Source: Candidatus Bathyarchaeota archaeon (GTDB taxonomy: Archaea > Thermoproteota > Bathyarchaeia > Bathyarchaeales > Bathycorpusculaceae). Taken from it: a stretch of DNA of 64,000 bases. The first letter of the stretch is position 1; each line of letters begins with the position of its first letter. Under the pieces are notes generated by a model. That model saw nothing but the letters and a program-made list of their open reading frames with translations. It was not told the origin of the DNA and did not search any database. This document shows positions 1 through 64,000 of the stretch, piece after piece. A program made the translations under genes and the position numbers. The stretch lies in contig CAWABA010000009.1 of NCBI GenBank assembly GCA_963780185.1, positions 32,001 to 96,000 on the forward strand, written 5' to 3'.

Positions 1-658
1 GTTCTCTCCACTTCAAAACGGCGCTATCCTCGGAACTGCCACTTAACTTAACAAATGTTTTATGATTCACTTTGACAAGATCTGATAATCTCAATATACT
101 TTCGAGAGTTTTATTATGCTTCCCAAATGATGTAAAACTAAGATCATACGCAATTTTTCCGCTTTTTTGCTTGACTAGGCCAGCCAATAGCAAAGTTGCT
201 TCATTTGATCTATCCAGAATCAAAAGATCAGTTTTTTCTGCGAGCGCTCTTGTTCTATTTGAGACGTCATTGCTTGAAATTTGATATTCTCTATCAAAAT
301 TACTCTTGCATCTTGGGCAATGCATTTCGAATTTATGACTACCGTTCGGAAAGATAAGATGTGCGAATTGTCGCGTAAATCTGAGATCCTTTTGATTGCC
401 TCTTTCGACAAGATTATCGTAATTTACACTGAATAATCTAAAATCCTCTTTTACGATTCTTTCTCCTAAATCATTTCCAATCAAACTGAAGACGAATGGT
501 TTGTTTCCAAGCAATGACATTAAACAGAGAGTATTTGCAACAGTTCCTCCTCCCGCACTACCGAGATATGTAAGATCAGATTGGGTTTCTTTAAGGGTTG
601 ACGATAAGAAGATGTGATCGACGGCGACTAACCCTGACCCCAGAACTATTTTAGCCAT
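1..658 (-). CDS. PfkB/ribokinase-family sugar or nucleoside kinase with H-x4-HCPRC insert, truncated by window edge
   Basis: Hand translation from ATG at 658, open to the edge: MAKIVLGSGLVAVDHIF...YLGSAGGGTVANTLCLMSLLG...SLIGNDLGERIVKEDF...HKFEMHCPRCK...AYDLS...SDLVKVN. The GG-xx-AN, IGND and D-lvk-N motifs are PfkB signatures. Start overlaps the upstream stop (TAATG). Confidence 0.85.
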   Translation of the reverse strand, partial: MAKIVLGSGLVAVDHIFLSSTLKETQSDLTYLGSAGGGTVANTLCLMSLLGNKPFVFSLIGNDLGERIVKEDFRLFSVNYDNLVERGNQKDLRFTRQFAHLIFPNGSHKFEMHCPRCKSNFDREYQISSNDVSNRTRALAEKTDLLILDRSNEATLLLAGLVKQKSGKIAYDLSFTSFGKHNKTLESILRLSDLVKVNHKTFVKLSGSSEDSAVLKWRE

Positions 659-1557
659 TAAGTGCACTTCCGAAGGACCATAATCCCTTGCGTTCCCACA
701 TTTGAATTTATAGGTATTTCGTTTTTTGGAGTTAGGAAATGCGAGCCTGTTAAGGCGCCTGCTATTACCGTAGTCAAGAAACCATTTGTACTTCCTCCAG
801 GCGTCAAGACTGGGCGACTTATTGATACACTAGGACTGGGAATGGCTTTTAGAGTCCTGTAAAGCTGATCAAACGCTTGATCCGGACACAAGGAGTCCAG
901 GTAAATGATATTTCTCGTTCTGGTTCTGTACTTTTCCAGCATTTGATAATGATTTGTTAAAGTGCGCTCTCCCCATTGAATGGAGCGGTTTGGAAATTCC
1001 AAAAGGGGAAACACATCGTAAGGATCCAAGTTTTCAGCTGCTTGTTCAAGGGCAGTTCGGTCGCGTAATAGCGCGGGGTACCACCATACGGGAACAGAAT
1101 TAGACGACTGAGCCACATAGGAAACGCCGAAAGGATCTGCATGCCATAATTCAAAAGGGGCGTCTTTTTGAGACACTTCCCCCTCAGGGATTACTATTCC
1201 CAATGCGATATTCTTTCCTTTCATTATATGGTCTTTCCAATTGATGATGATTGAAGCAATGCACTCAGTTGGGAGATTAGAAGGGTCAAACCAGTAGAGT
1301 ATAGGGCTTCCATCAAGATCATCGACTACCGAATCCAGAGCTTTAGAAGAGTTTTTCAGACAAACGCAAGCTATCTCAATACTTTTGCAGTTATATGGTA
1401 ACGGATTATATGTATTAGTTGGATTATCCAGATGTTTTGTTTGGTGCGGATTGATTATCAATTTGCCTTCGAGGGCTGACCTGTTAAAAGGGGGTGAATT
1501 GCACTCTAAGTAGTCCATTGTTATGATTACCTTGGGAGAGATGTTTCCAGCTTGCAT
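658..1557 (-). CDS. Uncharacterised alpha/beta protein, possibly tandem Rossmann/CARF-like, in PRTase-PfkB operon
   Basis: 299 aa ORF coupled to both neighbours. Strand-end motifs WFDPSNLP, WWYPALL, VFPLLEFP, NIIYLDSLCP, VLTPGGS. Fold call is inference. Confidence 0.6.
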   Translation of the reverse strand: MQAGNISPKVIITMDYLECNSPPFNRSALEGKLIINPHQTKHLDNPTNTYNPLPYNCKSIEIACVCLKNSSKALDSVVDDLDGSPILYWFDPSNLPTECIASIIINWKDHIMKGKNIALGIVIPEGEVSQKDAPFELWHADPFGVSYVAQSSNSVPVWWYPALLRDRTALEQAAENLDPYDVFPLLEFPNRSIQWGERTLTNHYQMLEKYRTRTRNIIYLDSLCPDQAFDQLYRTLKAIPSPSVSISRPVLTPGGSTNGFLTTVIAGALTGSHFLTPKNEIPINSNVGTQGIMVLRKCT

Positions 1558-1561
1558 TCAA

Positions 1562-2632
1562 TTACCTCGCAGGAGTGTGGTGCACCACTCTCGGGAAGAG
1601 AGGATACCAGTCATTTTCATGCCATAATAAGTACAAAGAATCATTTGGACAATTTGATTGAAGAATTAACGTCAAACCGGCACTCCCGTATCCATATTTA
1701 GCGCCCCCGCCAACTCTTGTGTGTTCATCTTCCTTAAATCTGTCGTAGTACTTATCACATAATTTTGCTACTGATTTGTTGACGTCAATTCCTGTTCCAT
1801 CTGCATTAGAAATACAAAAAGAGATTGGCAACCAACATGTAGGGTATATTTTTACAAAAGGAACTGAGCACTCGCTTAGATATTTTGGTAGTCTGTTATC
1901 AAGATTTTTCTCTGAAACTGAAGTTTGGATGAATGGGCAGTAGTAAATTTTGTCTTCTTTTATGAAATCCTTCCAAAGACCTTGAAAACGAGGAATTTTT
2001 CCCGTCCATACTCCATTCTTATTCCGTAACGCTGTGTCTCCGCTTGCTGATATTTGGTCAATCAAAAAGATGTTTTTGTGAGGAGGTAGCTCTTTCATAG
2101 AGGTTTTGTCTCGTTTATAATATTCAACGAAATTCTCTTTACTGAATGAATGATATCTCATCGCGTAACGGCGAAAGAAATCAAAGTGCATATCATCAGC
2201 GCAAGCAACGAAAATACTTCTTCTCAATTCTGCATCTAAATTCAAGCTCCGGGTGGCCATGTAATCATTCCAATTATTGATTGAGGCATTTACGGAGTTT
2301 TGTAAAATGCAATACCGCGCGTTTTCAAAGGTTCTGATAGCTAATTGCTTCATTTCATACGTACTAATAAATTTGAGAGACTTCACTATTTCCATTGCTG
2401 CCTGTCTGTCTTCCTTGTCGAAATTATCAAGCCATTTAAGAAGTCTGCTTTCAAATGTTTCCCCTGGAAATGAATGATCATATCTGTCATACTTTCTACG
2501 ACTCAAAAAGAGTATTCTTGCTGTTTCGTCTGCAGAAATATCTACCCCTAAATAGGTTAAAGCTAGCCGCAATTGCTCTGTCTGGCTCTCAAAAGAACTA
2601 AAGGTATATGGGCGATATTCTGTAATAGTCAA
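1562..2632 (-). CDS. Divergent phosphoribosyltransferase-like protein (conflict-associated type)
   Basis: PRPP-loop-like IFLIDQISASGDT; C-terminal YGYGSAGLTLILQSNCPNDSLYLLW...WYPLFPR; N-terminal KYDRY...PGETFESRLLKWLDNF. Confidence 0.7.
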   Translation of the reverse strand: MTITEYRPYTFSSFESQTEQLRLALTYLGVDISADETARILFLSRRKYDRYDHSFPGETFESRLLKWLDNFDKEDRQAAMEIVKSLKFISTYEMKQLAIRTFENARYCILQNSVNASINNWNDYMATRSLNLDAELRRSIFVACADDMHFDFFRRYAMRYHSFSKENFVEYYKRDKTSMKELPPHKNIFLIDQISASGDTALRNKNGVWTGKIPRFQGLWKDFIKEDKIYYCPFIQTSVSEKNLDNRLPKYLSECSVPFVKIYPTCWLPISFCISNADGTGIDVNKSVAKLCDKYYDRFKEDEHTRVGGGAKYGYGSAGLTLILQSNCPNDSLYLLWHENDWYPLFPRVVHHTPAR

Positions 2633-3065
2633 CTACCTTGGACGAGATATGGATGGTTTTTGCTTATATGTTTAATTAATCTTCCTCAATTCTCAACCAA
2701 GCCTACTCTATTAAACATCTTGCAAGTCGCAGTTTTTCAGCCCATCCCAAAGGTTTCAACCCGCAAAAATGTTCAAGCTCTATCCAAGGAAGCACCCTAA
2801 AACGCAAGATCTACTTGCGAAGCTGCAATTTTGCGTTGCTTTTCTGGAAAAGGTTGTCGAACATGCGCATGCGGGCTTAATCAAATTGATTGAAGATCGG
2901 GTACCTGTCGTTGCCGGTCGGTTACTTGAATTGAGATTGATGCTCCGCCTGAGATGTCTTTTTGCTTTACTTTATATTGTTTCACTAACAGCGAAAATGG
3001 GCGCGTGTCAGAAAAATAAGCCATTAGTAATTTGCGCTGTAAGTGTTTGGTTCCTCAAAGCCAGT

Positions 3066-3350
3066 CGCCCATAACTGACAATGTCATCGCTGAATTTCAA
3101 CATGGTATTGTCGCAGAAAGTCGCATCCGCCCATCCCGCAACATAGAACACGACCAGACACGACCAGACCTACAAGCGGATTGGGCTCGTTTTCAAAAAA
3201 GCAACTTGAAACGCAACAGGAAAAAGTCTCAACTTTCCCCAAAACAAAAGTCGCAACGAAAAAGTTAACTTCCGCAAAAACCAGCAGAACCAACCCAAAC
3301 CGCAGCAACCAAAAAAAACCGAAACCGCAAGAATGCAACACCAATTTTTT
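3066..3350. repeat. Dispersed intergenic repeat family A, copy 1
   Basis: Shares CCGCCCATCCCGCAACATAGAACACGACCAGAC and AAAAAAGCAACTTGAAACGCAA-AAAAAGTCTCAACTT blocks with 32895-33135. Confidence 0.85.
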
Positions 3351-3422
3351 TTGGTTCTCCGAAACCCATAAATGGGGAGAGCTGAAGTATAGAAGAGATA
3401 ACGGAATCATGAGGATTACACC

Positions 3423-3650
3423 ATGAGCGAAATGACAACCGAAATCCTTGAACAAAACCTCAGTAAAGTCGTACTTGTACGGCTTAAAGGCGGAAAAAGC
3501 CTCCGGGGAAGACTAAAGGGTTTCGACCAACACTTAAACCTCGTCCTAGAAGAAACAGAAGACACAACCCAAGTTGAAAACCAAAAGAAACTGGGACTAA
3601 TAATCGTCCGCGGAGACAACGTAGTCCTAATATCACCACCGCCTAGGTGA
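3423..3650 (+). CDS. Sm-like archaeal protein (SmAP/LSm)
   Basis: Sm1 motif [14 protein letters not shown], Sm2 motif [11 protein letters not shown]; conserved linkage to L37e. Confidence 0.95.
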
Positions 3651-3655
3651 CCACG

Positions 3656-3844
3656 ATGGGAAAAGGAACTCCATCAATGGGCAAGCGCCAAGGCAAAACC
3701 GTCCACATAAAATGCCGACGCTGCGGAAGACGAGCATACCACGTACGGCACAAACGTTGCGCGGCATGCGGCTTCGGCGAAACCACAAAGATGCGGCATT
3801 ACACCTGGATGCGCAAGACTCTTCAAAGAGTAAGAGTCGTCTAA
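3656..3844 (+). CDS. rpl37e: 50S ribosomal protein L37e
   Basis: [11 protein letters not shown]...[13 protein letters not shown]...CAACGFG. Confidence 0.95.
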
Positions 3845-3957
3845 CCCAACTTTCAACCATCTGATTCTTAAACTAAAGCAGCACTGTTTTTGAATTCAAA
3901 TTTAGATAGCATAAGCTAAGCTAGAACATCACAAAAAATAAAATAAGGTGGATAAGC

Positions 3958-4569
3958 TCAGTTTGGCGAGTTATAGTAGCCTTTGTCTACTTTGACAAAG
4001 ATCAAGGGACCTTTACTCTGAGCCATCTCGCGGGCTTTCCGAAGCGCCTCGTTAACTATGGTGAAAACCTGTTCACGCTCGTTTAGTTCCTGCACGCGTT
4101 TTTCTCCGAGTTCCATCTTTAGCAAATTCTCCGCCAATATTTCTGTGCCGCAGATTTCCCCGTTCTTAAGCAGGGTTGTAATGATGATTTCCTGAAGCTC
4201 CTGTTTGTGGTCAATCCTCTTCCACAGAGGCTCGGCGTTGGATAGCGTTTTGGAAATCTTGTTCCATCGAGTAGCGTTCTGGTCGCCTATCAGCAGTTTG
4301 ACGCGTTCCTTCCACTTCTTGAACCAAATTCCAATCCAAACAGTTAAGAACGCCTCCAGCTCCGAGGAATCCTCTTTAAAAACTGCCTCCAGCCTTTCAA
4401 CCAATTCGCATTGGCTTGCTTCTTTCCCAATCAAGTTCCAATGAAACTTGAGGAAGTTTGTGAAGTCTTGACAAGCCACCTGCAAGACTTTGCGGTCAGA
4501 CCCTATAACGTCAAGAGCTGGATCCGCATCCTTCAATTTCTCCCCTATCATCAATTCAACAAAGTTCAT
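3958..4569 (-). CDS. Hypothetical helical protein
   Basis: ~200 aa ORF with coding-like composition; no motif recognised. Confidence 0.7.
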   Translation of the reverse strand: MNFVELMIGEKLKDADPALDVIGSDRKVLQVACQDFTNFLKFHWNLIGKEASQCELVERLEAVFKEDSSELEAFLTVWIGIWFKKWKERVKLLIGDQNATRWNKISKTLSNAEPLWKRIDHKQELQEIIITTLLKNGEICGTEILAENLLKMELGEKRVQELNEREQVFTIVNEALRKAREMAQSKGPLIFVKVDKGYYNSPN

Positions 4570-4702
4570 TCTGATTCCCGCTCCTAAGCCCTCTCCAAAT
4601 AATGCTAAGATCAAGGTTTCTGATAAACCTTATTTTTTCTGAGACATATAAACGCCTAAGACGATTTCACACAATATTACAGCTTTCGATATACCGACTG
4701 AA

Positions 4703-5359
4703 TCATCCGATGAAGTTTGGAAGCGCCGTAACATCGTTTAAAATCAAGTCTGGCTCTTCTTTAGCAAGTTCACTCGATTGATAGAGCCCCGATAAAACGG
4801 CAACAGTACGTGCTCCAGCAGCTTTTCCAGCCCGCACATCATTAACCGAATCACCAGCGATGACGCAGTCGCTTATATCAACATCCAACGTTCTAACACA
4901 GTCCAAGAGCGCTTCAGGTGAAGGTTTAGGCTTAGTCGTGTCCAGAGCCGTTACTACGTAGCTAAAATATCTTGATATTCCAAAGAACTCAAGCTCTTTT
5001 CTGATGGACTGCTTCGGCACATACCGCATGGTTATGAGGGCAAGTTTCCTTTTTTCCGCCAACGCTTCAAGCGCGGCTTTAACATCCGGCATTAGCCTAG
5101 TTTTGTGCCGGGTAACTGCATAGAAGGTTTTCAAGTATGTGCTCAGGAACCTTTTGGTTTCACCGTATGTGATGTCATCTATCGGGAAACCCTGCTCAAG
5201 TCTCCGAGGGATTTCCAAAGCCGTTTCATCTGCTGCTGGCATTTGACCGATGGCTCGGAACGACACCCTTGCCGCTTCCAAGTAGGCTTCAGTAGAGTCA
5301 ACTATGGTGCCGTCCAAATCCAAGAAAATAGCTTTTGCTTTGAAGCCGTTGTCGAGCAT
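4703..5359 (-). CDS. HAD-family hydrolase (phosphoglycolate phosphatase-like)
   Basis: Motif I DLDGT, KPKPSP, GDSVNDVRAGKAAG. Confidence 0.9.
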   Translation of the reverse strand: MLDNGFKAKAIFLDLDGTIVDSTEAYLEAARVSFRAIGQMPAADETALEIPRRLEQGFPIDDITYGETKRFLSTYLKTFYAVTRHKTRLMPDVKAALEALAEKRKLALITMRYVPKQSIRKELEFFGISRYFSYVVTALDTTKPKPSPEALLDCVRTLDVDISDCVIAGDSVNDVRAGKAAGARTVAVLSGLYQSSELAKEEPDLILNDVTALPNFIG

Positions 5360-5825
5360 TTCTCTCGGCTCTTCACTGTGCACTTTATTTCTTAAAGGTT
5401 TCTTATGTTCCGCCAAGAAACAACGTCTCGGCACCAATTCTGAAACGGGGGCTATTCTGAAGATGACGTTTTGGTCGAAGACATTTCCTTCAAAAAGAAT
5501 TTCCGCTAATCCGTTTAGGAGGAGTTTTGGGTTCGTGTTTCTTTTCCGCGGATGAATGACAGTATCCCACTAGCACCAATATGGCTTATGGAGGCGTAGA
5601 AGGAGTTGTCTACTTCTTTTTCTTAATTGTTGGTCGAAGGTTAATTTATCAATACGCCGCATAGGAGATTCAGGTTTTAGAGGCAGAATCAGTTTTCGAA
5701 GAGAGAGCATCGGGCTCTGACCGATACATCGCGTCTGATGGTTAATGTTTGGAAAGGGTCCAGATAACTAATTATAATTCGCAGAACCTAATTTGAAGAC
5801 AAACCTGCTCCAGCTGTGTTTCCAA

Positions 5826-6295
5826 ATGCCTGAGAAAAACGCTTCTCCAACCGACATATTCAGTTTGATGTCAGAAGAGAGCCCAGAGCAGGCAAGGAAA
5901 ACGCGAAGGAAAGAGCTTCTGGAGCCCACAGGCGTAAAGGATGTTTTCAAGGAAGGCAAAATAGACATTAACAAGTTCACCTGCGTCGGAGTGCAATGCA
6001 AATTATGCATCAAAGCCTGCCCCACGAACGCATTTACTGGTCAAATAGCGGGGTTGGTGTTGTTGATGATTTATGTGTTTACTGCGGCGGCTGCGTTTTG
6101 AACTGTATGGTTGACGACTGCATAAAAATTGAGCGGAAACGTGAAGATGGCTCAAAAGAACGTTTCAGTAAGCCAAAAGACGTCATTGCAGTCGCTGAGA
6201 AGGTTAATTCGAAGAAACGTTTAGAACGGGTGAAGGCTGTTTTCCCGACGGCTGAAAACTACTGTCATAGGTACCTCGACAAATCCGAATTGTAG
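5826..6295 (+). CDS. 4Fe-4S dicluster ferredoxin-domain protein (frameshift ~6032)
   Basis: CVGVQCKLCIKACP in one frame and CVYCGGCVLNC in the next. Confidence 0.8.
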
Positions 6296-6327
6296 ATCCC
6301 TTCACGTGACGGTAACTTGGCTTTTGA

Positions 6328-7498
6328 TTAGAAATGTTGGTCAAGAGACTTAGCGCGTTTGATTGAAGCCACTGTTCCGCTACGCGTCGTCAACTCGATT
6401 TTTTCCCGTAACCTTTTTTTGCCAAAACGTTCTCTAAGAGCAGTTCGTCGCCAAGTTTCAAGTCTTTAAGCTCGTCTGCATGTTCGCGCCATGCTGTAAC
6501 CTGAACTGTTCCCGACCCGTCTTTTAGCTCAAAAACTGTCAAATTCACTTTTTCACCCTTGTTAGTTGTTACTTCCCTGTTTTTGGGAGCCGATGCGACG
6601 ACGCCGCGAACGTCTACAATTTGGTTTTCCGTTAAGCTATCGATTTGGGTTAACTGCAACGGGTTTGTTTGGACGTTGATGTAAGTGTTAGAGTCCACGT
6701 GGGCTTCAAACCCGCCGTTCTGCGCATCTTTAACTCTGGCATTAATCAGCAGCAAACGTGAATTAGGCTTCAGAGTTTCCAGTTCAGTGGCTTTTTCGTT
6801 CCAAACCACGGCTGTAACTTGCCCCGAATCATCGGCGAGTGTTACTCGCATGACTTTGCCCTCGACGTCGTCAGTTCGTGCAAAAGTCGTTAATGCTGAA
6901 ACCGCCTTCACTGTACCTGAAAGATGAACGGTGCCCGATGCGCAGTTGAGGGAGCCTATTTTTGTGGTGAATTTCTCTGCGGATGGGTAGGTGCTGGTTT
7001 TTTCTGGGGGGTCAACTTCGATTTTGCTTTTGCCTCCAGATGCAGCTCCACTTTGCCGTAGCGGTCTTCGCGAGTGTATCCGTGGAGGAGCCGAATTGTT
7101 TGTCCTATGATTAGTTGGCCGCCTTCAACCAGGTTTGCTTTGTCGTTCCAGAGCATAACCCGCAGGAGTCCTTCGTCGTCGGCGATCATTAAGGTGGCGT
7201 ATTTGCCTGGTTTTTCTCCTTCGAAGGTGCGGATGGGGAAAACAGCGATTAGGCGACCCTCCACGGTAACATCGTTTAAGCCAGCGAATAATCGGTTGCT
7301 CGACAGGGTGCCGCTGTTGTTTATGCAGTTCTGTTCAACCACGACCCCGAACTTCGCCGCGATAAGCCTCAGAAGCGTCTCGTCTGCAAGCAAACCGCCG
7401 CTTCTCGCTCTCTTATCCCGCAGCATCTCCAAAATCTGCTCTTCGGTAACCTGCGGGTTTTGTGCGAGAATTTTCTGGACGATGTCTATTGAGGTCAT
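6328..7498 (-). CDS. Replication protein A-like multi-OB-fold ssDNA-binding protein (frameshifted)
   Basis: N-terminal GGLLADETLLRLIA; three OB repeats (IADDEGLLRVMLWND, LADDSGQVTAVVWNE, LKDGSGTVQVTAWRE) split over frames. Confidence 0.85.
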
Positions 7499-7621
7499 CT
7501 TGCGCCGACACGAATACAATTCTGGCGCTTTTAATTTTTTTGCATTTCTCAACCCTGAATTCGATGTGAGGTTGCGACGAGCTTGGCTGACGGTTTGCTT
7601 TTTGTATTGGTTTTTGGTCAC

Positions 7622-7812
7622 AAATAGTAGACCCCTCCCTCGGTCTGTTCGGATCCATATTTACATTGGAATTTTGAGGTAAATACTAGACCCCCTCCCC
7701 TCGTCGGGTCGGCGCTTGATGGGCTTGTTTTGGGTTGCTTTTTTGTTTTAGAGCTTGATTATGTGCCTTTTTTGTTTTGTTCAATTTTGTAAATCAAAGA
7801 CTTTCTGCGGCG
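7622..7812. repeat. Dispersed intergenic repeat family B, copy 1 (core duplicated at 7622 and 7681)
   Basis: Core AAATA(G/C)TAGACCCCTCCC occurs twice; 7651-7812 aligns by eye to 41373-41567. Confidence 0.8.
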
Positions 7813-7951
7813 TGTCTTCTCACGAAAGCGGAGAAAATCAATGTTGCCTTGCGAGGATGGGGCTGTTGCAGTGACATTGAACAAGGGTTTTGTGTCTTCC
7901 AGAATTCCTAAAAGGTTTTAAGCGCTCGGCTCACAGTATCATGCGGTACCC

Positions 7952-8539
7952 ATGGGCTTTCTTAAAAAACTTGAAGGACACTTAGTTGCGCCAAAAGCCG
8001 ACGTCAACCTGCAACTCCAAGACCAATACGCTGTCTTAGGTGATAACTTGGAAGGAACACTCACGGTTACGCCGCATGAAGACATAGCGTCAGACGAAAT
8101 CCGCCTCGAAATCAAATGCGCTGAAACCGTGAAGGTCATGAAAACCGAGTACGACCCCGCCCTCAAAATGGTGGTCAATCGGCAAGTAACCGAAAATCTG
8201 GTTCTCTACCAAGCAAAACCCCAATGCAACCCAGCCATCGCCCTCACAAACGGCGTCAGCAGCAGCTTCAAATTCAGCATCCCCCTTCCCGCCGGAGCCC
8301 GCCCAACCTACATGTCCGCAGAAGACACGGTCCAGTGGGAAATCAAAGGCGTAATCGCCGTCCACGGAAGACCCGACGTAACCACCAAAGAAACCATCTT
8401 ACAGGTCATCCCGCCAAGCGAAAGACCCCAAAATGAACCGCCAAAAGTGCGTCTTGTCGCATGCCAATACTGCCAAACAGAAATGCCTGAAACCACCCTA
8501 ACCTGCCCAAACTGCGGAGCAAGAAGAACCGCACAATAA
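7952..8539 (+). CDS. Arrestin-N/SpoOM-like beta-sandwich protein with C-terminal zinc ribbon
   Basis: LGDNLEGTLTV...FKFSIPLPAGARPTY...VQWEIKGVI; CQYC...CPNCG. Confidence 0.65.
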   Translation: MGFLKKLEGHLVAPKADVNLQLQDQYAVLGDNLEGTLTVTPHEDIASDEIRLEIKCAETVKVMKTEYDPALKMVVNRQVTENLVLYQAKPQCNPAIALTNGVSSSFKFSIPLPAGARPTYMSAEDTVQWEIKGVIAVHGRPDVTTKETILQVIPPSERPQNEPPKVRLVACQYCQTEMPETTLTCPNCGARRTAQ

Positions 8540-8578
8540 ACCAAATCTCACGGCTTTCACGTTTCAAGAGGAATAATC

Positions 8579-8815
8579 ATGAAGAATTCGGAATGCACAA
8601 TCTACATCATGTTCAAGGGTAGGTGGATACAGAAGTTTCGCAAAGAAGAGGACGGCTGGATGGAATACAGCCAAAACGGCACCGTGCGCCCATGCACCGC
8701 CGAGCAATTCATATCGCACCTGCTTCCGCCGTTGGCTGGGATAAAAGGGCCAGAAGTCACCGTCAAAGTCGAATCCAACCCAGAAACCACTAACCTAAAC
8801 GCGTCCACCCGTTAA
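8579..8815 (+). CDS. Small hypothetical protein
   Basis: 78 aa ORF preceded by GAGGA RBS. Confidence 0.55.
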   Translation: MKNSECTIYIMFKGRWIQKFRKEEDGWMEYSQNGTVRPCTAEQFISHLLPPLAGIKGPEVTVKVESNPETTNLNASTR

Positions 8816-9615
8816 CTCAACTTTTTTCGGTACCTCAGCAAAGCCATCGAGAACGCTGCAAAAAACAGGGGCAACACCGCCAGCCACGGAAACTCTGGGA
8901 CTGCGGCTGTTGCAGTTGACGTTGGGTCTGGTGTTGTCCTTGTCGGTTCAGGCGTGGTTGCGTCGATGGGCGCTGAGGCGGCGCCGTTGTTGACGGTGAT
9001 TGTCCGGGTGCTGCTCCAGTCGCTTCTTTGCCCGTTGAAGTCATAGAAGCCATCTTGGGTGGGGATATATCCGATGCATGCCTGCGCTTGAAATTCGACC
9101 TGGCTACCGACAGGAGGCTGATCTGTTCCGAAAAGAAGTGGCAGCTTCTCAGTTATCGTGGTAAATTCCGAGCTAGATGCTGCGAGGTCTGGGTTGAAAA
9201 TGCTGTAGATAGATGCGGAGCATCGCCCGACTCCGACGCCGTTGTCGTCAAAGGGGAAATACATCCAGTTGGTTCCGTAGGTTCCTTTGAACCGAAGGTT
9301 GTAGCAGAGGCTGACATTGTAGCCGTATGAGTTGATGTACGAAGTGAAGGGCTGGTTCTCTATAGTGAACACGAAGGATTTGTTTTCGACGTGGTCGCCC
9401 TGTTTGGTAATCACGGTTTGCCCTGTGAACTGGTCTACTCCGTAGGTCGGCAGTATATCATACGAATTATCTACGTATCTAATGGAGAATCTCGGCGTAG
9501 AGGGCTTAGTTGTCGTTGATTGGGCGCCTGCTGGTACCGACGCCAGTAGGATAAGGGTTGAAGTGGCGATTGTCAAAACGAGCAGCAAAGCCAAACTCTG
9601 TCGGATTCTTTCCAT
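8812..9615 (-). CDS. Secreted surface protein with PEF-CTERM-like anchor
   Basis: Signal peptide; P/T linker; VPEFP + TM helix + RYRKK. Confidence 0.85.
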   Translation of the reverse strand: MERIRQSLALLLVLTIATSTLILLASVPAGAQSTTTKPSTPRFSIRYVDNSYDILPTYGVDQFTGQTVITKQGDHVENKSFVFTIENQPFTSYINSYGYNVSLCYNLRFKGTYGTNWMYFPFDDNGVGVGRCSASIYSIFNPDLAASSSEFTTITEKLPLLFGTDQPPVGSQVEFQAQACIGYIPTQDGFYDFNGQRSDWSSTRTITVNNGAASAPIDATTPEPTRTTPDPTSTATAAVPEFPWLAVLPLFFAAFSMALLRYRKKLS

Positions 9616-9653
9616 GATTGCATCTTGCAGCTGATTGAAATAAAAGCCTGTTC

Positions 9654-9693
9654 GTTAAGGTTTCTTGACTTCGATTAGTCAAGGTTTCTTGAG
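9654..9693 (-). promoter_or_regulatory. Paired GTCAAG-N4-CTTGAC boxes upstream of TATA (site 1)
   Basis: Boxes 9654-9669 and 9678-9693; proximal box is 8 bp from TTTTATT on minus strand. Confidence 0.75.
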
Positions 9694-10349
9694 TTAGTTT
9701 TTCGATGCCTAATTACCCGAGCGATGAAGAGCATAGAGATTAACAAGGGTAGAACTGCCAACGTTGGAAGCTCTGGAACGGCGGCTGTTGGAGTTGGGGC
9801 GCTGGATGGCGAAGCCGTGGGCGCGGGGGAAGCTGTGGGCGAAGGCGTGATCTGGGGTGCCCCGATTGTGAAGTTGACGGTTTGGTAAGCGTAGACTTCG
9901 AATCTTTGCAGGCTCGGGTTCTCTGGGATTCCCAGGTATTGCCAGCCGTAGTAGACCGTGACGTTGTGGGCTCCGTCGGATAGCTGGGGCAAATCGAAGC
10001 TTGTGGAAGCGGTCACGGTGTAATAGTACCATTCACCGCCGTCGGCATTTGGGTAACTTGTCGATGTGGGTAGGTTCCTTACGCTGTTGACGACTCCTCC
10101 GTCTACGCTGTAGCCGACGTTTCCGAATTGCCCAAGCATAGTGGAGACGTTTACTGCGAAGCTGAGAGTAATTGGGTTGCCTGCATAGTTTTGGTTTTGG
10201 GGTGAACTGACTGTGATGTAGTTTCCTTGGTCACAAATTATGACGGGACCCAATGTGGGGACATCAGGCGGCGTGGGAACTTGAGCTTTCGCCAAGAACG
10301 GCATCAGCAAAACCGCTATCAGGACAGCCGCTGTCATTGTTGCCTTCAT
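9675..10349 (-). CDS. Secreted Ig-like surface protein with PEF-CTERM-like anchor
   Basis: Signal peptide; YSVDG...LSDGAHNVTVY Ig-like segment; PT linker; VPELP + TM + RHRK. Confidence 0.85.
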   Translation of the reverse strand: MKATMTAAVLIAVLLMPFLAKAQVPTPPDVPTLGPVIICDQGNYITVSSPQNQNYAGNPITLSFAVNVSTMLGQFGNVGYSVDGGVVNSVRNLPTSTSYPNADGGEWYYYTVTASTSFDLPQLSDGAHNVTVYYGWQYLGIPENPSLQRFEVYAYQTVNFTIGAPQITPSPTASPAPTASPSSAPTPTAAVPELPTLAVLPLLISMLFIARVIRHRKTNSRNLD

Positions 10350-10396
10350 TTTCCATCTAGTGATGAACTTCTTGATCTTTTGTTAAAAGGCTTCTT

Positions 10397-10437
10397 GTCA
10401 ACATTTCTATACAAACGGCAAGTCAACATTTATTGAC
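10397..10437 (-). promoter_or_regulatory. Paired degenerate GTCAA-N6-TTGAC boxes upstream of TATA (site 2)
   Basis: GTCAACATTTCTATAC (10397-10412) and GTCAACATTTATTGAC (10422-10437); 8 bp to TTTTAAC on minus strand. Confidence 0.65.
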
Positions 10438-10641
10438 TAAGCTCCCTAACAGATGAAAGTCGGGCACAAAGATGGCCAAAGCGACAAAACTCTAAAACTG
10501 TGGTTTTTGGGTTTGTTTTAGCAACGACTTGAACATGGACGAATCTGTCATGAATTCACTGAACATTTATGTATTTGAGTTTGGCATTCAACCCTAAAAT
10601 AAGCACCGTGGTGCTATGGAAACAGTCAAAGTGAGTTGTGC

Positions 10642-11199
10642 ATGACTGAAATTGTCGCTACTTCATCAGGCAAAGAGCCAATAAAAGCTTCAGAACTTAA
10701 CCCAAAATTCAAGTATGAACTGCTCAAGATGCACGGCAGCGAAAAAATTCTCAAATGCTTCCAATGCGGCACATGCACCTCCGACTGCCCCGTCGCAAGA
10801 TACAGCGACAGTTACCAACCAAGAACCCTAATCCACATGGCTCAACTCGGCCTAAAAGACCGCGTTCTAAAAAGTGACACCTTATGGTTATGCGCGGCTT
10901 GCTTCACATGCACAGACCGATGCCCCCAAGACGTCGAAGTCGCAAGCGTAATCCGCGTATTCCGCAATTTAGCCGTAGAAAACGGGTGCGTACCGCAAGT
11001 TTTCAAAGACCAAACCGCAAGTCTGCTTGAATCAGGCTACGCCTACAAAATTCCCGAATTAAGAATCAAAAAACGCGAAACCCAAGGGCTTCCACCCTTA
11101 CCGAAAGGCGACTCAGAAAAAGTTAAGAAAGTGCTCAAAGGCGTGAAGTTTATTGATGCTACCCAGAAAGCGGCTGGAGGACAACCTGTTGGGAAGTAA
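10642..11199 (+). CDS. hdrC: Heterodisulfide reductase subunit C
   Basis: CFQCGTCTSDCP and WLCAACFTCTDRCP. Confidence 0.92.
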   Translation: MTEIVATSSGKEPIKASELNPKFKYELLKMHGSEKILKCFQCGTCTSDCPVARYSDSYQPRTLIHMAQLGLKDRVLKSDTLWLCAACFTCTDRCPQDVEVASVIRVFRNLAVENGCVPQVFKDQTASLLESGYAYKIPELRIKKRETQGLPPLPKGDSEKVKKVLKGVKFIDATQKAAGGQPVGK

Positions 11200-12081
11200 G
11201 TACCTTATTTTCCTCGGCTGCGCCATCCATACCGAGTTTCAGCTTATGAGATTTCGGCGCGGAAAGTTTTAGCTAAGCTGGGTGTTGAACTGGTTGAGAT
11301 GAGTGAATTCAACTGCTGCGGCTTACCTTTTGACCCAGTAAGCCATGAAACTATGCTTGTCTTAGCAGCCAAAAACTTGGCGTTGGCAGAACAGCAAGGT
11401 CTAAACATTCTTACGCTTTGCCCCGGCTGCGCTGGTTCACTCAAGAAAACTAACAAAATCCTCAAAGAAGACAAAGCTTTGAAGGAAAAGATTAACGGTC
11501 ACCTCAAAGAAGTGGGGTTGGAGTTTAAGGGAACCATTGAGGTAAAGCATCTTTTGCAGGCTCTGAAGGAAGATGTGGGCGTTGAAAAAATCAAAGCTTC
11601 AGTCACGAAGCCGCTTAATATGCTTAAAGTTGCCGAACACAACGGATGCCACATTTTAAGGCCTAAAGAATTCATAGGATTCGATGACCCAGAGGACCCG
11701 CAAACACTAAAAACACTTATCGAAGCAACGGGAGCCACATGCCTCGATTACATCGACGAAACCGAGTGCTGCGGCGCGCCCAGCGTCGGAGTCAGCGACA
11801 AAATCGCGTTGCAACTCGCCAGGGACAAGTTGAACCACGTTAAAATGGTTGATGCCCAAGCTTTAATCACAATTTGCCCGTTTTGCCATATAATGTACGA
11901 TACAAACGAGCTGCGAATAGAGAAAACATTTAATGAAACCTATGGAATTCCCATACTCCACTACCCACAACTACTCGGGTTAGCGATGGGCTTAACTCCC
12001 GAAGAATTAGCCTTTGGCGAGCTCCGAGTAAACGCATCAAAAATAATAAAGCAAGTAACTGAGGAAGTAAACAAACAATGA
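11189..12081 (+). CDS. hdrB: Heterodisulfide reductase subunit B (frameshift ~11227)
   Basis: N-terminal YLIFLGCAI(P) in another frame; two CCG domains (NCCG...CPGC; GCH...ECCG...CPFC). Confidence 0.9.
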
Positions 12082-13067
12082 GCAAAAACAAGTTAAAAAT
12101 AGCCTTTTACTGGGCTGCAAGTTGCGGCGGCTGCGAAATCGCAGTCTTAGACATCAACGAGAAAATCCTCGACGTAGTGCAGATAGCAGATATTGTTTTC
12201 TGGCCAGTAGCGTTGGACATCAAATACAAAGATGTTGAAGCCATGGCTGACAAATACATTGACATAACCTTCTTCAACGGATCCATACGGAACTCAGAAC
12301 AAGAACACATGGCTAAGGTTCTGCGGCAAAAATCTAAAATCCTCGTTGCGTTCGGCTCATGCGCTCATCAAGGCAGCATACCTGGATTGGCAAACTTGAA
12401 CAACAAGAAAGAAATTTTCGAGCAAGTTTACGTAACAGACAAATCGAACGTCAACCCGCAACGTACAATGCCCCAAACTCAAACCAACGTTAAGGAAGGC
12501 ACCCTTAAAATCCCAGAGTTCTACGACACAGTAAAAACTTTGGCGCAAACCGTCGACGTCGACTACTTCCTGCCAGGTTGCCCACCACCAGTCAAACTAA
12601 TCGCCGCAGCAGTTGACGCAATAGCAAGCGGCAAACTACCGCCCAAAGGCTCAGTACTCGCCCCCCTCAAAGCAGTATGCGATGAATGCCCAAGAAAACG
12701 CGAAAACAAGAAAATCGGCAAAATCTACCGCGTCTACGAGAAAACTCCCGAACCCGAAAAATGCCTGCTTGAACAAGGTATCCTCTGCATGGGACTTGCG
12801 ACCAGAAGTGGCTGCGGTGCTCAATGCTTGAACGTTGACATGCCTTGCACAGGCTGCGGTGGACCAACCCCGAACGTGCCCGACCAAGGTGCAGCGATGA
12901 TTTCTGCTTTAGCTTCGATTCTAGGGTACGAAGGCGAACCAGGTAAAAGCACTTATACCGAGAAAGAGATTGAAGAATTGCTCAGCCAAGTGCAAGATAA
13001 GGTGGGCACATTTTACATGTACAGTTTACCTGCCTCAATCTTGAAAAGAAAGGTGATTAAGAAATGA
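12078..13067 (+). CDS. mvhG: F420-non-reducing [NiFe] hydrogenase small subunit
   Basis: SCGGCE, AFGSCA, PGCPP, VCDEC, CLLEQG..CMG..TRSGCGAQC...PCTGC. Confidence 0.9.
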   Translation: MSKNKLKIAFYWAASCGGCEIAVLDINEKILDVVQIADIVFWPVALDIKYKDVEAMADKYIDITFFNGSIRNSEQEHMAKVLRQKSKILVAFGSCAHQGSIPGLANLNNKKEIFEQVYVTDKSNVNPQRTMPQTQTNVKEGTLKIPEFYDTVKTLAQTVDVDYFLPGCPPPVKLIAAAVDAIASGKLPPKGSVLAPLKAVCDECPRKRENKKIGKIYRVYEKTPEPEKCLLEQGILCMGLATRSGCGAQCLNVDMPCTGCGGPTPNVPDQGAAMISALASILGYEGEPGKSTYTEKEIEELLSQVQDKVGTFYMYSLPASILKRKVIKK

Positions 13068-14518
13068 AAGAATTAATTATAGACCCAATAACCCGTCTTG
13101 AAGGACATGGAAACGTATCCATATTCCTAAACGACAAAGGCGAAGTCGAAAACGCATACCTCAAAGTTCCAGAGCTGAGAGGTTTCGAGAAATTCTGCAT
13201 CGGAAGAAAAGCTGAACTTATGCCGCAGTTAACCACGAGGATTTGCGGTGTCTGCCCGGTTGCGCACCACTTCGCAGCGACCAAAGCCTTAGACGCAGCA
13301 TTTCACGTTGAACCAACCTCGGCAGCGAAGAAACTTCGAGAACTGATGTACAGCGCCTACTTCATCTACGACCACACCCTGCACTTCTACTACCTCGGCG
13401 GACCAGACTTCATAGTTGGACCCGACGCACCGCCAGAAAAACGCAACATCCTTGGCGTCATCGAAAAAGTCGGAATGCCCATCGCCAAAGAAGTTATAAA
13501 ACATCGGGCATACGGTCAAAAAATAACTGAAATCATCGGCGGAAAAGCAACTCATCCAGTCTGCGGCTTACCAGGCGGAATCAGCAAGCCTCTGAGCGAA
13601 GAAAACAGGCAGCAAATCGAAACCATGGCGGCTTCATGCGTTGACTTTGCACAGTTCACCCTTAAAATCTTCCATGACATCGTGCTCGGCAACACAAAAT
13701 ACGTTGAATTAATCAAAAGCCAAGCCTACACCACGCCAACCTACTACATGGGCACCGTTGACAAAAACAACAAAGTCAACTTTTACGACGGCAAAATCCG
13801 CGTAGTCGACCCATCAGGAAAAGAATTCCTCAAGTTCGAATCACAAGACTACCTCAAGCATATCGGCGAGCACGTTGAAGAATGGACATACAGCAAATTC
13901 CCGTATCTTAAAGCAGTCGGCTGGAAAGGCCTAGTCGGAGGCAAAGACAGCGGCATCTACCGCGTGGGCCCGCTGGGACGATTAAACGCTTCAGACGGCA
14001 TGGCAACACCGCTGGCACAGAAAGAATATGACGTCATGTACAAGACCTTGGGCGGCAAACCAGTCCACAGCACCTTGGCTTTCCACTGGGCACGCTTAAT
14101 CGAGCTGCTTTACGCAACTGAACGAACGATGGAGCTTGTGAAAGATCCTGAAATCACCAGCACAAACGTCCGCAACAAGCCAGGAGCGCCAGGCGAAGGC
14201 GTAGGCGTCGTTGAGGCAGCAAGAGGCACACTGATTCACCATTACGCATTAGACAAAGACGCACTCGTAAAAGACGTAAACCTCATCGTCGCAACAACCA
14301 ACAACTACCCAGCAATCTGCATGAGCATACGTGACGCAGCCAAAGGCTTAATCCATGAAGGCAAAGTTGACCAAGGCATCTTGAACATGGTTGAAATGGC
14401 TTTCAGAGCCTACGACCCATGCTTCGGCTGCGCAACACATGCAGCCTTCGGACAAATGCCGCTCACCGTAGAAGTCTACAACGCAGACAAACAGATAGTA
14501 GATTCAATCAGCCGCTAA
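13064..14518 (+). CDS. mvhA: [NiFe] hydrogenase large subunit (group 3c-like)
   Basis: TRLEGHG, RICGVCP (L1), DPCFGCATH (L2) with cleavable C-terminal tail. Confidence 0.92.
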   Translation: MKELIIDPITRLEGHGNVSIFLNDKGEVENAYLKVPELRGFEKFCIGRKAELMPQLTTRICGVCPVAHHFAATKALDAAFHVEPTSAAKKLRELMYSAYFIYDHTLHFYYLGGPDFIVGPDAPPEKRNILGVIEKVGMPIAKEVIKHRAYGQKITEIIGGKATHPVCGLPGGISKPLSEENRQQIETMAASCVDFAQFTLKIFHDIVLGNTKYVELIKSQAYTTPTYYMGTVDKNNKVNFYDGKIRVVDPSGKEFLKFESQDYLKHIGEHVEEWTYSKFPYLKAVGWKGLVGGKDSGIYRVGPLGRLNASDGMATPLAQKEYDVMYKTLGGKPVHSTLAFHWARLIELLYATERTMELVKDPEITSTNVRNKPGAPGEGVGVVEAARGTLIHHYALDKDALVKDVNLIVATTNNYPAICMSIRDAAKGLIHEGKVDQGILNMVEMAFRAYDPCFGCATHAAFGQMPLTVEVYNADKQIVDSISR

Positions 14519-14628
14519 ATCAGCCCTTTTTTGGGCAAACATTTTTCATCTTTTTCTTCAGCGCCGAGCCCCAGTGAACAAATCTTATAAGTGGTTGCTT
14601 CTGAATAGTGTTTTGTTTGTTGATACGT

Positions 14629-15097
14629 ATGAAAAATCTTGTTGTATTTTACTCTCGAACTGGCAACGCAAAATGGGCAGCGGAAACCGTAGCGGTCCAT
14701 ATCGGCGCAGATATTGAAGAAGTTGTTGACTTTAAAAAGCGAAGCGGCGTCGCAGGCTGGATTGGAGGCGGCGAGTGCTAGAAGCGGCAAAGAAACAGAA
14801 ATCTCCCCAACTCAAAAATCCCCCGTTGACTACGACCTTATCGTCCTCGGAAGCCCCATCTGGGCTGGAAAACCAACCCCCGCCATCACAACCTACGTCA
14901 AAAAGAACAGTTTAGCTGGAAAAAAAGTCGCGTTTTTCTTCGTGCAGAATGGCAAAAACCTGTCTCAGGGCGTGGAGCAGAAAAGCTTGCTTTCGAACTG
15001 CGAAATCAAAGGTCAACTTTCGCTGGTTAACGCGTCAAAGAATAAAGAGGGCGCGGAAAAACAGATTGCGGAGTGGTGCAAAACCCTCACGGCGTAA
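14629..15097 (+). CDS. Flavodoxin-like protein (frameshift ~14775)
   Basis: MKNLVVFYSRTGNAK from ATG 14629, continues as DYDLIVLGSPIWAGK in another frame. Confidence 0.8.
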
Positions 15098-15193
15098 CCC
15101 GTTTGCGTTAGCGCGAAACGTCGCTGGCTTCCCGAACCTTTAAGGGTAAACACTTATGTGCGTTGCCCACGCTTATCCGCAGGTTGATTTAAC

Positions 15194-15553
15194 ATGCAGC
15201 CGCAGCCCCCGAACCCAGAACACAAACGTATGAAGCGGGAAAAGAAAACCATAGGCTACATGGTTGACATCTACTGCAAAGGTCACCATGGAACCCACGG
15301 CGAACTCTGCCCCGAATGCAGACAGTTTAAAGAGTATGCTTTTCTGCGGCTTGACAAATGCCCGTTTCAGGACAAAAAAAGCACCTGCGGCAAATGCACA
15401 ATCCACTGTTACCGACCAGACATGAAAGAAAAAGTCAAGCAGGTCATGCGTTACTCGGGACCAAGAATGCTTCTGCACCGCCCTGACTTAGCGTTGCATC
15501 ACGCGTGGGACAGCCACCGAAAACCGCCAAAACTGATAAAGAAAACAAATTAG
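15194..15553 (+). CDS. YgbA / nitrous oxide-stimulated promoter family protein
   Basis: REKKTI..MV.IYC..HH...LCPEC...RLDKCP...KSTCGKCTIHCY...VMRYSGPRM. Confidence 0.85.
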   Translation: MQPQPPNPEHKRMKREKKTIGYMVDIYCKGHHGTHGELCPECRQFKEYAFLRLDKCPFQDKKSTCGKCTIHCYRPDMKEKVKQVMRYSGPRMLLHRPDLALHHAWDSHRKPPKLIKKTN

Positions 15554-15584
15554 CCCTTGATCTCGTTTCAGCCTATTTTGGAAA

Positions 15585-15790
15585 TCAGAAGCTTGGCTGT
15601 TTCTTTTTTCGATTTTGCAAGCTCCTTAAGAGCTTCTTTGTTGTATAGGGATATTCTTTTATGCCTCTTTTTTTAAGCTCAACAAGAAACTCCTGAATAG
15701 GAATTTCCGCTATTTCAGCCGCTTTTCCAACGCTTATTGAGCCCTTGCGGAAGGCCTCTTTCGCTGGCGCCAATTCTAACGTCTCTATCA
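15585..15790 (-). pseudogene. UPF0175-family antitoxin-like fragment
   Basis: FRKGSISVGKAAEIAEIPIQEFLVELKKRGI; no proper N-terminus. Confidence 0.55.
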
Positions 15791-16003
15791 GACATGAACT
15801 CTGGAACCTTGACTTGAACCACCTTTGTCAATGAAAAATCACTCTTTTACCCATTTTCATTAACTAAAAGGGGTCTCTGGCGCTTTTAGTTTTTTTGGTC
15901 AAAACGATAAGCTGCACTTAAAGAGATGGCTTAGACCTTTATGGAAAATCGAAATGGGGCAAGCTTTTTCTAGCTGGATCATTCTCTTTTCAATGATGTC
16001 TTG

Positions 16004-16488
16004 ATGGTTTACGAAATCGAACAGGACCTAAAAAGCTGGTTGGCTGACGCAAAGAAGGTTGTTCTAGCGGGAATAGGCAATCCCATCCGTGCGGACGATT
16101 CTGTTGGGTTAAAAATCGTTGAAAACCTCAAAGGCAAGCTGCCAACAAGCGTTCTTCTTGTTGAGGCTGAAACCGTCCCCGAAAGTTACCTTTCCGACAT
16201 AGAAGCGTTCCACCCAACGCATGTGCTGCTGATTGACGCAGCCTTCTTAGGGTTAAAGCCCGGCTCCGCCAGCCTTGTAGATGCGGAAAAAATTGCAGAA
16301 ACCTCACTGTCACAACTCATCTGTTGCCTCTGCGGGTTTTCTGCGACTACATCAAGCAGGCGTCAGGCGCGAAACTTGCTCTTCTGCTGATTGAGCCGAA
16401 AAGCATGGAGTTCGGCGAAGGCTTAACCGCTCAGGTTCAAGCGGCGGCGGAAAGATTAACAAGGGTTTTGCTAAAGTTGCTTTGTTAG
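16004..16488 (+). CDS. hycI: Hydrogenase maturation protease, HycI-like (frameshift ~16305)
   Basis: GIGNPIRADDSVG, ETVPE, LIDAA; second frame STHLLPL...IEPKSMEFGEGL. Confidence 0.85.
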
Positions 16489-16954
16489 GTTTCTTTTCTT
16501 TTGAAAACGTAGTCGATGCTGAACCTCAGTTGCCCAAGCGAAAAATTGGTTTCCTTTAGTTCAATCTGGTCTTTTGTTACCCATCTTGCGATAATGTGCT
16601 CTTCCAGTTCTTGGTCTTCGAAGGTGCCTCTCCATTTAAGCTCGAGGGTTTTGTCGTCTTTCCAGTTGCCAACATGGTCATGTGCTTCGCCTTCCGAGGT
16701 GATGCCGAAAAGATGCACTTTCCCCGTTAACTGGTCAAAACTCCACAAGTCATTCTCATAGTAGTCCTCGTAGCCTTCTATGTGAGTGTCTATTTCAGAG
16801 TCTACACCTATTGAAGAAACTTTAACAGCGGTCATTTCGCCGCATCCGCTGACAACTTTGCCGTCCGATGTTCGCAGCGCGACGCCGACGTTCCATTCGC
16901 CGATCAGCTGCTTGATTAACTCTAACTTTTCGGCGCCTGTACTATTTCCGTCAT
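16485..16954 (-). CDS. Hypothetical beta-barrel-like protein
   Basis: LIGEW motif and strand-rich acidic sequence; start uncertain. Confidence 0.55.
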
Positions 16955-17075
16955 AAAACCAACATGCAAAAACAGTCTGCGACACGAATAAAGACATGTG
17001 GTTGCATCCCTGCAACAACTTCTGGCAAGCTACGTTAATTAGCGAGTTTCCATTTAGCTATAGCTGGGTATCGTT

Positions 17076-17555
17076 ATGGCTGGAAAAGCAGTTATTGTTA
17101 TGGGTTCAGAGCGGGATCTGGATTTTTCCCGTGGAATAGCCAAGTACCTCAAAATGCTGGGAGTCAGCTACGAGTTTCGGGTTGCCTCAGCACACAAGAC
17201 ACCTGAGAAAGTGCTGGAGTTAATCAGGGAATTTGAAGCTGAAAAAGTAGTTTACATAACCGTCGCGGGACGCTCAAACGCTCTCAGCGGCTTCATCGAC
17301 GGCAACTCATCCAAACCCGTCATCGCATGCCCCCCGTACTCCGAAATTTTCAGCGGCGCAGACATCTTCTCTTCTCTTCGGGTTCCAAGCGGCATAGGCA
17401 CCGTCGTCACAATCGAAGCTGAAGGCGCAGCAATCGCAGCAGCCAAGATTCTTGCTCTTGAAGATGCGGTTGTCGCTGAAAACGTGAAGAATTATCAGAC
17501 TTCAAAGAAGAAAGAGCTTGAGAAAGCCAACGAATCAGTGAAGAAACTAAAGTAA
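17076..17555 (+). CDS. purE: PurE-family AIR carboxylase/mutase
   Basis: IVMGSERD, VASAHKTP, AGRSNAL, PVIACP, SSLRVPSG. Confidence 0.93.
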   Translation: MAGKAVIVMGSERDLDFSRGIAKYLKMLGVSYEFRVASAHKTPEKVLELIREFEAEKVVYITVAGRSNALSGFIDGNSSKPVIACPPYSEIFSGADIFSSLRVPSGIGTVVTIEAEGAAIAAAKILALEDAVVAENVKNYQTSKKKELEKANESVKKLK

Positions 17556-17687
17556 ACCCGCTCTTTTGCGGTCTCGTCTTCTGGATTGAATCCGTTTATG
17601 GTTTTTCGTTTTGTTAGTTAACGGTAAGGTTAAATGCATAAGCATTAAACGATTACTGTGATAGAATTAATTTAACGGGGATAATGG

Positions 17688-18740
17688 ATGGGAAGCGTAA
17701 AAGACCTCGAAGTAATCAAGGAACCGACCCCTGATGCAATGGGCGTTGGCAGATTCCATTTTTCAGACCGTTACAGCGTCTTTGACTGGGGCGAAATGCC
17801 CGACCACATAGGCGCCAAAGGAGCCGCCCTCTGCCTCATGGGCGCATACTGCTTTGAACAGCTAGAGCGGGAAGGCGTCAAATCCCACTATCGCGGCTTA
17901 GTCGGCACAAACGGCAAAGCCGTCAAAATCAAAGAAGTAAAGCAGCCGACAAGCGTCATGGAAGTCAGCTTAGTCAACGTTTACGAACCCAAAACCAGCG
18001 TTGTCAACGGCAAACTCATCCACGACTACAGCATGTACACGCCCGAGCTGAAGAACTGCCTGATTCCGCTGGAAATCATCTACCGAAACGGCCTGCCAGA
18101 AGGATCATCGGTTTTCAAGAGGCTTGAACAGGGAAAAATTAAACCTGCAGATTTAGGTTTGGACCACTACCCCACGCCAGGCGAGCAACTTTCCAAACCC
18201 ATTTTCGACGTTAGCACAAAACTCGAGGAAACAGACCGCTACGTGACATGGAGTGAAGCACAGAAAATGGCTGGGTTAACCGATGCGGAACTTGAAAAAA
18301 TCAAGGCGGTTCTCCTCAAGGCGGATGAAGCAATAAATGAAATGGCTTCGAAAGCTGGGTTGCGAAATGAAGATGGAAAAATCGAGTTAGCCTTCGACGA
18401 CCGCAGGGAACTTATGATTGTCGATGTTGTGGGGACACTTGACGAGTGCCGCTTTACTTACGAAGACGTGCATGTGAGCAAGGAGATTGCGCGGCAATTC
18501 TACAAGAAGACCAGTTGGTACGCGGATTTGGAGCAAGCCAAGAAGGAAGGGGAAGCAAAAGGGATTGTGGATTGGCAGTCTCTGTGCAAGTCCCAGCCGC
18601 CGAAGCTTCCGCTTAAACTTAAGACGATTATCAGCGAAATGTACCTGGCTGCCGCCAACGAGATGACAGGTCACAAACTGTTTAACGCGCCGCTGCTTTC
18701 GCAGGTGATAGCCGAATACAAAGAATCCGTGAAGGAGTAA
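17688..18740 (+). CDS. purC: SAICAR synthetase
   Basis: MGSVKDL, FSDRYSVFDWG, IPLEIIYRN, STKLE, DGKIE, VDVVGTLDECRF. Confidence 0.92.
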   Translation: MGSVKDLEVIKEPTPDAMGVGRFHFSDRYSVFDWGEMPDHIGAKGAALCLMGAYCFEQLEREGVKSHYRGLVGTNGKAVKIKEVKQPTSVMEVSLVNVYEPKTSVVNGKLIHDYSMYTPELKNCLIPLEIIYRNGLPEGSSVFKRLEQGKIKPADLGLDHYPTPGEQLSKPIFDVSTKLEETDRYVTWSEAQKMAGLTDAELEKIKAVLLKADEAINEMASKAGLRNEDGKIELAFDDRRELMIVDVVGTLDECRFTYEDVHVSKEIARQFYKKTSWYADLEQAKKEGEAKGIVDWQSLCKSQPPKLPLKLKTIISEMYLAAANEMTGHKLFNAPLLSQVIAEYKESVKE

Positions 18741-18742
18741 AA

Positions 18743-19840
18743 ATGATAACCGACAACATCAGGCAAATAATAAAAAAATACGATCCTAAACAGATACGTA
18801 TAGGTGTCTTAGGTTCGCACTCGGCGCTTGAGATTGCTTCAGGCGCAAAACAGGAAGGCTTAGAAACCGTTGTCGTTTGCCAGAAGGGCAGAGACAAAAC
18901 CTACACGAAATACTACCGAAACATCTTCGACCACGTACTCATGCTGGACAAATTCTCAGACATAACAAACGAAGCCTCAGTGAAAAAACTCACCGACCTA
19001 AACACGGTTTTCGTTCCTAACCGCTCCTTCTCAGTCTACGCAGGCTATGACGCAGTCGAAAACCAGTTTGCCGTGCCCCTGATGGGTAACCGCTCGATGC
19101 TGCGCACCGAAGAGCGCAACACACCCCGAAACCAACTGTTCCTGCTGCAGAAGGCTGGGATTGCGACGCCGAAAACCTTCAAGTCGCCTAGCGAAATCGA
19201 CCGTTTAGCCATCGTGAAGGTGCCTGAGAAACAGCGGGCAATCGAAAGAGCCTTTTTCTACGCTTCATCGCCCGAAGAGTACGAGAAAACGGCGCAGACC
19301 CGCATAAAACAGGGCATAATCACCGCTGAAGCCTTGAAAAACTCGATAATCGAGGAATACGTTATCGGCGCCAAATTCAACGCCAACCTGTTCTGGTCTT
19401 CCCTAACCGACGAAATCGACCTCTTGGGCTTTGACAGACGTATCCAAACGGACCTTGACGGCGTGCTGGATTTGCCAGCGCAGGAGCAGATGGAACTAAA
19501 CATTCCTACGCAAAACATTGAAATCGGGCACATGGGCGCCACCATGCGGGAAAGCCAAATAGAAAAAATCTTTGAAGCCGCAGAAAAATTCGTGGAAACT
19601 TGCAAAAAAGAGTATCCGCCGGGGATGCTGGGGTTGTTCGCGTTGCAAGGTGCTGTCACGAAGGATTTGGAGTTTTATGTTTTCGACGTTAGCCCACGCG
19701 TTCCAGGTTGCCCATGCGTCGAGCCCACCTCCCCCTACATGAAGTACAAGTACGGGATGGAAGTTGGTCCGGGCAGACGTGTCGCTATGGAAGTTAAGCG
19801 TGCAGTGAAGGAAGGCAGGCTAGCGGAAGTGGTAACGTGA
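18743..19840 (+). CDS. PurP-like ATP-grasp protein (paralog 1)
   Basis: GSHSALEI..GAKQEG, FVPNRSF, GLFALQ, FDVSPRVPG. Confidence 0.88.
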   Translation: MITDNIRQIIKKYDPKQIRIGVLGSHSALEIASGAKQEGLETVVVCQKGRDKTYTKYYRNIFDHVLMLDKFSDITNEASVKKLTDLNTVFVPNRSFSVYAGYDAVENQFAVPLMGNRSMLRTEERNTPRNQLFLLQKAGIATPKTFKSPSEIDRLAIVKVPEKQRAIERAFFYASSPEEYEKTAQTRIKQGIITAEALKNSIIEEYVIGAKFNANLFWSSLTDEIDLLGFDRRIQTDLDGVLDLPAQEQMELNIPTQNIEIGHMGATMRESQIEKIFEAAEKFVETCKKEYPPGMLGLFALQGAVTKDLEFYVFDVSPRVPGCPCVEPTSPYMKYKYGMEVGPGRRVAMEVKRAVKEGRLAEVVT

Positions 19841-20922
19841 TTACGGGCGCGGACATCGGAAAAATCATCGAGAAATACGACCAGAAGAAACTGGCAATCG
19901 GCACCTTGGGTTCGCACAGTTCACTTAACATTTTCAAGGGCGCCAAAGAAGAGGGGTTCCGTACGGTTTGCGTCTGCAAAGAAAAAGATGCAATTATGTA
20001 CAAGAAGTTCCCGCTTGTCGACGACCTAATCATAGTCAAAGACTTCACCGAACTTCTAAGCGAGAAGCTGCAGCAGAAACTCCGCAGCCTAAACGTCATT
20101 TTGATTCCACACGGCTCCTTCACCGCTTACCTAAGCACAGAAGAATTAACCGACAGCCTCAACGTGCCCATGTTCGGAAACCGCCAGCTGCTCCAGTGGG
20201 AAGCCAACCGCAAATCCCAGGAAGATTGGCTGCGGCAGGCAGGGCTCCTTTTGCCAGCTACGTTCAAAACGCCTGAGGACATCGACCGCTTAATCATCGC
20301 TAAATTGCCAGGCGCCAAAGGCGGCAGAGGATACTTTTTGGCGAATTCGCCTAAAGCCTTCCACAAAAAATTCAACGAACTCGTCAAACGCGGCTTGCTC
20401 AAAGAGGAGGATTTGGCTGCGATTCACCTGCAGGAGTACGCTCTTGGCGTCAACGTCTACCCAAGCTACTTCAGCTCCATCCTAAACAACGACGTTGAAC
20501 TGCTCGCAATGGATAGACGCTACGAATCCGCCGTGGACTCCATCGGCAAAATCCCCGCAGCCGAGCAACTTGAAATCGACATTAACCCAACCTACACAAT
20601 CGTCGGCAACTTCCCTATCGTTCTTCGCGAATCGCTGCTGCCGGAAATGATGCGCATGGGCGACAACGTACACAAAAAAGCCAAAGAACTGGCGCCACCC
20701 GGAATCATCGGCCCATTCTGCCTCGAAACCGTCGTGACCGACGACCTAAGAATCTTCACGTTCGAAATCTCCGCACGCATCGTCGCAGGAACCAATGTCG
20801 GCATCGGCACCTCTCCCTACGCCTACCTCAAATACGGACAGAACATGTACATGGGCAGACGCATCGCACTGGAACTCAAACAAGCCCGGGAACAGAAAAG
20901 ACTGCAGGACGTTGTCGCTTAG
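19837..20922 (+). CDS. purP: FAICAR synthetase PurP
   Basis: GSHSSL, IPHGSF, GAKGGRGYF, GPFCLET, FEISARIVAGTN. Confidence 0.92.
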   Translation: MITGADIGKIIEKYDQKKLAIGTLGSHSSLNIFKGAKEEGFRTVCVCKEKDAIMYKKFPLVDDLIIVKDFTELLSEKLQQKLRSLNVILIPHGSFTAYLSTEELTDSLNVPMFGNRQLLQWEANRKSQEDWLRQAGLLLPATFKTPEDIDRLIIAKLPGAKGGRGYFLANSPKAFHKKFNELVKRGLLKEEDLAAIHLQEYALGVNVYPSYFSSILNNDVELLAMDRRYESAVDSIGKIPAAEQLEIDINPTYTIVGNFPIVLRESLLPEMMRMGDNVHKKAKELAPPGIIGPFCLETVVTDDLRIFTFEISARIVAGTNVGIGTSPYAYLKYGQNMYMGRRIALELKQAREQKRLQDVVA

Positions 20923-20926
20923 CCAT

Positions 20927-21709
20927 TCAAGGCTTGAATATTGAGAATGGCAACTTTCGCATTAGGTCGTCAAAGTTTTCTCTATTTCTTTCTCGCTTGT
21001 ATCTTCTCAAGGCATGTACGGTGCTTGACTGTTCTGCCTGACCAAACGTTTCGCTGATTAAGTGGGAACTGCTGCTGTTGCCTGCAAAAAGGTACTGGCA
21101 AACCGACGTAACATTCGCAACATGACGCTCCACGCTGGCGGTTTCAAAATCAACAATAAACGGCTTCCGAGCCTTATCGACAAGCAGATGTTTCGGCGCT
21201 TTGCTGAGTTCCCCGTGGTCCAAGCCTGCCTGATCCAGCCTAAAACACTGCTCCAAAACCTCCCCCAAAACCTGCCTAACCGTCGCCGCATCCCTGCTTG
21301 TCTCTAGCCAATCAGGAAGACACTCCCCGTCGATGAGCTGCATAAAAAGAAAATTTTTGCTCGCTGCAACAAAGTTGGGACCCACATTCGCAGAGTTCGC
21401 TATCGACAGCATCCGTCCTTCATGAAGCAGGTCAGCTCGGTTGGCGTCCATACGTCGGATTTTGACCGCAACTCTCTCCCCGTTCAGATGAGCGACAACC
21501 ACGATGCCGACGAAACCCTTGCCTACGACTGGAACGTTGATTCCATGCAGGCTGGCTGTCCCAGAAAACTCAATAGCTGAGACGCCGTGGCTGCGCAGTT
21601 CCGCGAGGCGACTTTGCAGTTCTGCTTCGCTGGGGTTTGGGAAGCACAGAACCGAACGGTAAGGCTCTTGGCTTAGTTGGTCAACTGGGACGATTAAGGG
21701 GTTTTTCAC
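20927..21709 (-). CDS. Ser/Thr protein kinase (archaeal Bud32/RIO-related group)
   Basis: VGKGFVGIV, VAVKIRR, DHGELS, IVDFE. Confidence 0.85.
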   Translation of the reverse strand: MKNPLIVPVDQLSQEPYRSVLCFPNPSEAELQSRLAELRSHGVSAIEFSGTASLHGINVPVVGKGFVGIVVVAHLNGERVAVKIRRMDANRADLLHEGRMLSIANSANVGPNFVAASKNFLFMQLIDGECLPDWLETSRDAATVRQVLGEVLEQCFRLDQAGLDHGELSKAPKHLLVDKARKPFIVDFETASVERHVANVTSVCQYLFAGNSSSSHLISETFGQAEQSSTVHALRRYKRERNRENFDDLMRKLPFSIFKP

Positions 21710-21798
21710 CTGTCGGTTCCTTCTAGGTACGATTACGGAGTCGGCGAATTATAAGTTTAACATCGAAATGCAAAAGCTATTATCCCATTTAACAACAC

Positions 21799-22281
21799 TT
21801 GGTTCACGAGGAAGATGACTTGCCGAAAACTCTTCTAGTCATATACCACTCCAATTCGGGAAGAACTGAAAAAATGGCTTTGCGCTTAGGTAAAGGTGCA
21901 GAGAAGGCTGGTTTGAACGTGGTTTTGAAAAAGGTTGCGGCTTGCACTTTGGATGACTTGGCTGGAGCGGATGGTATAGCTGTGGGTTCGCCTACGCAAT
22001 ACAGCAATGTGGCTTGGCAAGTCAAGAAATTCTTAGATGAGACAACTCTGAGTTTTTACGCGAAGGGCGGCTCGCTTAGAAACAAAGGGTGCGGCTGCTT
22101 CACATCCACGGGAGCATACACCGACGGAAAAGAGTGCCTCAGAATGTTGGAGTTAGCCTTTGGGGTCGCTTTAAAGATGAAAATTGTTCCTGGGGTTATC
22201 CTTGAATCTAAAGATGTGGACGAAGGCAACCTCTCAGCATGCTTCGATTTGGGGCATAAAATAGCCACGGAGATGGCTTAG
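21799..22281 (+). CDS. Flavodoxin/WrbA-like protein
   Basis: YHSNSGRTEKMA, GSPTQYS, FTSTG. Confidence 0.85.
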   Translation: MVHEEDDLPKTLLVIYHSNSGRTEKMALRLGKGAEKAGLNVVLKKVAACTLDDLAGADGIAVGSPTQYSNVAWQVKKFLDETTLSFYAKGGSLRNKGCGCFTSTGAYTDGKECLRMLELAFGVALKMKIVPGVILESKDVDEGNLSACFDLGHKIATEMA

Positions 22282-22335
22282 TCAACATCGCTTTTGAATT
22301 TGTCGTGCGGAGGCGCTATAAGCCACGAGCCGTGT

Positions 22336-22542
22336 ATGGCTGGTATGGAACCGAATCAGCAGAGAAGCCAAATCAAGTCGGGCAACCGCGTGAAAATCGT
22401 TTTGAAGCAGGACCAGCGAAGCGGCAAGTTAACCGAAGGCGTCGTCAAAGACATCCTCACCAACAGCTCCACTCACCCACACGGAATCAAGGTGCGGCTA
22501 ACCGACGGCAAAGTCGGCAGAGTACAAACAATAATAAAATAA
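22336..22542 (+). CDS. YwbE family protein
   Basis: VLKQDQRSGKLTEGVVKDILTNS.THPHGIKVRLTDGKVGRV. Confidence 0.9.
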   Translation: MAGMEPNQQRSQIKSGNRVKIVLKQDQRSGKLTEGVVKDILTNSSTHPHGIKVRLTDGKVGRVQTIIK

Positions 22543-22570
22543 TTTAGCCTTTGGCTATGCTTTGTAGCGG

Positions 22571-22590
22571 TTTAACTAATTTTAGTTAAA
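22571..22590. promoter_or_regulatory. Palindromic operator candidate TTTAACTAA-TT-TTAGTTAAA
   Basis: 9-bp inverted repeat about 60 bp upstream of the ArsR-TM gene. Confidence 0.55.
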
Positions 22591-22648
22591 TCTTTTTGAC
22601 TAACCAACTTAAAAGAATCGTGAGCAAAGGAGTATTCGAGGGAACGAT

Positions 22649-23143
22649 TTGGATAAAGAGCCGCCACAAGAAAGTTTGGAAGAATCAATCTTCAAAACGC
22701 TGAGTCATCAGACGAGAAGAGACATTTTGCGTTTCATCGGCGAACAAAAACAAGCATCATTCACCGAAATCAAAAACAACGTTAGTGTTGAAGACAGCGC
22801 AACGTTATCCTATCACCTTAACACTCTGCAAACGCTTACAACCCAGAAAAACGGGAAATACGCACTCACGGAGATTGGTCAGGATGCTTACGCTTTAATC
22901 AATAAAACCACGGCTTGCGCAGAAACCAATTCAACATTGAACTTTTTGAGAGGCAAATTCCCCCGTGTCATCGTGGCAAACGCTGTCCTGTGGGCGGCAG
23001 CTCTTCTGCTTTCCACAATCTTCGAGAAAAATGGACTGCCGATTTACACCATCATAAGTATGCTCGCTTTGTGGTACATCAGCAACCTCATACTCTCAAG
23101 ACTTCTGACGCGCTTAGGCGGAAAGCCATGCTTCAGTTTTTGA
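22649..23143 (+). CDS. ArsR-type wHTH regulator with two C-terminal TM helices
   Basis: IFKTLSHQTRRDIL...LSYHL...YALTEIG then two hydrophobic segments. Confidence 0.85.
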   Translation: MDKEPPQESLEESIFKTLSHQTRRDILRFIGEQKQASFTEIKNNVSVEDSATLSYHLNTLQTLTTQKNGKYALTEIGQDAYALINKTTACAETNSTLNFLRGKFPRVIVANAVLWAAALLLSTIFEKNGLPIYTIISMLALWYISNLILSRLLTRLGGKPCFSF

Positions 23144-23212
23144 GTACGTGTTGAGAAGAAATTATAAATTTAATAGGGTGACGGCGATATTGGGATTCTG
23201 TTTGGTTTAGCT

Positions 23213-25318
23213 ATGCCGAGGTTCAAGCAGACAGCGCAGATTCAGCAGCTTATGAGCAGAAAAGAGCTTATCCGAAACATCGGCATAATCGCCCACATAG
23301 ACCACGGCAAAACCACGCTTGCCGATTCCCTGCTGGCTGGTGCAGGCTTGATTTCGCCGTCGATGGCTGGGACCGCCCGAGTTCTTGATTATCTTGATGA
23401 AGAGCAGAAACGCAAAATCACGATTAAAACAGCCAACATCACATTGCTCTACAAAACCGCTGAAAACCCCTACATCATAAATCTTGTAGATACCCCCGGG
23501 CATGTTGACTTCACAGGAAAAGTGACCAGAGCCCTGCGTGTTATCGATGGTGCCGTGGTAGTTGTGGATGCGGTTGAGGAGATTATGGCTCAAACCGAAA
23601 TCGTAACCCGACAGGCGCTTGAAGAACGGGTTTGCCCCGTGCTCTTCATCAACAAGGTTGATAGGCTGATTACTGAGTTGCAGTTAAACGAGGAGCAAAT
23701 CCAAAAGAAACTTGACCACATAATCAGCGGCTTCAACGACCTCATTCAACTTTACGCTCAGGAACCGTTTAGAAGCCGATGGAAGGTCGATGCTAACTTG
23801 GGAAACGTGGCTTTTGGCTCTGCACTGCACGGCTGGGGTTTCACGATGAACATGGCTAAGCAGAGAGGCGTAAAGTTTTCAGACATCATCAAGGCTTATC
23901 AGCAGGGCGCAAGCGTGAAACTGCAGAAGAATCTACCCGTTTACGAAGCCATTTTCGAAATGGCAATCAAGAAAATTCCAGACCCGCGCCAAGCCCAAGC
24001 CTACAGAATCGAGGAGATTTGGGATGGACAGGTTGGCTCACCGATTGGGAAAGCCCTAATTGATTGCAGCGACGATGGACCAGCGGTTTTCTGCGTAACC
24101 AACGTTCACTCCGACGGAAAAGGCGGCACCCTTGCAACGGGCAGGCTATTCTCAGGGAAACTTGTGAAGGGTGAGCGGTTGCATCTTGTTGATGCTTTGG
24201 CTGAAACGGTGGTTAATCAGGTTTCTGTGGATATGGGTTCGCTTAGGGAAGAGGTGGATTGGGTTTCAGCGGGCAACTTGGCGTCGTTGAGCTTGAGTGG
24301 CGACGTTAAAGCTGGCGAAACCCTCGTTGACTTGGAGCATAAAGCCGATATGGTTCCTTTCGAAGGCATAAGCTACGTCTCCGAACCCGTCGTTACCTTG
24401 GCGGTTGAACCGAAAAACCCAAGAGAAATTCCCCTCCTGCTTGAGGCGCTGCAGAAGCTTGCAACCGAAGACCCCAACCTCAAAGTCGCCGCAGACAAAG
24501 ACACTGGCGAGTACCTGCTTAGCGGCATGGGTGAGTTGCATTTGGAAGTCGCGGTCAACCAGCTTAAAGGTAGCGGCTTGGATGTCACGGTTTCTTCGCC
24601 CCGCGTTGTCTACATGGAAAGTGTTGAGAAGGGCGGGGTGGTGGCTTTGGCGAAGAGTCCCGATAAGAAAAGCAGTTTTTGGGTGCAAGTTGCGCCTGAC
24701 GGGCAGGAAATTGAAGGGCAAGTGAGCATTCTGTCGGTTGATGAGCACCGCAATGTGCTGCTGGATTGCAGCGGAAAAGCCGAGCCCCTCTCCGAGGAAG
24801 TTTTGGAGGCACTCATCGGCGCTTTTGAGTTCGCATGCAAGGCTGGTCCACTATGCGGTGAACCCGTACGGCACTTGAAAGTAAGTTTGGTTGATTTCCA
24901 ATTGGGCAGCGAATTCGACTGTGACCAAGTTATGCGTGGAGTAGGAAAAGCAGTTTTCGGCTCTTTCCTGTCGGCGCCGCCTGTGCTGCTTGAGCCCATC
25001 TACAAAATAGTGCTAACCGTCTCGTCTGAGCTTGCCAGTGAAACCTCAAGAATACTTGCTACAAGACGCGGAAAAGTCACCCTTTTTGAACAAAAGGGGC
25101 TTCAAGCAGTCATCAGCGGCTTCATCCCCGTTTCTGAAACCTTCGGCTTCTCAAAAGAACTAAGGACGACAACGTCAGGCAGGGCTTTTTGGCAATCTTT
25201 CTTTGACCACTGGGAAAAAATGCCTCAAAAACTATCTTCAGAGGTCATCGGCGATTTGCGTCGACGCAAAGGATTGTCGCCTGAAGTGCCTAAGCCAGAA
25301 AAGTTCCTGGAGCAGTAA
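23213..25318 (+). CDS. Elongation factor 2 paralog lacking the diphthamide motif (aEF-2p type)
   Basis: AHIDHGKTT, DTPGHVDF, NKVD, GMGELHLE; domain IV loop reads DFQLGSEFDCDQ instead of HEDxxHRG. Confidence 0.88.
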   Translation: MPRFKQTAQIQQLMSRKELIRNIGIIAHIDHGKTTLADSLLAGAGLISPSMAGTARVLDYLDEEQKRKITIKTANITLLYKTAENPYIINLVDTPGHVDFTGKVTRALRVIDGAVVVVDAVEEIMAQTEIVTRQALEERVCPVLFINKVDRLITELQLNEEQIQKKLDHIISGFNDLIQLYAQEPFRSRWKVDANLGNVAFGSALHGWGFTMNMAKQRGVKFSDIIKAYQQGASVKLQKNLPVYEAIFEMAIKKIPDPRQAQAYRIEEIWDGQVGSPIGKALIDCSDDGPAVFCVTNVHSDGKGGTLATGRLFSGKLVKGERLHLVDALAETVVNQVSVDMGSLREEVDWVSAGNLASLSLSGDVKAGETLVDLEHKADMVPFEGISYVSEPVVTLAVEPKNPREIPLLLEALQKLATEDPNLKVAADKDTGEYLLSGMGELHLEVAVNQLKGSGLDVTVSSPRVVYMESVEKGGVVALAKSPDKKSSFWVQVAPDGQEIEGQVSILSVDEHRNVLLDCSGKAEPLSEEVLEALIGAFEFACKAGPLCGEPVRHLKVSLVDFQLGSEFDCDQVMRGVGKAVFGSFLSAPPVLLEPIYKIVLTVSSELASETSRILATRRGKVTLFEQKGLQAVISGFIPVSETFGFSKELRTTTSGRAFWQSFFDHWEKMPQKLSSEVIGDLRRRKGLSPEVPKPEKFLEQ

Positions 25319-25323
25319 CGGCA

Positions 25324-26184
25324 ATGCGCCTCAGCGTCGCGTTCGACTTGGATTTTTCTCTCTGCTGCGGACAGGTTTTCAGATGGAAGAAAACCGACGG
25401 CTGGTGGTATGGAGTAGTCGGAGAAAACGCGTTTAAGATTCGACAATGCGGCGCCGAATTGGAGTTCGAGGGCGTCGACGCCGAGTTTGTGACCCGCTAT
25501 TTCGGCTTAAACGATGACCTAGCCCAAATCAGCCAATGCATCGGCAAAGACCCTTACATCCGCAGGGCGCTCCAGCAATTTGAAGGGCTACGGATTGTCC
25601 GCCAAGACCCCTGGGAATGCCTCATCAGCTTCATCTGCGCAACCTACAAAAGCATTGCAGCCATCCAAATGATGCTGCGAAAGATTTCTGAGAAATTCGG
25701 CGAAAAGAAAAATTTCGACGGAAGACCTTTTTACATTTTTCCGTCAGCTGAGAAGTTGGCTTTGGCTAGCGAGAACGGTTTGAAAGAATGCGGCTTAGGT
25801 TACCGAGCGAAGTATGTGCAGGCAACCGCCAAAAAAATCCGTCAAGAAGAAATAGAGCTTGAAAGTCTCAAAACCCTGCCTTACGTTGACGCGAGAAAGA
25901 CCCTTATTGAGTTTCCCGGAGTCGGGTTGAAGGTGGCTGATTGCGTGCTGCTGTTTTCACTTGAAAAAACCGAGGCTTTCCCCGTGGATGTCTGGGTTAA
26001 ACGCGTGCTCCTAAACCATTACGCAAAAGAGTTTCCAGAAGAGCTCGTACGAAAACTTTCCGCCCACCCATCCTTGACCAACGGCGAATATGAGAAACTC
26101 AACGCTTGGGGAAGGAGCTACTTTGGCAAATACGCAGGTTACGCCCAAGAATACCTGTTCCATTACGAGCGAACCCAGCGTTAG
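25324..26184 (+). CDS. ogg: 8-oxoguanine DNA glycosylase, OGG1 type
   Basis: CGQVFRW, QDPWECLISFI, HhH PGVGLKVADC, FPVDVW, AGYAQEYLF. Confidence 0.9.
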   Translation: MRLSVAFDLDFSLCCGQVFRWKKTDGWWYGVVGENAFKIRQCGAELEFEGVDAEFVTRYFGLNDDLAQISQCIGKDPYIRRALQQFEGLRIVRQDPWECLISFICATYKSIAAIQMMLRKISEKFGEKKNFDGRPFYIFPSAEKLALASENGLKECGLGYRAKYVQATAKKIRQEEIELESLKTLPYVDARKTLIEFPGVGLKVADCVLLFSLEKTEAFPVDVWVKRVLLNHYAKEFPEELVRKLSAHPSLTNGEYEKLNAWGRSYFGKYAGYAQEYLFHYERTQR

Positions 26185-26253
26185 ACTGCTTGGCGTTTAA
26201 GAAAGATTCAAATAATAAATGCTGTTATTCAAGCAACTCTAGCTAAAATTAGG

Positions 26254-26523
26254 GTGTTTGGCATGGCGACTGAAGAGGGTAAACTTAACCAGTTAATTAG
26301 GCAAAAAAGGGTTTTTCTGAGGGATACTTTGAAGGATTATTCTTCGGGCGGCAACGACATGCTTGACGACATGGCGTCGGCGCTTGGGGAAGCGAAGGCA
26401 GAGCTTACCCACCGCTTGGAGGCTGCTAGTTGCTTGCGGGAAGAAGAGGGCGAAGATGCTTGGCGCAAAGAATGCCTCTCATTTTATACGATATGGTTTG
26501 AAAAATGGTTCGGTGCACCTTAA
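26254..26523 (+). CDS. Small hypothetical protein
   Basis: 89 aa ORF ending WFEKWFG. Confidence 0.5.
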   Translation: MFGMATEEGKLNQLIRQKRVFLRDTLKDYSSGGNDMLDDMASALGEAKAELTHRLEAASCLREEEGEDAWRKECLSFYTIWFEKWFGAP

Positions 26524-28176
26524 CTACTGCGTTTTCTTTATTACTCGTACGAAGGTGCCGATTACCGCGGCTGCCAAAACGAGTAATCCTGCGATGATTG
26601 CTATCTGAAGCGGACCTATAGTTGTAGTTGATGCCTTTCCCGTACCCCCGAACACGATTGACACTTGGTGGGTACTGAAGTGTGTTGTGAACCATACGTA
26701 ATAATTGTCGGCGTCTTGGCTGCAGCCTTGGTTTTCAGCTTTCTCATGGTCAATGTAGATTGTCGGCGCCGCACCATACGGCACCTCGTTTTTGGGAATG
26801 GTTAAGTTGCAAAAGCCCCAGTCGCCCGCCTGCCCTGTAACGGTGAAGTTGATGGTGGTTTCAGCGCTTGACTGGTCGGTTACGAGGGTGGCGTTGGATA
26901 TCTGCGGGGTGGTTATGTTGCCGCTGAAGCTAAGGCTAAGGCTGGTTCCGTTGGTTTTAGCAACTTCTATGATTGATGGAGAAAGCGAAGGAGCGGGTTG
27001 AGGAATTGCAGGCAGCGGAATTGCATTGTCAAAGGCATAAAGGCAGCCATAGAACGAAGCTATGTAGATCTCTCCGTTGTCGGCGGCTGGGCTGGACGAA
27101 ATTACTGAGCCGTTGTCGCCGAAAATAGGTAGTTGAAAACTTCCACAGTTTAGCGCCATCTGTCGCGTTTATGGCATATACCATTCCGTCCCATGTCCCA
27201 AAGTAGACTACACCGCCTGCTACAGCTGGAGAATCGCTTATACCCCATCCTGAATCGGTCGTGAAGTTCCAGAGTTTGTTGCCGTCGGAGGCGTTTAAGG
27301 CGTAGAGGTTGCCGTTGTTTGACCCTGCGTAGAGGACGCCGTTTGTGATTGCTGGGCTCCCCGTCCAAGCCGCATTAGGAATACTGTACTCCCAAACTTT
27401 CACGCCACTCTTCAGGTTTAAGGCAACAAAGTTTTCCCAGCCTTCACTTATGTAAACTAAACCTTTGTAAACCGACGGTGACCCACCTTCACCAGTGGCG
27501 TAACTCCAGAGTTCTGCTCCAGAGACAGCGTTCAATGCACAAACTTTTCCATCTGCTCCATCTTCGCTGAAGACCACGGTGTTGCCGCAGACTGCCGGTG
27601 CACCGTTTATTTCACCAGATAAGACGCAGTTCCAGAGTTGCTTACCGCTGGCCGCATCTAACGCGTAGAAACGGTTGTCAACGCCGTAATATGCGCCTGA
27701 GCTGCCTGCGTAGACGACTCCGTTGGCGACTGTTGGGTCTGGCAAAACTTCGGGTTGAGTTGAATATCCAAAGCAGCTTGCCTGTAGACGCGTTCAAGGC
27801 GTACATGGCGTAGTTTGCTCCAATGAACACTCTGCCCTCGGCAACCGCGGGGCTAGACGAAATCTCATCGACTCCGTATCGCCAGATGAATGCACCGGTT
27901 GTAGCGTTGAAAGCGTCAACGTAACTTTTCCAGTTGCCAAATGCGCCGTCGCCTAACCCGATGTAAACCACCCCGTCTACCACGATAGGCGAAGGTGTAA
28001 TAGGGTTGTTAGGTGTCGAGTAATTCCACAGTTGTTTTGGCTCAAGAACAGGGTTGCCGTCTCCACGCTCCGCTGTGGATTGAGTCGTGACCCGTCATCG
28101 ACCAATTTGCATTGGCGAATGGAACAATAATTACGCTGACCAGTACGAATATGCAAATGGCAGCTTTAGCGTTCAT
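26524..28176 (-). CDS. Secreted PQQ-like beta-propeller protein with C-terminal TM anchor (several frameshifts)
   Basis: Repeated SSPAV.GVVY.GS...YALNA..G..LW units over three ORFs; C-terminal FTTHFSTH domain + TM; ATG 28176 with signal peptide. Confidence 0.8.
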
Positions 28177-28223
28177 GTTATTCCACAATTTCATTTCCCT
28201 GTCTTTTCAATAAAAGACTTTTC

Positions 28224-28263
28224 GTCAAGGTTTCTTGACTCGGGGCAGTCAATTTTTCTTGAC
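28224..28263 (-). promoter_or_regulatory. Paired GTCAAG-N4-CTTGAC boxes upstream of TATA (site 3)
   Basis: GTCAAGGTTTCTTGAC (28224-28239) and GTCAATTTTTCTTGAC (28248-28263); minus strand continues GAAAAGTC TTTTATT. Confidence 0.8.
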
Positions 28264-28368
28264 TTGATTTTTAGGCTCTCTTTAAGTGTGTTTGTGGCTT
28301 AGTCAATTGTTGCCTGCGGAAAATGTTTAAATGGGGTTTGAAACAGCATTACTAATCAAAAGCTTAGT

Positions 28369-28442
28369 GGGCCCGTAGCTCAGCTCGGTAGAGCGCCAGA
28401 CTCATAATCTGTTGGTCAGGTGTTCAAATCACCTCGGGCCCA
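28369..28442 (+). tRNA. tRNA with CAU anticodon, probably tRNA-Ile2
   Basis: GGGCCCG/CGGGCCC acceptor stem, CTCATAA loop, TTCAAAT T-loop; GGGCCC acceptor is typical of archaeal Ile tRNAs. Confidence 0.9.
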
Positions 28443-28460
28443 CATCAAACTCAAAAAGCT

Positions 28461-28997
28461 TTGGTTTGGGTGAAGCCTGCTCTGAAACAATCAAATCCAG
28501 CCTACAAAACGTTGTCGTTTGTTAAGGGTCACCAGTTGATGATCGGTTTGCTGCTGGTTTTCTTCGGAGTCGGCGACCTGTGGTTTGTTATGCCGAACCT
28601 CTACGGCACCCTACACGGATTCTACGTGAACTGGCAAATCATCCGCTTCTACATGCCCGAATGGACCCTAACAATTCCCATTATATTCATACTGACTTTG
28701 ATTGGAACGTTGATGCTTACAGTTTACTGCATACGGGACATTCAGGCTGCGGGAGTTGACTACAAGGAGCACGCCGCCGTGCTGGTGACGACGCTCGGGT
28801 TCACCTATCTGGTAATCGGGGCTTGGCCTCTGTGGATCCAACGGTACCCCTGGGAGTGGCAACAGGAAATCGCAAACTACGGAAACCTGCTTACACTGCC
28901 CCTTTTCGCTGGCAGCCTTGTGGCGCTGATAGCTGGATCGGTTTCATTATACATTCACAGCAAAATCTATCACGAACGGCATCCAGAGTTAACTTAA
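28461..28997 (+). CDS. Multi-pass membrane protein
   Basis: Four hydrophobic segments; start uncertain. Confidence 0.7.
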   Translation: MVWVKPALKQSNPAYKTLSFVKGHQLMIGLLLVFFGVGDLWFVMPNLYGTLHGFYVNWQIIRFYMPEWTLTIPIIFILTLIGTLMLTVYCIRDIQAAGVDYKEHAAVLVTTLGFTYLVIGAWPLWIQRYPWEWQQEIANYGNLLTLPLFAGSLVALIAGSVSLYIHSKIYHERHPELT

Positions 28998-29063
28998 GAC
29001 TAATAGAAATTGGCTAAATTCCTAAACAATGAAGTGCCTGACAAAAAAATTAGTGAACCCAAA

Positions 29064-29237
29064 CTATTCGTGGAAAAACGTTTTCTTTCTATGCAATAGG
29101 CTGTCGGGAGTGGCTTTGACTGCTGGCGCAACCTTAAGGATTGGGTTGCCTTCCGCCTCATACTCCACTGAAAGCCCATATTGCCTCTGCGTGCTTAATG
29201 CTAATTCAACTGCGGCAAGAATCTCTTTGTTTCCCAT
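29064..29237 (-). CDS. Small hypothetical protein (57 aa)
   Basis: MGNKEILAAVELALSTQRQYGLSVEYEAEGNPILKV...; GGAG RBS; directly downstream of the wHTH-TM gene. Confidence 0.5.
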   Translation of the reverse strand: MGNKEILAAVELALSTQRQYGLSVEYEAEGNPILKVAPAVKATPDSLLHRKKTFFHE

Positions 29238-29253
29238 TCTATGTCGCTCCGTT

Positions 29254-29697
29254 TCAGGTTGGTTTGGGGTTTAGTTTTCTCTGAAGGAGCAGGCCTTCGA
29301 TGAGGAAAAGAACCATGGCTGCCCCCGTCATGCCTGTTAAGAAGAGGAAGCTGACTTGAACAACTATATCTTTTATTAGGATGCTCAGCAATAATATTGA
29401 TATCTCGGCTGCGAAAGCGCCTAGAAAAAAGAAGGAGTAGAACATCAAGCGGGGTACGAGGTTTTTGCCGACCCAGACGTGCCCGTTGATGTTTGTTTTC
29501 TCCTTTAAGATGTAGTCGCCATAACTGTTTTTTTCGATTAAGCCAAGTTCTTCAAGTTTCTGCAGGTGCCTGTATGCGACGCTTGTGCTGCTTAGGCTTG
29601 CGCCTCTGGTTACGTCCCGTGTTCCCACTGGCTTAGCTGCGTGGACAATGTATGCGTAGACGGTTAATGTGTTGCCTTCGAGTTCGTCGTTAGCCAA
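29254..29697 (-). CDS. wHTH DNA-binding protein with two C-terminal TM helices
   Basis: VGTRDVTRGASLSSTSVAYRHLQKLEELGLIEKNSYGDY followed by two TM segments. Confidence 0.85.
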   Translation of the reverse strand: MANDELEGNTLTVYAYIVHAAKPVGTRDVTRGASLSSTSVAYRHLQKLEELGLIEKNSYGDYILKEKTNINGHVWVGKNLVPRLMFYSFFFLGAFAAEISILLLSILIKDIVVQVSFLFLTGMTGAAMVLFLIEGLLLQRKLNPKPT

Positions 29698-29709
29698 TTT
29701 TGCATCGAC

Positions 29710-30639
29710 CTATGGTGTGGTGTCAGTGGAGTTTCTTGGAATTAATGTTGTCACTGGAGGTGATGTTGTTTGCCAAGCTCCTGTGGGATTTGACGGTGTC
29801 TGCATCGGGAATGGCGCTTCTCCCTGCGTATAGGTGCCGTAGACGAATCCGTTGGTTGCCTTTGTAAGGACTATGTGCTGCAGGACTTGGTTGCTTGATG
29901 GCATGTTGACTGTGACGTTGCCGTTGTAGCTGACTGAGCAGATTCTGCTTACGTCGATGTATAGTGTTTTAGCGTTTCTAAGTTCAGTTATTACTTGATT
30001 TGAGTTTGCTCCGTTGTAGTTCTCTATGTAGGCTCCGAAAATTCCTGTAGTGAAGGTTTGGTTGGTTGATCCTTCTGGCAGACTGCTGCTGTTACCGACG
30101 AGTATGGCTAATCCTCCCGATCCACCGCAGTAGCCATTGTAGTTGGGAATCCCGTTGTAGGTAACGCCGTTTGCAAAGGTGAAGTGATTGCCTCCCAAGC
30201 CTGTTATAGCCATGTATCCTCCGCCTGGAATGCCTGGAATGTTGTTTATGCTTCCGTGAAAGCCTAAGTCCTCTATGGTTGAAGAGACAGAGTAGCTTAT
30301 GTTCGCGATTGGTCCTTGGTCAGAGGAGATTTGGAACTGGTAGTATTCTATTTTGGCGTCTGCACCTTGGAGGGCCATGCCGGCAGGGGTCAAAGTGAAG
30401 TTTGCGAGTCCATTGATATCAACGCCGTCCCATGACACGGTGTTGTTTGCGCCGCTTTGTTCAAGGTTAACGTAGACGTATGGGACGTTGACGTTGAACC
30501 ATGGCGTGAATGCTGTTTGCGCGTTTACCTGTTGCTCAGCAGCCATCATATATTCCAGTGGCACAATTGTTGCTACTCCGATTGCTATGGCGAGTATTCC
30601 GCAAAGTATCAGTTTTTTCTCGATCATTTGGTTTTTCAC
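29710..30639 (-). CDS. Membrane-anchored/secreted protein
   Basis: N-terminal KK + hydrophobic helix; N/G/T-rich beta-type body with many NxS/T sequons. Confidence 0.8.
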   Translation of the reverse strand: MKNQMIEKKLILCGILAIAIGVATIVPLEYMMAAEQQVNAQTAFTPWFNVNVPYVYVNLEQSGANNTVSWDGVDINGLANFTLTPAGMALQGADAKIEYYQFQISSDQGPIANISYSVSSTIEDLGFHGSINNIPGIPGGGYMAITGLGGNHFTFANGVTYNGIPNYNGYCGGSGGLAILVGNSSSLPEGSTNQTFTTGIFGAYIENYNGANSNQVITELRNAKTLYIDVSRICSVSYNGNVTVNMPSSNQVLQHIVLTKATNGFVYGTYTQGEAPFPMQTPSNPTGAWQTTSPPVTTLIPRNSTDTTP

Positions 30640-30680
30640 CGCTCAGCTAAGTGGCTAGGCGCCTAATAATGCTCCCCCAA

Positions 30681-30728
30681 GAACACAACTGTTCTAAACT
30701 GTTCCCTAACTGTTCTCAAAGAGAACAC
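30681..30728. promoter_or_regulatory. Phased AACTGTTC direct repeats flanked by GAACAC
   Basis: gaacacAACTGTTCtaAACTGTTCcctAACTGTTCtcaaagagaacac; 10-11 bp period; just upstream of the 30639 operon. Confidence 0.65.
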
Positions 30729-30782
30729 CGCTAAAGACTGCGGAAAAAATGGCTTAAGCTAAAGAAAGGAACCTGTCAAAAT

Positions 30783-31520
30783 TCACTTTTGCGGGTTTTT
30801 CCAAAGTTTCCTAAAAACCAGTACACCAACAACCAATGCCAGGGTAATTCCTGCTATTTCATCCACAATGTAGTGCTGTTTAATGAATAAGGTAGACAAA
30901 ACGACTCCCACCGTGATAAATAGCGCTAGGAACGCGGTTGCCTTGGTGACCGTGCTTGGTTTGGTTTTGCTGTACTGGAACCATGTGAAGAAGCATATCG
31001 TTGAGACGGCGGCGTGTAAGCTGGGGAAGCAGTTGAAGGAAGTGTCATTTGCAAAGGTGTTATAAACCTGAGTCGCCCAAAAATTGCCCACCATTGGATT
31101 CGCAAGCAGTTCTTGGCGGTACCAGAAAGTGGAAACTGGAAAAACAATGTAGACTAGAACCGCGATGCCGTTGATAGCTACAAGCGACCAGCCCAATGCA
31201 TAACCTTTTTTGTACTCGACAAAAGCAAAATAAAGCATTGTCAAAATGACAAGCGGATAAAACAAGTACACATAGAAAAGAACCATTTCGGGAACAAAAG
31301 GAATCGCGGTGTCCAACCCAGTTTGAAGCCTAAACCCTGAGCCAGCCTTGTAAAGTTGCCCAGTCCAATCGTAGGCTACGTTGTTGAGCAGCAGATAAAA
31401 CAGGACAAGCATCAAAAACACGTTGGCGAGGACAAAAGTCAAGTAAACGCTTTTTTTGCTGGATTTGCCGCGGAAAAAAATCTTTTCAACTGCGATTTGG
31501 AATCTGTCGTGAAGCCCCAA
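30783..31520 (-). CDS. PAP2-superfamily membrane phosphatase/phosphotransferase
   Basis: NCFPSLHAA and STLFIKQHYIVD motifs; multiple TM helices. Confidence 0.85.
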   Translation of the reverse strand: MGLHDRFQIAVEKIFFRGKSSKKSVYLTFVLANVFLMLVLFYLLLNNVAYDWTGQLYKAGSGFRLQTGLDTAIPFVPEMVLFYVYLFYPLVILTMLYFAFVEYKKGYALGWSLVAINGIAVLVYIVFPVSTFWYRQELLANPMVGNFWATQVYNTFANDTSFNCFPSLHAAVSTICFFTWFQYSKTKPSTVTKATAFLALFITVGVVLSTLFIKQHYIVDEIAGITLALVVGVLVFRKLWKNPQK

Positions 31521-31703
31521 CTCTCTTTTCCCCTTTAGCCAATGCCAAAGTGAATGCTAAATATAAAAGCGTAATCTAACTTTGGCTGCAGACGCCTTGT
31601 CGCTACACTGGTTGTTGGATTTAGTAACGAGTACGATTGCTGGGTTCTCCAAAACTTTCGCGCTCGGAAAATAGGAAAGAGAAGACTCTGCTTTGTCTTG
31701 GGG

Positions 31704-32762
31704 CTAACTGGTCAAGCTGTAGGAGCCAACCGTTAGTTTTTCAGCGCCGTCCCGAGTGACTAAAACTGTGTCTTCTATTCTGACTCCGCCGTAACCTGGA
31801 AGGTAGATTCCCGGCTCATCCGTTACCACGTTCCCAACTGCCAAGATGTCTTTGCTGTCAGGGCTCAAAACGGGCGCTTCATGAATTTCCAAGCCAACCC
31901 CGTGTCCCAAGTTGTGGACAAAGAAGTCGCCGAAACCAGCCGCTTCAATCGTTTGCCTTGCTGCCGCATCAACTACTTTGGCTTCAACGCCAGGTTTTAT
32001 GGTTTCGAAGGCTTTTTGATGCGCCGCCTTGACTGCTTCATAGATTTTCTGCTGCTTCTCACTGGGCTTTCCCGCAGTAAATGTTCGGGTCATGTCTGAG
32101 CGGTAAAAGCCGACGGTTGCGCCTAAATCTACCACCACCAATTCTCCTTTGCGGATTGTTCGGCTTGAGCAGGAACCGTGCGGGTAGGCTGAGCTAGAAC
32201 CTGACGCGGTGATTGTGTCGAAGCTTGTTCCATCTGACCCTTTTTTCCGCATGACGTATTCAACTTCAGCCGCCACTTCCTTCTCTTTCACTCCAGGGCG
32301 AATGAGCTCAGAAGCCACTTGCATGCCGTCAGACGCCAATTTGCATGCATCCCGAATCAATTTGATTTCCGTTTCGTCCTTGATGCTTCTTAGTTTAAGA
32401 ACCAAGCTGCCTATGGACTCCAACTTTTGTTCTCCGCCGACTGCCTTGGCAAGGGCACGCCAACTCTCAATCGGCAACGCATCCACGGCGTATTTTTTGG
32501 CGGGTGCCTGCTTGGCGAATTTTTCCATCAGGTTCTCGCCTCGCTTCAGGAGTTCCACGGTTAAGCCTTTTGCTTCTGCCTTGGCTTGCTCGTAGTTGAC
32601 TCCTCCCACGAAAAGCACGTTTTCCCCTTGTTCGGGAACTAGGAGCGCGGTTGCACCTGAAAAACCCGTGAAGTAGGTTAGGTTGGATGGGTTGAAGATT
32701 AAGAAGTTGCAGGTTAAGCCTTGCTTCGTTGCCGTTTGCCTTAAGGCTTCGGTTCGGTTCAT
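31704..32762 (-). CDS. Xaa-Pro aminopeptidase/prolidase (M24B)
   Basis: DLGA...YRSDMTRT, HNLGHGVGLEIHE, TDEPGIY, GVRIED. Confidence 0.93.
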   Translation of the reverse strand: MNRTEALRQTATKQGLTCNFLIFNPSNLTYFTGFSGATALLVPEQGENVLFVGGVNYEQAKAEAKGLTVELLKRGENLMEKFAKQAPAKKYAVDALPIESWRALAKAVGGEQKLESIGSLVLKLRSIKDETEIKLIRDACKLASDGMQVASELIRPGVKEKEVAAEVEYVMRKKGSDGTSFDTITASGSSSAYPHGSCSSRTIRKGELVVVDLGATVGFYRSDMTRTFTAGKPSEKQQKIYEAVKAAHQKAFETIKPGVEAKVVDAAARQTIEAAGFGDFFVHNLGHGVGLEIHEAPVLSPDSKDILAVGNVVTDEPGIYLPGYGGVRIEDTVLVTRDGAEKLTVGSYSLTS

Positions 32763-32894
32763 CGTTTCGCCCTGCTTCAAGGAAGAGGCTGCTGGGTTGC
32801 TTTAAGTTTTCGCTCCCCCGTTGTTTCCAAATTGGCTTGTTGCAACATGTTGATTGCGGTTCGGGAGAAAAAATCTGTCGACCCAGCAGAAATC

Positions 32895-33135
32895 TGCCCA
32901 TACCCGACAATGCTGCCTATGTGGCTTCATCATGGAAAGTCGCAACCCGCCCATTCCCGCCCATCCCGCAACATAGAACACGACCAGACCTGCAAGCGAT
33001 TCAAGCTTAGAACCAAAAAAGCAACTTGAAACGCAAAAAGAAAAAGTCTCAACTTATTCCTACGGCAAAGTCGCAAAAAAAAAACAAGACAAAAACCAGC
33101 CTCGAAACAAAAAACAGGAAATGCCACCTTTTTTT
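32895..33135. repeat. Dispersed intergenic repeat family A, copy 2
   Basis: Collinear similarity to 3066-3350, same orientation. Confidence 0.85.
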
Positions 33136-33251
33136 GCGTTATGCATGCCAAAATAGGTCGTTTTAAGTCGTGAATTTTTAAACGGATTAGCCATTAACTT
33201 AATATACTTTTCAAATGCCTACCCTAATTAATTATCGAGGGGTAAAAGAGC

Positions 33252-35147
33252 ATGTTTGCTTACGCAGGAAAAATTTTACATGTTAACCTCACAACAGGCG
33301 AGATAAGAAACGAGCCATTGTCAGAGCAGATGGCGAAGGATTACATCGGCGGCATAGGTTTAGGTATCCGATTGCTTTTTGACAACTCAAAGCCAGGAAC
33401 CGATGCTTATGACCCTGAAAACCCAATAATCTATTTGACAGGTCCACTCAGCGGCACCATGGGACCAACAGGCGGAAACAGCTACGCCGTCGTGTCCAAA
33501 TCACCAGCCACTGGCGGAATCGGCAACGCCGAAGCCCACGGCTTCTTTGGTCCAGACCTGAAACGTGCAGGATACGACGCCGTTGTTATCACAGGGAAAG
33601 CTCCAAAACTTTCTTACCTGTGGCTTGACGACGACAAAGTTGAAATCCGCAATGCTGAACACCTACAATACGCAACAGTAAACGAAACAGACCATAAAAT
33701 CCGCGAAGAACTAGGCGACTTTTACATCAGAGTTTCAGCCATCGGCGAAGCAGGCGAGAAACTTTGCAGATTTGCCGCAATCATAAATGACGAGTTCCGC
33801 GCCATCGGAAGAAGCGGCATGGGCGGAGTCATGGGCTCAAAAAACCTCAAAGCAGTTGCCGTACGAGGAACACATGACGTTAACGTTGCAAACCTTGACG
33901 GCTTCAGAGAATTCGTTAAAATGATTTATGAACGCATGAAAGGTCCGTCAACCAAGAAATACAAAACCTTAGGCACACCCGAAAACGTTCTTGTCCTCAA
34001 TTCACTCTCAGCCTTGGCAACGAGGAACTGGACCAACGCGACTTTTGAAGGAGCTGACAAAGTCAGCGGCGAATACTTCAACGAGCATTATGTCAAGAAA
34101 ATCGTTGGCTGCGCAACTTGCGGCATGCGTTGCGACCACATCGGGGTTGTTCCAGAAGGACCATACAAAGGCTCAACTTCAAGGCTTGAGTTCGAGTGCC
34201 TCTGGAGCATGGGACCACTCTGCGGAGTCGACAGGTTAGACGCAATCATTGAGGCAATGCGCATCGTAAACGAGTACGGCATGGACGGCATATCCATCGG
34301 TGTCGTAGTCGCATTCGCAATGGACCTCTATGAACACGGCATAATCACAAAGGAACAAACTGACGGAATCGACCTCAAATTCGGCAACGCAGAAGCAATG
34401 ATCGCCATGATACACAAAATTGGCAAACGCGAAGGCTGGCTGGGCAATATACTTGCTGAAGGTGTTGCAAAAGCCGCTGAATTAATCGGCGGAGACGCAT
34501 ACCAATACGCTTGCCACATCAAAGGCTTAGAGCTGCCAGGCTACGACCTGAGAACCCTAAAGACAGCGGCACTAGGATTCAGTGTCTCGTTCCGCGGAGC
34601 ATGCCACCTCAGAAACGGCGCTTACTCACCTGACGTTAAAGGCAAAGTAAACCGCTTCAAGATTGAGAAAGGCAGAGGCAAAATGATCACTGAAGAAAGC
34701 TACATGTACAACATCATTGACTCACTCATCGTCTGCAAATTCAGCAGAGGCACATACTACGACGGATGGAAAGACCTAACCAACTACTACACGCTTGCAA
34801 CAGGCATCCCCATCACACCTGAAGAAATGATTAAAGACGGCGACAGAATCGAAAACCTCGCAAGACTCTTCAACATACGCGAAGGCAAAGGCACACGAAA
34901 ATACGACGATGTACCATACAAAATAAAGCATTTCCCAGTCCCAGACGAAGGACCAGCCAAAGGAGTCTGCGTAAACGACGAAGAAATGGCAGTCGGCTTA
35001 GACGATTATTACGCTTCAAGAGGATGGACAGTTGACGGCATCCCAACCGTCGAACGCCTACAACAAGTAGGGCTCGGCGACTTAGCGTACATTGCCGAAG
35101 ACGCGATGAAAGCAGCTCAGGAAGCAAAGCCTCAGGGAGGCAACTAA
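33252..35147 (+). CDS. aor: Tungsten-type aldehyde:ferredoxin oxidoreductase
   Basis: KSPATG, GRSGMGGVMGSKNLKA, CATCGMRC, GMDGIS, HIKGLELPGYD, RGACH, DSLIVCKF. Confidence 0.92.
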   Translation: MFAYAGKILHVNLTTGEIRNEPLSEQMAKDYIGGIGLGIRLLFDNSKPGTDAYDPENPIIYLTGPLSGTMGPTGGNSYAVVSKSPATGGIGNAEAHGFFGPDLKRAGYDAVVITGKAPKLSYLWLDDDKVEIRNAEHLQYATVNETDHKIREELGDFYIRVSAIGEAGEKLCRFAAIINDEFRAIGRSGMGGVMGSKNLKAVAVRGTHDVNVANLDGFREFVKMIYERMKGPSTKKYKTLGTPENVLVLNSLSALATRNWTNATFEGADKVSGEYFNEHYVKKIVGCATCGMRCDHIGVVPEGPYKGSTSRLEFECLWSMGPLCGVDRLDAIIEAMRIVNEYGMDGISIGVVVAFAMDLYEHGIITKEQTDGIDLKFGNAEAMIAMIHKIGKREGWLGNILAEGVAKAAELIGGDAYQYACHIKGLELPGYDLRTLKTAALGFSVSFRGACHLRNGAYSPDVKGKVNRFKIEKGRGKMITEESYMYNIIDSLIVCKFSRGTYYDGWKDLTNYYTLATGIPITPEEMIKDGDRIENLARLFNIREGKGTRKYDDVPYKIKHFPVPDEGPAKGVCVNDEEMAVGLDDYYASRGWTVDGIPTVERLQQVGLGDLAYIAEDAMKAAQEAKPQGGN

Positions 35148-35148
35148 A

Positions 35149-35661
35149 ATGGTGCGACCACAAGACAGAAAATTCGTAACCGCTGACCCAGAGAAATGCA
35201 TAGGCTGCTGTGTCTGCGAGTACGCTTGCAGCATGGTAAACGAGAAAACCTTCAACCCCACTAAATCACGAATACGCGCCATGAGAATGGGACCACTCAT
35301 GAACATGGCAATAACATGCAGACACTGCGAAGATCCCGCGTGCGTAGCCGCTTGCCCAAGAGACGCGTTGAGCCAAGAAGACAACTCGGGAATAATCCGC
35401 GTTGACGAAAACGCATGCAACGGCTGCGGATGGTGCATCAGCGCATGCCAATTCGGCGCCATGAACATGCATCCCGAAAAGAAAATCGTCTTCACCTGCA
35501 ACAGCTGCACGGACAACGACACAAAAGAGCCGCAGTGCGTCAAATGGTGCCCCGAAGAAGCATTAACCTACGTAACAGCCGAAACACTGGCACAGAAATA
35601 CAGGCAGAAAGCAGTCAAGAACCTGTTCCAAGCGGCAGAAGCAGAAGCCAAATCAAAGTAA
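35149..35661 (+). CDS. 4Fe-4S polyferredoxin partner of AOR
   Basis: CIGCCVCEYAC, CRHCEDPACVAACP, CNGCGWCISAC, CNSC...CVKWCP. Confidence 0.9.
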   Translation: MVRPQDRKFVTADPEKCIGCCVCEYACSMVNEKTFNPTKSRIRAMRMGPLMNMAITCRHCEDPACVAACPRDALSQEDNSGIIRVDENACNGCGWCISACQFGAMNMHPEKKIVFTCNSCTDNDTKEPQCVKWCPEEALTYVTAETLAQKYRQKAVKNLFQAAEAEAKSK

Positions 35662-35954
35662 AAACGATTTAGAACCTTCATCACTTTCTTCTATATTTTA
35701 AGTTCTGCTTATTTTCAAGTTAACGTTTCTTTGTGACTTTTTTAGAAATATCTCTTGCAAAACGTTTTTTTCTTTGTTTCTCCAATATATTGGTGAGTGA
35801 AACGTTGCGTTTTCACTTCTGTTTTTAGGACAAAATGCGTAGAAGGGCTGAGAAGGCTCTGGTTCAATTCGCGATTTTAGTTGCAGAAATCGTGAAGGAA
35901 AGCTTTTGAATTTTTTTCTTTCTCCTTTACGGTCCAGAGCCTCAGCAAACCCAA

Positions 35955-38012
35955 CTAAACCGCTTTTTCAGCAATAGTTCCCTTAGTGTAGGGTACGAAT
36001 TCCCGGATTTGCTCAATCGACGTCTTGCCCGTTTTTTCCCGTTGTTCCTTTGGCAACTTCACCATTAGCGACCTAAGTATCTTCTGAAGAAGCTCCTTGC
36101 CCACGTAATCACCCGGCAACAAAACAACGTAGGCTTTGGTTTTTGCTTTCACCGCCTCCAACGGTCCGCCGATGAAGCTTGCTTCCTCATTAATGATTAT
36201 GCCTACAGCAACTTTGAGTGGTACTCCTCTTATCCAGTTGCGTTTGCCCACGACTGCGAAGGCGCCGTGGGGGACAGATTCGCCTGAAGGGCCGCTTTTG
36301 CTAAGTTGATCAACTTTTACCCAGTAGACGTCGGCTGAACCCGCGTTTTCTCGCCAGGCACGGGAAAAAGACGCTGCGAACTCGGCGGCTTCACGGAGCG
36401 CTTGTTCACTTATGGTTTTTCCTTCGGCTTTAACAACTACGAAGGGGGCTCCTGAAACCTCAGCATGGAAAACCGCATCTTCCTGCGCAGCATACTTTTT
36501 CACGAGAACCTCGTTGCTGACTGTATCTTTGCCTGCAACCACCAAAAAGCCGTCGGAAGAAGTGAACCAGCGGAATTTCTCGTACCACTCCCTATTCTCC
36601 GTCTCCACTTTACGTTTAGCAAGCGCCTCCATAAGCGCCGCGGGCTTGAGACTTTTCAGCTCTTCAGCCGCCTTCAGTTCCCTCTCAATCTTAACTAGCT
36701 TCCTCTTGGAATCCTCTAGTGCCGATAGGGCACCTTGGGCTTTCTGCTTGGCTTTCTTTCCCCGTTCATAGTAGCCGTTGGCGTTCTCGAAAAGTGAATC
36801 CCGAAGGCTAAAACTGAACTGGAAGCTGTCCATGCAGAGGTTAAGCGCGAGGTTGCGTCCGTCAAACGATTGAATGTAGGCTTCAGGTACGCAGCCTGCT
36901 TTTTTAGCCGCTAATGCCTCCTCAATTACTACTTCCCAATCTTTGCCTGCTCGGTTTGCATTCACAAGCTTATCCTGAAACATTTGGAGTTCGTTAAAGT
37001 GTGCGTATATGGCGTCTCCGACTAATTTGTCCCGCTCCGCCTTTGCTTCGTCTTCACGGATGGATTTTTCTTGTTCCGCAACCATCCTTCTTAGCCGTTC
37101 CGCTTCCAGCTTCAACTTGTCAGCTTCAACGCTGGAAAACGCGTTCTCAGCCGTGGTTACACGAAGATAAAACTCGTCTAAGGCTTGATTAAAAGCGCCG
37201 TAGTCTTGAGTTTTGAAGCCCTCGTAACGTTTAAGCCTAAGCGGCACCACATCCAAAAAGTTCTCTTCTGCGTCAAGAATTATGCTTGGCTCCAAGGTGG
37301 CTGCCGCAATCTTTGAAAGCAAACCCTGAAGGGCATCAAAAACCGCCTTAACCTCGTCGTCCGACAGGTTTTTGCATAGCTTGGCTTTTTTGACGCCGAC
37401 TCTAAGCAGCACTTCTTCCGCGTAAACTCCGCCGATGCCAAACATCCGCGCCATCGCCCTAACGACCTCGGTTTCTCCAGCGTTTTTCAGCGCATCCGCC
37501 ATTTCGGGCAGAGAAACTTTGAAGGGGTTCTTGCCGCTTGGAGGAGGAACCACCAAAACTTCGTTACGCAAGATGTTGCGGTCACGCATACGCTTAAGGA
37601 TCAGGGCTTGCCAAATCATGTTTGTGTCGTTTACCAAGATGAAGTTGCCTTCGCCGAAAAGCTCCACAACAAGCTTAAGCTCCCCCTCCTTGGTCCTGAA
37701 AGTCACCGAAACAATCCTTTCAAACTCATACTGGTCAATGCCCACTACCCATGCTCCACGCAAATACTTCCTCAAAGACATGCAGAAAGCAGGTGGAGCA
37801 GCTGGGCTTTCCTGAGCGTAAACCGTTGAATGTAACCTTCGTCCAGCTTCCATGACCAGGCGGATCGGCGGCAAGTTGGCTTTGTGAAGTTTGAAAACTA
37901 ATGTTTTTTCGTCAAGCTGGTAGATGTTGTTCACTCTGGAATCGCCTATCAAGCGCTTCAATTCGCTGGTGACGGCAGCAAGGTCGAAGCTTGAGAATTC
38001 TTTTTTGCGCAT
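35955..38012 (-). CDS. rqcH: Ribosome quality-control factor Rqc2/RqcH (NFACT/NEMF family)
   Basis: SSFDL, FCMSLRKYL, FERIV, ELFGEGN, coiled coil, WYEKFRWF...GKD...NE. Confidence 0.9.
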   Translation of the reverse strand: MRKKEFSSFDLAAVTSELKRLIGDSRVNNIYQLDEKTLVFKLHKANLPPIRLVMEAGRRLHSTVYAQESPAAPPAFCMSLRKYLRGAWVVGIDQYEFERIVSVTFRTKEGELKLVVELFGEGNFILVNDTNMIWQALILKRMRDRNILRNEVLVVPPPSGKNPFKVSLPEMADALKNAGETEVVRAMARMFGIGGVYAEEVLLRVGVKKAKLCKNLSDDEVKAVFDALQGLLSKIAAATLEPSIILDAEENFLDVVPLRLKRYEGFKTQDYGAFNQALDEFYLRVTTAENAFSSVEADKLKLEAERLRRMVAEQEKSIREDEAKAERDKLVGDAIYAHFNELQMFQDKLVNANRAGKDWEVVIEEALAAKKAGCVPEAYIQSFDGRNLALNLCMDSFQFSFSLRDSLFENANGYYERGKKAKQKAQGALSALEDSKRKLVKIERELKAAEELKSLKPAALMEALAKRKVETENREWYEKFRWFTSSDGFLVVAGKDTVSNEVLVKKYAAQEDAVFHAEVSGAPFVVVKAEGKTISEQALREAAEFAASFSRAWRENAGSADVYWVKVDQLSKSGPSGESVPHGAFAVVGKRNWIRGVPLKVAVGIIINEEASFIGGPLEAVKAKTKAYVVLLPGDYVGKELLQKILRSLMVKLPKEQREKTGKTSIEQIREFVPYTKGTIAEKAV

Positions 38013-38177
38013 GCCTGCATCATCATGTTGTTTTTCAGTAATTAACTTGTTTATGAAAAAAGCCTTTTTGCCTATGGGAATTGTTTGTGTCCTGCTTTTT
38101 CGAGGCAGAAACGATTTATACCTAGGCATGTTTTTTAAGTAAGAGTAAAATATACTTTGCGAAGGGTTACGTAAGAC

Positions 38178-38474
38178 ATGACGCCTATTGTGCAGCTTTA
38201 CTGGATTCGAGTCGGGTTGGGGGTAGTTGCGGCGGTCATAAGTGCGGCGTTAGTTTTGTACCTGAATCTGCCTTTAAATGACCTGAGCAGCCTAATTGAC
38301 GCCTTCACGATTGCCCTTCTAATTTACTTAGGATCTTTCTACCCGCTCAAAGCAATATACTCAAAGAAAATAGAGAAACAATCAAAAATCCTAAGCACAG
38401 CCGTAATAATGTACTTCTTCGCTTGGCTGCCGTTCTTCGTGCTGTTCTTCACACTATTCAAAATTTACTTTTAG
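38178..38474 (+). CDS. Small 3-TM membrane protein, possibly EMC6/Rab5ip-like
   Basis: LYWIRVGLGVVAA...IYL.SF...YFFAWL..FVLFFT pattern. Confidence 0.5.
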   Translation: MTPIVQLYWIRVGLGVVAAVISAALVLYLNLPLNDLSSLIDAFTIALLIYLGSFYPLKAIYSKKIEKQSKILSTAVIMYFFAWLPFFVLFFTLFKIYF

Positions 38475-38496
38475 TTTTCTTTTTTTAAAAAAAGAG

Positions 38497-38955
38497 TTAT
38501 TCTTCTTTTTTCTGCAGGAAATTGGCGATTGTAGCTTGGCTTTTGTCGCTTCGAAGTGTTTCTATTTTTTCTTCTGCGTTTGCTTTTGCGTTTCCGTTCT
38601 GCGGAGCCGGGATGTCCATGCGTGTTAGGATGCGCATGCAGTCTGCCCATGCTGAGAAGTATCCGCGGTCGAAGTCTCCGTGTAAGCCGTTGCCCATGTG
38701 TTCAAGGAACTCTTTTCTGTAGTTGTGCAGGGCTACTTTGTCGCTGAGGTCGATTTTTGAGAGAAAAGCGTAGTCGTCGGTTGCGCTGTTTTTGCGTGCA
38801 AGGTAGATGCCGTAGAGTGCTCGGAAGTATCCTCTGTTCCAGTCGGTTTTCTGCATTTTCTGCTTTACCCTTTCCAACTCGCGTTCTGCTTCGCTGAATT
38901 GCCTGGCTACTATGAGTTGGAAGTACCGTGTTACTAAGGCTTGTGAAATCGGCAT
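38497..38955 (-). CDS. Hypothetical protein co-transcribed with radA
   Basis: 152 aa; starts 2 bp after radA stop; repeated RGYF motif. Confidence 0.75.
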   Translation of the reverse strand: MPISQALVTRYFQLIVARQFSEAERELERVKQKMQKTDWNRGYFRALYGIYLARKNSATDDYAFLSKIDLSDKVALHNYRKEFLEHMGNGLHGDFDRGYFSAWADCMRILTRMDIPAPQNGNAKANAEEKIETLRSDKSQATIANFLQKKEE

Positions 38956-38957
38956 GT

Positions 38958-40019
38958 TTACCGTCCGCGGCTTTTAGTTGCTTTCTCCTCTTCAGAGACA
39001 TCCTCTATTCCGTTCTCGGTTACTTTAAGTATTTCCTCTCCTTCAGGCAAATACGGACTTGAAACTAGCCTTGCAATCCGTATGGGTCCATGCGGGGCTT
39101 TTCGAAGGTAAATGCGTGTGTGGCTCGTGTGGCCCACGATGTTTCCGCCGATGGGGTGGATTGCGTCGCCGAAGAATTGGTCGGGTTTAGCCATCACTTG
39201 GTTAGTTACGACTGCGACGGCGTTGAATGCTCGGGCCAGCGCGATTAGTTTGTGCATGTGTTTGTTGAGTTTCTGCTGTCTTGAAGCCAGCATTTCTCTT
39301 CCGAGGTATTCGCTTCGGAAATGGGCTGTTAGGGAGTCAACTATGATTAGTTTAATGTTGTTTGCCTTGATTATTTCGTCGGCGTTTTCCAGAAGAAACA
39401 TTTGATGGTCTGAAGTGTAGGCTTCAGCGTAAATGATGTTTTTGACCACTGTGTCAGGGTCTAAACCTAAAAACTTCGCCATCTGCACGATGCGTTCAAG
39501 CCTGAAGGTGTTTTCTGTGTCAACATAGAGGGCTGCGCCGTTGAGTCCGCCTCTCTCAGGAGGCAACTGAACGTTCACGCAGAGTTGATGGCACATCTGG
39601 CTTTTTCCGCTTCCATATTCGCCGTAAAACTCCGTTATCGTCTGAGTTTCTAATCCGCCGTCAACAACTTTGTCTAAGGCTTTGCTGCCTGTGGTTAGGC
39701 GGAGGACGTTTTTTCGCATTTTGGCAAGTTCGTCTGCACGGATAAATGAGACGCCGATGGCTGAGCGTGCGGCTTGTATGATTTGGAAGGCTTTTTTCTC
39801 GCTTACTCCAACTGGCTCCAGCTCTCGCGAAGTAGCCATAGCTAAGGATTCCACTTGGTGGTATCCGAGTTCTCGGAGTTTTTGCGCGGTTGCTGGTCCG
39901 ACTCCTGGCAGGTCTTCTATGAACTCGTATTTCGGTTTGGTTTCTTCAGCCTGTTTCTCTTTGGTTTCTTCTTGTTCTTCGGCTTCTTGGTTTTGGTCGT
40001 CTTCATTTTCTTCAGACAT
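38958..40019 (-). CDS. radA: DNA repair and recombination protein RadA
   Basis: HhH LPGVGPATA, GEYGSGKSQ, YVDTENTFR, IVDSLTAHFRSEY, TNQV. Confidence 0.97.
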   Translation of the reverse strand: MSEENEDDQNQEAEEQEETKEKQAEETKPKYEFIEDLPGVGPATAQKLRELGYHQVESLAMATSRELEPVGVSEKKAFQIIQAARSAIGVSFIRADELAKMRKNVLRLTTGSKALDKVVDGGLETQTITEFYGEYGSGKSQMCHQLCVNVQLPPERGGLNGAALYVDTENTFRLERIVQMAKFLGLDPDTVVKNIIYAEAYTSDHQMFLLENADEIIKANNIKLIIVDSLTAHFRSEYLGREMLASRQQKLNKHMHKLIALARAFNAVAVVTNQVMAKPDQFFGDAIHPIGGNIVGHTSHTRIYLRKAPHGPIRIARLVSSPYLPEGEEILKVTENGIEDVSEEEKATKSRGR

Positions 40020-40134
40020 TGCGTTTCACACTTTGCATCATGATATCCTTTGGGTATTTAAAACAACCGAAGAACAGGACAGGTTGCAGAGTGGAGAGGT
40101 GACTGAAAGTGAAGTTTCTTTTTTTTGCGAGTTA

Positions 40135-40183
40135 GTCAAGAAACCTTGACTAAAAAATACCCGTTTAGTCAAGAAACGTTGAC
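40135..40183 (+). promoter_or_regulatory. Paired GTCAAG-AAAC-(C/G)TTGAC boxes upstream of TATA (site 4)
   Basis: Boxes 40135-40150 (extends to TTAGTCAAG-AAAC-CTTGACTAA) and 40168-40183, then TACAAAGC TTTTAAC. Confidence 0.8.
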
Positions 40184-40229
40184 TACAAAGCTTTTAACGG
40201 CAAAAAAAGGATTAGAGAACGGTGGAAAA

Positions 40230-40535
40230 ATGAAGAAGCCTCTCATTGCGCTGCTGCTCTTCCTCTTGGCTACGGCATTAAGCGAAATGGTGGTTGCTAA
40301 TGCCCTCCAAACATCCCACATCCCTGTCCTGCCGCAGCCAGCCTCCGTCACGAAACCTGTCTCTGTTGCAAAGGCTTCTTCTTTGCCGTCGCCGTTTATA
40401 GTTGCAGCCTGGATAGTTGGGTTAGTGGCTATTTTCGGTGCTCTCCTTTCTCTTTTCTTCCGGCGGCGACGTGCAAATCCACCTGACGGCAAAAGGGTGG
40501 GTGAGCGTTTTTGGGCTATCGACAGTTATGGCTGA
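40230..40535 (+). CDS. Small secreted/membrane-anchored protein
   Basis: MKKPLIALLLF signal peptide, P/S linker, TM + RRRR. Confidence 0.7.
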   Translation: MKKPLIALLLFLLATALSEMVVANALQTSHIPVLPQPASVTKPVSVAKASSLPSPFIVAAWIVGLVAIFGALLSLFFRRRRANPPDGKRVGERFWAIDSYG

Positions 40536-40575
40536 CGCTGGTTTGTATTTGTTTGCTTTAGGTTTTAGCTGGGTT

Positions 40576-40857
40576 TTATTCTTTGCATTGTTTGAGGTCG
40601 CGTAGTTCAGCTATTGACTTGTTTAGGATTGCTGTGTCTTGGAATGTTTTGACGGTGGATACTGGCAGGCAGACGACTACTTTGCCGAGAAATGGCCTTT
40701 TGAAGCCCAGCGACCGGGTTGCTTCATCAGTTAAAGCCACGTAGAAACTCGTTATCTGCCAACTGATTATGTCCACTTCAGCACTTTCTATTTCGCCTAG
40801 CAGAAAGGCGTCGGAGGTGAAAGCTTTTTTCCAGAAGAATCTTGTAATTTCAACCAT
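40576..40857 (-). CDS. PRC-barrel-like small protein
   Basis: KAFTSDAFLLGEIESAEVD..SWQIT...LPVSTVKTFQDTAIL. Confidence 0.6.
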   Translation of the reverse strand: MVEITRFFWKKAFTSDAFLLGEIESAEVDIISWQITSFYVALTDEATRSLGFKRPFLGKVVVCLPVSTVKTFQDTAILNKSIAELRDLKQCKE

Positions 40858-40965
40858 AATAAAACCACTATGCTAATTTACGTACACCTATATTTGTTTG
40901 TCGGCAACGATTGCTTGCAGAAGCCTTTTTTACCTGCCAAAAACATAATCTTAAGTGGCGATTTT

Positions 40966-41349
40966 TTGTCTGATTCTCAGAACCAAGCTGTCAAGCTAAC
41001 TCAACAGGAAGAACGGGTTATTGTGAATAAAGGCACCGAAGCGCCCTTCACAGGTAAATACTTCGCTTTTTGGGATAAAGGCACCTACGTCTGCAAACGC
41101 TGCCGCACGCCGCTTTACCGTTCAGAGCGCAAGTTTGAGGCGAACTGCGGGTGGCCAAGCTTCGATGAGGAAATCCCAGGCGCTGTCAAACGGAAGCCTG
41201 ACCCTGACGGGGTTCGCACCGAGATTGAATGCGCTAACTGCGGAGCACACCTTGGACATGTGTTCACAGGCGAGCACTTCACTGAGAAAGACACTAGGCA
41301 TTGCGTTAACAGCATCAGCATGGACTTTATCCCTGACAAGAAAGAGTAG
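40966..41349 (+). CDS. msrB: Peptide methionine-R-sulfoxide reductase
   Basis: GTEAPFTG, CKRC, CGWPSF, CANCGAHLGHVF, RHCVNS. Confidence 0.95.
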   Translation: MSDSQNQAVKLTQQEERVIVNKGTEAPFTGKYFAFWDKGTYVCKRCRTPLYRSERKFEANCGWPSFDEEIPGAVKRKPDPDGVRTEIECANCGAHLGHVFTGEHFTEKDTRHCVNSISMDFIPDKKE

Positions 41350-41372
41350 CTGCCACTAAGAAAAAGCAGTGT

Positions 41373-41567
41373 GGATCCCATTTTTACTTTTGGTTTTTGT
41401 TGTAAATAGTAGACCCTCTCCCGTCGTCGGTCGGTTTTTGTCTAGGCTTGATTTGGGTTGATTTTTGGTTTTAGGCTGGGATTATTTGAGATGTTGACGT
41501 GTCGGGGCGGTGGGAAAAGAGGGTTTTCCGTTTAGGTTTTTGTAATATTACAAAAGTTTCGCCGCAG
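41373..41567. repeat. Dispersed intergenic repeat family B, copy 2
   Basis: GGATCC...TAAATAGTAGACCCTCTCCCGTCGTCGGTCGG...GGCTTGATTTGGGTTG, collinear with 7651-7812. Confidence 0.8.
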
Positions 41568-41660
41568 CCCATTTGGTGTTGTATCGGGGTTTTTGGGCGG
41601 TGCAATTTTTTAGAAGAGCTTAAAAGCAAACTCCGATAACATGCTGATAGAGACAAAAAA

Positions 41661-42584
41661 ATGTTTACCTGCTTTAAGTTTCTCCAAACCGAGAGCCCGA
41701 ACTTGCCTGAGCAGCCAGCCCCAAATACAAAACGCTCTCGACGCTTCAGAAAGAGATTCTATGTGCCATTAGCCGCCGTAATCGTGATCGTGGCAATCGT
41801 TGGTGCCTTGATGATTCCTCAAGGAGCCGCATCAATACCGCTAACCGTGAGCTACAACGTCGGCGAAAAAATGGTTTACAACACTAAGGACTCCATCGGC
41901 TATTCATTTGCAAACTCGTCTTTATCTAATTTTGGTCTTAATAATTCAACGATGGTTGGACAAGAAACCATGGATGTGTTAAGTTTCGACGGGCAATTCT
42001 ATACTATAAACAACACCGTATCAATGACTGTAATGAACAGACCCCTCAGTGTTTCGATGCTTGAAAAAATGAACAATACAGGCTACTCCGCATTTATTTA
42101 CACATTAGGAAACACCACCGAAGACATCCCTAACGGCTTATTCGATAAAACACAATTTACCCAACTCTTAAATCAGCCCGTCGTTAAAGTTGGCGATTCC
42201 GTCACCATTCCAGTATCCTCCTTAGGAAATTTCTCGACATCAAATATGCACGCCACAGGAGGTTTAACGCTGACGTTCAAGGGAATCCAAAGCCTCACCG
42301 TACCCGCTGGAACGTACAAAGTGTTCAGAGTAGACTTAACCAGCAACATGGCGACGACAATCAAGTTGGCAACATTTTCACAAAATGGGTTTAACTCTTA
42401 TCCTCTGAAATACACAACTGAAACCACCTCATCCAGCATAACGGAACAGATGTACTTTGAATACGGCGCTATGAGGCAAATAGAAACGACAACTCATGGA
42501 ACCTCTATTTTTGAATCCTCAACACAAAACTACACATCCACAATTACAGGCAGCTCCATCCTCAGCCAAGACATCAACCCATAA
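41661..42584 (+). CDS. Membrane-anchored extracellular protein
   Basis: Basic N-terminus + TM; LTVPAGTYKVFRV motif; T/S/N-rich. Confidence 0.75.
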   Translation: MFTCFKFLQTESPNLPEQPAPNTKRSRRFRKRFYVPLAAVIVIVAIVGALMIPQGAASIPLTVSYNVGEKMVYNTKDSIGYSFANSSLSNFGLNNSTMVGQETMDVLSFDGQFYTINNTVSMTVMNRPLSVSMLEKMNNTGYSAFIYTLGNTTEDIPNGLFDKTQFTQLLNQPVVKVGDSVTIPVSSLGNFSTSNMHATGGLTLTFKGIQSLTVPAGTYKVFRVDLTSNMATTIKLATFSQNGFNSYPLKYTTETTSSSITEQMYFEYGAMRQIETTTHGTSIFESSTQNYTSTITGSSILSQDINP

Positions 42585-42696
42585 AAGCCATCATTCTCTT
42601 TTTTCTTGGCATATTCTTGAGAAGAGCAGCTTTTGGTAGAGGGAAACCTAACTACTAAATATTGCAGCCTCCAAGTTAATTGTGGACGCTTAAATT

Positions 42697-43031
42697 ATGA
42701 GCAAAAAAGATTCATCTAATTTCATTGCCAAGGTCTCAAGCCTTGTGGATATGATTAGTTATCAGGAAGGCTCAGTTGTTAGCCGCACTTTAATCGACAA
42801 AAAAGCGGGGACAGTTACCCTTTTCGCGTTCGACCAAAACCAAGGCTTAAGCGAGCACACCGCACCCTACGACGCGTTAGTTTATGTCCTCGACGGCGAA
42901 GTCGAAGTCACAATATCAGGCAAGCCTCTGACGCTCAGGCAGGGAGAAATAACCCTGTTGCCCGCCAACCAACCCCACGCACTCGCAGCCAAAAACGATT
43001 CAAAATGCTCCTCACCATGATAAAATCCTAA
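42697..43031 (+). CDS. Cupin domain protein (C-terminal frameshift)
   Basis: VSRTL...LFAFDQNQGLSEHTAP...PANQPHAL. Confidence 0.85.
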
Positions 43032-43645
43032 CCAAAACTGCCGCCCCACCTATCCCTAAAACAGTAATCACCAACCCGCTTCCTTTGCGGTGCCGTTGGC
43101 TCTTCAGCAGGGTACCCCAAAGCAATCAAAGCCTCAGGTTCAACATCTCTAGGAATCCCAAGCGTTTCTCGAATGGTTTCTTTGCAGAAACTCGGTGCAC
43201 AGAACCAGCATGCCCCTAAACCCAAAGAATGAGCCGCCAACAACACGTTCTGCAACGCAGCCGCTAAGCTCTGTAACGCCAAATCCCTCTCCAGCATTTG
43301 CCTTTCAGCATCGGGAAGCATCGCCATGCCCTCCATAGAGAAACACGCAAGAACCAACGCAGGCGCCTCAGCGAACCGTTCAACCCGAAGCCTAACTGTC
43401 TCAGGCTCAACTTTAGCGTCGTCTTTAGCCATGTCTGTAGCCCAAGCCTTCGCCATAGCCTCCGCCAGCCGCCTCTTAACTAGCGGGTCAGATAAAACGA
43501 TGAACCGCCACGGTTGAGCGTTATGCGCCGACGGAGCCCACCCAGCAGCCTCCAAAACCTCCCTGATTAGCTCATCTGAAACGGAGCGGGCTTGATACTT
43601 CCTGACACTGCGCCTCTCCCTAAGATCATCCAACAAAGGTGACAT
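43028..43645 (-). CDS. Nitroreductase family protein (FbiB C-terminal-like)
   Basis: RRSVRKY, APSAHNAQPWRF, GLGACWFCAP, LGYP. Confidence 0.9.
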   Translation of the reverse strand: MSPLLDDLRERRSVRKYQARSVSDELIREVLEAAGWAPSAHNAQPWRFIVLSDPLVKRRLAEAMAKAWATDMAKDDAKVEPETVRLRVERFAEAPALVLACFSMEGMAMLPDAERQMLERDLALQSLAAALQNVLLAAHSLGLGACWFCAPSFCKETIRETLGIPRDVEPEALIALGYPAEEPTAPQRKRVGDYCFRDRWGGSFG

Positions 43646-43702
43646 GAAAGATTGTATGTCGGCAACTCTTTTTATCTCTTAAGCAAAAAACATACAGCTT
43701 TG

Positions 43703-44993
43703 TTATTGATGCCTATGTTTCTTAACGTAGATGAGCAAAGTAGCCGCCGCTACGACGACTATTGCGGCTCCCGAAATAACAGCAACGGTTACGGTTGGAA
43801 AGGGTTCGGGCAGTGCAACAATGAAATTGATAGTTTGTGAGGAGCCGACGTTTCCGAATGTGTCGTTGGCGTAGACTATTATGTTATGCGAACCGTTAGA
43901 TAGCCCAGTTATGGTTGTGTTTCCAGATAAGGTTATGTTTTGCTCTCCATCAAGGCTATAGCTTGTCCAATTAAAGGGCTTATTTACTGTGAAGAGTACG
44001 AGAACGCTGGACTCGTGATACGTTTGATTCATCGGTGACAAGAGCGTTATTTTGGGTGAAGTATGCTCTATTGCATAAGCAGGGTTGGGCGTTCCGTAAC
44101 CGATTGGGGTGTATTGTTCGTTTACGTTTGTTGGGCCAAAACCACCAATCGCGTATAAGATATCGTTTGAAACTGCTAGCCCAAAATCAGTTCGCGGTGT
44201 GGGCATGGCTGCGGCTTTTGTCCAACTGTCATTCGCAGGGTTGTATACTTCGTTGACCTTGGAACCCATCACATAAACGTTTATTGGAGCATTAATGCCT
44301 GAAGTTTCCGCAGCAGCACCATCCTGTACATCGGTTTTCAAAGTTTTGTTGTTGACGTTAATCTGCAACAGGGTTGTAGGGTTACCGTTCTGATACCATG
44401 AATATAGGGGAAGTGCTGTTGTGTTGCTCCATGAATCAGTGGTTATATCATAAACCCAGCCAAAACCAATTCCCTTTACGAGAATCAGACCACCAACCGC
44501 TTCTGCCCCAAGGTACATATCTCCTATGGGCATAGGCGCAAGAGTTTGCCAAGAATTCGTAGCTATATCGTAGACCTCGTTGATTGAAGAGATGGCTGGT
44601 CCCCATAAATAATCAGCCGCCGGTTCTTGTTCCCAGCCAATTTGGGCCTCCAATGCAATAAATCTTGCCTTGGTAGGCAGCTATCGCAAAATAACTTCTT
44701 GCAACTGGCATAGGTGCCTTGTAAGTCCAGACACCTGTTGTAATATTGTATTCCTCATTGGTTCCCAAGAAGCCACCTGAGCCCGTACTTGAGGGGTACT
44801 CAGATGTTGCGCCGCCGATAGCATAAACTGCACCATTTACTGCTACAACGCCTAAACCGCCTCTTGCTTGATTCATCGGTGACAGTTTGGTCCATGAATT
44901 CCCTGCCGCAGAGTTCGCAGAAGCAGGGGTAGCCACAAGTATGCATGACGCTATGAATAGGATAGCGAGGGTTAGGGCGAGGGCTTTGCTCAT
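43703..44993 (-). CDS. Secreted Kelch-repeat protein with Ig-like domain and TM anchor (frameshift ~44645)
   Basis: W..LSPM..AR..LG...YAIGG Kelch units; YSLDG...GSHNIIVYANDTFGN; PEPFP + TM + KKHRH. Confidence 0.85.
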
Positions 44994-45042
44994 GCTTTTC
45001 CCGTGAAGTACGATGCTGCCTATTGTGGATTAAAGGGTTTTT

Positions 45043-45092
45043 GTATAGGTTTCTGAACTAAGCGCGGAGAGGGTTAGTCAAGGTTTCTGGAC
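45043..45092 (-). promoter_or_regulatory. Paired degenerate GTCAAG-N4-CTTGAC boxes upstream of TATA (site 5)
   Basis: GTATAGGTTTCTGAAC (45043-45058) and GTCAAGGTTTCTGGAC (45077-45092); 8 bp to TTTAAT on minus strand. Confidence 0.65.
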
Positions 45093-45242
45093 AAACAACG
45101 CGCAGAGCACCGTTTGAGCGCGTTGGGTTCTGTTGGGGTCCAAATTGGCTTTTGGCGGTTGTCCCAGCCAGTTTTCTTATCGGTAAGTCGCCATTAACCT
45201 TAAAGTCGCGTGTGTGACTCGTAATGGGACGAGGGGAGTTGT

Positions 45243-45395
45243 GTGAGTAGTAATCGGGAAAATAGTTATCGAATAGACATAGGCGCGTTTGGCGCGATTT
45301 CTGTTGAGGCTCCAAGCAAAGAGGAATGTCTTGAACTCTTCAAAGAAGTTACAAGAACCAGAAAAGAATCAAAGATCGAGCAAGCAATCGTTTAG
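45243..45395 (+). CDS. Possible small protein (50 aa)
   Basis: GTG start after GAGGGGAG; MSSNRENSYRIDIGAFGAISVEAPSKEECLELFKEV... Confidence 0.4.
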   Translation: MSSNRENSYRIDIGAFGAISVEAPSKEECLELFKEVTRTRKESKIEQAIV

Positions 45396-45621
45396 GGTTT
45401 GTTGGGCTCTAAAATAACTTTTAGGGATTGCCCTGCTTCAGCCATCAAACGGAAACCTTCCTGCGCCTCACTCAGCGGAAGCCTATTGCGTAATAATATC
45501 TTTTACGTCAAGCATTTTCGTGGTCAAACCGAAGCGTCTTCAAAAAAGCCGACGTTCTAAAACTTAGAGCTAAATAGGAATATTGGGTAAGTTCAGGCGG
45601 CTGCGGCGGTGATATGTATAA

Positions 45622-46122
45622 ATGAAGAAAGCCCGGGTAGCTTTAGTCTGTGTTGCGGTGATGGTTTTGGCTATTGCAGTTTATTTTCTTGAGCCCCAGG
45701 TTTGGTATCGGCAAGCGACAATTTACCGTTACGAACAGCAGAATGGAAACTGGGCTACCTTCGATTATCTGACCAACTCGACGTCAAACGGAGTCTTCAC
45801 CGACGTCTACTGCCAAAACAGGGGCGCATTCAACTGCAAATTCGATTTGGTGGTTCAGTTGACAGGCGCAACCTTCATCCAAAACAGCTCAAATCCTCAA
45901 ATAAGCCTGCAAAAAGCTGTGCTGCCAGTTAATCTCCGCAGCGGGCAAACACACGACACTCGCCTGTACTTTTCAATCGACCAAAACGTCACAATCTTCA
46001 ATATATCAATCGATGTGAAGCCAAATCAACTGTTCATGCGTTCAACCAACAGCATGTGGGATGGCCAGAACCCTCTGCCCTACTTTGAATCACCCTACGG
46101 GTTTGAAGCAGACCCTTACTAA
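45622..46122 (+). CDS. Membrane-anchored extracellular protein
   Basis: N-terminal TM, beta-rich body with sequons; GGTGA RBS. Confidence 0.75.
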   Translation: MKKARVALVCVAVMVLAIAVYFLEPQVWYRQATIYRYEQQNGNWATFDYLTNSTSNGVFTDVYCQNRGAFNCKFDLVVQLTGATFIQNSSNPQISLQKAVLPVNLRSGQTHDTRLYFSIDQNVTIFNISIDVKPNQLFMRSTNSMWDGQNPLPYFESPYGFEADPY

Positions 46123-46152
46123 TTACAGAGGTAAAAAAGCCATTTGGCAATC

Positions 46153-47190
46153 TTATGGCTTGTTGGGTTGCAGTATGACTTTTAGTGAATTGCCTGCCTC
46201 AGCCATTAGTCGGAAGCCTTCTTGTGCTTCGGTGAGTGGCAGCTTGTGGGTTATCATGTCTTTGATGTTGAGCTGTTTTGTCGCCAAAACTTTGAGTGAG
46301 TCTTCGAGGTCGTTGGGTGCGGCGCCGTAGCTGGTCTGCATCTTGATTTCGTTTCTCCAGAACTGGTTAATCGGCACGGGCAGCTTCACGGAGGGGTCGG
46401 GTACGGCAAAGAAGAGGATGGTGCCGCCGTTGTCCACGCATTCCATGGCTGACAGCGCCGCGGAGGTGGCGCCTGTGCAGACGATTACTTGGTCGGCTAA
46501 TCTTCCGTCGTTGGCTTCTTTGAGTTGGGCTGGCAAGTTGTCTTTGGCGTTTAGGGCGTGGGTTGCGCCGAATTTTTTGGCAAGCTCCAGCCGATAAGGG
46601 TTAATGTCGGCGACGACGATGTTTTTTAAGCCTTTGAACTTGGCAAGCTGCGCATGCAGGATTCCTGCGATGCCGCTGCCGATAATCAGCACCGTATCGT
46701 CTTTTTTCAAGTCAGCCAAGCGTTGGCCTCGTGAAACACAAGCCAGAGGCTCGATGAAGGTGCCTTCTTCATAGGACATGTCGTCGGGCAGCTTGTAGAT
46801 GCCGAAGTCAATGTTGATTTTTGGAACGCGGATGTACTGGGAGAAGCCGCCGGGGTAATAGTTGGTTGTGTGTAGGGTGTGGCAAGCCGTGTTGAAGCCT
46901 CTTTTGCAGTAACGGCACTTGTTGCATGGTACGTGATGTGAAACGAAAACTCGGTCGCCCACCTTGAGGCTTCGGACTTTGCCGCCGACTTTGTCGATGA
47001 CGCCTGTTGCCTCATGACCCAAAACAAGCGGAGCCTTAGGCACACGGTACCACTCGATTACGTCGCTGCCGCAGATGCCGCTTGCCATAACTTTAAGCAA
47101 CGCCTCATCCTCGCCGATTTGGGGAATCGGCACGTCTTGGATGCGGACATCATGGTTATTGTAGTAGACGGCGGTCAGCACGGTTTTCAC
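46153..47190 (-). CDS. Zinc-dependent alcohol/polyol dehydrogenase (MDR)
   Basis: GICGSD, GHE, CNKCRYC...C, EPLAC, GSGIAG. Confidence 0.92.
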   Translation of the reverse strand: MKTVLTAVYYNNHDVRIQDVPIPQIGEDEALLKVMASGICGSDVIEWYRVPKAPLVLGHEATGVIDKVGGKVRSLKVGDRVFVSHHVPCNKCRYCKRGFNTACHTLHTTNYYPGGFSQYIRVPKINIDFGIYKLPDDMSYEEGTFIEPLACVSRGQRLADLKKDDTVLIIGSGIAGILHAQLAKFKGLKNIVVADINPYRLELAKKFGATHALNAKDNLPAQLKEANDGRLADQVIVCTGATSAALSAMECVDNGGTILFFAVPDPSVKLPVPINQFWRNEIKMQTSYGAAPNDLEDSLKVLATKQLNIKDMITHKLPLTEAQEGFRLMAEAGNSLKVILQPNKP

Positions 47191-47209
47191 CGAAAAAGAG
47201 TTGTGCTGG

Positions 47210-48004
47210 TTAGGCTTTGCCAGCTTTTACTTGGTTGTAGAGGTCCATTGCTTCCTGCGGAGTGTAGCCGTCGTGGACAACTGCCCTCAACCCCCGTATG
47301 GCTGCGACTGGACACTCGGTTTGCCAAACGTTCCTGCCTAGGTTGACGCCGATTGCGCCTGCCTGCATGCCCGCGTAAACGAAGTCGAAAGTTTCCTTCT
47401 GGGTTTCAGTTTTGGGTCCGCCTGCCATAACCACTGGCACTGGGCATCCCTCGACAACCTTGTGGAAATTCTCGCAGTAGTAGGTTTTGACGACGCGTGC
47501 GCCGATTTCCGCGGAAATTCTGGCTGCAAGCGCTAAGTAGCGTGCTTCGCGTTTTTCAAGTTCTTTCCCAACTGCGGAAACTGCCATAACTGGGATTCCG
47601 TAGTCTTCGCATTCGTCGACGAGTTTTGCCAGGTTGCTTAGGCTTTTGTTTTCGTATTTGCTGCCGACGAACACTGACATCGAGACGGCGGAAGCGTTCA
47701 GCCGAAGGATTTCCTGCATGGATGTGACGATGCTTTCATTAGCTAAATCTTCGCCGACAACGGAGACCGCGCCTGAAACACGCATGATGATGGGTTTCTC
47801 GATTGCGGGGTCAACGCAGTTGCGCAGGATGCCGCGGGTTAACATTAGGGCGTCTGCGTACTGGTAAATCGGTTTGATTGTTTCGCCTGGCTTCTCAAGG
47901 CAATGGGTTGGTCCTTGGAAGTAGCCGTGGTCAACGGGTAAAAAGAGTGCTTTTCCGTCTTTCTGGATAAGTCGGCTTAACCTGTTTTTCATACCCCACT
48001 CCAT
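47210..48004 (-). CDS. lsrF: LsrF-like thiolase / DhnA-type class I aldolase family
   Basis: MEWGMKNRLSR...DHGYFQGPT, AVGKE, KTYYC, VPVVMAGGPK, GRNVWQ. Confidence 0.82.
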   Translation of the reverse strand: MEWGMKNRLSRLIQKDGKALFLPVDHGYFQGPTHCLEKPGETIKPIYQYADALMLTRGILRNCVDPAIEKPIIMRVSGAVSVVGEDLANESIVTSMQEILRLNASAVSMSVFVGSKYENKSLSNLAKLVDECEDYGIPVMAVSAVGKELEKREARYLALAARISAEIGARVVKTYYCENFHKVVEGCPVPVVMAGGPKTETQKETFDFVYAGMQAGAIGVNLGRNVWQTECPVAAIRGLRAVVHDGYTPQEAMDLYNQVKAGKA

Positions 48005-48428
48005 AATGATTTCTCCGAATGGACTTCTTTACTCTAAGGAATAAATAACCTTTTCCCGCAAGAACCCTACTGCTCTCGGTCGCTTGCCCCTTTAGAATCA
48101 CGTAGATTTTCAGTTGAATTAAATTTTGTCTTTATGGCGACTTAATCTTTCTTGAAGGATTCTTTCCCTCTCTCTTTTTTCAAGCCCAGACAGCAGAGCC
48201 ATCGCCGCAACGGCAGGCAACCGCCCAACTTTTCTCAGCAATTTCATAATGAAGCCTTCCCCTTTGCTCCAAACAAACCTGATGTTACGCGGTATTAAGC
48301 AGTATTTCGATACCTGAAATATTCCAGTTTCAACTAAGAGTTGCTTTTTAGAAGATAGTAATCTGGGTTTTCATTTCGAAATAACCTATAAAAAACCTAA
48401 AAGCGGTCATCGCTGCCCGTCGGTTTCT

Positions 48429-49253
48429 TCATGCACTTATATTGACTCGAGCTGCGGTTTTCTTTCGTTTTATCACGATTGTTGCTGCGGCTGCCGCTGA
48501 AGCTGCAATGACGGATGCCGTGACGGCAAAGAAGAGCGCATTCGATGCGGGTCGAGGCTGAGGGTTTGATGCGGCGGCTGGCGTCGTTTGGTTGGCTGTG
48601 GCTATTGGTGTCGGAGGGGCGGATGTCGGGGCCGATGTAGGGTTTTCATTGGGCTGCGGTAGCGGAACGTAGGTTGGCAGGGTGTCTGGTGGCATGTAAG
48701 CGTTTGCTGTGGATGCGTCGTCTGGGTACCCTTGGTTTTCTGTTGTGCCCAGGAAGTTGTAGTTTACGAGTTGGATTTGGGTGAGGTCACTTATCCATTT
48801 GTAGCCCCAGTTGAGCGGCACAACAAGTTGCAGTCCGCTTATTGGGTTGCTGTTGAATTGGTAAGCGACTATGATGTCGCTGTCTTGCGTCACCAACTGG
48901 ACGGTTAAGTCTGTGCTGTAGCCGTCGGTTGCGAAGAACGCTATTTTGAGGGCGTCTGAGGAAACGTTTGCTTGCTGTAGCAGGTAATTGAGTGGGACGC
49001 CTGTCCAGTTACCTTTTTGTATGGGGCTGGTGGCTGAAGCTACGCAGAATAGTTGGGCGTATTCGGTGGTTTTGGGCATGGCTTGGATGTCGGTGAGGGT
49101 TAGGGTGAGGGGGTTTGCGACGAGTCCTGTGATCGTTAGTTGTCCTGTTTGGTTGGAGGTTTGGGCGTTTGCTGTGGGTAGTTTTGCTCCGTAGGTTATG
49201 AGGGCTAAAGTGGTGAGAATCATTATTGTGATGGTGAAGGTTTTTTTGTTCAT
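48429..49253 (-). CDS. Surface-anchored sulfite oxidase/MsrP-like molybdopterin-domain protein
   Basis: LTITGLVANPL, LFCV, WTGVPL, ATDGYST, LVVP..WGYKW; signal peptide, PT linker, C-terminal TM + KRKK. Confidence 0.8.
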   Translation of the reverse strand: MNKKTFTITIMILTTLALITYGAKLPTANAQTSNQTGQLTITGLVANPLTLTLTDIQAMPKTTEYAQLFCVASATSPIQKGNWTGVPLNYLLQQANVSSDALKIAFFATDGYSTDLTVQLVTQDSDIIVAYQFNSNPISGLQLVVPLNWGYKWISDLTQIQLVNYNFLGTTENQGYPDDASTANAYMPPDTLPTYVPLPQPNENPTSAPTSAPPTPIATANQTTPAAASNPQPRPASNALFFAVTASVIAASAAAAATIVIKRKKTAARVNISA

Positions 49254-49371
49254 TAAATAACCGCGTGGTGCATTCAGTATATGACACGTGGAATATTTAA
49301 GCAGCTAGCAAAAAACAGTTGAGTCACCATCAACCAACTCAGCAATTGACTCACACTGGACCTGCCACTCT

Positions 49372-49587
49372 TCATTTTGAACACGGCTTCAAAATCAAAT
49401 AGCCATGCTCAATGAGCCAGTGATGAAACTGCCAAGTCGTATACAAGCAGCCACTACTGCACCTATGCCTTGTCTGCTCGTAAGCAGGCGAACCCTCTGA
49501 AAGCGCGTTAAGCTCCATCTGAACAGGGCACTTCACGTCCTTGCAGAATTCCCTCCGCTTATACTCTGCGAACCCTTCAACAGTCAT
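49372..49587 (-). CDS. Small Cys/His-rich protein
   Basis: EFCKDVKCP...C...C.YTTWQFHHWL. Confidence 0.65.
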   Translation of the reverse strand: MTVEGFAEYKRREFCKDVKCPVQMELNALSEGSPAYEQTRHRCSSGCLYTTWQFHHWLIEHGYLILKPCSK

Positions 49588-49672
49588 TTTCCATCGAAGC
49601 CTAACTCGGCTTTAAGCCTAATAAGCCTTGTTTTGAGCATGCTTTTAAGGTGGGTTTTCGATTTGTTGCTGT

Positions 49673-50311
49673 ATGCCTAAGCTTTACCTTTTAGGCGGAG
49701 AAAACATCGTTAAGCGAAGTGCGGTGGAAGTGAATGAGAGGGCTTTCCAGGAGGCAAAAGAGCCTCGGTTCGTGGTTGTTTTCTCTTGGGCGAAAGCGTC
49801 GTTTGACAGGAAATATGAGAAAAGAAAGATGCTCACGGATTACTTCATCAGCCTCGGCGCAGGCTCCGTGGATTTTGTCGAATATTCCGACCCCAGCGAA
49901 GTGATTGCCCAAAAAATAGCTTCGTCAAACCTGATTTACCTAACAGGCGGTTACGTTAACGCGTTGGTTGAGCGCCTCGTAAAGAGGCATGTTGACTCGC
50001 TGCTTCGACATTATCCCGGAGTCATAGTCGGCAGAAGCGCTGGCGCCTTGGCTCTCTGCAAAAAATGCCTAATAACCTGCCACAGCAGCCAAAAAGTCAA
50101 GTTAGTCGAAGGCCTCGGCTTAGCCAACCTCACCTTGAAAGCTCACTACAAACCCCAAAAAGACCCCGCGCTGCTGCGTCTGTCGAAGGGAGAAAAAATC
50201 TATGCGGTTCCCTCACGGTCAGCAATCATTTACTCCGAGGGAGTCTGCTCCGTAATCGGGGAAGCTTACCTTTTTGAGGACGGCCAAAAAACACGGGTTG
50301 TAACTTTCTGA
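49673..50311 (+). CDS. Peptidase S51 (dipeptidase E-like)
   Basis: IYLTGG, VGRSAGA nucleophile elbow, GLGL, AHY. Confidence 0.85.
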   Translation: MPKLYLLGGENIVKRSAVEVNERAFQEAKEPRFVVVFSWAKASFDRKYEKRKMLTDYFISLGAGSVDFVEYSDPSEVIAQKIASSNLIYLTGGYVNALVERLVKRHVDSLLRHYPGVIVGRSAGALALCKKCLITCHSSQKVKLVEGLGLANLTLKAHYKPQKDPALLRLSKGEKIYAVPSRSAIIYSEGVCSVIGEAYLFEDGQKTRVVTF

Positions 50312-50343
50312 GTTCCCGTCATGAGTTGGGTTAAAACTTAAAA

Positions 50344-51272
50344 GTGAACCCGACTAACGTTTGTCAGGAAGCGTTGGCCTCAATGTCGGTTCCCTCATAC
50401 AATTTGGCTGATGGTTTTGAAGCGTCATACAGTGTTTCTCAGGATGGAAACACAACGGTTGCCGTGAGATGCCGCAAACCCCTCAAATTCCGAGAAATCT
50501 ACGTTGGAACAGGCAGCTTGGCGTTCCGCTGGGTTTCCAGTGGCAAAAGCAGGTCATGGGAGTTTACTCCTTCGCTTGTGGATCCAACGCCTGCTCCGCA
50601 CTCAGAAACCTTAGCGGACGACGGAGTAACCCAGATAGTCACCGTGAACTTAGGCGGCAAGATGTTTCCCGCTTCGGGGCTAGTCGACGTGAACGTGGAC
50701 GGCGAAATCGTTGCGCCCGCAATCCACTTCGACATGCCGCATGCGTATGACCTCTGGGTTTTTCTTCTGCGTTCCCCGTGGTTTCCCCTCAAGATAGCTG
50801 TTGAAAAATCGTCGCTTAACATAGCACATAATATGGCTCAAGCTGCGGCCCAAGTTGACAGCGTCAGCGTGGACGTGGGCGACGAGCAGATGCTCCGCGG
50901 GGAACTGTCAGTTCACGGCGAAGGCTTCACCCGAGTCAGGCTTACAATGCATAGAAGCACAGCAAACGCGTCTCTCGAAGAGCAACTCTGCGAAGTCGCC
51001 GACGGCATGCAGCAGTTCACGTGGAAGCCAGTTACAAGCCGCTTTGACCTCATGCTGGTAACGACTTCGCAGGGAATGTATACGCGTTTGTGGATTTCTT
51101 GAAGTACATGGGGGCGGCGATTGTGCCAGGCAGCTTTTTTGATCGTCCCTCGCTTCAAAGCCCTTTTTTGCTTTCTGACGGCTTAAACATGACTTACCGT
51201 CTGCGGCTAATTGGGGATAAGCATATTTTGGGGCATGAAAAAGACGAAACAGCGGTTACGCTTAAGCCTTAA
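50344..51272 (+). CDS. Hypothetical protein (frameshift ~51085)
   Basis: Two overlapping ORFs forming one beta-rich protein. Confidence 0.6.
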
Positions 51273-51510
51273 GCGGCGGCGCCGTTTTGTTTGCGGTACT
51301 TTGCTGCTAAAATTATTCCTACCAAAACAAGAATCAGGAGTAATGCGCCGAAGAAAGCGAGGGGAATCCCTGAAGGCAGGTTGGTTCTGCAGAACGTTGG
51401 TGGTGGGTATGCCTGCCTAGGTAAGCTGCTAGGAAGATGATTACGAAGACCGCGCCTACTCCCTCGATGGAGAACAATAATGTGGTTAATTTCTTGTCGG
51501 CTAAAGTCAT
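51269..51510 (-). CDS. Small two-TM membrane protein (frameshifted)
   Basis: MTLADKKLTTLLFSIEGVGAVFVIIFLAAYLG / IPLAFFGALLLILVLVGIILAAKYRK. Confidence 0.5.
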
Positions 51511-51671
51511 TTTAGAGCCTTCTTTGAAGTGCTAAATAATTAATGTTGGTTTGTATTTAACGTTAACCTTTGCCGCGTCAAGTTGGCAAGCCATAGCATT
51601 CCCGACGCAGCGGTCTAGCCGCAAATGTAATATAGTTTGGGAACCGAGTTTTCTTGCGTTGCGGGTTAAGT

Positions 51672-52625
51672 ATGGCTTCACAAAAATTCTACACTCCACT
51701 GAAAGCAGGTTTGTTCATAGTTGTGTTATCTTATTTTCTGTTTGCGCTGCATGACACCTTCACGCTTCAGTGGTTCGGCGAATGGAACCGCATATACCCC
51801 GGGCACTTCCTATTCGAAGTCTTCGCTGAAGACCTCATCGGATTCGTCGGAACCGTTTCCAGATTCGCCGCCGGAATCGTAGCCATTTGCCGTAATCATC
51901 TATTACTTCGCCAAAAAAGGCATCTCCAAACCCGCTGCCTTCAACGCGGCGAGGTTAGTTCTTGATCTTTGAAGCAATCTATTGGCTGCTGGCGTTTATT
52001 CCAACAGCGTACTTTTCAGTTAAAGACATGTTCTTCACCAAAATGTACAGCCATTTTTCCACAATGGCTTTCTTGCATTCCTTCGCAATTGGTACTTTAC
52101 CCGTTTTGGTTGAATCTATAGTCACCCCCATCGTCCTGTTTATTTTCGCTTACAAACTGAACCCGAACAAACCTCTAAAGAGCCCGATAAGGTGGGGGCT
52201 GATTACGGGGACGTTTTATGTTTTCTTGTTTTGGCTACTTAACACAACCATTTGGGTCTCGGTTATAGACGAGCGTTTAAAAGGAATACCTTACCTGACC
52301 GCCAACCCCCAATACCTCGTTAGTTTCGTCTTAAGCGCAATTGGGCTGCTGCTTCTGGGAATTTACGCTGCAGGCTTCACTTGGAAATCGAGACGGGCGG
52401 AAACTCTGCAGCAGCTAAGCCTCAAAACAGTCGGCGTCATTATCCTGGCTCTTGGTATCTATTTCCTCTGGAACTACTTGACATGGATTTTCTTCGGGGG
52501 GCTGGAACGATTGGTACGCATGGTTCCTCGGGCACAACGAAGACCTTTGGGCGCTGTCGCTTCCGCTGCTTGGGTTGCCTCTGCTGTTCGCCGCTAGACC
52601 TCAGAAAAAAGAAGCCGCCGCTTAG
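51672..52625 (+). CDS. Multi-pass membrane protein (frameshifted)
   Basis: Consecutive hydrophobic ORFs in changing frames. Confidence 0.7.
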
Positions 52626-52675
52626 GTCCGTTTTGGGCAACTTTTTTTAAACAGTTAAGCAGCATACAGTCTGAT

Positions 52676-53371
52676 TTGCCATGCGTAGATGTGCTTTCCT
52701 TGCAGTTGCTCTTGTCCTGTTGGCGGTCAGCCCGCTGCTGGCGTTCAGCGTTTGCCCAGAGCAATGTAGTCGGCGTCAAAGCGGGTGACTGGATAAAATA
52801 TGACGTGCGTGAAGTGGGCAGCTTCATCGACCCTGAATACAACATCACCTGGGCGAGAATGGACATTGTAGCAGTGCAGAACGACGTTATAACAGTCAAC
52901 GTTTTAACCCAATACGGCAACGGAACCCTGCTTCCCGAAAACGACATACACCTCAACGTGACAGCTGGCAAAATCGGCGACGGCTTCTTCGTGCCTATTA
53001 ACCTTAAACCCGGCGACCGATACTCCACCCAGTACGAGGGCATCATAAACATGACCAGCCTTGCTCATACCCAAGCAGGAGGAGCAAGCCGCATGGTTCT
53101 GGTCGGTGTGGCAAGCGTGAACGTCTATCAGAACGTTTACAACTGGGACAAGCAGACAGGCATCATGGTTTCGGCGACGTCAAATTTGCCTGGCTGCATA
53201 ATGTACACCACCACAAAATCAACCAACCTTTGGGCACCCCAGATTCTGGGCTTAAACCAAACCGTGTTCATCGCAGTTTTGCTTTCGATAGTCGGGGTCG
53301 TGGCAGTTTTGGCGGGTGTTGCGTTGCTTTTTGTTCTGCGCAGGAAAAAGGTTTCCGCTGCTAAAAGTTGA
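52676..53371 (+). CDS. Secreted protein with C-terminal TM anchor
   Basis: VGVKAGDWIKY start of mature domain, WDKQTG, TM + RRKK. Confidence 0.75.
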   Translation: MPCVDVLSLQLLLSCWRSARCWRSAFAQSNVVGVKAGDWIKYDVREVGSFIDPEYNITWARMDIVAVQNDVITVNVLTQYGNGTLLPENDIHLNVTAGKIGDGFFVPINLKPGDRYSTQYEGIINMTSLAHTQAGGASRMVLVGVASVNVYQNVYNWDKQTGIMVSATSNLPGCIMYTTTKSTNLWAPQILGLNQTVFIAVLLSIVGVVAVLAGVALLFVLRRKKVSAAKS

Positions 53372-53453
53372 ACAGTTTCCGTTCGTTATCATTCTTGGGC
53401 AAGACGAATTGAAATACATCACAAAGTTACGTAATTGCCTTCACAACGTAAGC

Positions 53454-53873
53454 CTATTCTTCATCAGTGAACTTTGTTAGAAGTTGTATGAGCTCTTCTT
53501 GTTCGTTGGGGGTTAGTTGTGTCATGTGTTTTTCGATGTAGCTGTATAATTGTTTTTCTTGTGATTGCAGCCATTTTTCTCCTTTTGCGGTGGGAACAAC
53601 GTAGGTGTTTCTTCGGTTTTCTGGCTCCTTAACCCGTTTAACGTATTCTTTCTTCTCTAAAGTGTCCACGTAGCCGGAGGCTGTGCTTTTTTTTATGCCG
53701 TAGAGGCGGGAGATGTCGGTTACCTGCAGTTTTTTTAGGTGGGCGTTGTAGAGGATTGAGGTGGCGACTGGTGATAGTTCGCTTTTTCTCCCTTTTTGGA
53801 GGCCGAGGATGTTGCTTATTGTTTGGTGGATTAGTGTTAGCATGCGTTGCAGGTCGTTTTCTTTTTGCTGCAT
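53454..53873 (-). CDS. MarR-family transcriptional regulator
   Basis: KSTASGYVDTLEKKEYVKRV...NRRNTYVVPTAKG. Confidence 0.88.
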   Translation of the reverse strand: MQQKENDLQRMLTLIHQTISNILGLQKGRKSELSPVATSILYNAHLKKLQVTDISRLYGIKKSTASGYVDTLEKKEYVKRVKEPENRRNTYVVPTAKGEKWLQSQEKQLYSYIEKHMTQLTPNEQEELIQLLTKFTDEE

Positions 53874-53911
53874 GGTGGCTAGTTTGTTTTTGGGTTATAA
53901 AAGGTGTGTGG

Positions 53912-53963
53912 ATGGTTAGGGTATGCTAAATATTTATTAATATAGTTAGCATATGCTAACTAT
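53912..53963. promoter_or_regulatory. MarR operator pair
   Basis: Perfect 22-bp palindrome ATAGTTAGCATATGCTAACTAT (53942-53963) plus degenerate copy 53912-53933, around the TATA-like TTTATTAA. Confidence 0.8.
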
Positions 53964-53975
53964 CGGCGAATCTGA

Positions 53976-54380
53976 ATGAAAAATCAACTACTCTTACTAA
54001 GAATAAGCTATTGGTTAGGCGCTATAATCGATGGCTTGGTGGCAGTACAACTACTCCTGCCTAAGTTCTGGGCATCCTTCGACGGATTAACAGGTTACAC
54101 AGCATCGACAACGGTTGACTTTGGCCTTGGCATTGCGAGTGCATTAATGTTTGGCTGGACATTCTTGCTGATATGGGCAGACAGAAAACCCCTCGAAAGA
54201 AAAGGCGTCCTGCTGTTAACCGTGGTCCCAGTAATTGTAGGTCTCGCGTTGAATAACGTGTTAGCTGTTACGTCAGGGTTAAGACCGCTCCAATCCGTGG
54301 TCCCTGAGCTTGGTCTCCAAACAGGACTTGCCGTTTTGTTTATCTTCAGCTACCTTAACGCTCGACATGCAGCTGAGTAA
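53976..54380 (+). CDS. 4-TM membrane protein divergent from MarR
   Basis: SYWLGAIIDG...LMFGWTFLLIWADRKPLERKGVLLLT. Confidence 0.8.
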   Translation: MKNQLLLLRISYWLGAIIDGLVAVQLLLPKFWASFDGLTGYTASTTVDFGLGIASALMFGWTFLLIWADRKPLERKGVLLLTVVPVIVGLALNNVLAVTSGLRPLQSVVPELGLQTGLAVLFIFSYLNARHAAE

Positions 54381-54429
54381 TGCCAAAGCTTATAGGTAGC
54401 TTGCTTAATAGCCAACAATAGAAGGAAAC

Positions 54430-55786
54430 TTGTTGAAACATAAAGGAAAGATTCTTCGAGTCTCCATCTTAGGCTTCATTTGTTTACTGCTTTTCTTGCT
54501 TGCTGCAGGCTGCTTCCAAGGCGCCACGGCTGCCGCGTCATCTCAGCCCACGGCTTCAGCAAGCGGACCCGTCATCATAGCTAACTTTAACGTGCCAGTT
54601 GACCCAGGCGCATCCACTTTTATGGCGCGTGTCGTCTCAACCGCGCAGGGTCAGCATGCAGCCGCCATAGTTATCGAGATGAATACGCCTGGCGGGCTTG
54701 TCAGCGATATGCAATCGATTGTTGACTCCATAAAGGCGGCGAATTCAAGTGGCATTCCAACTTACACTTTCATTGTGCCTGACGGTTTTGGCGCCTCCGC
54801 TGGCAGCTACATAGCTATGGCTTGTAACAGGATTCTTATGGCTCCGGGTTCGGCTATTGGTCCCAGCACACCTATCGTCGTGGGCGGCACAGCTTTAGAG
54901 CAAAATCACACCCAAGCTTTTTTCCTCAGTTACATGCAAGCCCTGGCGTCGGAGTGGGGACGCAACACCACCGCCGTTTATTACATGGTTCAATCTGACG
55001 AGGCGTTTTCAGCGACTCAAGCAGTCGAATACCACGTAGCTGACGGAACAGCAAATTCATTGGCTGACGCAATCAATCAGCTTGGCTTGTCTGGGAACCC
55101 TCAGACCACACTTGGTGAAAACTTTTACGAGCAGCTACTCAGCGCGTTGAGCAACACCCTTTTGGACGGCATCCTCTTCCTTATCGGAATCGTCGCAATC
55201 GTGATTGACTTCTTCCACCCCACCATCATCCTCACAGTGCTGGGCGTCATCGCTATAGTTGCGGGTTTAGTTGGGGCAGAAGTGGTCGGCGCCTCACTGC
55301 TGGGAATTATCATATTAATTGTGGCTGCGGCGCTTATTGTTTTGGAGTTGAAGCTTGGGCATGGCTTTGCACTTATGGCAGGCGTCGTTCTTGGCGCCAT
55401 CGGAATCTACTTCCTCTCGTTCAACCTTCAGTATTCGCCTTCGCCCATAGGTAACTTGGCGATTCTTGAGCTTAGCTTGCTCGTTGTGTTCGGGGTGCTC
55501 GCGGGCTTATACGTCAGATGGGTTATCGGTCCGATAAGGCGACAAAGCAAACTCACAGGCGCCGAAGCTTTGATAGGCAAAACAGGCGTCGCCATCAAGC
55601 GACCTCAAACCCAAAGGCGAAGTCAGGGTCGCAGGGGAAATCTGGCGTGCAGAATCGTTGTCAGGGGACATCGTGAAGGGCGAGCGGGTCACCGTTAAGG
55701 CAATGAAGGGACTCACCGTAACCGTTGAGAAAGCTCAAGAAGCCGCAAGCCAAACGCCGCCAAACACGGAAACAGCAGCAAAATAG
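54430..55786 (+). CDS. nfeD: NfeD-family membrane protease (frameshift ~55600)
   Basis: ClpP-like NTPGG, GASAGSYI, MAPGSAIG; TM bundle; OB domain TGAEALIGKTG / GEVRVAGEIWRA. Confidence 0.85.
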
Positions 55787-55860
55787 CCCAGAGTTGCGCT
55801 CGTTCCTCAAAGTTCGGATAGCCTAATATATCCTGCCCTCAGGTATAATTTTCTTTATTG

Positions 55861-58269
55861 ATGCCGATGAAAAAGCACGTTTGGATGCTGCTTGTTCTCG
55901 TTTCCGCCGTTCTTGTCCTATCATGCTTCACGTCGGCAAACTCAAATGCAGCCATCCAGCTCCAGGCAGCGACTCTTGGCCGATGTTTCTTCATGACACA
56001 AGCCACAGCGGCACGGCAACGGCAGAAGGCTCAGCGAACTCCGCCAAGCTCCTTTGGAACGCCACTGTGATGGATGCTGTTGTGTCTTCCCCCGCGGTGG
56101 CGGACGGCAACGTCTTCGTAGGCTGCAACGACGGCGCCATCTACTGCCTCAACGCCTCCAGCGGCAAACTGAATTGGTTCTTCTACCAAAACAAAACTCA
56201 AATCCAATCTTCCCCCGCCGTCTAGCGATGGGCGCGTCTACGTGGGCTGCAACAACGGAAACCTGTACGCCTTAAACGAAAGCAACGGCGATGAACTTTG
56301 GAATTTCACCACCGGCGGCTGGGTTGGCTCATCTCCCGCGGTTGCCGACGGCGCAGTCTACTTTGGCTCGCGAGACGGGAACCTCTACGCTTTGAACGCT
56401 GTGAACGGCGCAAAGATTTGGAGTTACCAAACTGGCAACGAGGTTGAATCGTCTCCAGCGGTTTCAGACGGCGTAGTTTATGTTTCATCTGACAACTTTT
56501 ACGTCTTCGCAGTCAACGCGTCCACGGGAAAAATGCTGTGGCAAACCCCACTGGAAGCACCATTTCTTCGCCCAGCCAATGCAACGGCTACCTCTACGTT
56601 GGTTCATACGACGGCAACGTTTGCTGTTTGAATGTTTCACGGGAGACCCAAATCTGGACATACCAGACTCCGGACACCGTCGTTTCTTCGCCCGCCGTCG
56701 GCTTACGGCTGCGTCTACTTTGGCTCGGAAGACAACAACGTCTACTGCCTTAATGCCTCGACTGGCGCAAGAGTTTGGCAGAGCCCAACTGGGTACTGGG
56801 TTACTTCTTCCCCAGCGGTGGCAGACGGCAACGTGTACGTGGGCTCCGAAGACGACAGCATCTACTGCCTCAACGCTGCCACAGGAGCCAAAGAATGGAT
56901 TTACCAAACAGGAAGCTACGTGGAATCTTCCCCAGCCATAGTAAACAACATGCTTTACGTAGGCTCCGACGACGACCACATCTACGCCCTAACCCTAACC
57001 AACACAACCATCAAACGCTGCCCACGCAATCCACAACCTCTTTGAAATCGGCAACAATTATCCTTGATGCAGGCGCGTGCTTCAGTCGGCGCGTTGATTG
57101 TTTTCGGTGGCTTCCTTTTTGTCCGCTCAACAAGACGCGAAAAACAAGACGCAAAAGCCACAAGATACTTCAGGCAAAAACACGTCTTGGCTGTCAAGGC
57201 ACGTTGATGCGGTCTGCGTTTTGGTGATTCTGGCTTTTTCAACGATGTTTTTCGTTAATTTGGGAAGTGGGCATCTTGTAGCGGCTGATGAGCAAACGTA
57301 TTCCCAATGGACTTTTCACATGATTAAAACGGGGGACTACTTTACGCCTTGGGCTTACGGCAGCCTGTTCTGGCTTGGCAAGCCGCCGCTTACCATGTGG
57401 CTAATGTCTCTGTCCTACCAAATCTTCGGAGTCACCAATTTCGCCGCAAGAATCTGGAGCGCAATATTCGGCGCCTTATCCCTTGGTAGTCATCTACTAT
57501 TTGGGAAAGAAACTCTACAACCCCTACGTCGGCTTGCTCTCAGCTCTCATCTTAGGCTCATTCGCAACCTTTTACGTTTATGCGCGGCTCGCCATGACGG
57601 ATGTCCCGCTGGTCTTCTTCATCTTGGGCAGCATCTACTTCTTTGTCTTAAGCGAAAAAACAGAAAACCACGTATCCGATACGCCGCTCTAAGCGGCTTG
57701 TTCTTCGGGTTGGCGTTGATGACAAAGCAGATTGAGGCTCTGCTGGTTCTGATAATCATGTTTTTGTACCTTGTTGGCGACAAGGAAAAGCCTCCGGTTT
57801 CTGGTCACAAAAAGCTTCACCCTTTTCTGGGGAGTTGGGCTTCTGATTTTTTCTCCGTGGCTCATCTACATGGCTGCCCGTTTCGGGTCGCAGTTCTGGC
57901 AGTGGTACTTCGGTTACGACATCGTTTCGCGTTCTGTCGGCGTCGGTTGAGAATCACGTTGGAAGCTACCTCTACTACTTCAACTACCTCGCCCACAACG
58001 AAAACCATATTACCTGATTCATGCTGCCTTTCGCGGCTGCCCTGTGCCTTTTCAACGCGGTTTGAAACGCGTCAAAGGAGGACACGTTGATTTTGCTGTG
58101 GATGGCGATTGTGCTGTTGGTTTTCACGCTTGCGCAGACAAAGCTTGACTGGTACATTATGCCTGTTTTTCCCAGCCTTCGCCATCGCCATAAGCAGCCT
58201 AATATATCAAGTCGGCAAAAAAACCTACCAGCTTGTAAAGAAAGCGGTTCCGCAATTATCGTAAGCTAG
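55861..58269 (+). CDS. PQQ-like beta-propeller fused to ArnT/PMT-type (GT-C) glycosyltransferase, many frameshifts
   Basis: SSPAVADG repeats, then DEQTY...KPPLTMW...AARIWSA...ARLAMTDVP...LMTK...TKLDWYIMP. Confidence 0.7.
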
Positions 58270-59217
58270 CACGAAGTGGCTAAAGGCTTCAGGGTTTCCG
58301 ATTGTACAGCACGTCGCCAATTCAAGCATGGATAGGGCTGCAATCGAATAAAGCGGGATCCAATCGTACAGGTACATATGCGACACCGTTGCGCGTTAAG
58401 CTCCGTCGACAAAAACGAGAAGCCCACTCCATTGTAGAAGAAGAACGGCAGATTTGTGGCAGCTAGAAAAACAGCGGACCCGCCGACGAATTTCCACAGC
58501 GAACCCCTATTATACCACAGCAACAGCGGCAACGCAACCAGCGCCACCCGCGGGTCAAACACGCCGAAAGCGAAAAGCAAAGCTGACAGCCATGGCTTTT
58601 TGGCGAACCCAAAGTAAATGGCGCCGACCAGAAGGACCGTTTGGAGTATGTGAGCGTTGGCTAGGAGGTATCCGCAGTAGTAGCTTGGCGAGAAGGTTTG
58701 GACATGGAGGCTTAGCATGCGGTAATGGAAGAAACCCGGTGATGGAGTAGCTTGCTGAGGGCGCTATGAGAATGGGGTCAACGAGCACTATTACGGCGGC
58801 TGCGACGCCTGCAAAGAGGTTTTTGTCTTTAATTAGCTTGTAGACGAAGAAAGCCAAGGGCAAAATCAAGAGGAATTGCACTATGTCAAAGGCGTTAAGC
58901 GCGTTCTGATAGCCCAAAGCGAGGAAAGGCGATAAAAGAATCAAGAAAGACGGCGCATACTTGAAGGGTTGCGGTTGCCCCTGAATCTGGTAGTCGCCGG
59001 GCTGCACGTTGGCGGAGTAGATTTGGGTTGGGTTATGAACTAGGCGCCATTCTCCCATGTAGTAGGCTGAAAAGTCCCGCGCCAAATTGGCTGATTCCGG
59101 CTTGAAAGTTTGGGGGTAAGCGTAGGCGAAGATGCTGAAGTTCAGAAAAACCAGTAAAGCAATAACCAAAATAATAGCCGTCTTTTTGGATAACACGAGC
59201 TTCATTGGCTTCCCCAT
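58266..59217 (-). CDS. GT87/DUF2029-like membrane glycosyltransferase (frameshifted)
   Basis: RDFSAYY, FKYAPSFLILLSP, multiple TM helices. Confidence 0.7.
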
Positions 59218-59388
59218 GGGTAGGAGCGACGACTTTGTTTAACTTGTGATTTATTCTTTGCGGTAAATTCCCCAAACCCCAATAAACCCCCAAAAAAGGC
59301 AGCGCGGCGGCTTTTGGTCGCTTGACAGAAAACCTTTAATTTCAGAAAATTTCTGTTCCCTCTAAACATTCAAGGAGAAAAATCTGAA

Positions 59389-59550
59389 ATGTCAACTTCA
59401 CAAGAATCAACCACTCTGCCAAAAGGTCCCAGCGAAGAGCAGACTGCGCGATTGAAAAGGGCGGTGAGGCGAGCTGAAATTCTCGGCTACGCAGCAGCGG
59501 GGCTCGGATTAACGCTTCTCGCTGTCATAATATTGATTTCGCTACTGTAA
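59389..59550 (+). CDS. Tail-anchored microprotein (53 aa)
   Basis: AGGAG RBS; MSTSQES...RLKRAVRRAEILGYAAAGLGLTLLAVIILISLL. Confidence 0.6.
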   Translation: MSTSQESTTLPKGPSEEQTARLKRAVRRAEILGYAAAGLGLTLLAVIILISLL

Positions 59551-59586
59551 ACCCGAAGCAAAAAATCTTTGAGGAGGGCAGAAAAA

Positions 59587-59691
59587 ATGGATGATGCCAT
59601 TGAACAAACAATCAAAAGAGTTGAGCGGTTAACTAGAATCCTTGCAGGTGTCGTTGTCGTGGAGATTGTAGTATTGATACTTTTCATTTAG
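59587..59691 (+). CDS. Tail-anchored microprotein (34 aa)
   Basis: GAGGAGG RBS; MDDAIEQTIKRVERLTRILAGVVVVEIVVLILFI. Confidence 0.55.
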   Translation: MDDAIEQTIKRVERLTRILAGVVVVEIVVLILFI

Positions 59692-59791
59692 GTTCAAAAC
59701 TTTCTTCAGTTCTTTTTTGGGAGCGTCGTTGACTTCAAGCAGGCAAGCAAAAGATATAGGCGACAACCAATAATACGCTATGTGATGAAAA

Positions 59792-60121
59792 ATGGTTTTT
59801 GAAAAAGTTGCTGAAACAGGGGAAATATCTCCTGGACAAACTAAACTTGTCAAACTTGGCGCTGAAGACGTTTTGCTCGCAAACGTAAACGGCGTATTCT
59901 ACGCTGTCGGAAATGTCTGCACCCACGAAGGCGGAAAACTTTCACAGGGAACCCTGCAGGGAACCACAATTACCTGCCCCAGACACAAGGCACAGTTTGA
60001 CGTAACAACGGGCAAAGTGGTTTCTGCCCCAAAAATACTTTTCATGCACCCCAAAATCAACAACGAACCCGCTTACGCAGTCAAAGTTGAAGGCACAGCC
60101 ATCCTGCTCGAACACAAATAA
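59792..60121 (+). CDS. Rieske-type [2Fe-2S] ferredoxin
   Basis: CTH...CPRH motifs, FDVTTG. Confidence 0.9.
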   Translation: MVFEKVAETGEISPGQTKLVKLGAEDVLLANVNGVFYAVGNVCTHEGGKLSQGTLQGTTITCPRHKAQFDVTTGKVVSAPKILFMHPKINNEPAYAVKVEGTAILLEHK

Positions 60122-60185
60122 CGCCACCCAAAAAATAACCGTGTGGCTTTTAGCTAAAACGCGGTCGATCTGGTTAAGTTCAGAG

Positions 60186-60258
60186 TAGCCCGGGAGAGAT
60201 TCGAACTCTCGTCAGGGGGTCCAAAGCCCTCTATGCTTGACCACTACACCACCGGGCT
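60186..60258 (-). tRNA. tRNA-Gln (UUG)
   Basis: Reverse complement AGCCCGG...CTTTGGA...GTTCGAAT...CCGGGCTA. Confidence 0.93.
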
Positions 60259-60610
60259 GCCGATGCATTTTTGTTTGATGCTAACGTGTAAGGACAGTTT
60301 TTTCCTAATAAGCGTTCTTGCAATTCCCCCAAATACCTGCATCGAACCAGCCAAATAGATTGCTGTTAAATCTATAATATACCGCTAAATCTTGAAGCCC
60401 ATGTAAACTTTAGGGTCAAACCGAAAGGACCTGAAGTTTTGGCCCAACTTTTTTCTCGTCTGTACCGTCAAAGTGTATCGTCTTTCCGTAGATGCTTCAC
60501 CCTCCTATCCGGTACCTTTGCACAAAAACACAAAACACCCAAGACAAAAAAGGGGCATAAACCCTTTCCATCTTTACAGAAATCTTAACGGTAGCGCCAC
60601 AGCTAGGCAT

Positions 60611-61765
60611 TTAGCCGATAAGCTTCTTGAGGTAGGGCACCTTTTTCAACCCGACGATTATGCCAAGGCTCACGAAGAGGACGATAACGGTGTTGAGTGG
60701 GACGCCGATGACGGAGTTGATTGTGTTGCCGTTGATGGAGAAGCCCAAGTAACCCTTCTGTATGGTTTCAAGCACCATCACATGGAACAAGTAAAGCGGC
60801 AAAGTGTTCACGCTAATCAACCGAAGCAGCTTTCTGGCTTTTGATTTGCAAGGCGGCTCAACACATATTTCTTTGAGTTTCAAATCGTTTCCTGATTCAG
60901 AGGGCACCGCGAAGGCTTGCGGCGGCGACTTAACCGCAACCAGCAACAGGAACAGGGAGGAGGCTGCCAAAATCAATGTTGGGCTGAGGTAGCCTTGGAA
61001 GAAATACATTTCTGTTCCGCCTACGGTTGCGGCTATCACGTAGGTGCCTATTGCCGTCAAAGTGATTCCCACTGCCGTGTAAAGTGCAAGTTTGGAGCGG
61101 CTAATCTGGAAAGTCAGCAAAAAAGCACCCAATATGAAATATCCCACGTACCCAGTGATCGTCAACACATTAGTGTCCAAATGGAGCGGAGTCACAAGAG
61201 CGATAGTCGGCACGACCGCTGCGCCTAAGAACCATAGAATCAAAATGTACTTTACCAGATTGCGGCTTGCATGCGCCATGATTACACGCAGGATTGGCGT
61301 GACAAGATAAAGCCCCAGCAGCAGGTAGAGGTACCAGAACTGGTAGTAAGGCCCAGTGAGGAAGCCTTGAATTATGCTGTTTTGAGTTATGGGTTCGGTG
61401 CCGATTTTATGGATTACGAGAAAATCCCAAGCGAAAAAGATGGCGCCCCAAAAAATGAAGGGCAAACCGATTCGAGCCACTCTTTTCTTGAAAAATACTC
61501 CGATGGGTTCGGTGAGTTTGCTCGGTTGAAGAAGAAGGGCGCCTGTCAGAAGCAGGAACAATGGTACGCCGAGCCGTCCGATGCTTTGGTAGACGGTAAC
61601 GGTGTTCCAGCGCACGATTTCAAACCAGTTCATTTGTTGGCTGGTTAAGTCGTTTGCGGAGTGGAGAAGTATGACTCCTACGATTGCTACGGTTCGAATT
61701 AGATCCACTGGAACGGAGAAGCCTCTCTCTTTCGACAAGTTTTCCCCTTTTTGCCCTAAATGCAC
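60611..61765 (-). CDS. Acyltransferase family 3 membrane protein
   Basis: DLIRTVAIVGVILLH, VPLFLLLTGALL, RIGLPF..W, FWYLY, LYLFH. Confidence 0.9.
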   Translation of the reverse strand: MHLGQKGENLSKERGFSVPVDLIRTVAIVGVILLHSANDLTSQQMNWFEIVRWNTVTVYQSIGRLGVPLFLLLTGALLLQPSKLTEPIGVFFKKRVARIGLPFIFWGAIFFAWDFLVIHKIGTEPITQNSIIQGFLTGPYYQFWYLYLLLGLYLVTPILRVIMAHASRNLVKYILILWFLGAAVVPTIALVTPLHLDTNVLTITGYVGYFILGAFLLTFQISRSKLALYTAVGITLTAIGTYVIAATVGGTEMYFFQGYLSPTLILAASSLFLLLVAVKSPPQAFAVPSESGNDLKLKEICVEPPCKSKARKLLRLISVNTLPLYLFHVMVLETIQKGYLGFSINGNTINSVIGVPLNTVIVLFVSLGIIVGLKKVPYLKKLIG

Positions 61766-61898
61766 CCGTTTTAAGAGGGTCTTAACCTAAATAAGGGTTA
61801 AGCTGGGGGGCTTGGTTTTGTTGAGGAGTCGGCCGCGAGGAGTTTTTTGCCGTAAAGCAGTTATACATGGAAAGCGATAGCATGGTCAAAGGCAAAGT

Positions 61899-62561
61899 AT
61901 GAATCGCAAAATTAAGCTGTTGACGCTTTTAATTGCTGTTTTAGTGGTTTTGTTAAGTGTGGAAACGTACGCTTGGCAAACCGCTGGAAACAGCCAAAAA
62001 AACTACATCCGTGTGGCATGCGTTGGCGACAGCATAACCTGCGGAACCTCTTACCCAGATGACCTGTGGCTGATGCTTGGCTCAAAATACGTCATCGGCA
62101 ACTTCGGCAATAACGGAGCCACGGTTTTCCTTAATTCAACCAACCCATACATGGAAACGCCCGCCCTCAAAGCTGCCAAGCAGTTTCAACCCCAAATCGT
62201 AATCATCATGCTGGGAACCAACGACGCCGACCCCACACTTAACGAGACCAACGCAGTTTTTGTGGCTGATTACGTGCGGCTGGTGTCGCAGTTTGAGGGG
62301 CTTGCCAGCAAACCGAAAGTTTGGATTATGAATCCGCCGCCGATTTTCAACAACACCGTGGGCTTAAGCGGGCAGTTCCTTGTGCAGAATATCCTTCCAG
62401 GTATAGTGCAAGTGTCGATGGCGACTGGTGTGTCGATGATTGATGCTTATACTCCGTTGGTTAATCATTCAGCGTATTTTCTTGATGGGGTTCATCCTGA
62501 TATCAACGGGTCGATGACTGTCGCGGTGACCGTGTATGACGCGTTGACCTCGCAACGATAG
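61899..62561 (+). CDS. Membrane-anchored SGNH/GDSL hydrolase
   Basis: GDSIT, MLGTND, DGVHP; N-terminal signal/TM. Confidence 0.9.
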   Translation: MNRKIKLLTLLIAVLVVLLSVETYAWQTAGNSQKNYIRVACVGDSITCGTSYPDDLWLMLGSKYVIGNFGNNGATVFLNSTNPYMETPALKAAKQFQPQIVIIMLGTNDADPTLNETNAVFVADYVRLVSQFEGLASKPKVWIMNPPPIFNNTVGLSGQFLVQNILPGIVQVSMATGVSMIDAYTPLVNHSAYFLDGVHPDINGSMTVAVTVYDALTSQR

Positions 62562-62842
62562 CTTTTGAGGCTGGTTTGAAGCCGTATTGTTTGTGTATAA
62601 TTGCGGGAGACAAGCTCTTGGATTAAACAGTTTTTTACACTATTTCCCATGTTGGATTTTCTGTATCGCATGACAATTCTAAATCATTATGTGCAATAGA
62701 TTTATTAAGACCACAAAGCTTAAATAGTAAAACATCGAATCTGCTTGTTTGCGCGGGCCGAGTTTACTATTTCTACCCCAAAAAAAGGAGAAAACTGGAT
62801 TTAGTGACGGCTCTACGCGTATTGAAAGTGAGGTAGAGAAGA

Positions 62843-63781
62843 TTGAGCAAAAAAGAAGTCCGAACACAACAGCGCTTAGCTGATAAGTGTCCAGAATGCG
62901 GAAGCGAAAACTTAGTTCACGATTATGACACGGGTGAAACCGTATGTGGCGATTGTGGATTGGTTCTTTACGAACAAATGATGGACAAAGGACCAGAATG
63001 GCGCGCGTTTACACAAGAAGAAAAGGCCTCAAGGAGCCGCGTTGGAGTACCAACATCCTATTCGGTTCACGACAAAGGATTATCCACTGCAATCAGCCAA
63101 GTTGACAGAGATGCATTTGGAAGAAAACTGCCGCTTTCCACAAGGCTACAAATGTGGCGCCTACGAAAATGGCAAATACGAAGCCGCGTCCACTCATCTA
63201 TTGACCGAAACCTTGCACAAGCCATGGCTGAACTCGACAGGCTATCCGACAAAGTATACATTCCCCCTCCAATCAAAGAAAAAGCCGCTGTGGTTTACCG
63301 TAAGGCGTTAGACAAAGGTTTGGTTCGAGGTAGATCAATCGCTGCTATCGCTGCTGCTTCGCTTTATGCTGCTTGCCGTGGAAGCGGAACACCTCGTACA
63401 CTGCGGGAAATTGCTGAAGCGAGCCTTGTTGACAAAAAAGACGTTGCAAGATGCTATCGGTTGCTGCTTCGCGAGCTTGAAGTTCACATGCCTATCGCTG
63501 ACCCATTAACTTACGTGTCGAAAATCGCTGAGAAAACTGGGATTTCAGGTAAAACTCAGGGTGCAGCTATCCAAATTCTCAGGGAAGCTAGGCGTAAGCG
63601 TGCTGCGGCTGGAAAAGACCCGATGGGTTTAGCTGCTGCTGCTTTGTACATTGCTTGTCTGCAGAATAACGAAAAGAAGACTCAGAAAGACATTGCTGAA
63701 GCCGCTGGCGTCACAGAAGTAACTGTTCGAAACCGGTACAAGACCCTTAAGAAACAACTAAATCTTGAGTTGCCCGACTAA
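62843..63781 (+). CDS. tfb: Transcription initiation factor IIB
   Basis: CPECG...CGDCG, GPEWRAF, two cyclin repeats, VTEVTVRNRYK. Confidence 0.97.
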   Translation: MSKKEVRTQQRLADKCPECGSENLVHDYDTGETVCGDCGLVLYEQMMDKGPEWRAFTQEEKASRSRVGVPTSYSVHDKGLSTAISQVDRDAFGRKLPLSTRLQMWRLRKWQIRSRVHSSIDRNLAQAMAELDRLSDKVYIPPPIKEKAAVVYRKALDKGLVRGRSIAAIAAASLYAACRGSGTPRTLREIAEASLVDKKDVARCYRLLLRELEVHMPIADPLTYVSKIAEKTGISGKTQGAAIQILREARRKRAAAGKDPMGLAAAALYIACLQNNEKKTQKDIAEAAGVTEVTVRNRYKTLKKQLNLELPD

Positions 63782-63796
63782 AACCCTTGACTTTTG

Positions 63797-63979
63797 TCAA
63801 GCATCAGTTTCTTCTTTTTCTTTTTCGTCTGATGATTTTTTGTCTTCTTCAAGTTCCATGACTACGGTTCCAACGTAACCGCATTCTTCGCAGTAATATT
63901 GTTTCGGTGCTAAGCCGCCTATTGTTAAGCCTGTTGCAAGTTTTATTTTGGGGCTGCCGCAGCATGGGCAAAAAATCAT
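63797..63979 (-). CDS. Small zinc-ribbon protein
   Basis: FCPCCGS...YYCEECGY.G. Confidence 0.75.
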   Translation of the reverse strand: MIFCPCCGSPKIKLATGLTIGGLAPKQYYCEECGYVGTVVMELEEDKKSSDEKEKEETDA

Positions 63980-64000
63980 TGTGGGTCTTCGATGTTTTAT

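Follow-up and report, generated by a model that had tools for sequence, protein, structure and literature searches.

The left edge of the 64,000-nucleotide stretch of Candidatus Bathyarchaeota DNA analysed here (the window) carries a compact archaeal version of a mobile system built from five domains, which combines a PRTase-CE phosphoribosyltransferase (PRTase), a CARF6-family protein, a PfkB kinase, a double-SIS domain and a HAD phosphatase, with an ORC-CDC6-like ATPase added in some relatives. The cassette is rare, horizontally spread and accessory, and it looks like a nucleotide-targeting defence system. We give roughly even chances to the reading that it is a CRISPR-independent conflict system directed at nucleotides or PRPP, in which the kinase-isomerase-phosphatase trio makes or removes the ligand of the CARF6 protein. 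To our knowledge, CARF sensors are known almost solely as receivers of the cyclic oligoadenylates of type III CRISPR systems. In this cassette, a protein of the CARF family is tied to three sugar-phosphate enzymes and to a PRTase that would target nucleotides, and no cyclase was found in the host genome. If the cassette is a defence system, it would connect phosphosugar chemistry with immune signalling or with effector action and add PRPP-level attack to the antiviral strategies of archaea. It would also provide a function for a set of genes that are mostly named 'hypothetical' across archaea and rhizobial plasmids.

The features of the locus are listed in Table 1. The initial annotation described three co-oriented genes, separated by 4 bp at one junction and overlapping as TAATG at the other, and this layout is borne out by the minus-strand ORFs and by direct reading of the junctions: 'AGG TAA ttga ATG' between genes 1 and 2, and 'ACT TAATG GCT', where the gene 2 stop overlaps an ATG, between genes 2 and 3. 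This ATG, at position 658, is taken as the start of gene 3 instead of the GTG at 667 in the ORF list, because the N-termini of homologs fit the ATG. The operon was expected to run past the window edge, and leftward extension of the contig indeed completes gene 3 and then reaches the HAD gene. It was also described as AT-rich. The 4.2-kb cassette has a GC content of 39.8%, compared with 46.6 +/- 3.0% in 5403 genome-wide windows of 4.2 kb (z = -2.2; lowest 2%); the values for genes 1, 2 and 3 are 38.1%, 43.0% and 39.4%, so that the AT-richness of gene 2 by itself is mild. Within the window, the cassette borders on LSm, L37e and RPA-like genes. An Rfam scan of the window at gathering thresholds returned two tRNAs and nothing more.

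Table 1. Coordinates and predicted products of the cassette genes.
Feature	Position	Strand	Product and remarks
Gene 1	1562-2632	-	356 aa; predicted PRTase-CE family phosphoribosyltransferase-like protein
Gene 2	658-1557	-	299 aa; predicted divergent, shortened CARF6-family protein; no Pfam domain
Gene 3, part in window	1-658 (ORF 2-667, open at window edge)	-	N-terminal 219 residues only
Gene 3, entire	G000:C9:30439-32658/32667		739 aa from ATG, 742 aa from GTG; from contig extension
HAD phosphatase gene	4 bp beyond gene 3 stop, outside window	opposite to gene 3	

On the basis of its sequence, the gene 1 product is classified as a divergent PRTase of the conflict-effector family to which the effectors of type III-A retrons belong. 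It matches the Pfam family PF24390 (PRTase-CE, "conflict effector") with 95.7 bits (cut-off 27; E = 5.2e-27) from residue 66 to 348, covering model positions 3-253 of 253, and the PADLOC PRTase_III-A models at 9.8e-20, 1.2e-16 and 1.5e-13. The earlier identification as a divergent PRTase of conflict loci is upheld by these matches, and the two motifs highlighted at that stage, LIDQISASGDT and GYG...NCPND-S...W-PLFPR, are both present in the translation. The first falls within a type I PRTase PRPP loop, F189-L-I-D-Q-I-S-A-S197-G198-D-T-A-L-R203; the sequence I-F-L-I-D-Q-I-S-A-S-G-D-T supplies the hydrophobic strand, the acidic residue and the S/T-G-x-T expected of such a loop. Among 32 cassette-linked sequences, F189, L190, S197, G198 and R203 of this loop are conserved in at least 90%, and D192 and T200 in at least 70%. 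The C-terminal tail reads G-x14-P329-N330 ... W337 ... F346-x-R348 ... H352. Retron-type PRTase effectors are reported to share the signature Gx14PNNxP (PMC12746101); the third N and the last P differ in the window protein (G-x14-P-N-D-S-L). The loop and the retron-type G-x14-PN tail are kept across the 32 sequences, and the G, the spacing and P329-N330 are invariant in a 21-sequence alignment (A5). A search of 1.84 billion proteins yielded 435 representative homologs at E<=1e-3. The sole similarity in the PDB is to the PRPP loop of the guanine PRTase 1dqn, which is non-significant (E 0.4), and the NCBIfam model NF053875 (DS32_1 anti-phage PRTase-like) stays at 19.7 bits, below its cut-off of 250, with only the last 28 residues aligned.

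Gene 2, as judged by profile comparison, encodes a divergent and shortened CARF6 member. The protein matches the PADLOC CARF6 models PDLC01910 (2.6e-9, residues 143-236) and PDLC01916 (8.3e-5), the match being limited to 95 of 348 model positions (181-275), and its hhalign comparison with a canonical member is weak (E 1.5e-3, probability 17%). Its relatives in other cassettes match CARF6 at full length: L057 at 1e-114, L035, L036 and L044 at about 1e-34, and L005 and L046 at about 1e-29. The initial proposal of a CARF-related partner is therefore sustained. Gene 2 has no match in a PDB profile search and only 20 homologs among 5.8 billion proteins, and in 15 of 15 loci it is the most divergent component by identity to the window proteins. 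Residues W89, D91-P92, E98-C99, W159-Y-P161, P179-Y-D181, R211-x-R213-T-R215 and T252-P-G-G255 are invariant in its subfamily. The CARF superfamily carries the strand-4 signature [DN]x[ST]xxx[RK], at which canonical cassette members have D-[IV]-S-x-[LMFI]-P-R; in the same alignment (A3), the window-type subfamily lacks the basic residue (D91-P-S-N-L-P-T). It also lacks the N-terminal part of canonical CARF6. Due to the replacement of the basic residue, gene 2 may no longer bind a ligand in CARF fashion. Fusions of gene 2 to the PRTase occur in P0091, P0093, L003 (636 aa) and L025 (625 aa), which implies that the products of genes 1 and 2 are physically coupled.

Gene 3 was initially recognised as a PfkB kinase. 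A PfkB domain is present, but the entire protein is not a kinase alone: it is a fusion of PfkB to a double-SIS domain. The N-terminal half (about residues 15-315, with two CxxC pairs; Pfam PfkB 2.1e-13) has PDB profile matches to the sugar kinase MJ0406 (3.5e-13), ketohexokinases (about 1e-11) and fructokinase, and its Gly-Gly substrate motif and G-x-G-D catalytic/anion-hole motif are invariant in 19 sequences (G39-G-G41, D264, G267, G269-D270). The C-terminal half is of the GlmS/NagB-II type (about 400-735; Pfam SIS 5.3e-7), with matches to 3hba and 8eol (query 404-601), 2aml (392-634) and 1j5x. It contains a phosphate-binding loop, matches across two SIS repeats, and has the invariant motifs G436-S-G438-x-S440 and E619...H640-G-R-Y643; particular catalytic residues are presumably assignable by analogy with GlmS. 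JGI names for relatives of gene 3 read 'sugar/nucleoside kinase / fructoselysine-6-P-deglycase FrlB-like'. A HAD gene adjoins the cassette in 32 of the 41 loci with sufficient flank, and at least two different HAD families are represented. The earlier remark that no salvage genes accompany the operon is therefore not quite accurate. In the PADLOC check proposed with it, models match genes 1 and 2; gene 3 matches no defence model in the PADLOC scan, and no system call is implied.

The cassette is conserved as one block at 57 more loci, which come from several lineages of archaea. Co-occurrence was counted over 49 non-duplicate loci, 27 of which extend for 2300 nt or more upstream of gene 3. Of these 27, 26 contain the PRTase and 20 contain gene 2 at E<=1e-3, with four more gene 2 matches from a relaxed search (E 5.5e-5 to 2.7e-3). 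From locus to locus, identities to the window proteins drop together (rho 0.94, n=26; rho 0.95, n=14). A sample of 401 genomes from the phylum has gene 2 once, and none of ten other genomes of the genus has it; CARF6 is found in three of the 401 and in none of 14 control genomes. These counts for the PRTase and gene 2 agree with the initial expectation of a triad that co-occurs without being vertically conserved.

Taxa with the cassette include Bathyarchaeota, Loki- and Helarchaeota (Asgard), Syntrophoarchaeum and Thermoplasmata, and it is also present on rhizobial plasmids. A shuffled five-domain form, with a SIS-HAD fusion and a stand-alone PfkB, occurs in loci L057, L058 and L066 and on Agrobacterium tumefaciens pQ15_94_4; with the added ORC-CDC6-like ATPase, the shuffled form is found in 20 bacterial plasmid records, nine of them conjugative. 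Transposase and recombinase genes adjoin some cassettes. Two IMG/VR contigs carry cassette relatives, and a search of 50,697 phage genomes gave no match. The flanks are mixed and form no consistent defence island among 142 flanking ORFs: they include housekeeping genes (AdoMet synthetase, NrdD, PGK, SRP54, gyrase B, tRNA enzymes), with defence and mobile genes only scattered.

Known sources of CARF ligands were searched for in the host genome, which is 93.5% complete. For CD-NTases, the SMODS model reached 18.4 bits, below its cut-off of 26.5; for Cas10, TIGR02577 gave no match and TIGR02578 scored 16.4 bits against a cut-off of 170. Any ligand must therefore come from elsewhere, although at this completeness the absence of a cyclase is not proven. 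The single CRISPR array found is on a different contig, beside Cas1 and Csa1.

The gene content, family membership, conserved catalytic and binding motifs, co-inheritance, gene fusions, sporadic distribution and plasmid carriage of the cassette are all observed in the sequence data; we infer its defence role and every biochemical step outlined here. The CARF6-like protein would bind the PRTase and keep it under ligand control. The PfkB-SIS protein and the neighbouring HAD would together supply a short route of kinase, isomerase and phosphatase steps and thereby make or remove the molecule sensed by the CARF6 protein, a small phosphorylated compound of sugar or nucleoside type. They would take the role that Cas10 or CD-NTase cyclases play for other CARF sensors. 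Once activated, the PRTase would consume PRPP, attack nucleotides at the glycosidic bond, or do both; the supply of nucleotides would collapse, and viral replication would halt through abortive infection or growth arrest. In a more specific version, the PfkB, double-SIS and HAD enzymes constitute a new immune second-messenger pathway that converts a sugar or nucleoside, possibly virus- or damage-derived, into a phosphorylated molecule, which the CARF-family protein reads to unleash a PRPP- or nucleotide-destroying PRTase. We regard this version as rather unlikely; if true, it would be the first CARF signalling route without a Cas10 or CD-NTase cyclase. The trio may instead act as a co-effector, as an antitoxin or in plain metabolism.

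A kinase, an isomerase, a phosphatase and a PRTase are equally the content of a small biosynthetic or salvage pathway. The cassette could make a nucleoside-like molecule (an antimetabolite, signal or cofactor), a reading that we consider unlikely yet the most serious rival. PfkB and SIS would prepare an unusual sugar phosphate, the PRTase would join this or PRPP to a base, and the HAD would free the nucleoside by dephosphorylation; the CARF6-like protein would sense the product as a regulator or serve as an additional subunit of an enzyme, and the pathway would yield a novel nucleoside-like metabolite. These enzymes form a complete, logical pathway with all catalytic motifs conserved, and the nearest relatives are ketohexokinase, fructokinase and nucleoside/sugar kinase for the PfkB half and amino-sugar-phosphate isomerases/deaminases for the SIS half. 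There are chemical precedents in FrlD/FrlB, a PfkB kinase with a SIS deglycase, and in the angustmycin pathway, where a PRTase homolog and a phosphatase act on a ketohexose phosphate. In addition, Ter-linked PRTase and HAD pairs are proposed to make a nucleoside-like metabolite (PMC7824862), and a sporadic, plasmid-borne distribution also suits secondary metabolism. However, gene 1 falls in the effector-type PRTase-CE/retron clade and in no housekeeping PRTase family, with the non-significant 1dqn loop as its only structural match. No conserved pyrophosphokinase, transporter or tailoring enzyme lies alongside the cassette, and the ORC-CDC6-like ATPase and CARF-family protein of fuller versions typify conflict systems, not biosynthetic clusters. 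It is very improbable that the cassette is a routine operon for the catabolism or salvage of a sugar, ketosamine or nucleoside, retained only where organisms meet the substrate. PfkB, SIS and HAD are common in sugar-phosphate metabolism, the JGI names point the same way, and the window neighbours are housekeeping genes; against this, the invariant partners are a conflict-effector PRTase and a CARF6-family protein, there is no conserved transporter, regulator or downstream catabolic gene, and the cassette is low in GC, was found in one of the 401 phylum genomes, and travels with transposases and on conjugative plasmids.

The coupling of genes 1 and 2 also bears on a toxin-antitoxin-like module without a diffusible signal. 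By analogy with ShosT/ShosA, gene 2 would directly bind and restrain a PRTase toxin until it is lost or displaced, and PfkB-SIS and HAD would be co-toxins, or would repair or buffer the damage to metabolism. A complex is implied by the fusions of gene 1 to gene 2 and by their tight translational coupling, and the window-type gene 2 has lost both the CARF-like basic residue and the canonical N-terminal part. The pairing of a PRTase toxin with a Rossmann-like antitoxin has a reported precedent in ShosTA (PMC11961720), as does a HAD co-effector in PUA-Cal-HAD. We nevertheless judge this module improbable: at E<=1, the PADLOC matches of genes 1 and 2 include neither ShosT nor ShosA, three further strictly conserved enzyme domains with intact active-site motifs exceed the needs of a simple toxin-antitoxin pair, and covalent fusion (L003, L025) is awkward for an antitoxin that acts by release.

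Among known systems, the conflict system proposed here resembles at the effector level type III-A retrons such as Retron-Eco11, which have the same PRTase effector family, PRPP loop and G-x14-PN tail as gene 1. PMC13712802 uses the Pfam name PRTase-CE for partners of type III-A retrons, and for Retron-Eco11 PMC12746101 reports that such a PRTase is required for defence and that activation cuts PRPP by about 50%; the effector there acts by depleting PRPP. Type III-A retrons differ in having a reverse transcriptase and ncRNA/msDNA; gene 1 lacks the winged-helix tail, its partners are CARF6, PfkB-SIS and HAD, and no reverse transcriptase or retron ncRNA was found at the locus among surrounding ORFs, Pfam matches or the Rfam scan. 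The CARF effectors of type III CRISPR systems (Csm6/Csx1, CARF-adenosine deaminase and others) likewise couple, and sometimes fuse, a CARF protein to an enzyme that damages the nucleic-acid or nucleotide economy. Unlike them, the cassette brings its own sugar-phosphate enzymes, with no Cas10 or cOA source detected in the genome.

The PUA-Calcineurin-CE-HAD system is also a coupled cascade of a ligand sensor, a nucleotide-pool conflict effector and a dedicated HAD; its HAD phosphatase is reported as a co-effector in nucleotide-depletion immunity (preprint 10.64898/2026.01.15.699771). As described there, the sensor is PUA, the effector is a calcineurin-like phosphoesterase, no kinase or isomerase takes part, and the ligand arises from DNA breakdown and not from an enzyme that the system encodes. 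ShosTA resembles genes 1 and 2 in that a small partner protein reportedly accompanies a toxin of PRTase type, which disturbs purine metabolism (PMC11961720). It has no PfkB, SIS or HAD partners, unlike the cassette, and an assignment of genes 1 and 2 as ShosT/ShosA was rejected, with PADLOC at E<=1 giving solely PRTase_III-A for gene 1 and CARF6 for gene 2. FrlD/FrlB resembles gene 3 in that a double-SIS enzyme acts on the phosphorylated product of a PfkB kinase. FrlD/FrlB and the Ter-linked genes belong to metabolic or stress pathways with housekeeping-type enzymes, in contrast to the effector-clade PRTase and obligatory CARF6 partner of the cassette.

The operon on A. tumefaciens pQ15_94_4 (NZ_CP049221.1, G6M86_RS29080 to RS29060) encodes SIS-HAD, PRTase-CE, an ORC-CDC6-like ATPase, CARF6 and PfkB, in this order, as a single operon on mobile DNA. 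Three of its five genes are 'hypothetical protein' in RefSeq, and no experimental work on it was found in the literature searched. PRTase-CE is matched on the plasmid at 2e-17, the plasmid CARF6 relative matches L057 at 6e-52, and the gene 3 model finds the SIS domain in the L066, L057 and L058 proteins equivalent to the plasmid SIS-HAD. The window cassette differs in lacking the ORC-CDC6-like ATPase, in having PfkB and not HAD fused to SIS, in placing HAD on the opposite strand, and in its shortened, motif-altered CARF6. All five domains are common to both. The initial description of the operon as undescribed is doubtful: Pfam and PADLOC already contain its component families, and the same set of domains makes up an operon on plasmids of bacteria.

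The cassette at the left edge of the window belongs to a gene set that travels as a unit among distant archaea and on bacterial plasmids. Its invariant members are a PRTase of the effector type, a protein of the CARF6 family, and three enzymes acting on sugar or nucleoside phosphates; an AAA+ type ATPase is optional. The layout described in the initial annotation was borne out. A 4-bp gap (TAA ttga ATG) lies between genes 1 and 2, the gene 2 stop overlaps the gene 3 ATG as TAATG, and leftward extension recovered the complete gene 3 and then a HAD gene beyond the window edge. For gene 3, the ATG start rather than the upstream GTG agrees with homologs. The noted AT-richness was also recovered: the 4.2-kb cassette has 39.8% GC versus 46.6 +/- 3.0% for the genome, within the lowest 2% of 5403 windows. 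The neighbouring genes on both sides show the host to be an archaeon and place the cassette amid ordinary genes.

Coordinates of the cassette, its surroundings, and features of related loci (window, G000:C9:32001-96000; L001, window locus with left flank; other L numbers, fetched loci)
Feature	Position	Strand	Length	Details
Gene 1 (PRTase-CE)	window 1562-2632	-	356 aa	
Gene 2 (CARF6-like)	window 658-1557	-	299 aa	
Gene 3 (PfkB-SIS)	start at window 658, extends past window edge	-	739 aa from ATG, 742 aa from upstream GTG	left flank fetched
HAD-family gene	4 bp past gene 3 stop	opposite to gene 3		left-flank ORFs and Pfam
Right-hand neighbours				LSm, ribosomal protein L37e, second HAD_2 protein, RPA-like OB-fold proteins
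Left-hand neighbours				zinc-ribbon protein, PUA protein, PIN protein
Gene 1 start to LSm gene	window 2633-3422		~790 nt	only short overlapping ORFs
Strongly A-rich stretch	around window 3000-3750	+		AT skew 0.33-0.44
Two terminator-like hairpins	window 3219-3289	-		
Second HAD_2-family phosphatase	window 4703-5437	-	244 aa	5.2e-27; 2 kb right of cassette
Two long ORFs	L001:11524-12300			
Pvc16_N-domain protein	L001:12606-13466	+		1.2e-24
PIN-domain protein	L001:13624-14022	-		
Radical-SAM protein	L003:9750-11276			HMPTM-type zinc ribbon
Split PfkB-SIS gene	L004:8001-10168			
CRISPR array	G000:C13:3045-4693			locus L062
930-aa protein	L068:14438-17230	-	930 aa	no Pfam match
DUF1612 + HTH_13 protein	L068:5707-6855	+		'RHE_PE00001 family'

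The interval between gene 1 and the LSm gene gave no match in Rfam, and its hairpins show no excess over shuffled sequence; the cassette promoter or an unannotated RNA could lie there. To the left, the Pvc16_N-domain protein, a contractile-injection-system/phage-tail-like component, is encoded by a lone gene, which together with the PIN gene occupies G000:C9:26606-28022, ~3-5 kb from the cassette. The two long ORFs on this side have odd Pro/Arg/Ser-rich translations and are alone in their region; a structured RNA gene overlain by spurious reading frames would look like this. A read-run search with sampled words retrieved no RNA run and only two DNA runs, at 0.07-0.09 of words.

A neighbourhood survey showed that these genes are conserved as a unit. 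The PfkB-SIS family is small, with 64 matches, and 5 loci from named genomes and 52 from metagenomes were fetched and mapped using HMMs from our own alignments and three HAD queries. Removal of 8 near-identical duplicates left 49 loci, including 27 with 2300 nt or more of upstream sequence before gene 3. A PRTase is present in 26 of these 27, the exception (L059) being a distant SIS-only match. Gene 2 was detected at E<=1e-3 in 20 of the 27, and a relaxed search added L005, L003, L046, and L047 (5.5e-5 to 2.7e-3); the L049 match was not significant (0.34). CARF6 was matched at 1.2e-28 in two of 142 scanned ORFs, a set to which the ORFs in the equivalent place of L049 and L050 belonged, with the matching members left unspecified. 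The HAD gene adjoins in 32 of the 41 loci whose flanks were long enough; none was detected in the other nine. At least two HAD families are represented in the cassettes, HAD_2 and Hydrolase_3/S6PP, which argues that phosphatase activity, rather than one particular gene, is what is retained. Identities to the window proteins drop in parallel for genes 1 and 3 (rho 0.94, n=26) and for genes 2 and 3 (rho 0.95, n=14), correlations that are descriptive only as the loci are related. The most divergent cassette member was gene 2 in all 15 loci compared.

Five architectures can be distinguished. Type A, that of the window, has the order PRTase, short CARF6-like protein, PfkB-SIS, and HAD. In type A' (P0091, P0093, L003, L025), the PRTase and CARF6-like domain form a single protein of 625-636 aa, to which gene 2 is related by pairwise E-values of 3e-5 (P0091) and 2e-3 (P0093) and by an hhalign comparison of its subfamily alignment with P0091 (1.7e-4). 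A search for fused gene 2 forms among proteins of 696-2000 aa, a range above the known fusions, found none, a weakly informative result. Type B (L035-L044, three of them tested) retains the type A order with a full-length CARF6. Type C, termed the Loki type (L005, L046, L047, L049, L050), combines a PRTase, an ORC-CDC6-like ATPase (PF24389 at 3.2e-37 in L005), and CARF6, with transcription divergent from that of PfkB-SIS and HAD. Type D consists of a SIS-HAD fusion, PRTase, ATPase, CARF6, and stand-alone PfkB, and occurs in L057, L058, the IMG/VR contig L066, and bacterial plasmids; of the further locus L067, just the SIS-HAD fusion and the PRTase could be resolved. The middle protein of type D is an ORC-CDC6-like ATPase in L057 and the Agrobacterium plasmid, and its putative counterpart, the protein placed there in L066, has 640 aa. 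In the fusion-type locus L003, the end of PfkB-SIS is overlapped by the radical-SAM gene, and there is a DDE_3 transposase 3 kb upstream.

Gene 3 had been annotated as a PfkB kinase, an assignment that stands for its N-terminal half (Pfam 2.1e-13); the C-terminal half is instead a double-SIS domain, making the protein a fusion. The nearest PDB profiles are the MJ0406 kinase, ketohexokinases, and fructokinases for the former half and phosphosugar isomerases and glucosamine-6-phosphate deaminase/GlmS-type proteins for the latter. Invariant across 19 gene 3 sequences are the GG and GxGD motifs of the kinase half, the GSGxS loop of the SIS half, and four cysteines arranged as two CxxC pairs. Gene 3 matched no PADLOC model, and no PfkB-SIS was found in viral contigs. 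Frame changes break the PfkB-SIS gene into two or three ORFs in L004, L006, L023, L039, and L045; these could be assembly sequencing errors or decaying copies.

Gene 1 is a member of the Pfam family PF24390 'PRTase-CE' (5.2e-27, 95.7 bits against a cut-off of 27), in which 'CE' denotes 'conflict effector' according to a preprint (10.64898/2026.01.15.699771). Among PADLOC models, gene 1 also matches those named 'PRTase_III-A' (best 9.8e-20, others weaker). A role as a CRISPR III-A accessory was ruled out for these models, as their name refers to a type III-A retron effector in PMC13712802 and PMC7736814. The PRPP loop and a C-terminal G-x14-PN...W...LF-R...H tail are kept in 32 cassette-linked sequences, as well as in a 21-sequence alignment. 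This tail partly matches Gx14PNNxP, the signature of retron PRTases described for Retron-Eco11, in which PRPP falls by about half on PRTase activation (PMC12746101): the G, the spacing, and the PN agree, whereas the window protein does not retain the third N and the last P. Against the NCBIfam anti-phage PRTase model DS32_1, gene 1 scored 19.7 bits, far below the cut-off of 250, and its sole match in a PDB profile search was the PRPP loop at E 0.4. A search of 50,697 phage genomes did not find the PRTase.

The probable CARF6 assignment of gene 2 is carried more by its relatives than by the window protein itself. No domain was detected by Pfam, only 20 homologs were found in 5.8 billion proteins, and the PADLOC CARF6 model PDLC01910 matches at 2.6e-9, but over just ~95 of 348 positions. 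Stronger evidence comes from divergent cassette relatives that are full-length CARF6 proteins, namely those of L057 (1e-114), of L035, L036, and L044 (about 1e-34), and of the Loki-type L005 and L046 (about 1e-29). Canonical cassette members carry D-x-S-x-L-P-R behind a hydrophobic strand, a motif that resembles the CARF strand-4 signature. The window subfamily has D91-P-S-N-L-P-T at this motif, is without the canonical N-terminal segment, and displays its own invariant motifs, R211-x-R-T-R215 and T-P-G-G. A profile search of the wide gene 2 alignment against PDB gave only a chance antibody match (E 0.61), and none of nine pattern matches over the genome contigs was confirmed.

Gene 2 is sparsely distributed. 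It was found in one of 401 sampled genomes of the phylum, the window's own, and in none of 10 further members of the genus, whose genomes are each at least 90% complete; the CARF6 model is matched in three of the 401, including the window's own, and in none of 14 control genomes. Named carriers are a Bathyarchaeota MAG, an unclassified archaeon, a Loki-type Promethearchaeota MAG, Candidatus Syntrophoarchaeum, and a Thermoplasmata MAG, with a Helarchaeota protein as a further case. On plasmids, a PLSDB tblastn search with the L066 PRTase returned 20 records (six Rhizobium, three Agrobacterium, also Sinorhizobium, Rathayibacter, and others), classed as 9 conjugative, 1 mobilizable, and 10 non-mobilizable. 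The operon of A. tumefaciens pQ15_94_4 adjoins genes for a Mu-transposase, TniB, and a recombinase. Of its five genes, three carry the label 'hypothetical protein'. Its Pfam domains are HAD, PRTase-CE, ORC-CDC6-like, and PfkB, and its 369-aa gene encodes a CARF6 relative (6e-52 to L057). This operon is bracketed by the 930-aa and DUF1612 + HTH_13 proteins (L068 in the table). The 142 flanking ORFs scanned for signs of a defence island were a mixed set and, there being no baseline for comparison, were counted for neither side.

Potential signal sources were sought in the 93.5%-complete host genome. SMODS fell below cut-off (18.4 bits), as did Cas10 with TIGR02578 (16.4 bits), and TIGR02577 gave no match. 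The CRISPR array on contig C13, with ~22 copies of a 37-nt repeat, is flanked by Cas1 (9.2e-74) and Csa1 (3e-77).

The best reading of the cassette, to which we give about even credence, is a conflict system centred on nucleotides. Its PRTase would deplete PRPP, by analogy with Retron-Eco11. PRTase-CE domains have reportedly been predicted, by Nicastro et al. in 2023, to attack nucleotides at the glycosidic bond. The CARF6 protein, in some cases PRTase-fused, may gate the PRTase, and the kinase-isomerase-phosphatase trio would produce or remove the CARF6 ligand. Alternatively, the trio may serve as a co-effector, like the HAD in PUA-Cal-HAD (preprint 10.64898/2026.01.15.699771). We infer every mechanistic step of the conflict-system reading, and its weakest link is ligand binding by the window gene 2 protein because part of the canonical CARF6 features is lost.

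The enzyme set fits equally well with a small biosynthetic route yielding a nucleoside-like metabolite, for which Ter-linked PRTase and HAD genes provide a precedent (PMC7824862); we regard such a route as possible and rather unlikely. It is doubtful that the genes form a ShosTA-like toxin-antitoxin arrangement, which would involve no diffusible signal, and ordinary catabolism appears quite improbable.

Searches of the main texts of the available literature found no description of a cassette of PRTase, CARF, PfkB, SIS, and HAD and no experimental characterisation of it. The component families are already catalogued (Pfam PF24389 and PF24390, PADLOC CARF6). What we rate as new here is the ATPase-less archaeal form with a PfkB-SIS fusion and a trimmed CARF6. 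If the five-gene system is already laid out in the literature, the window form is a further member of that system.
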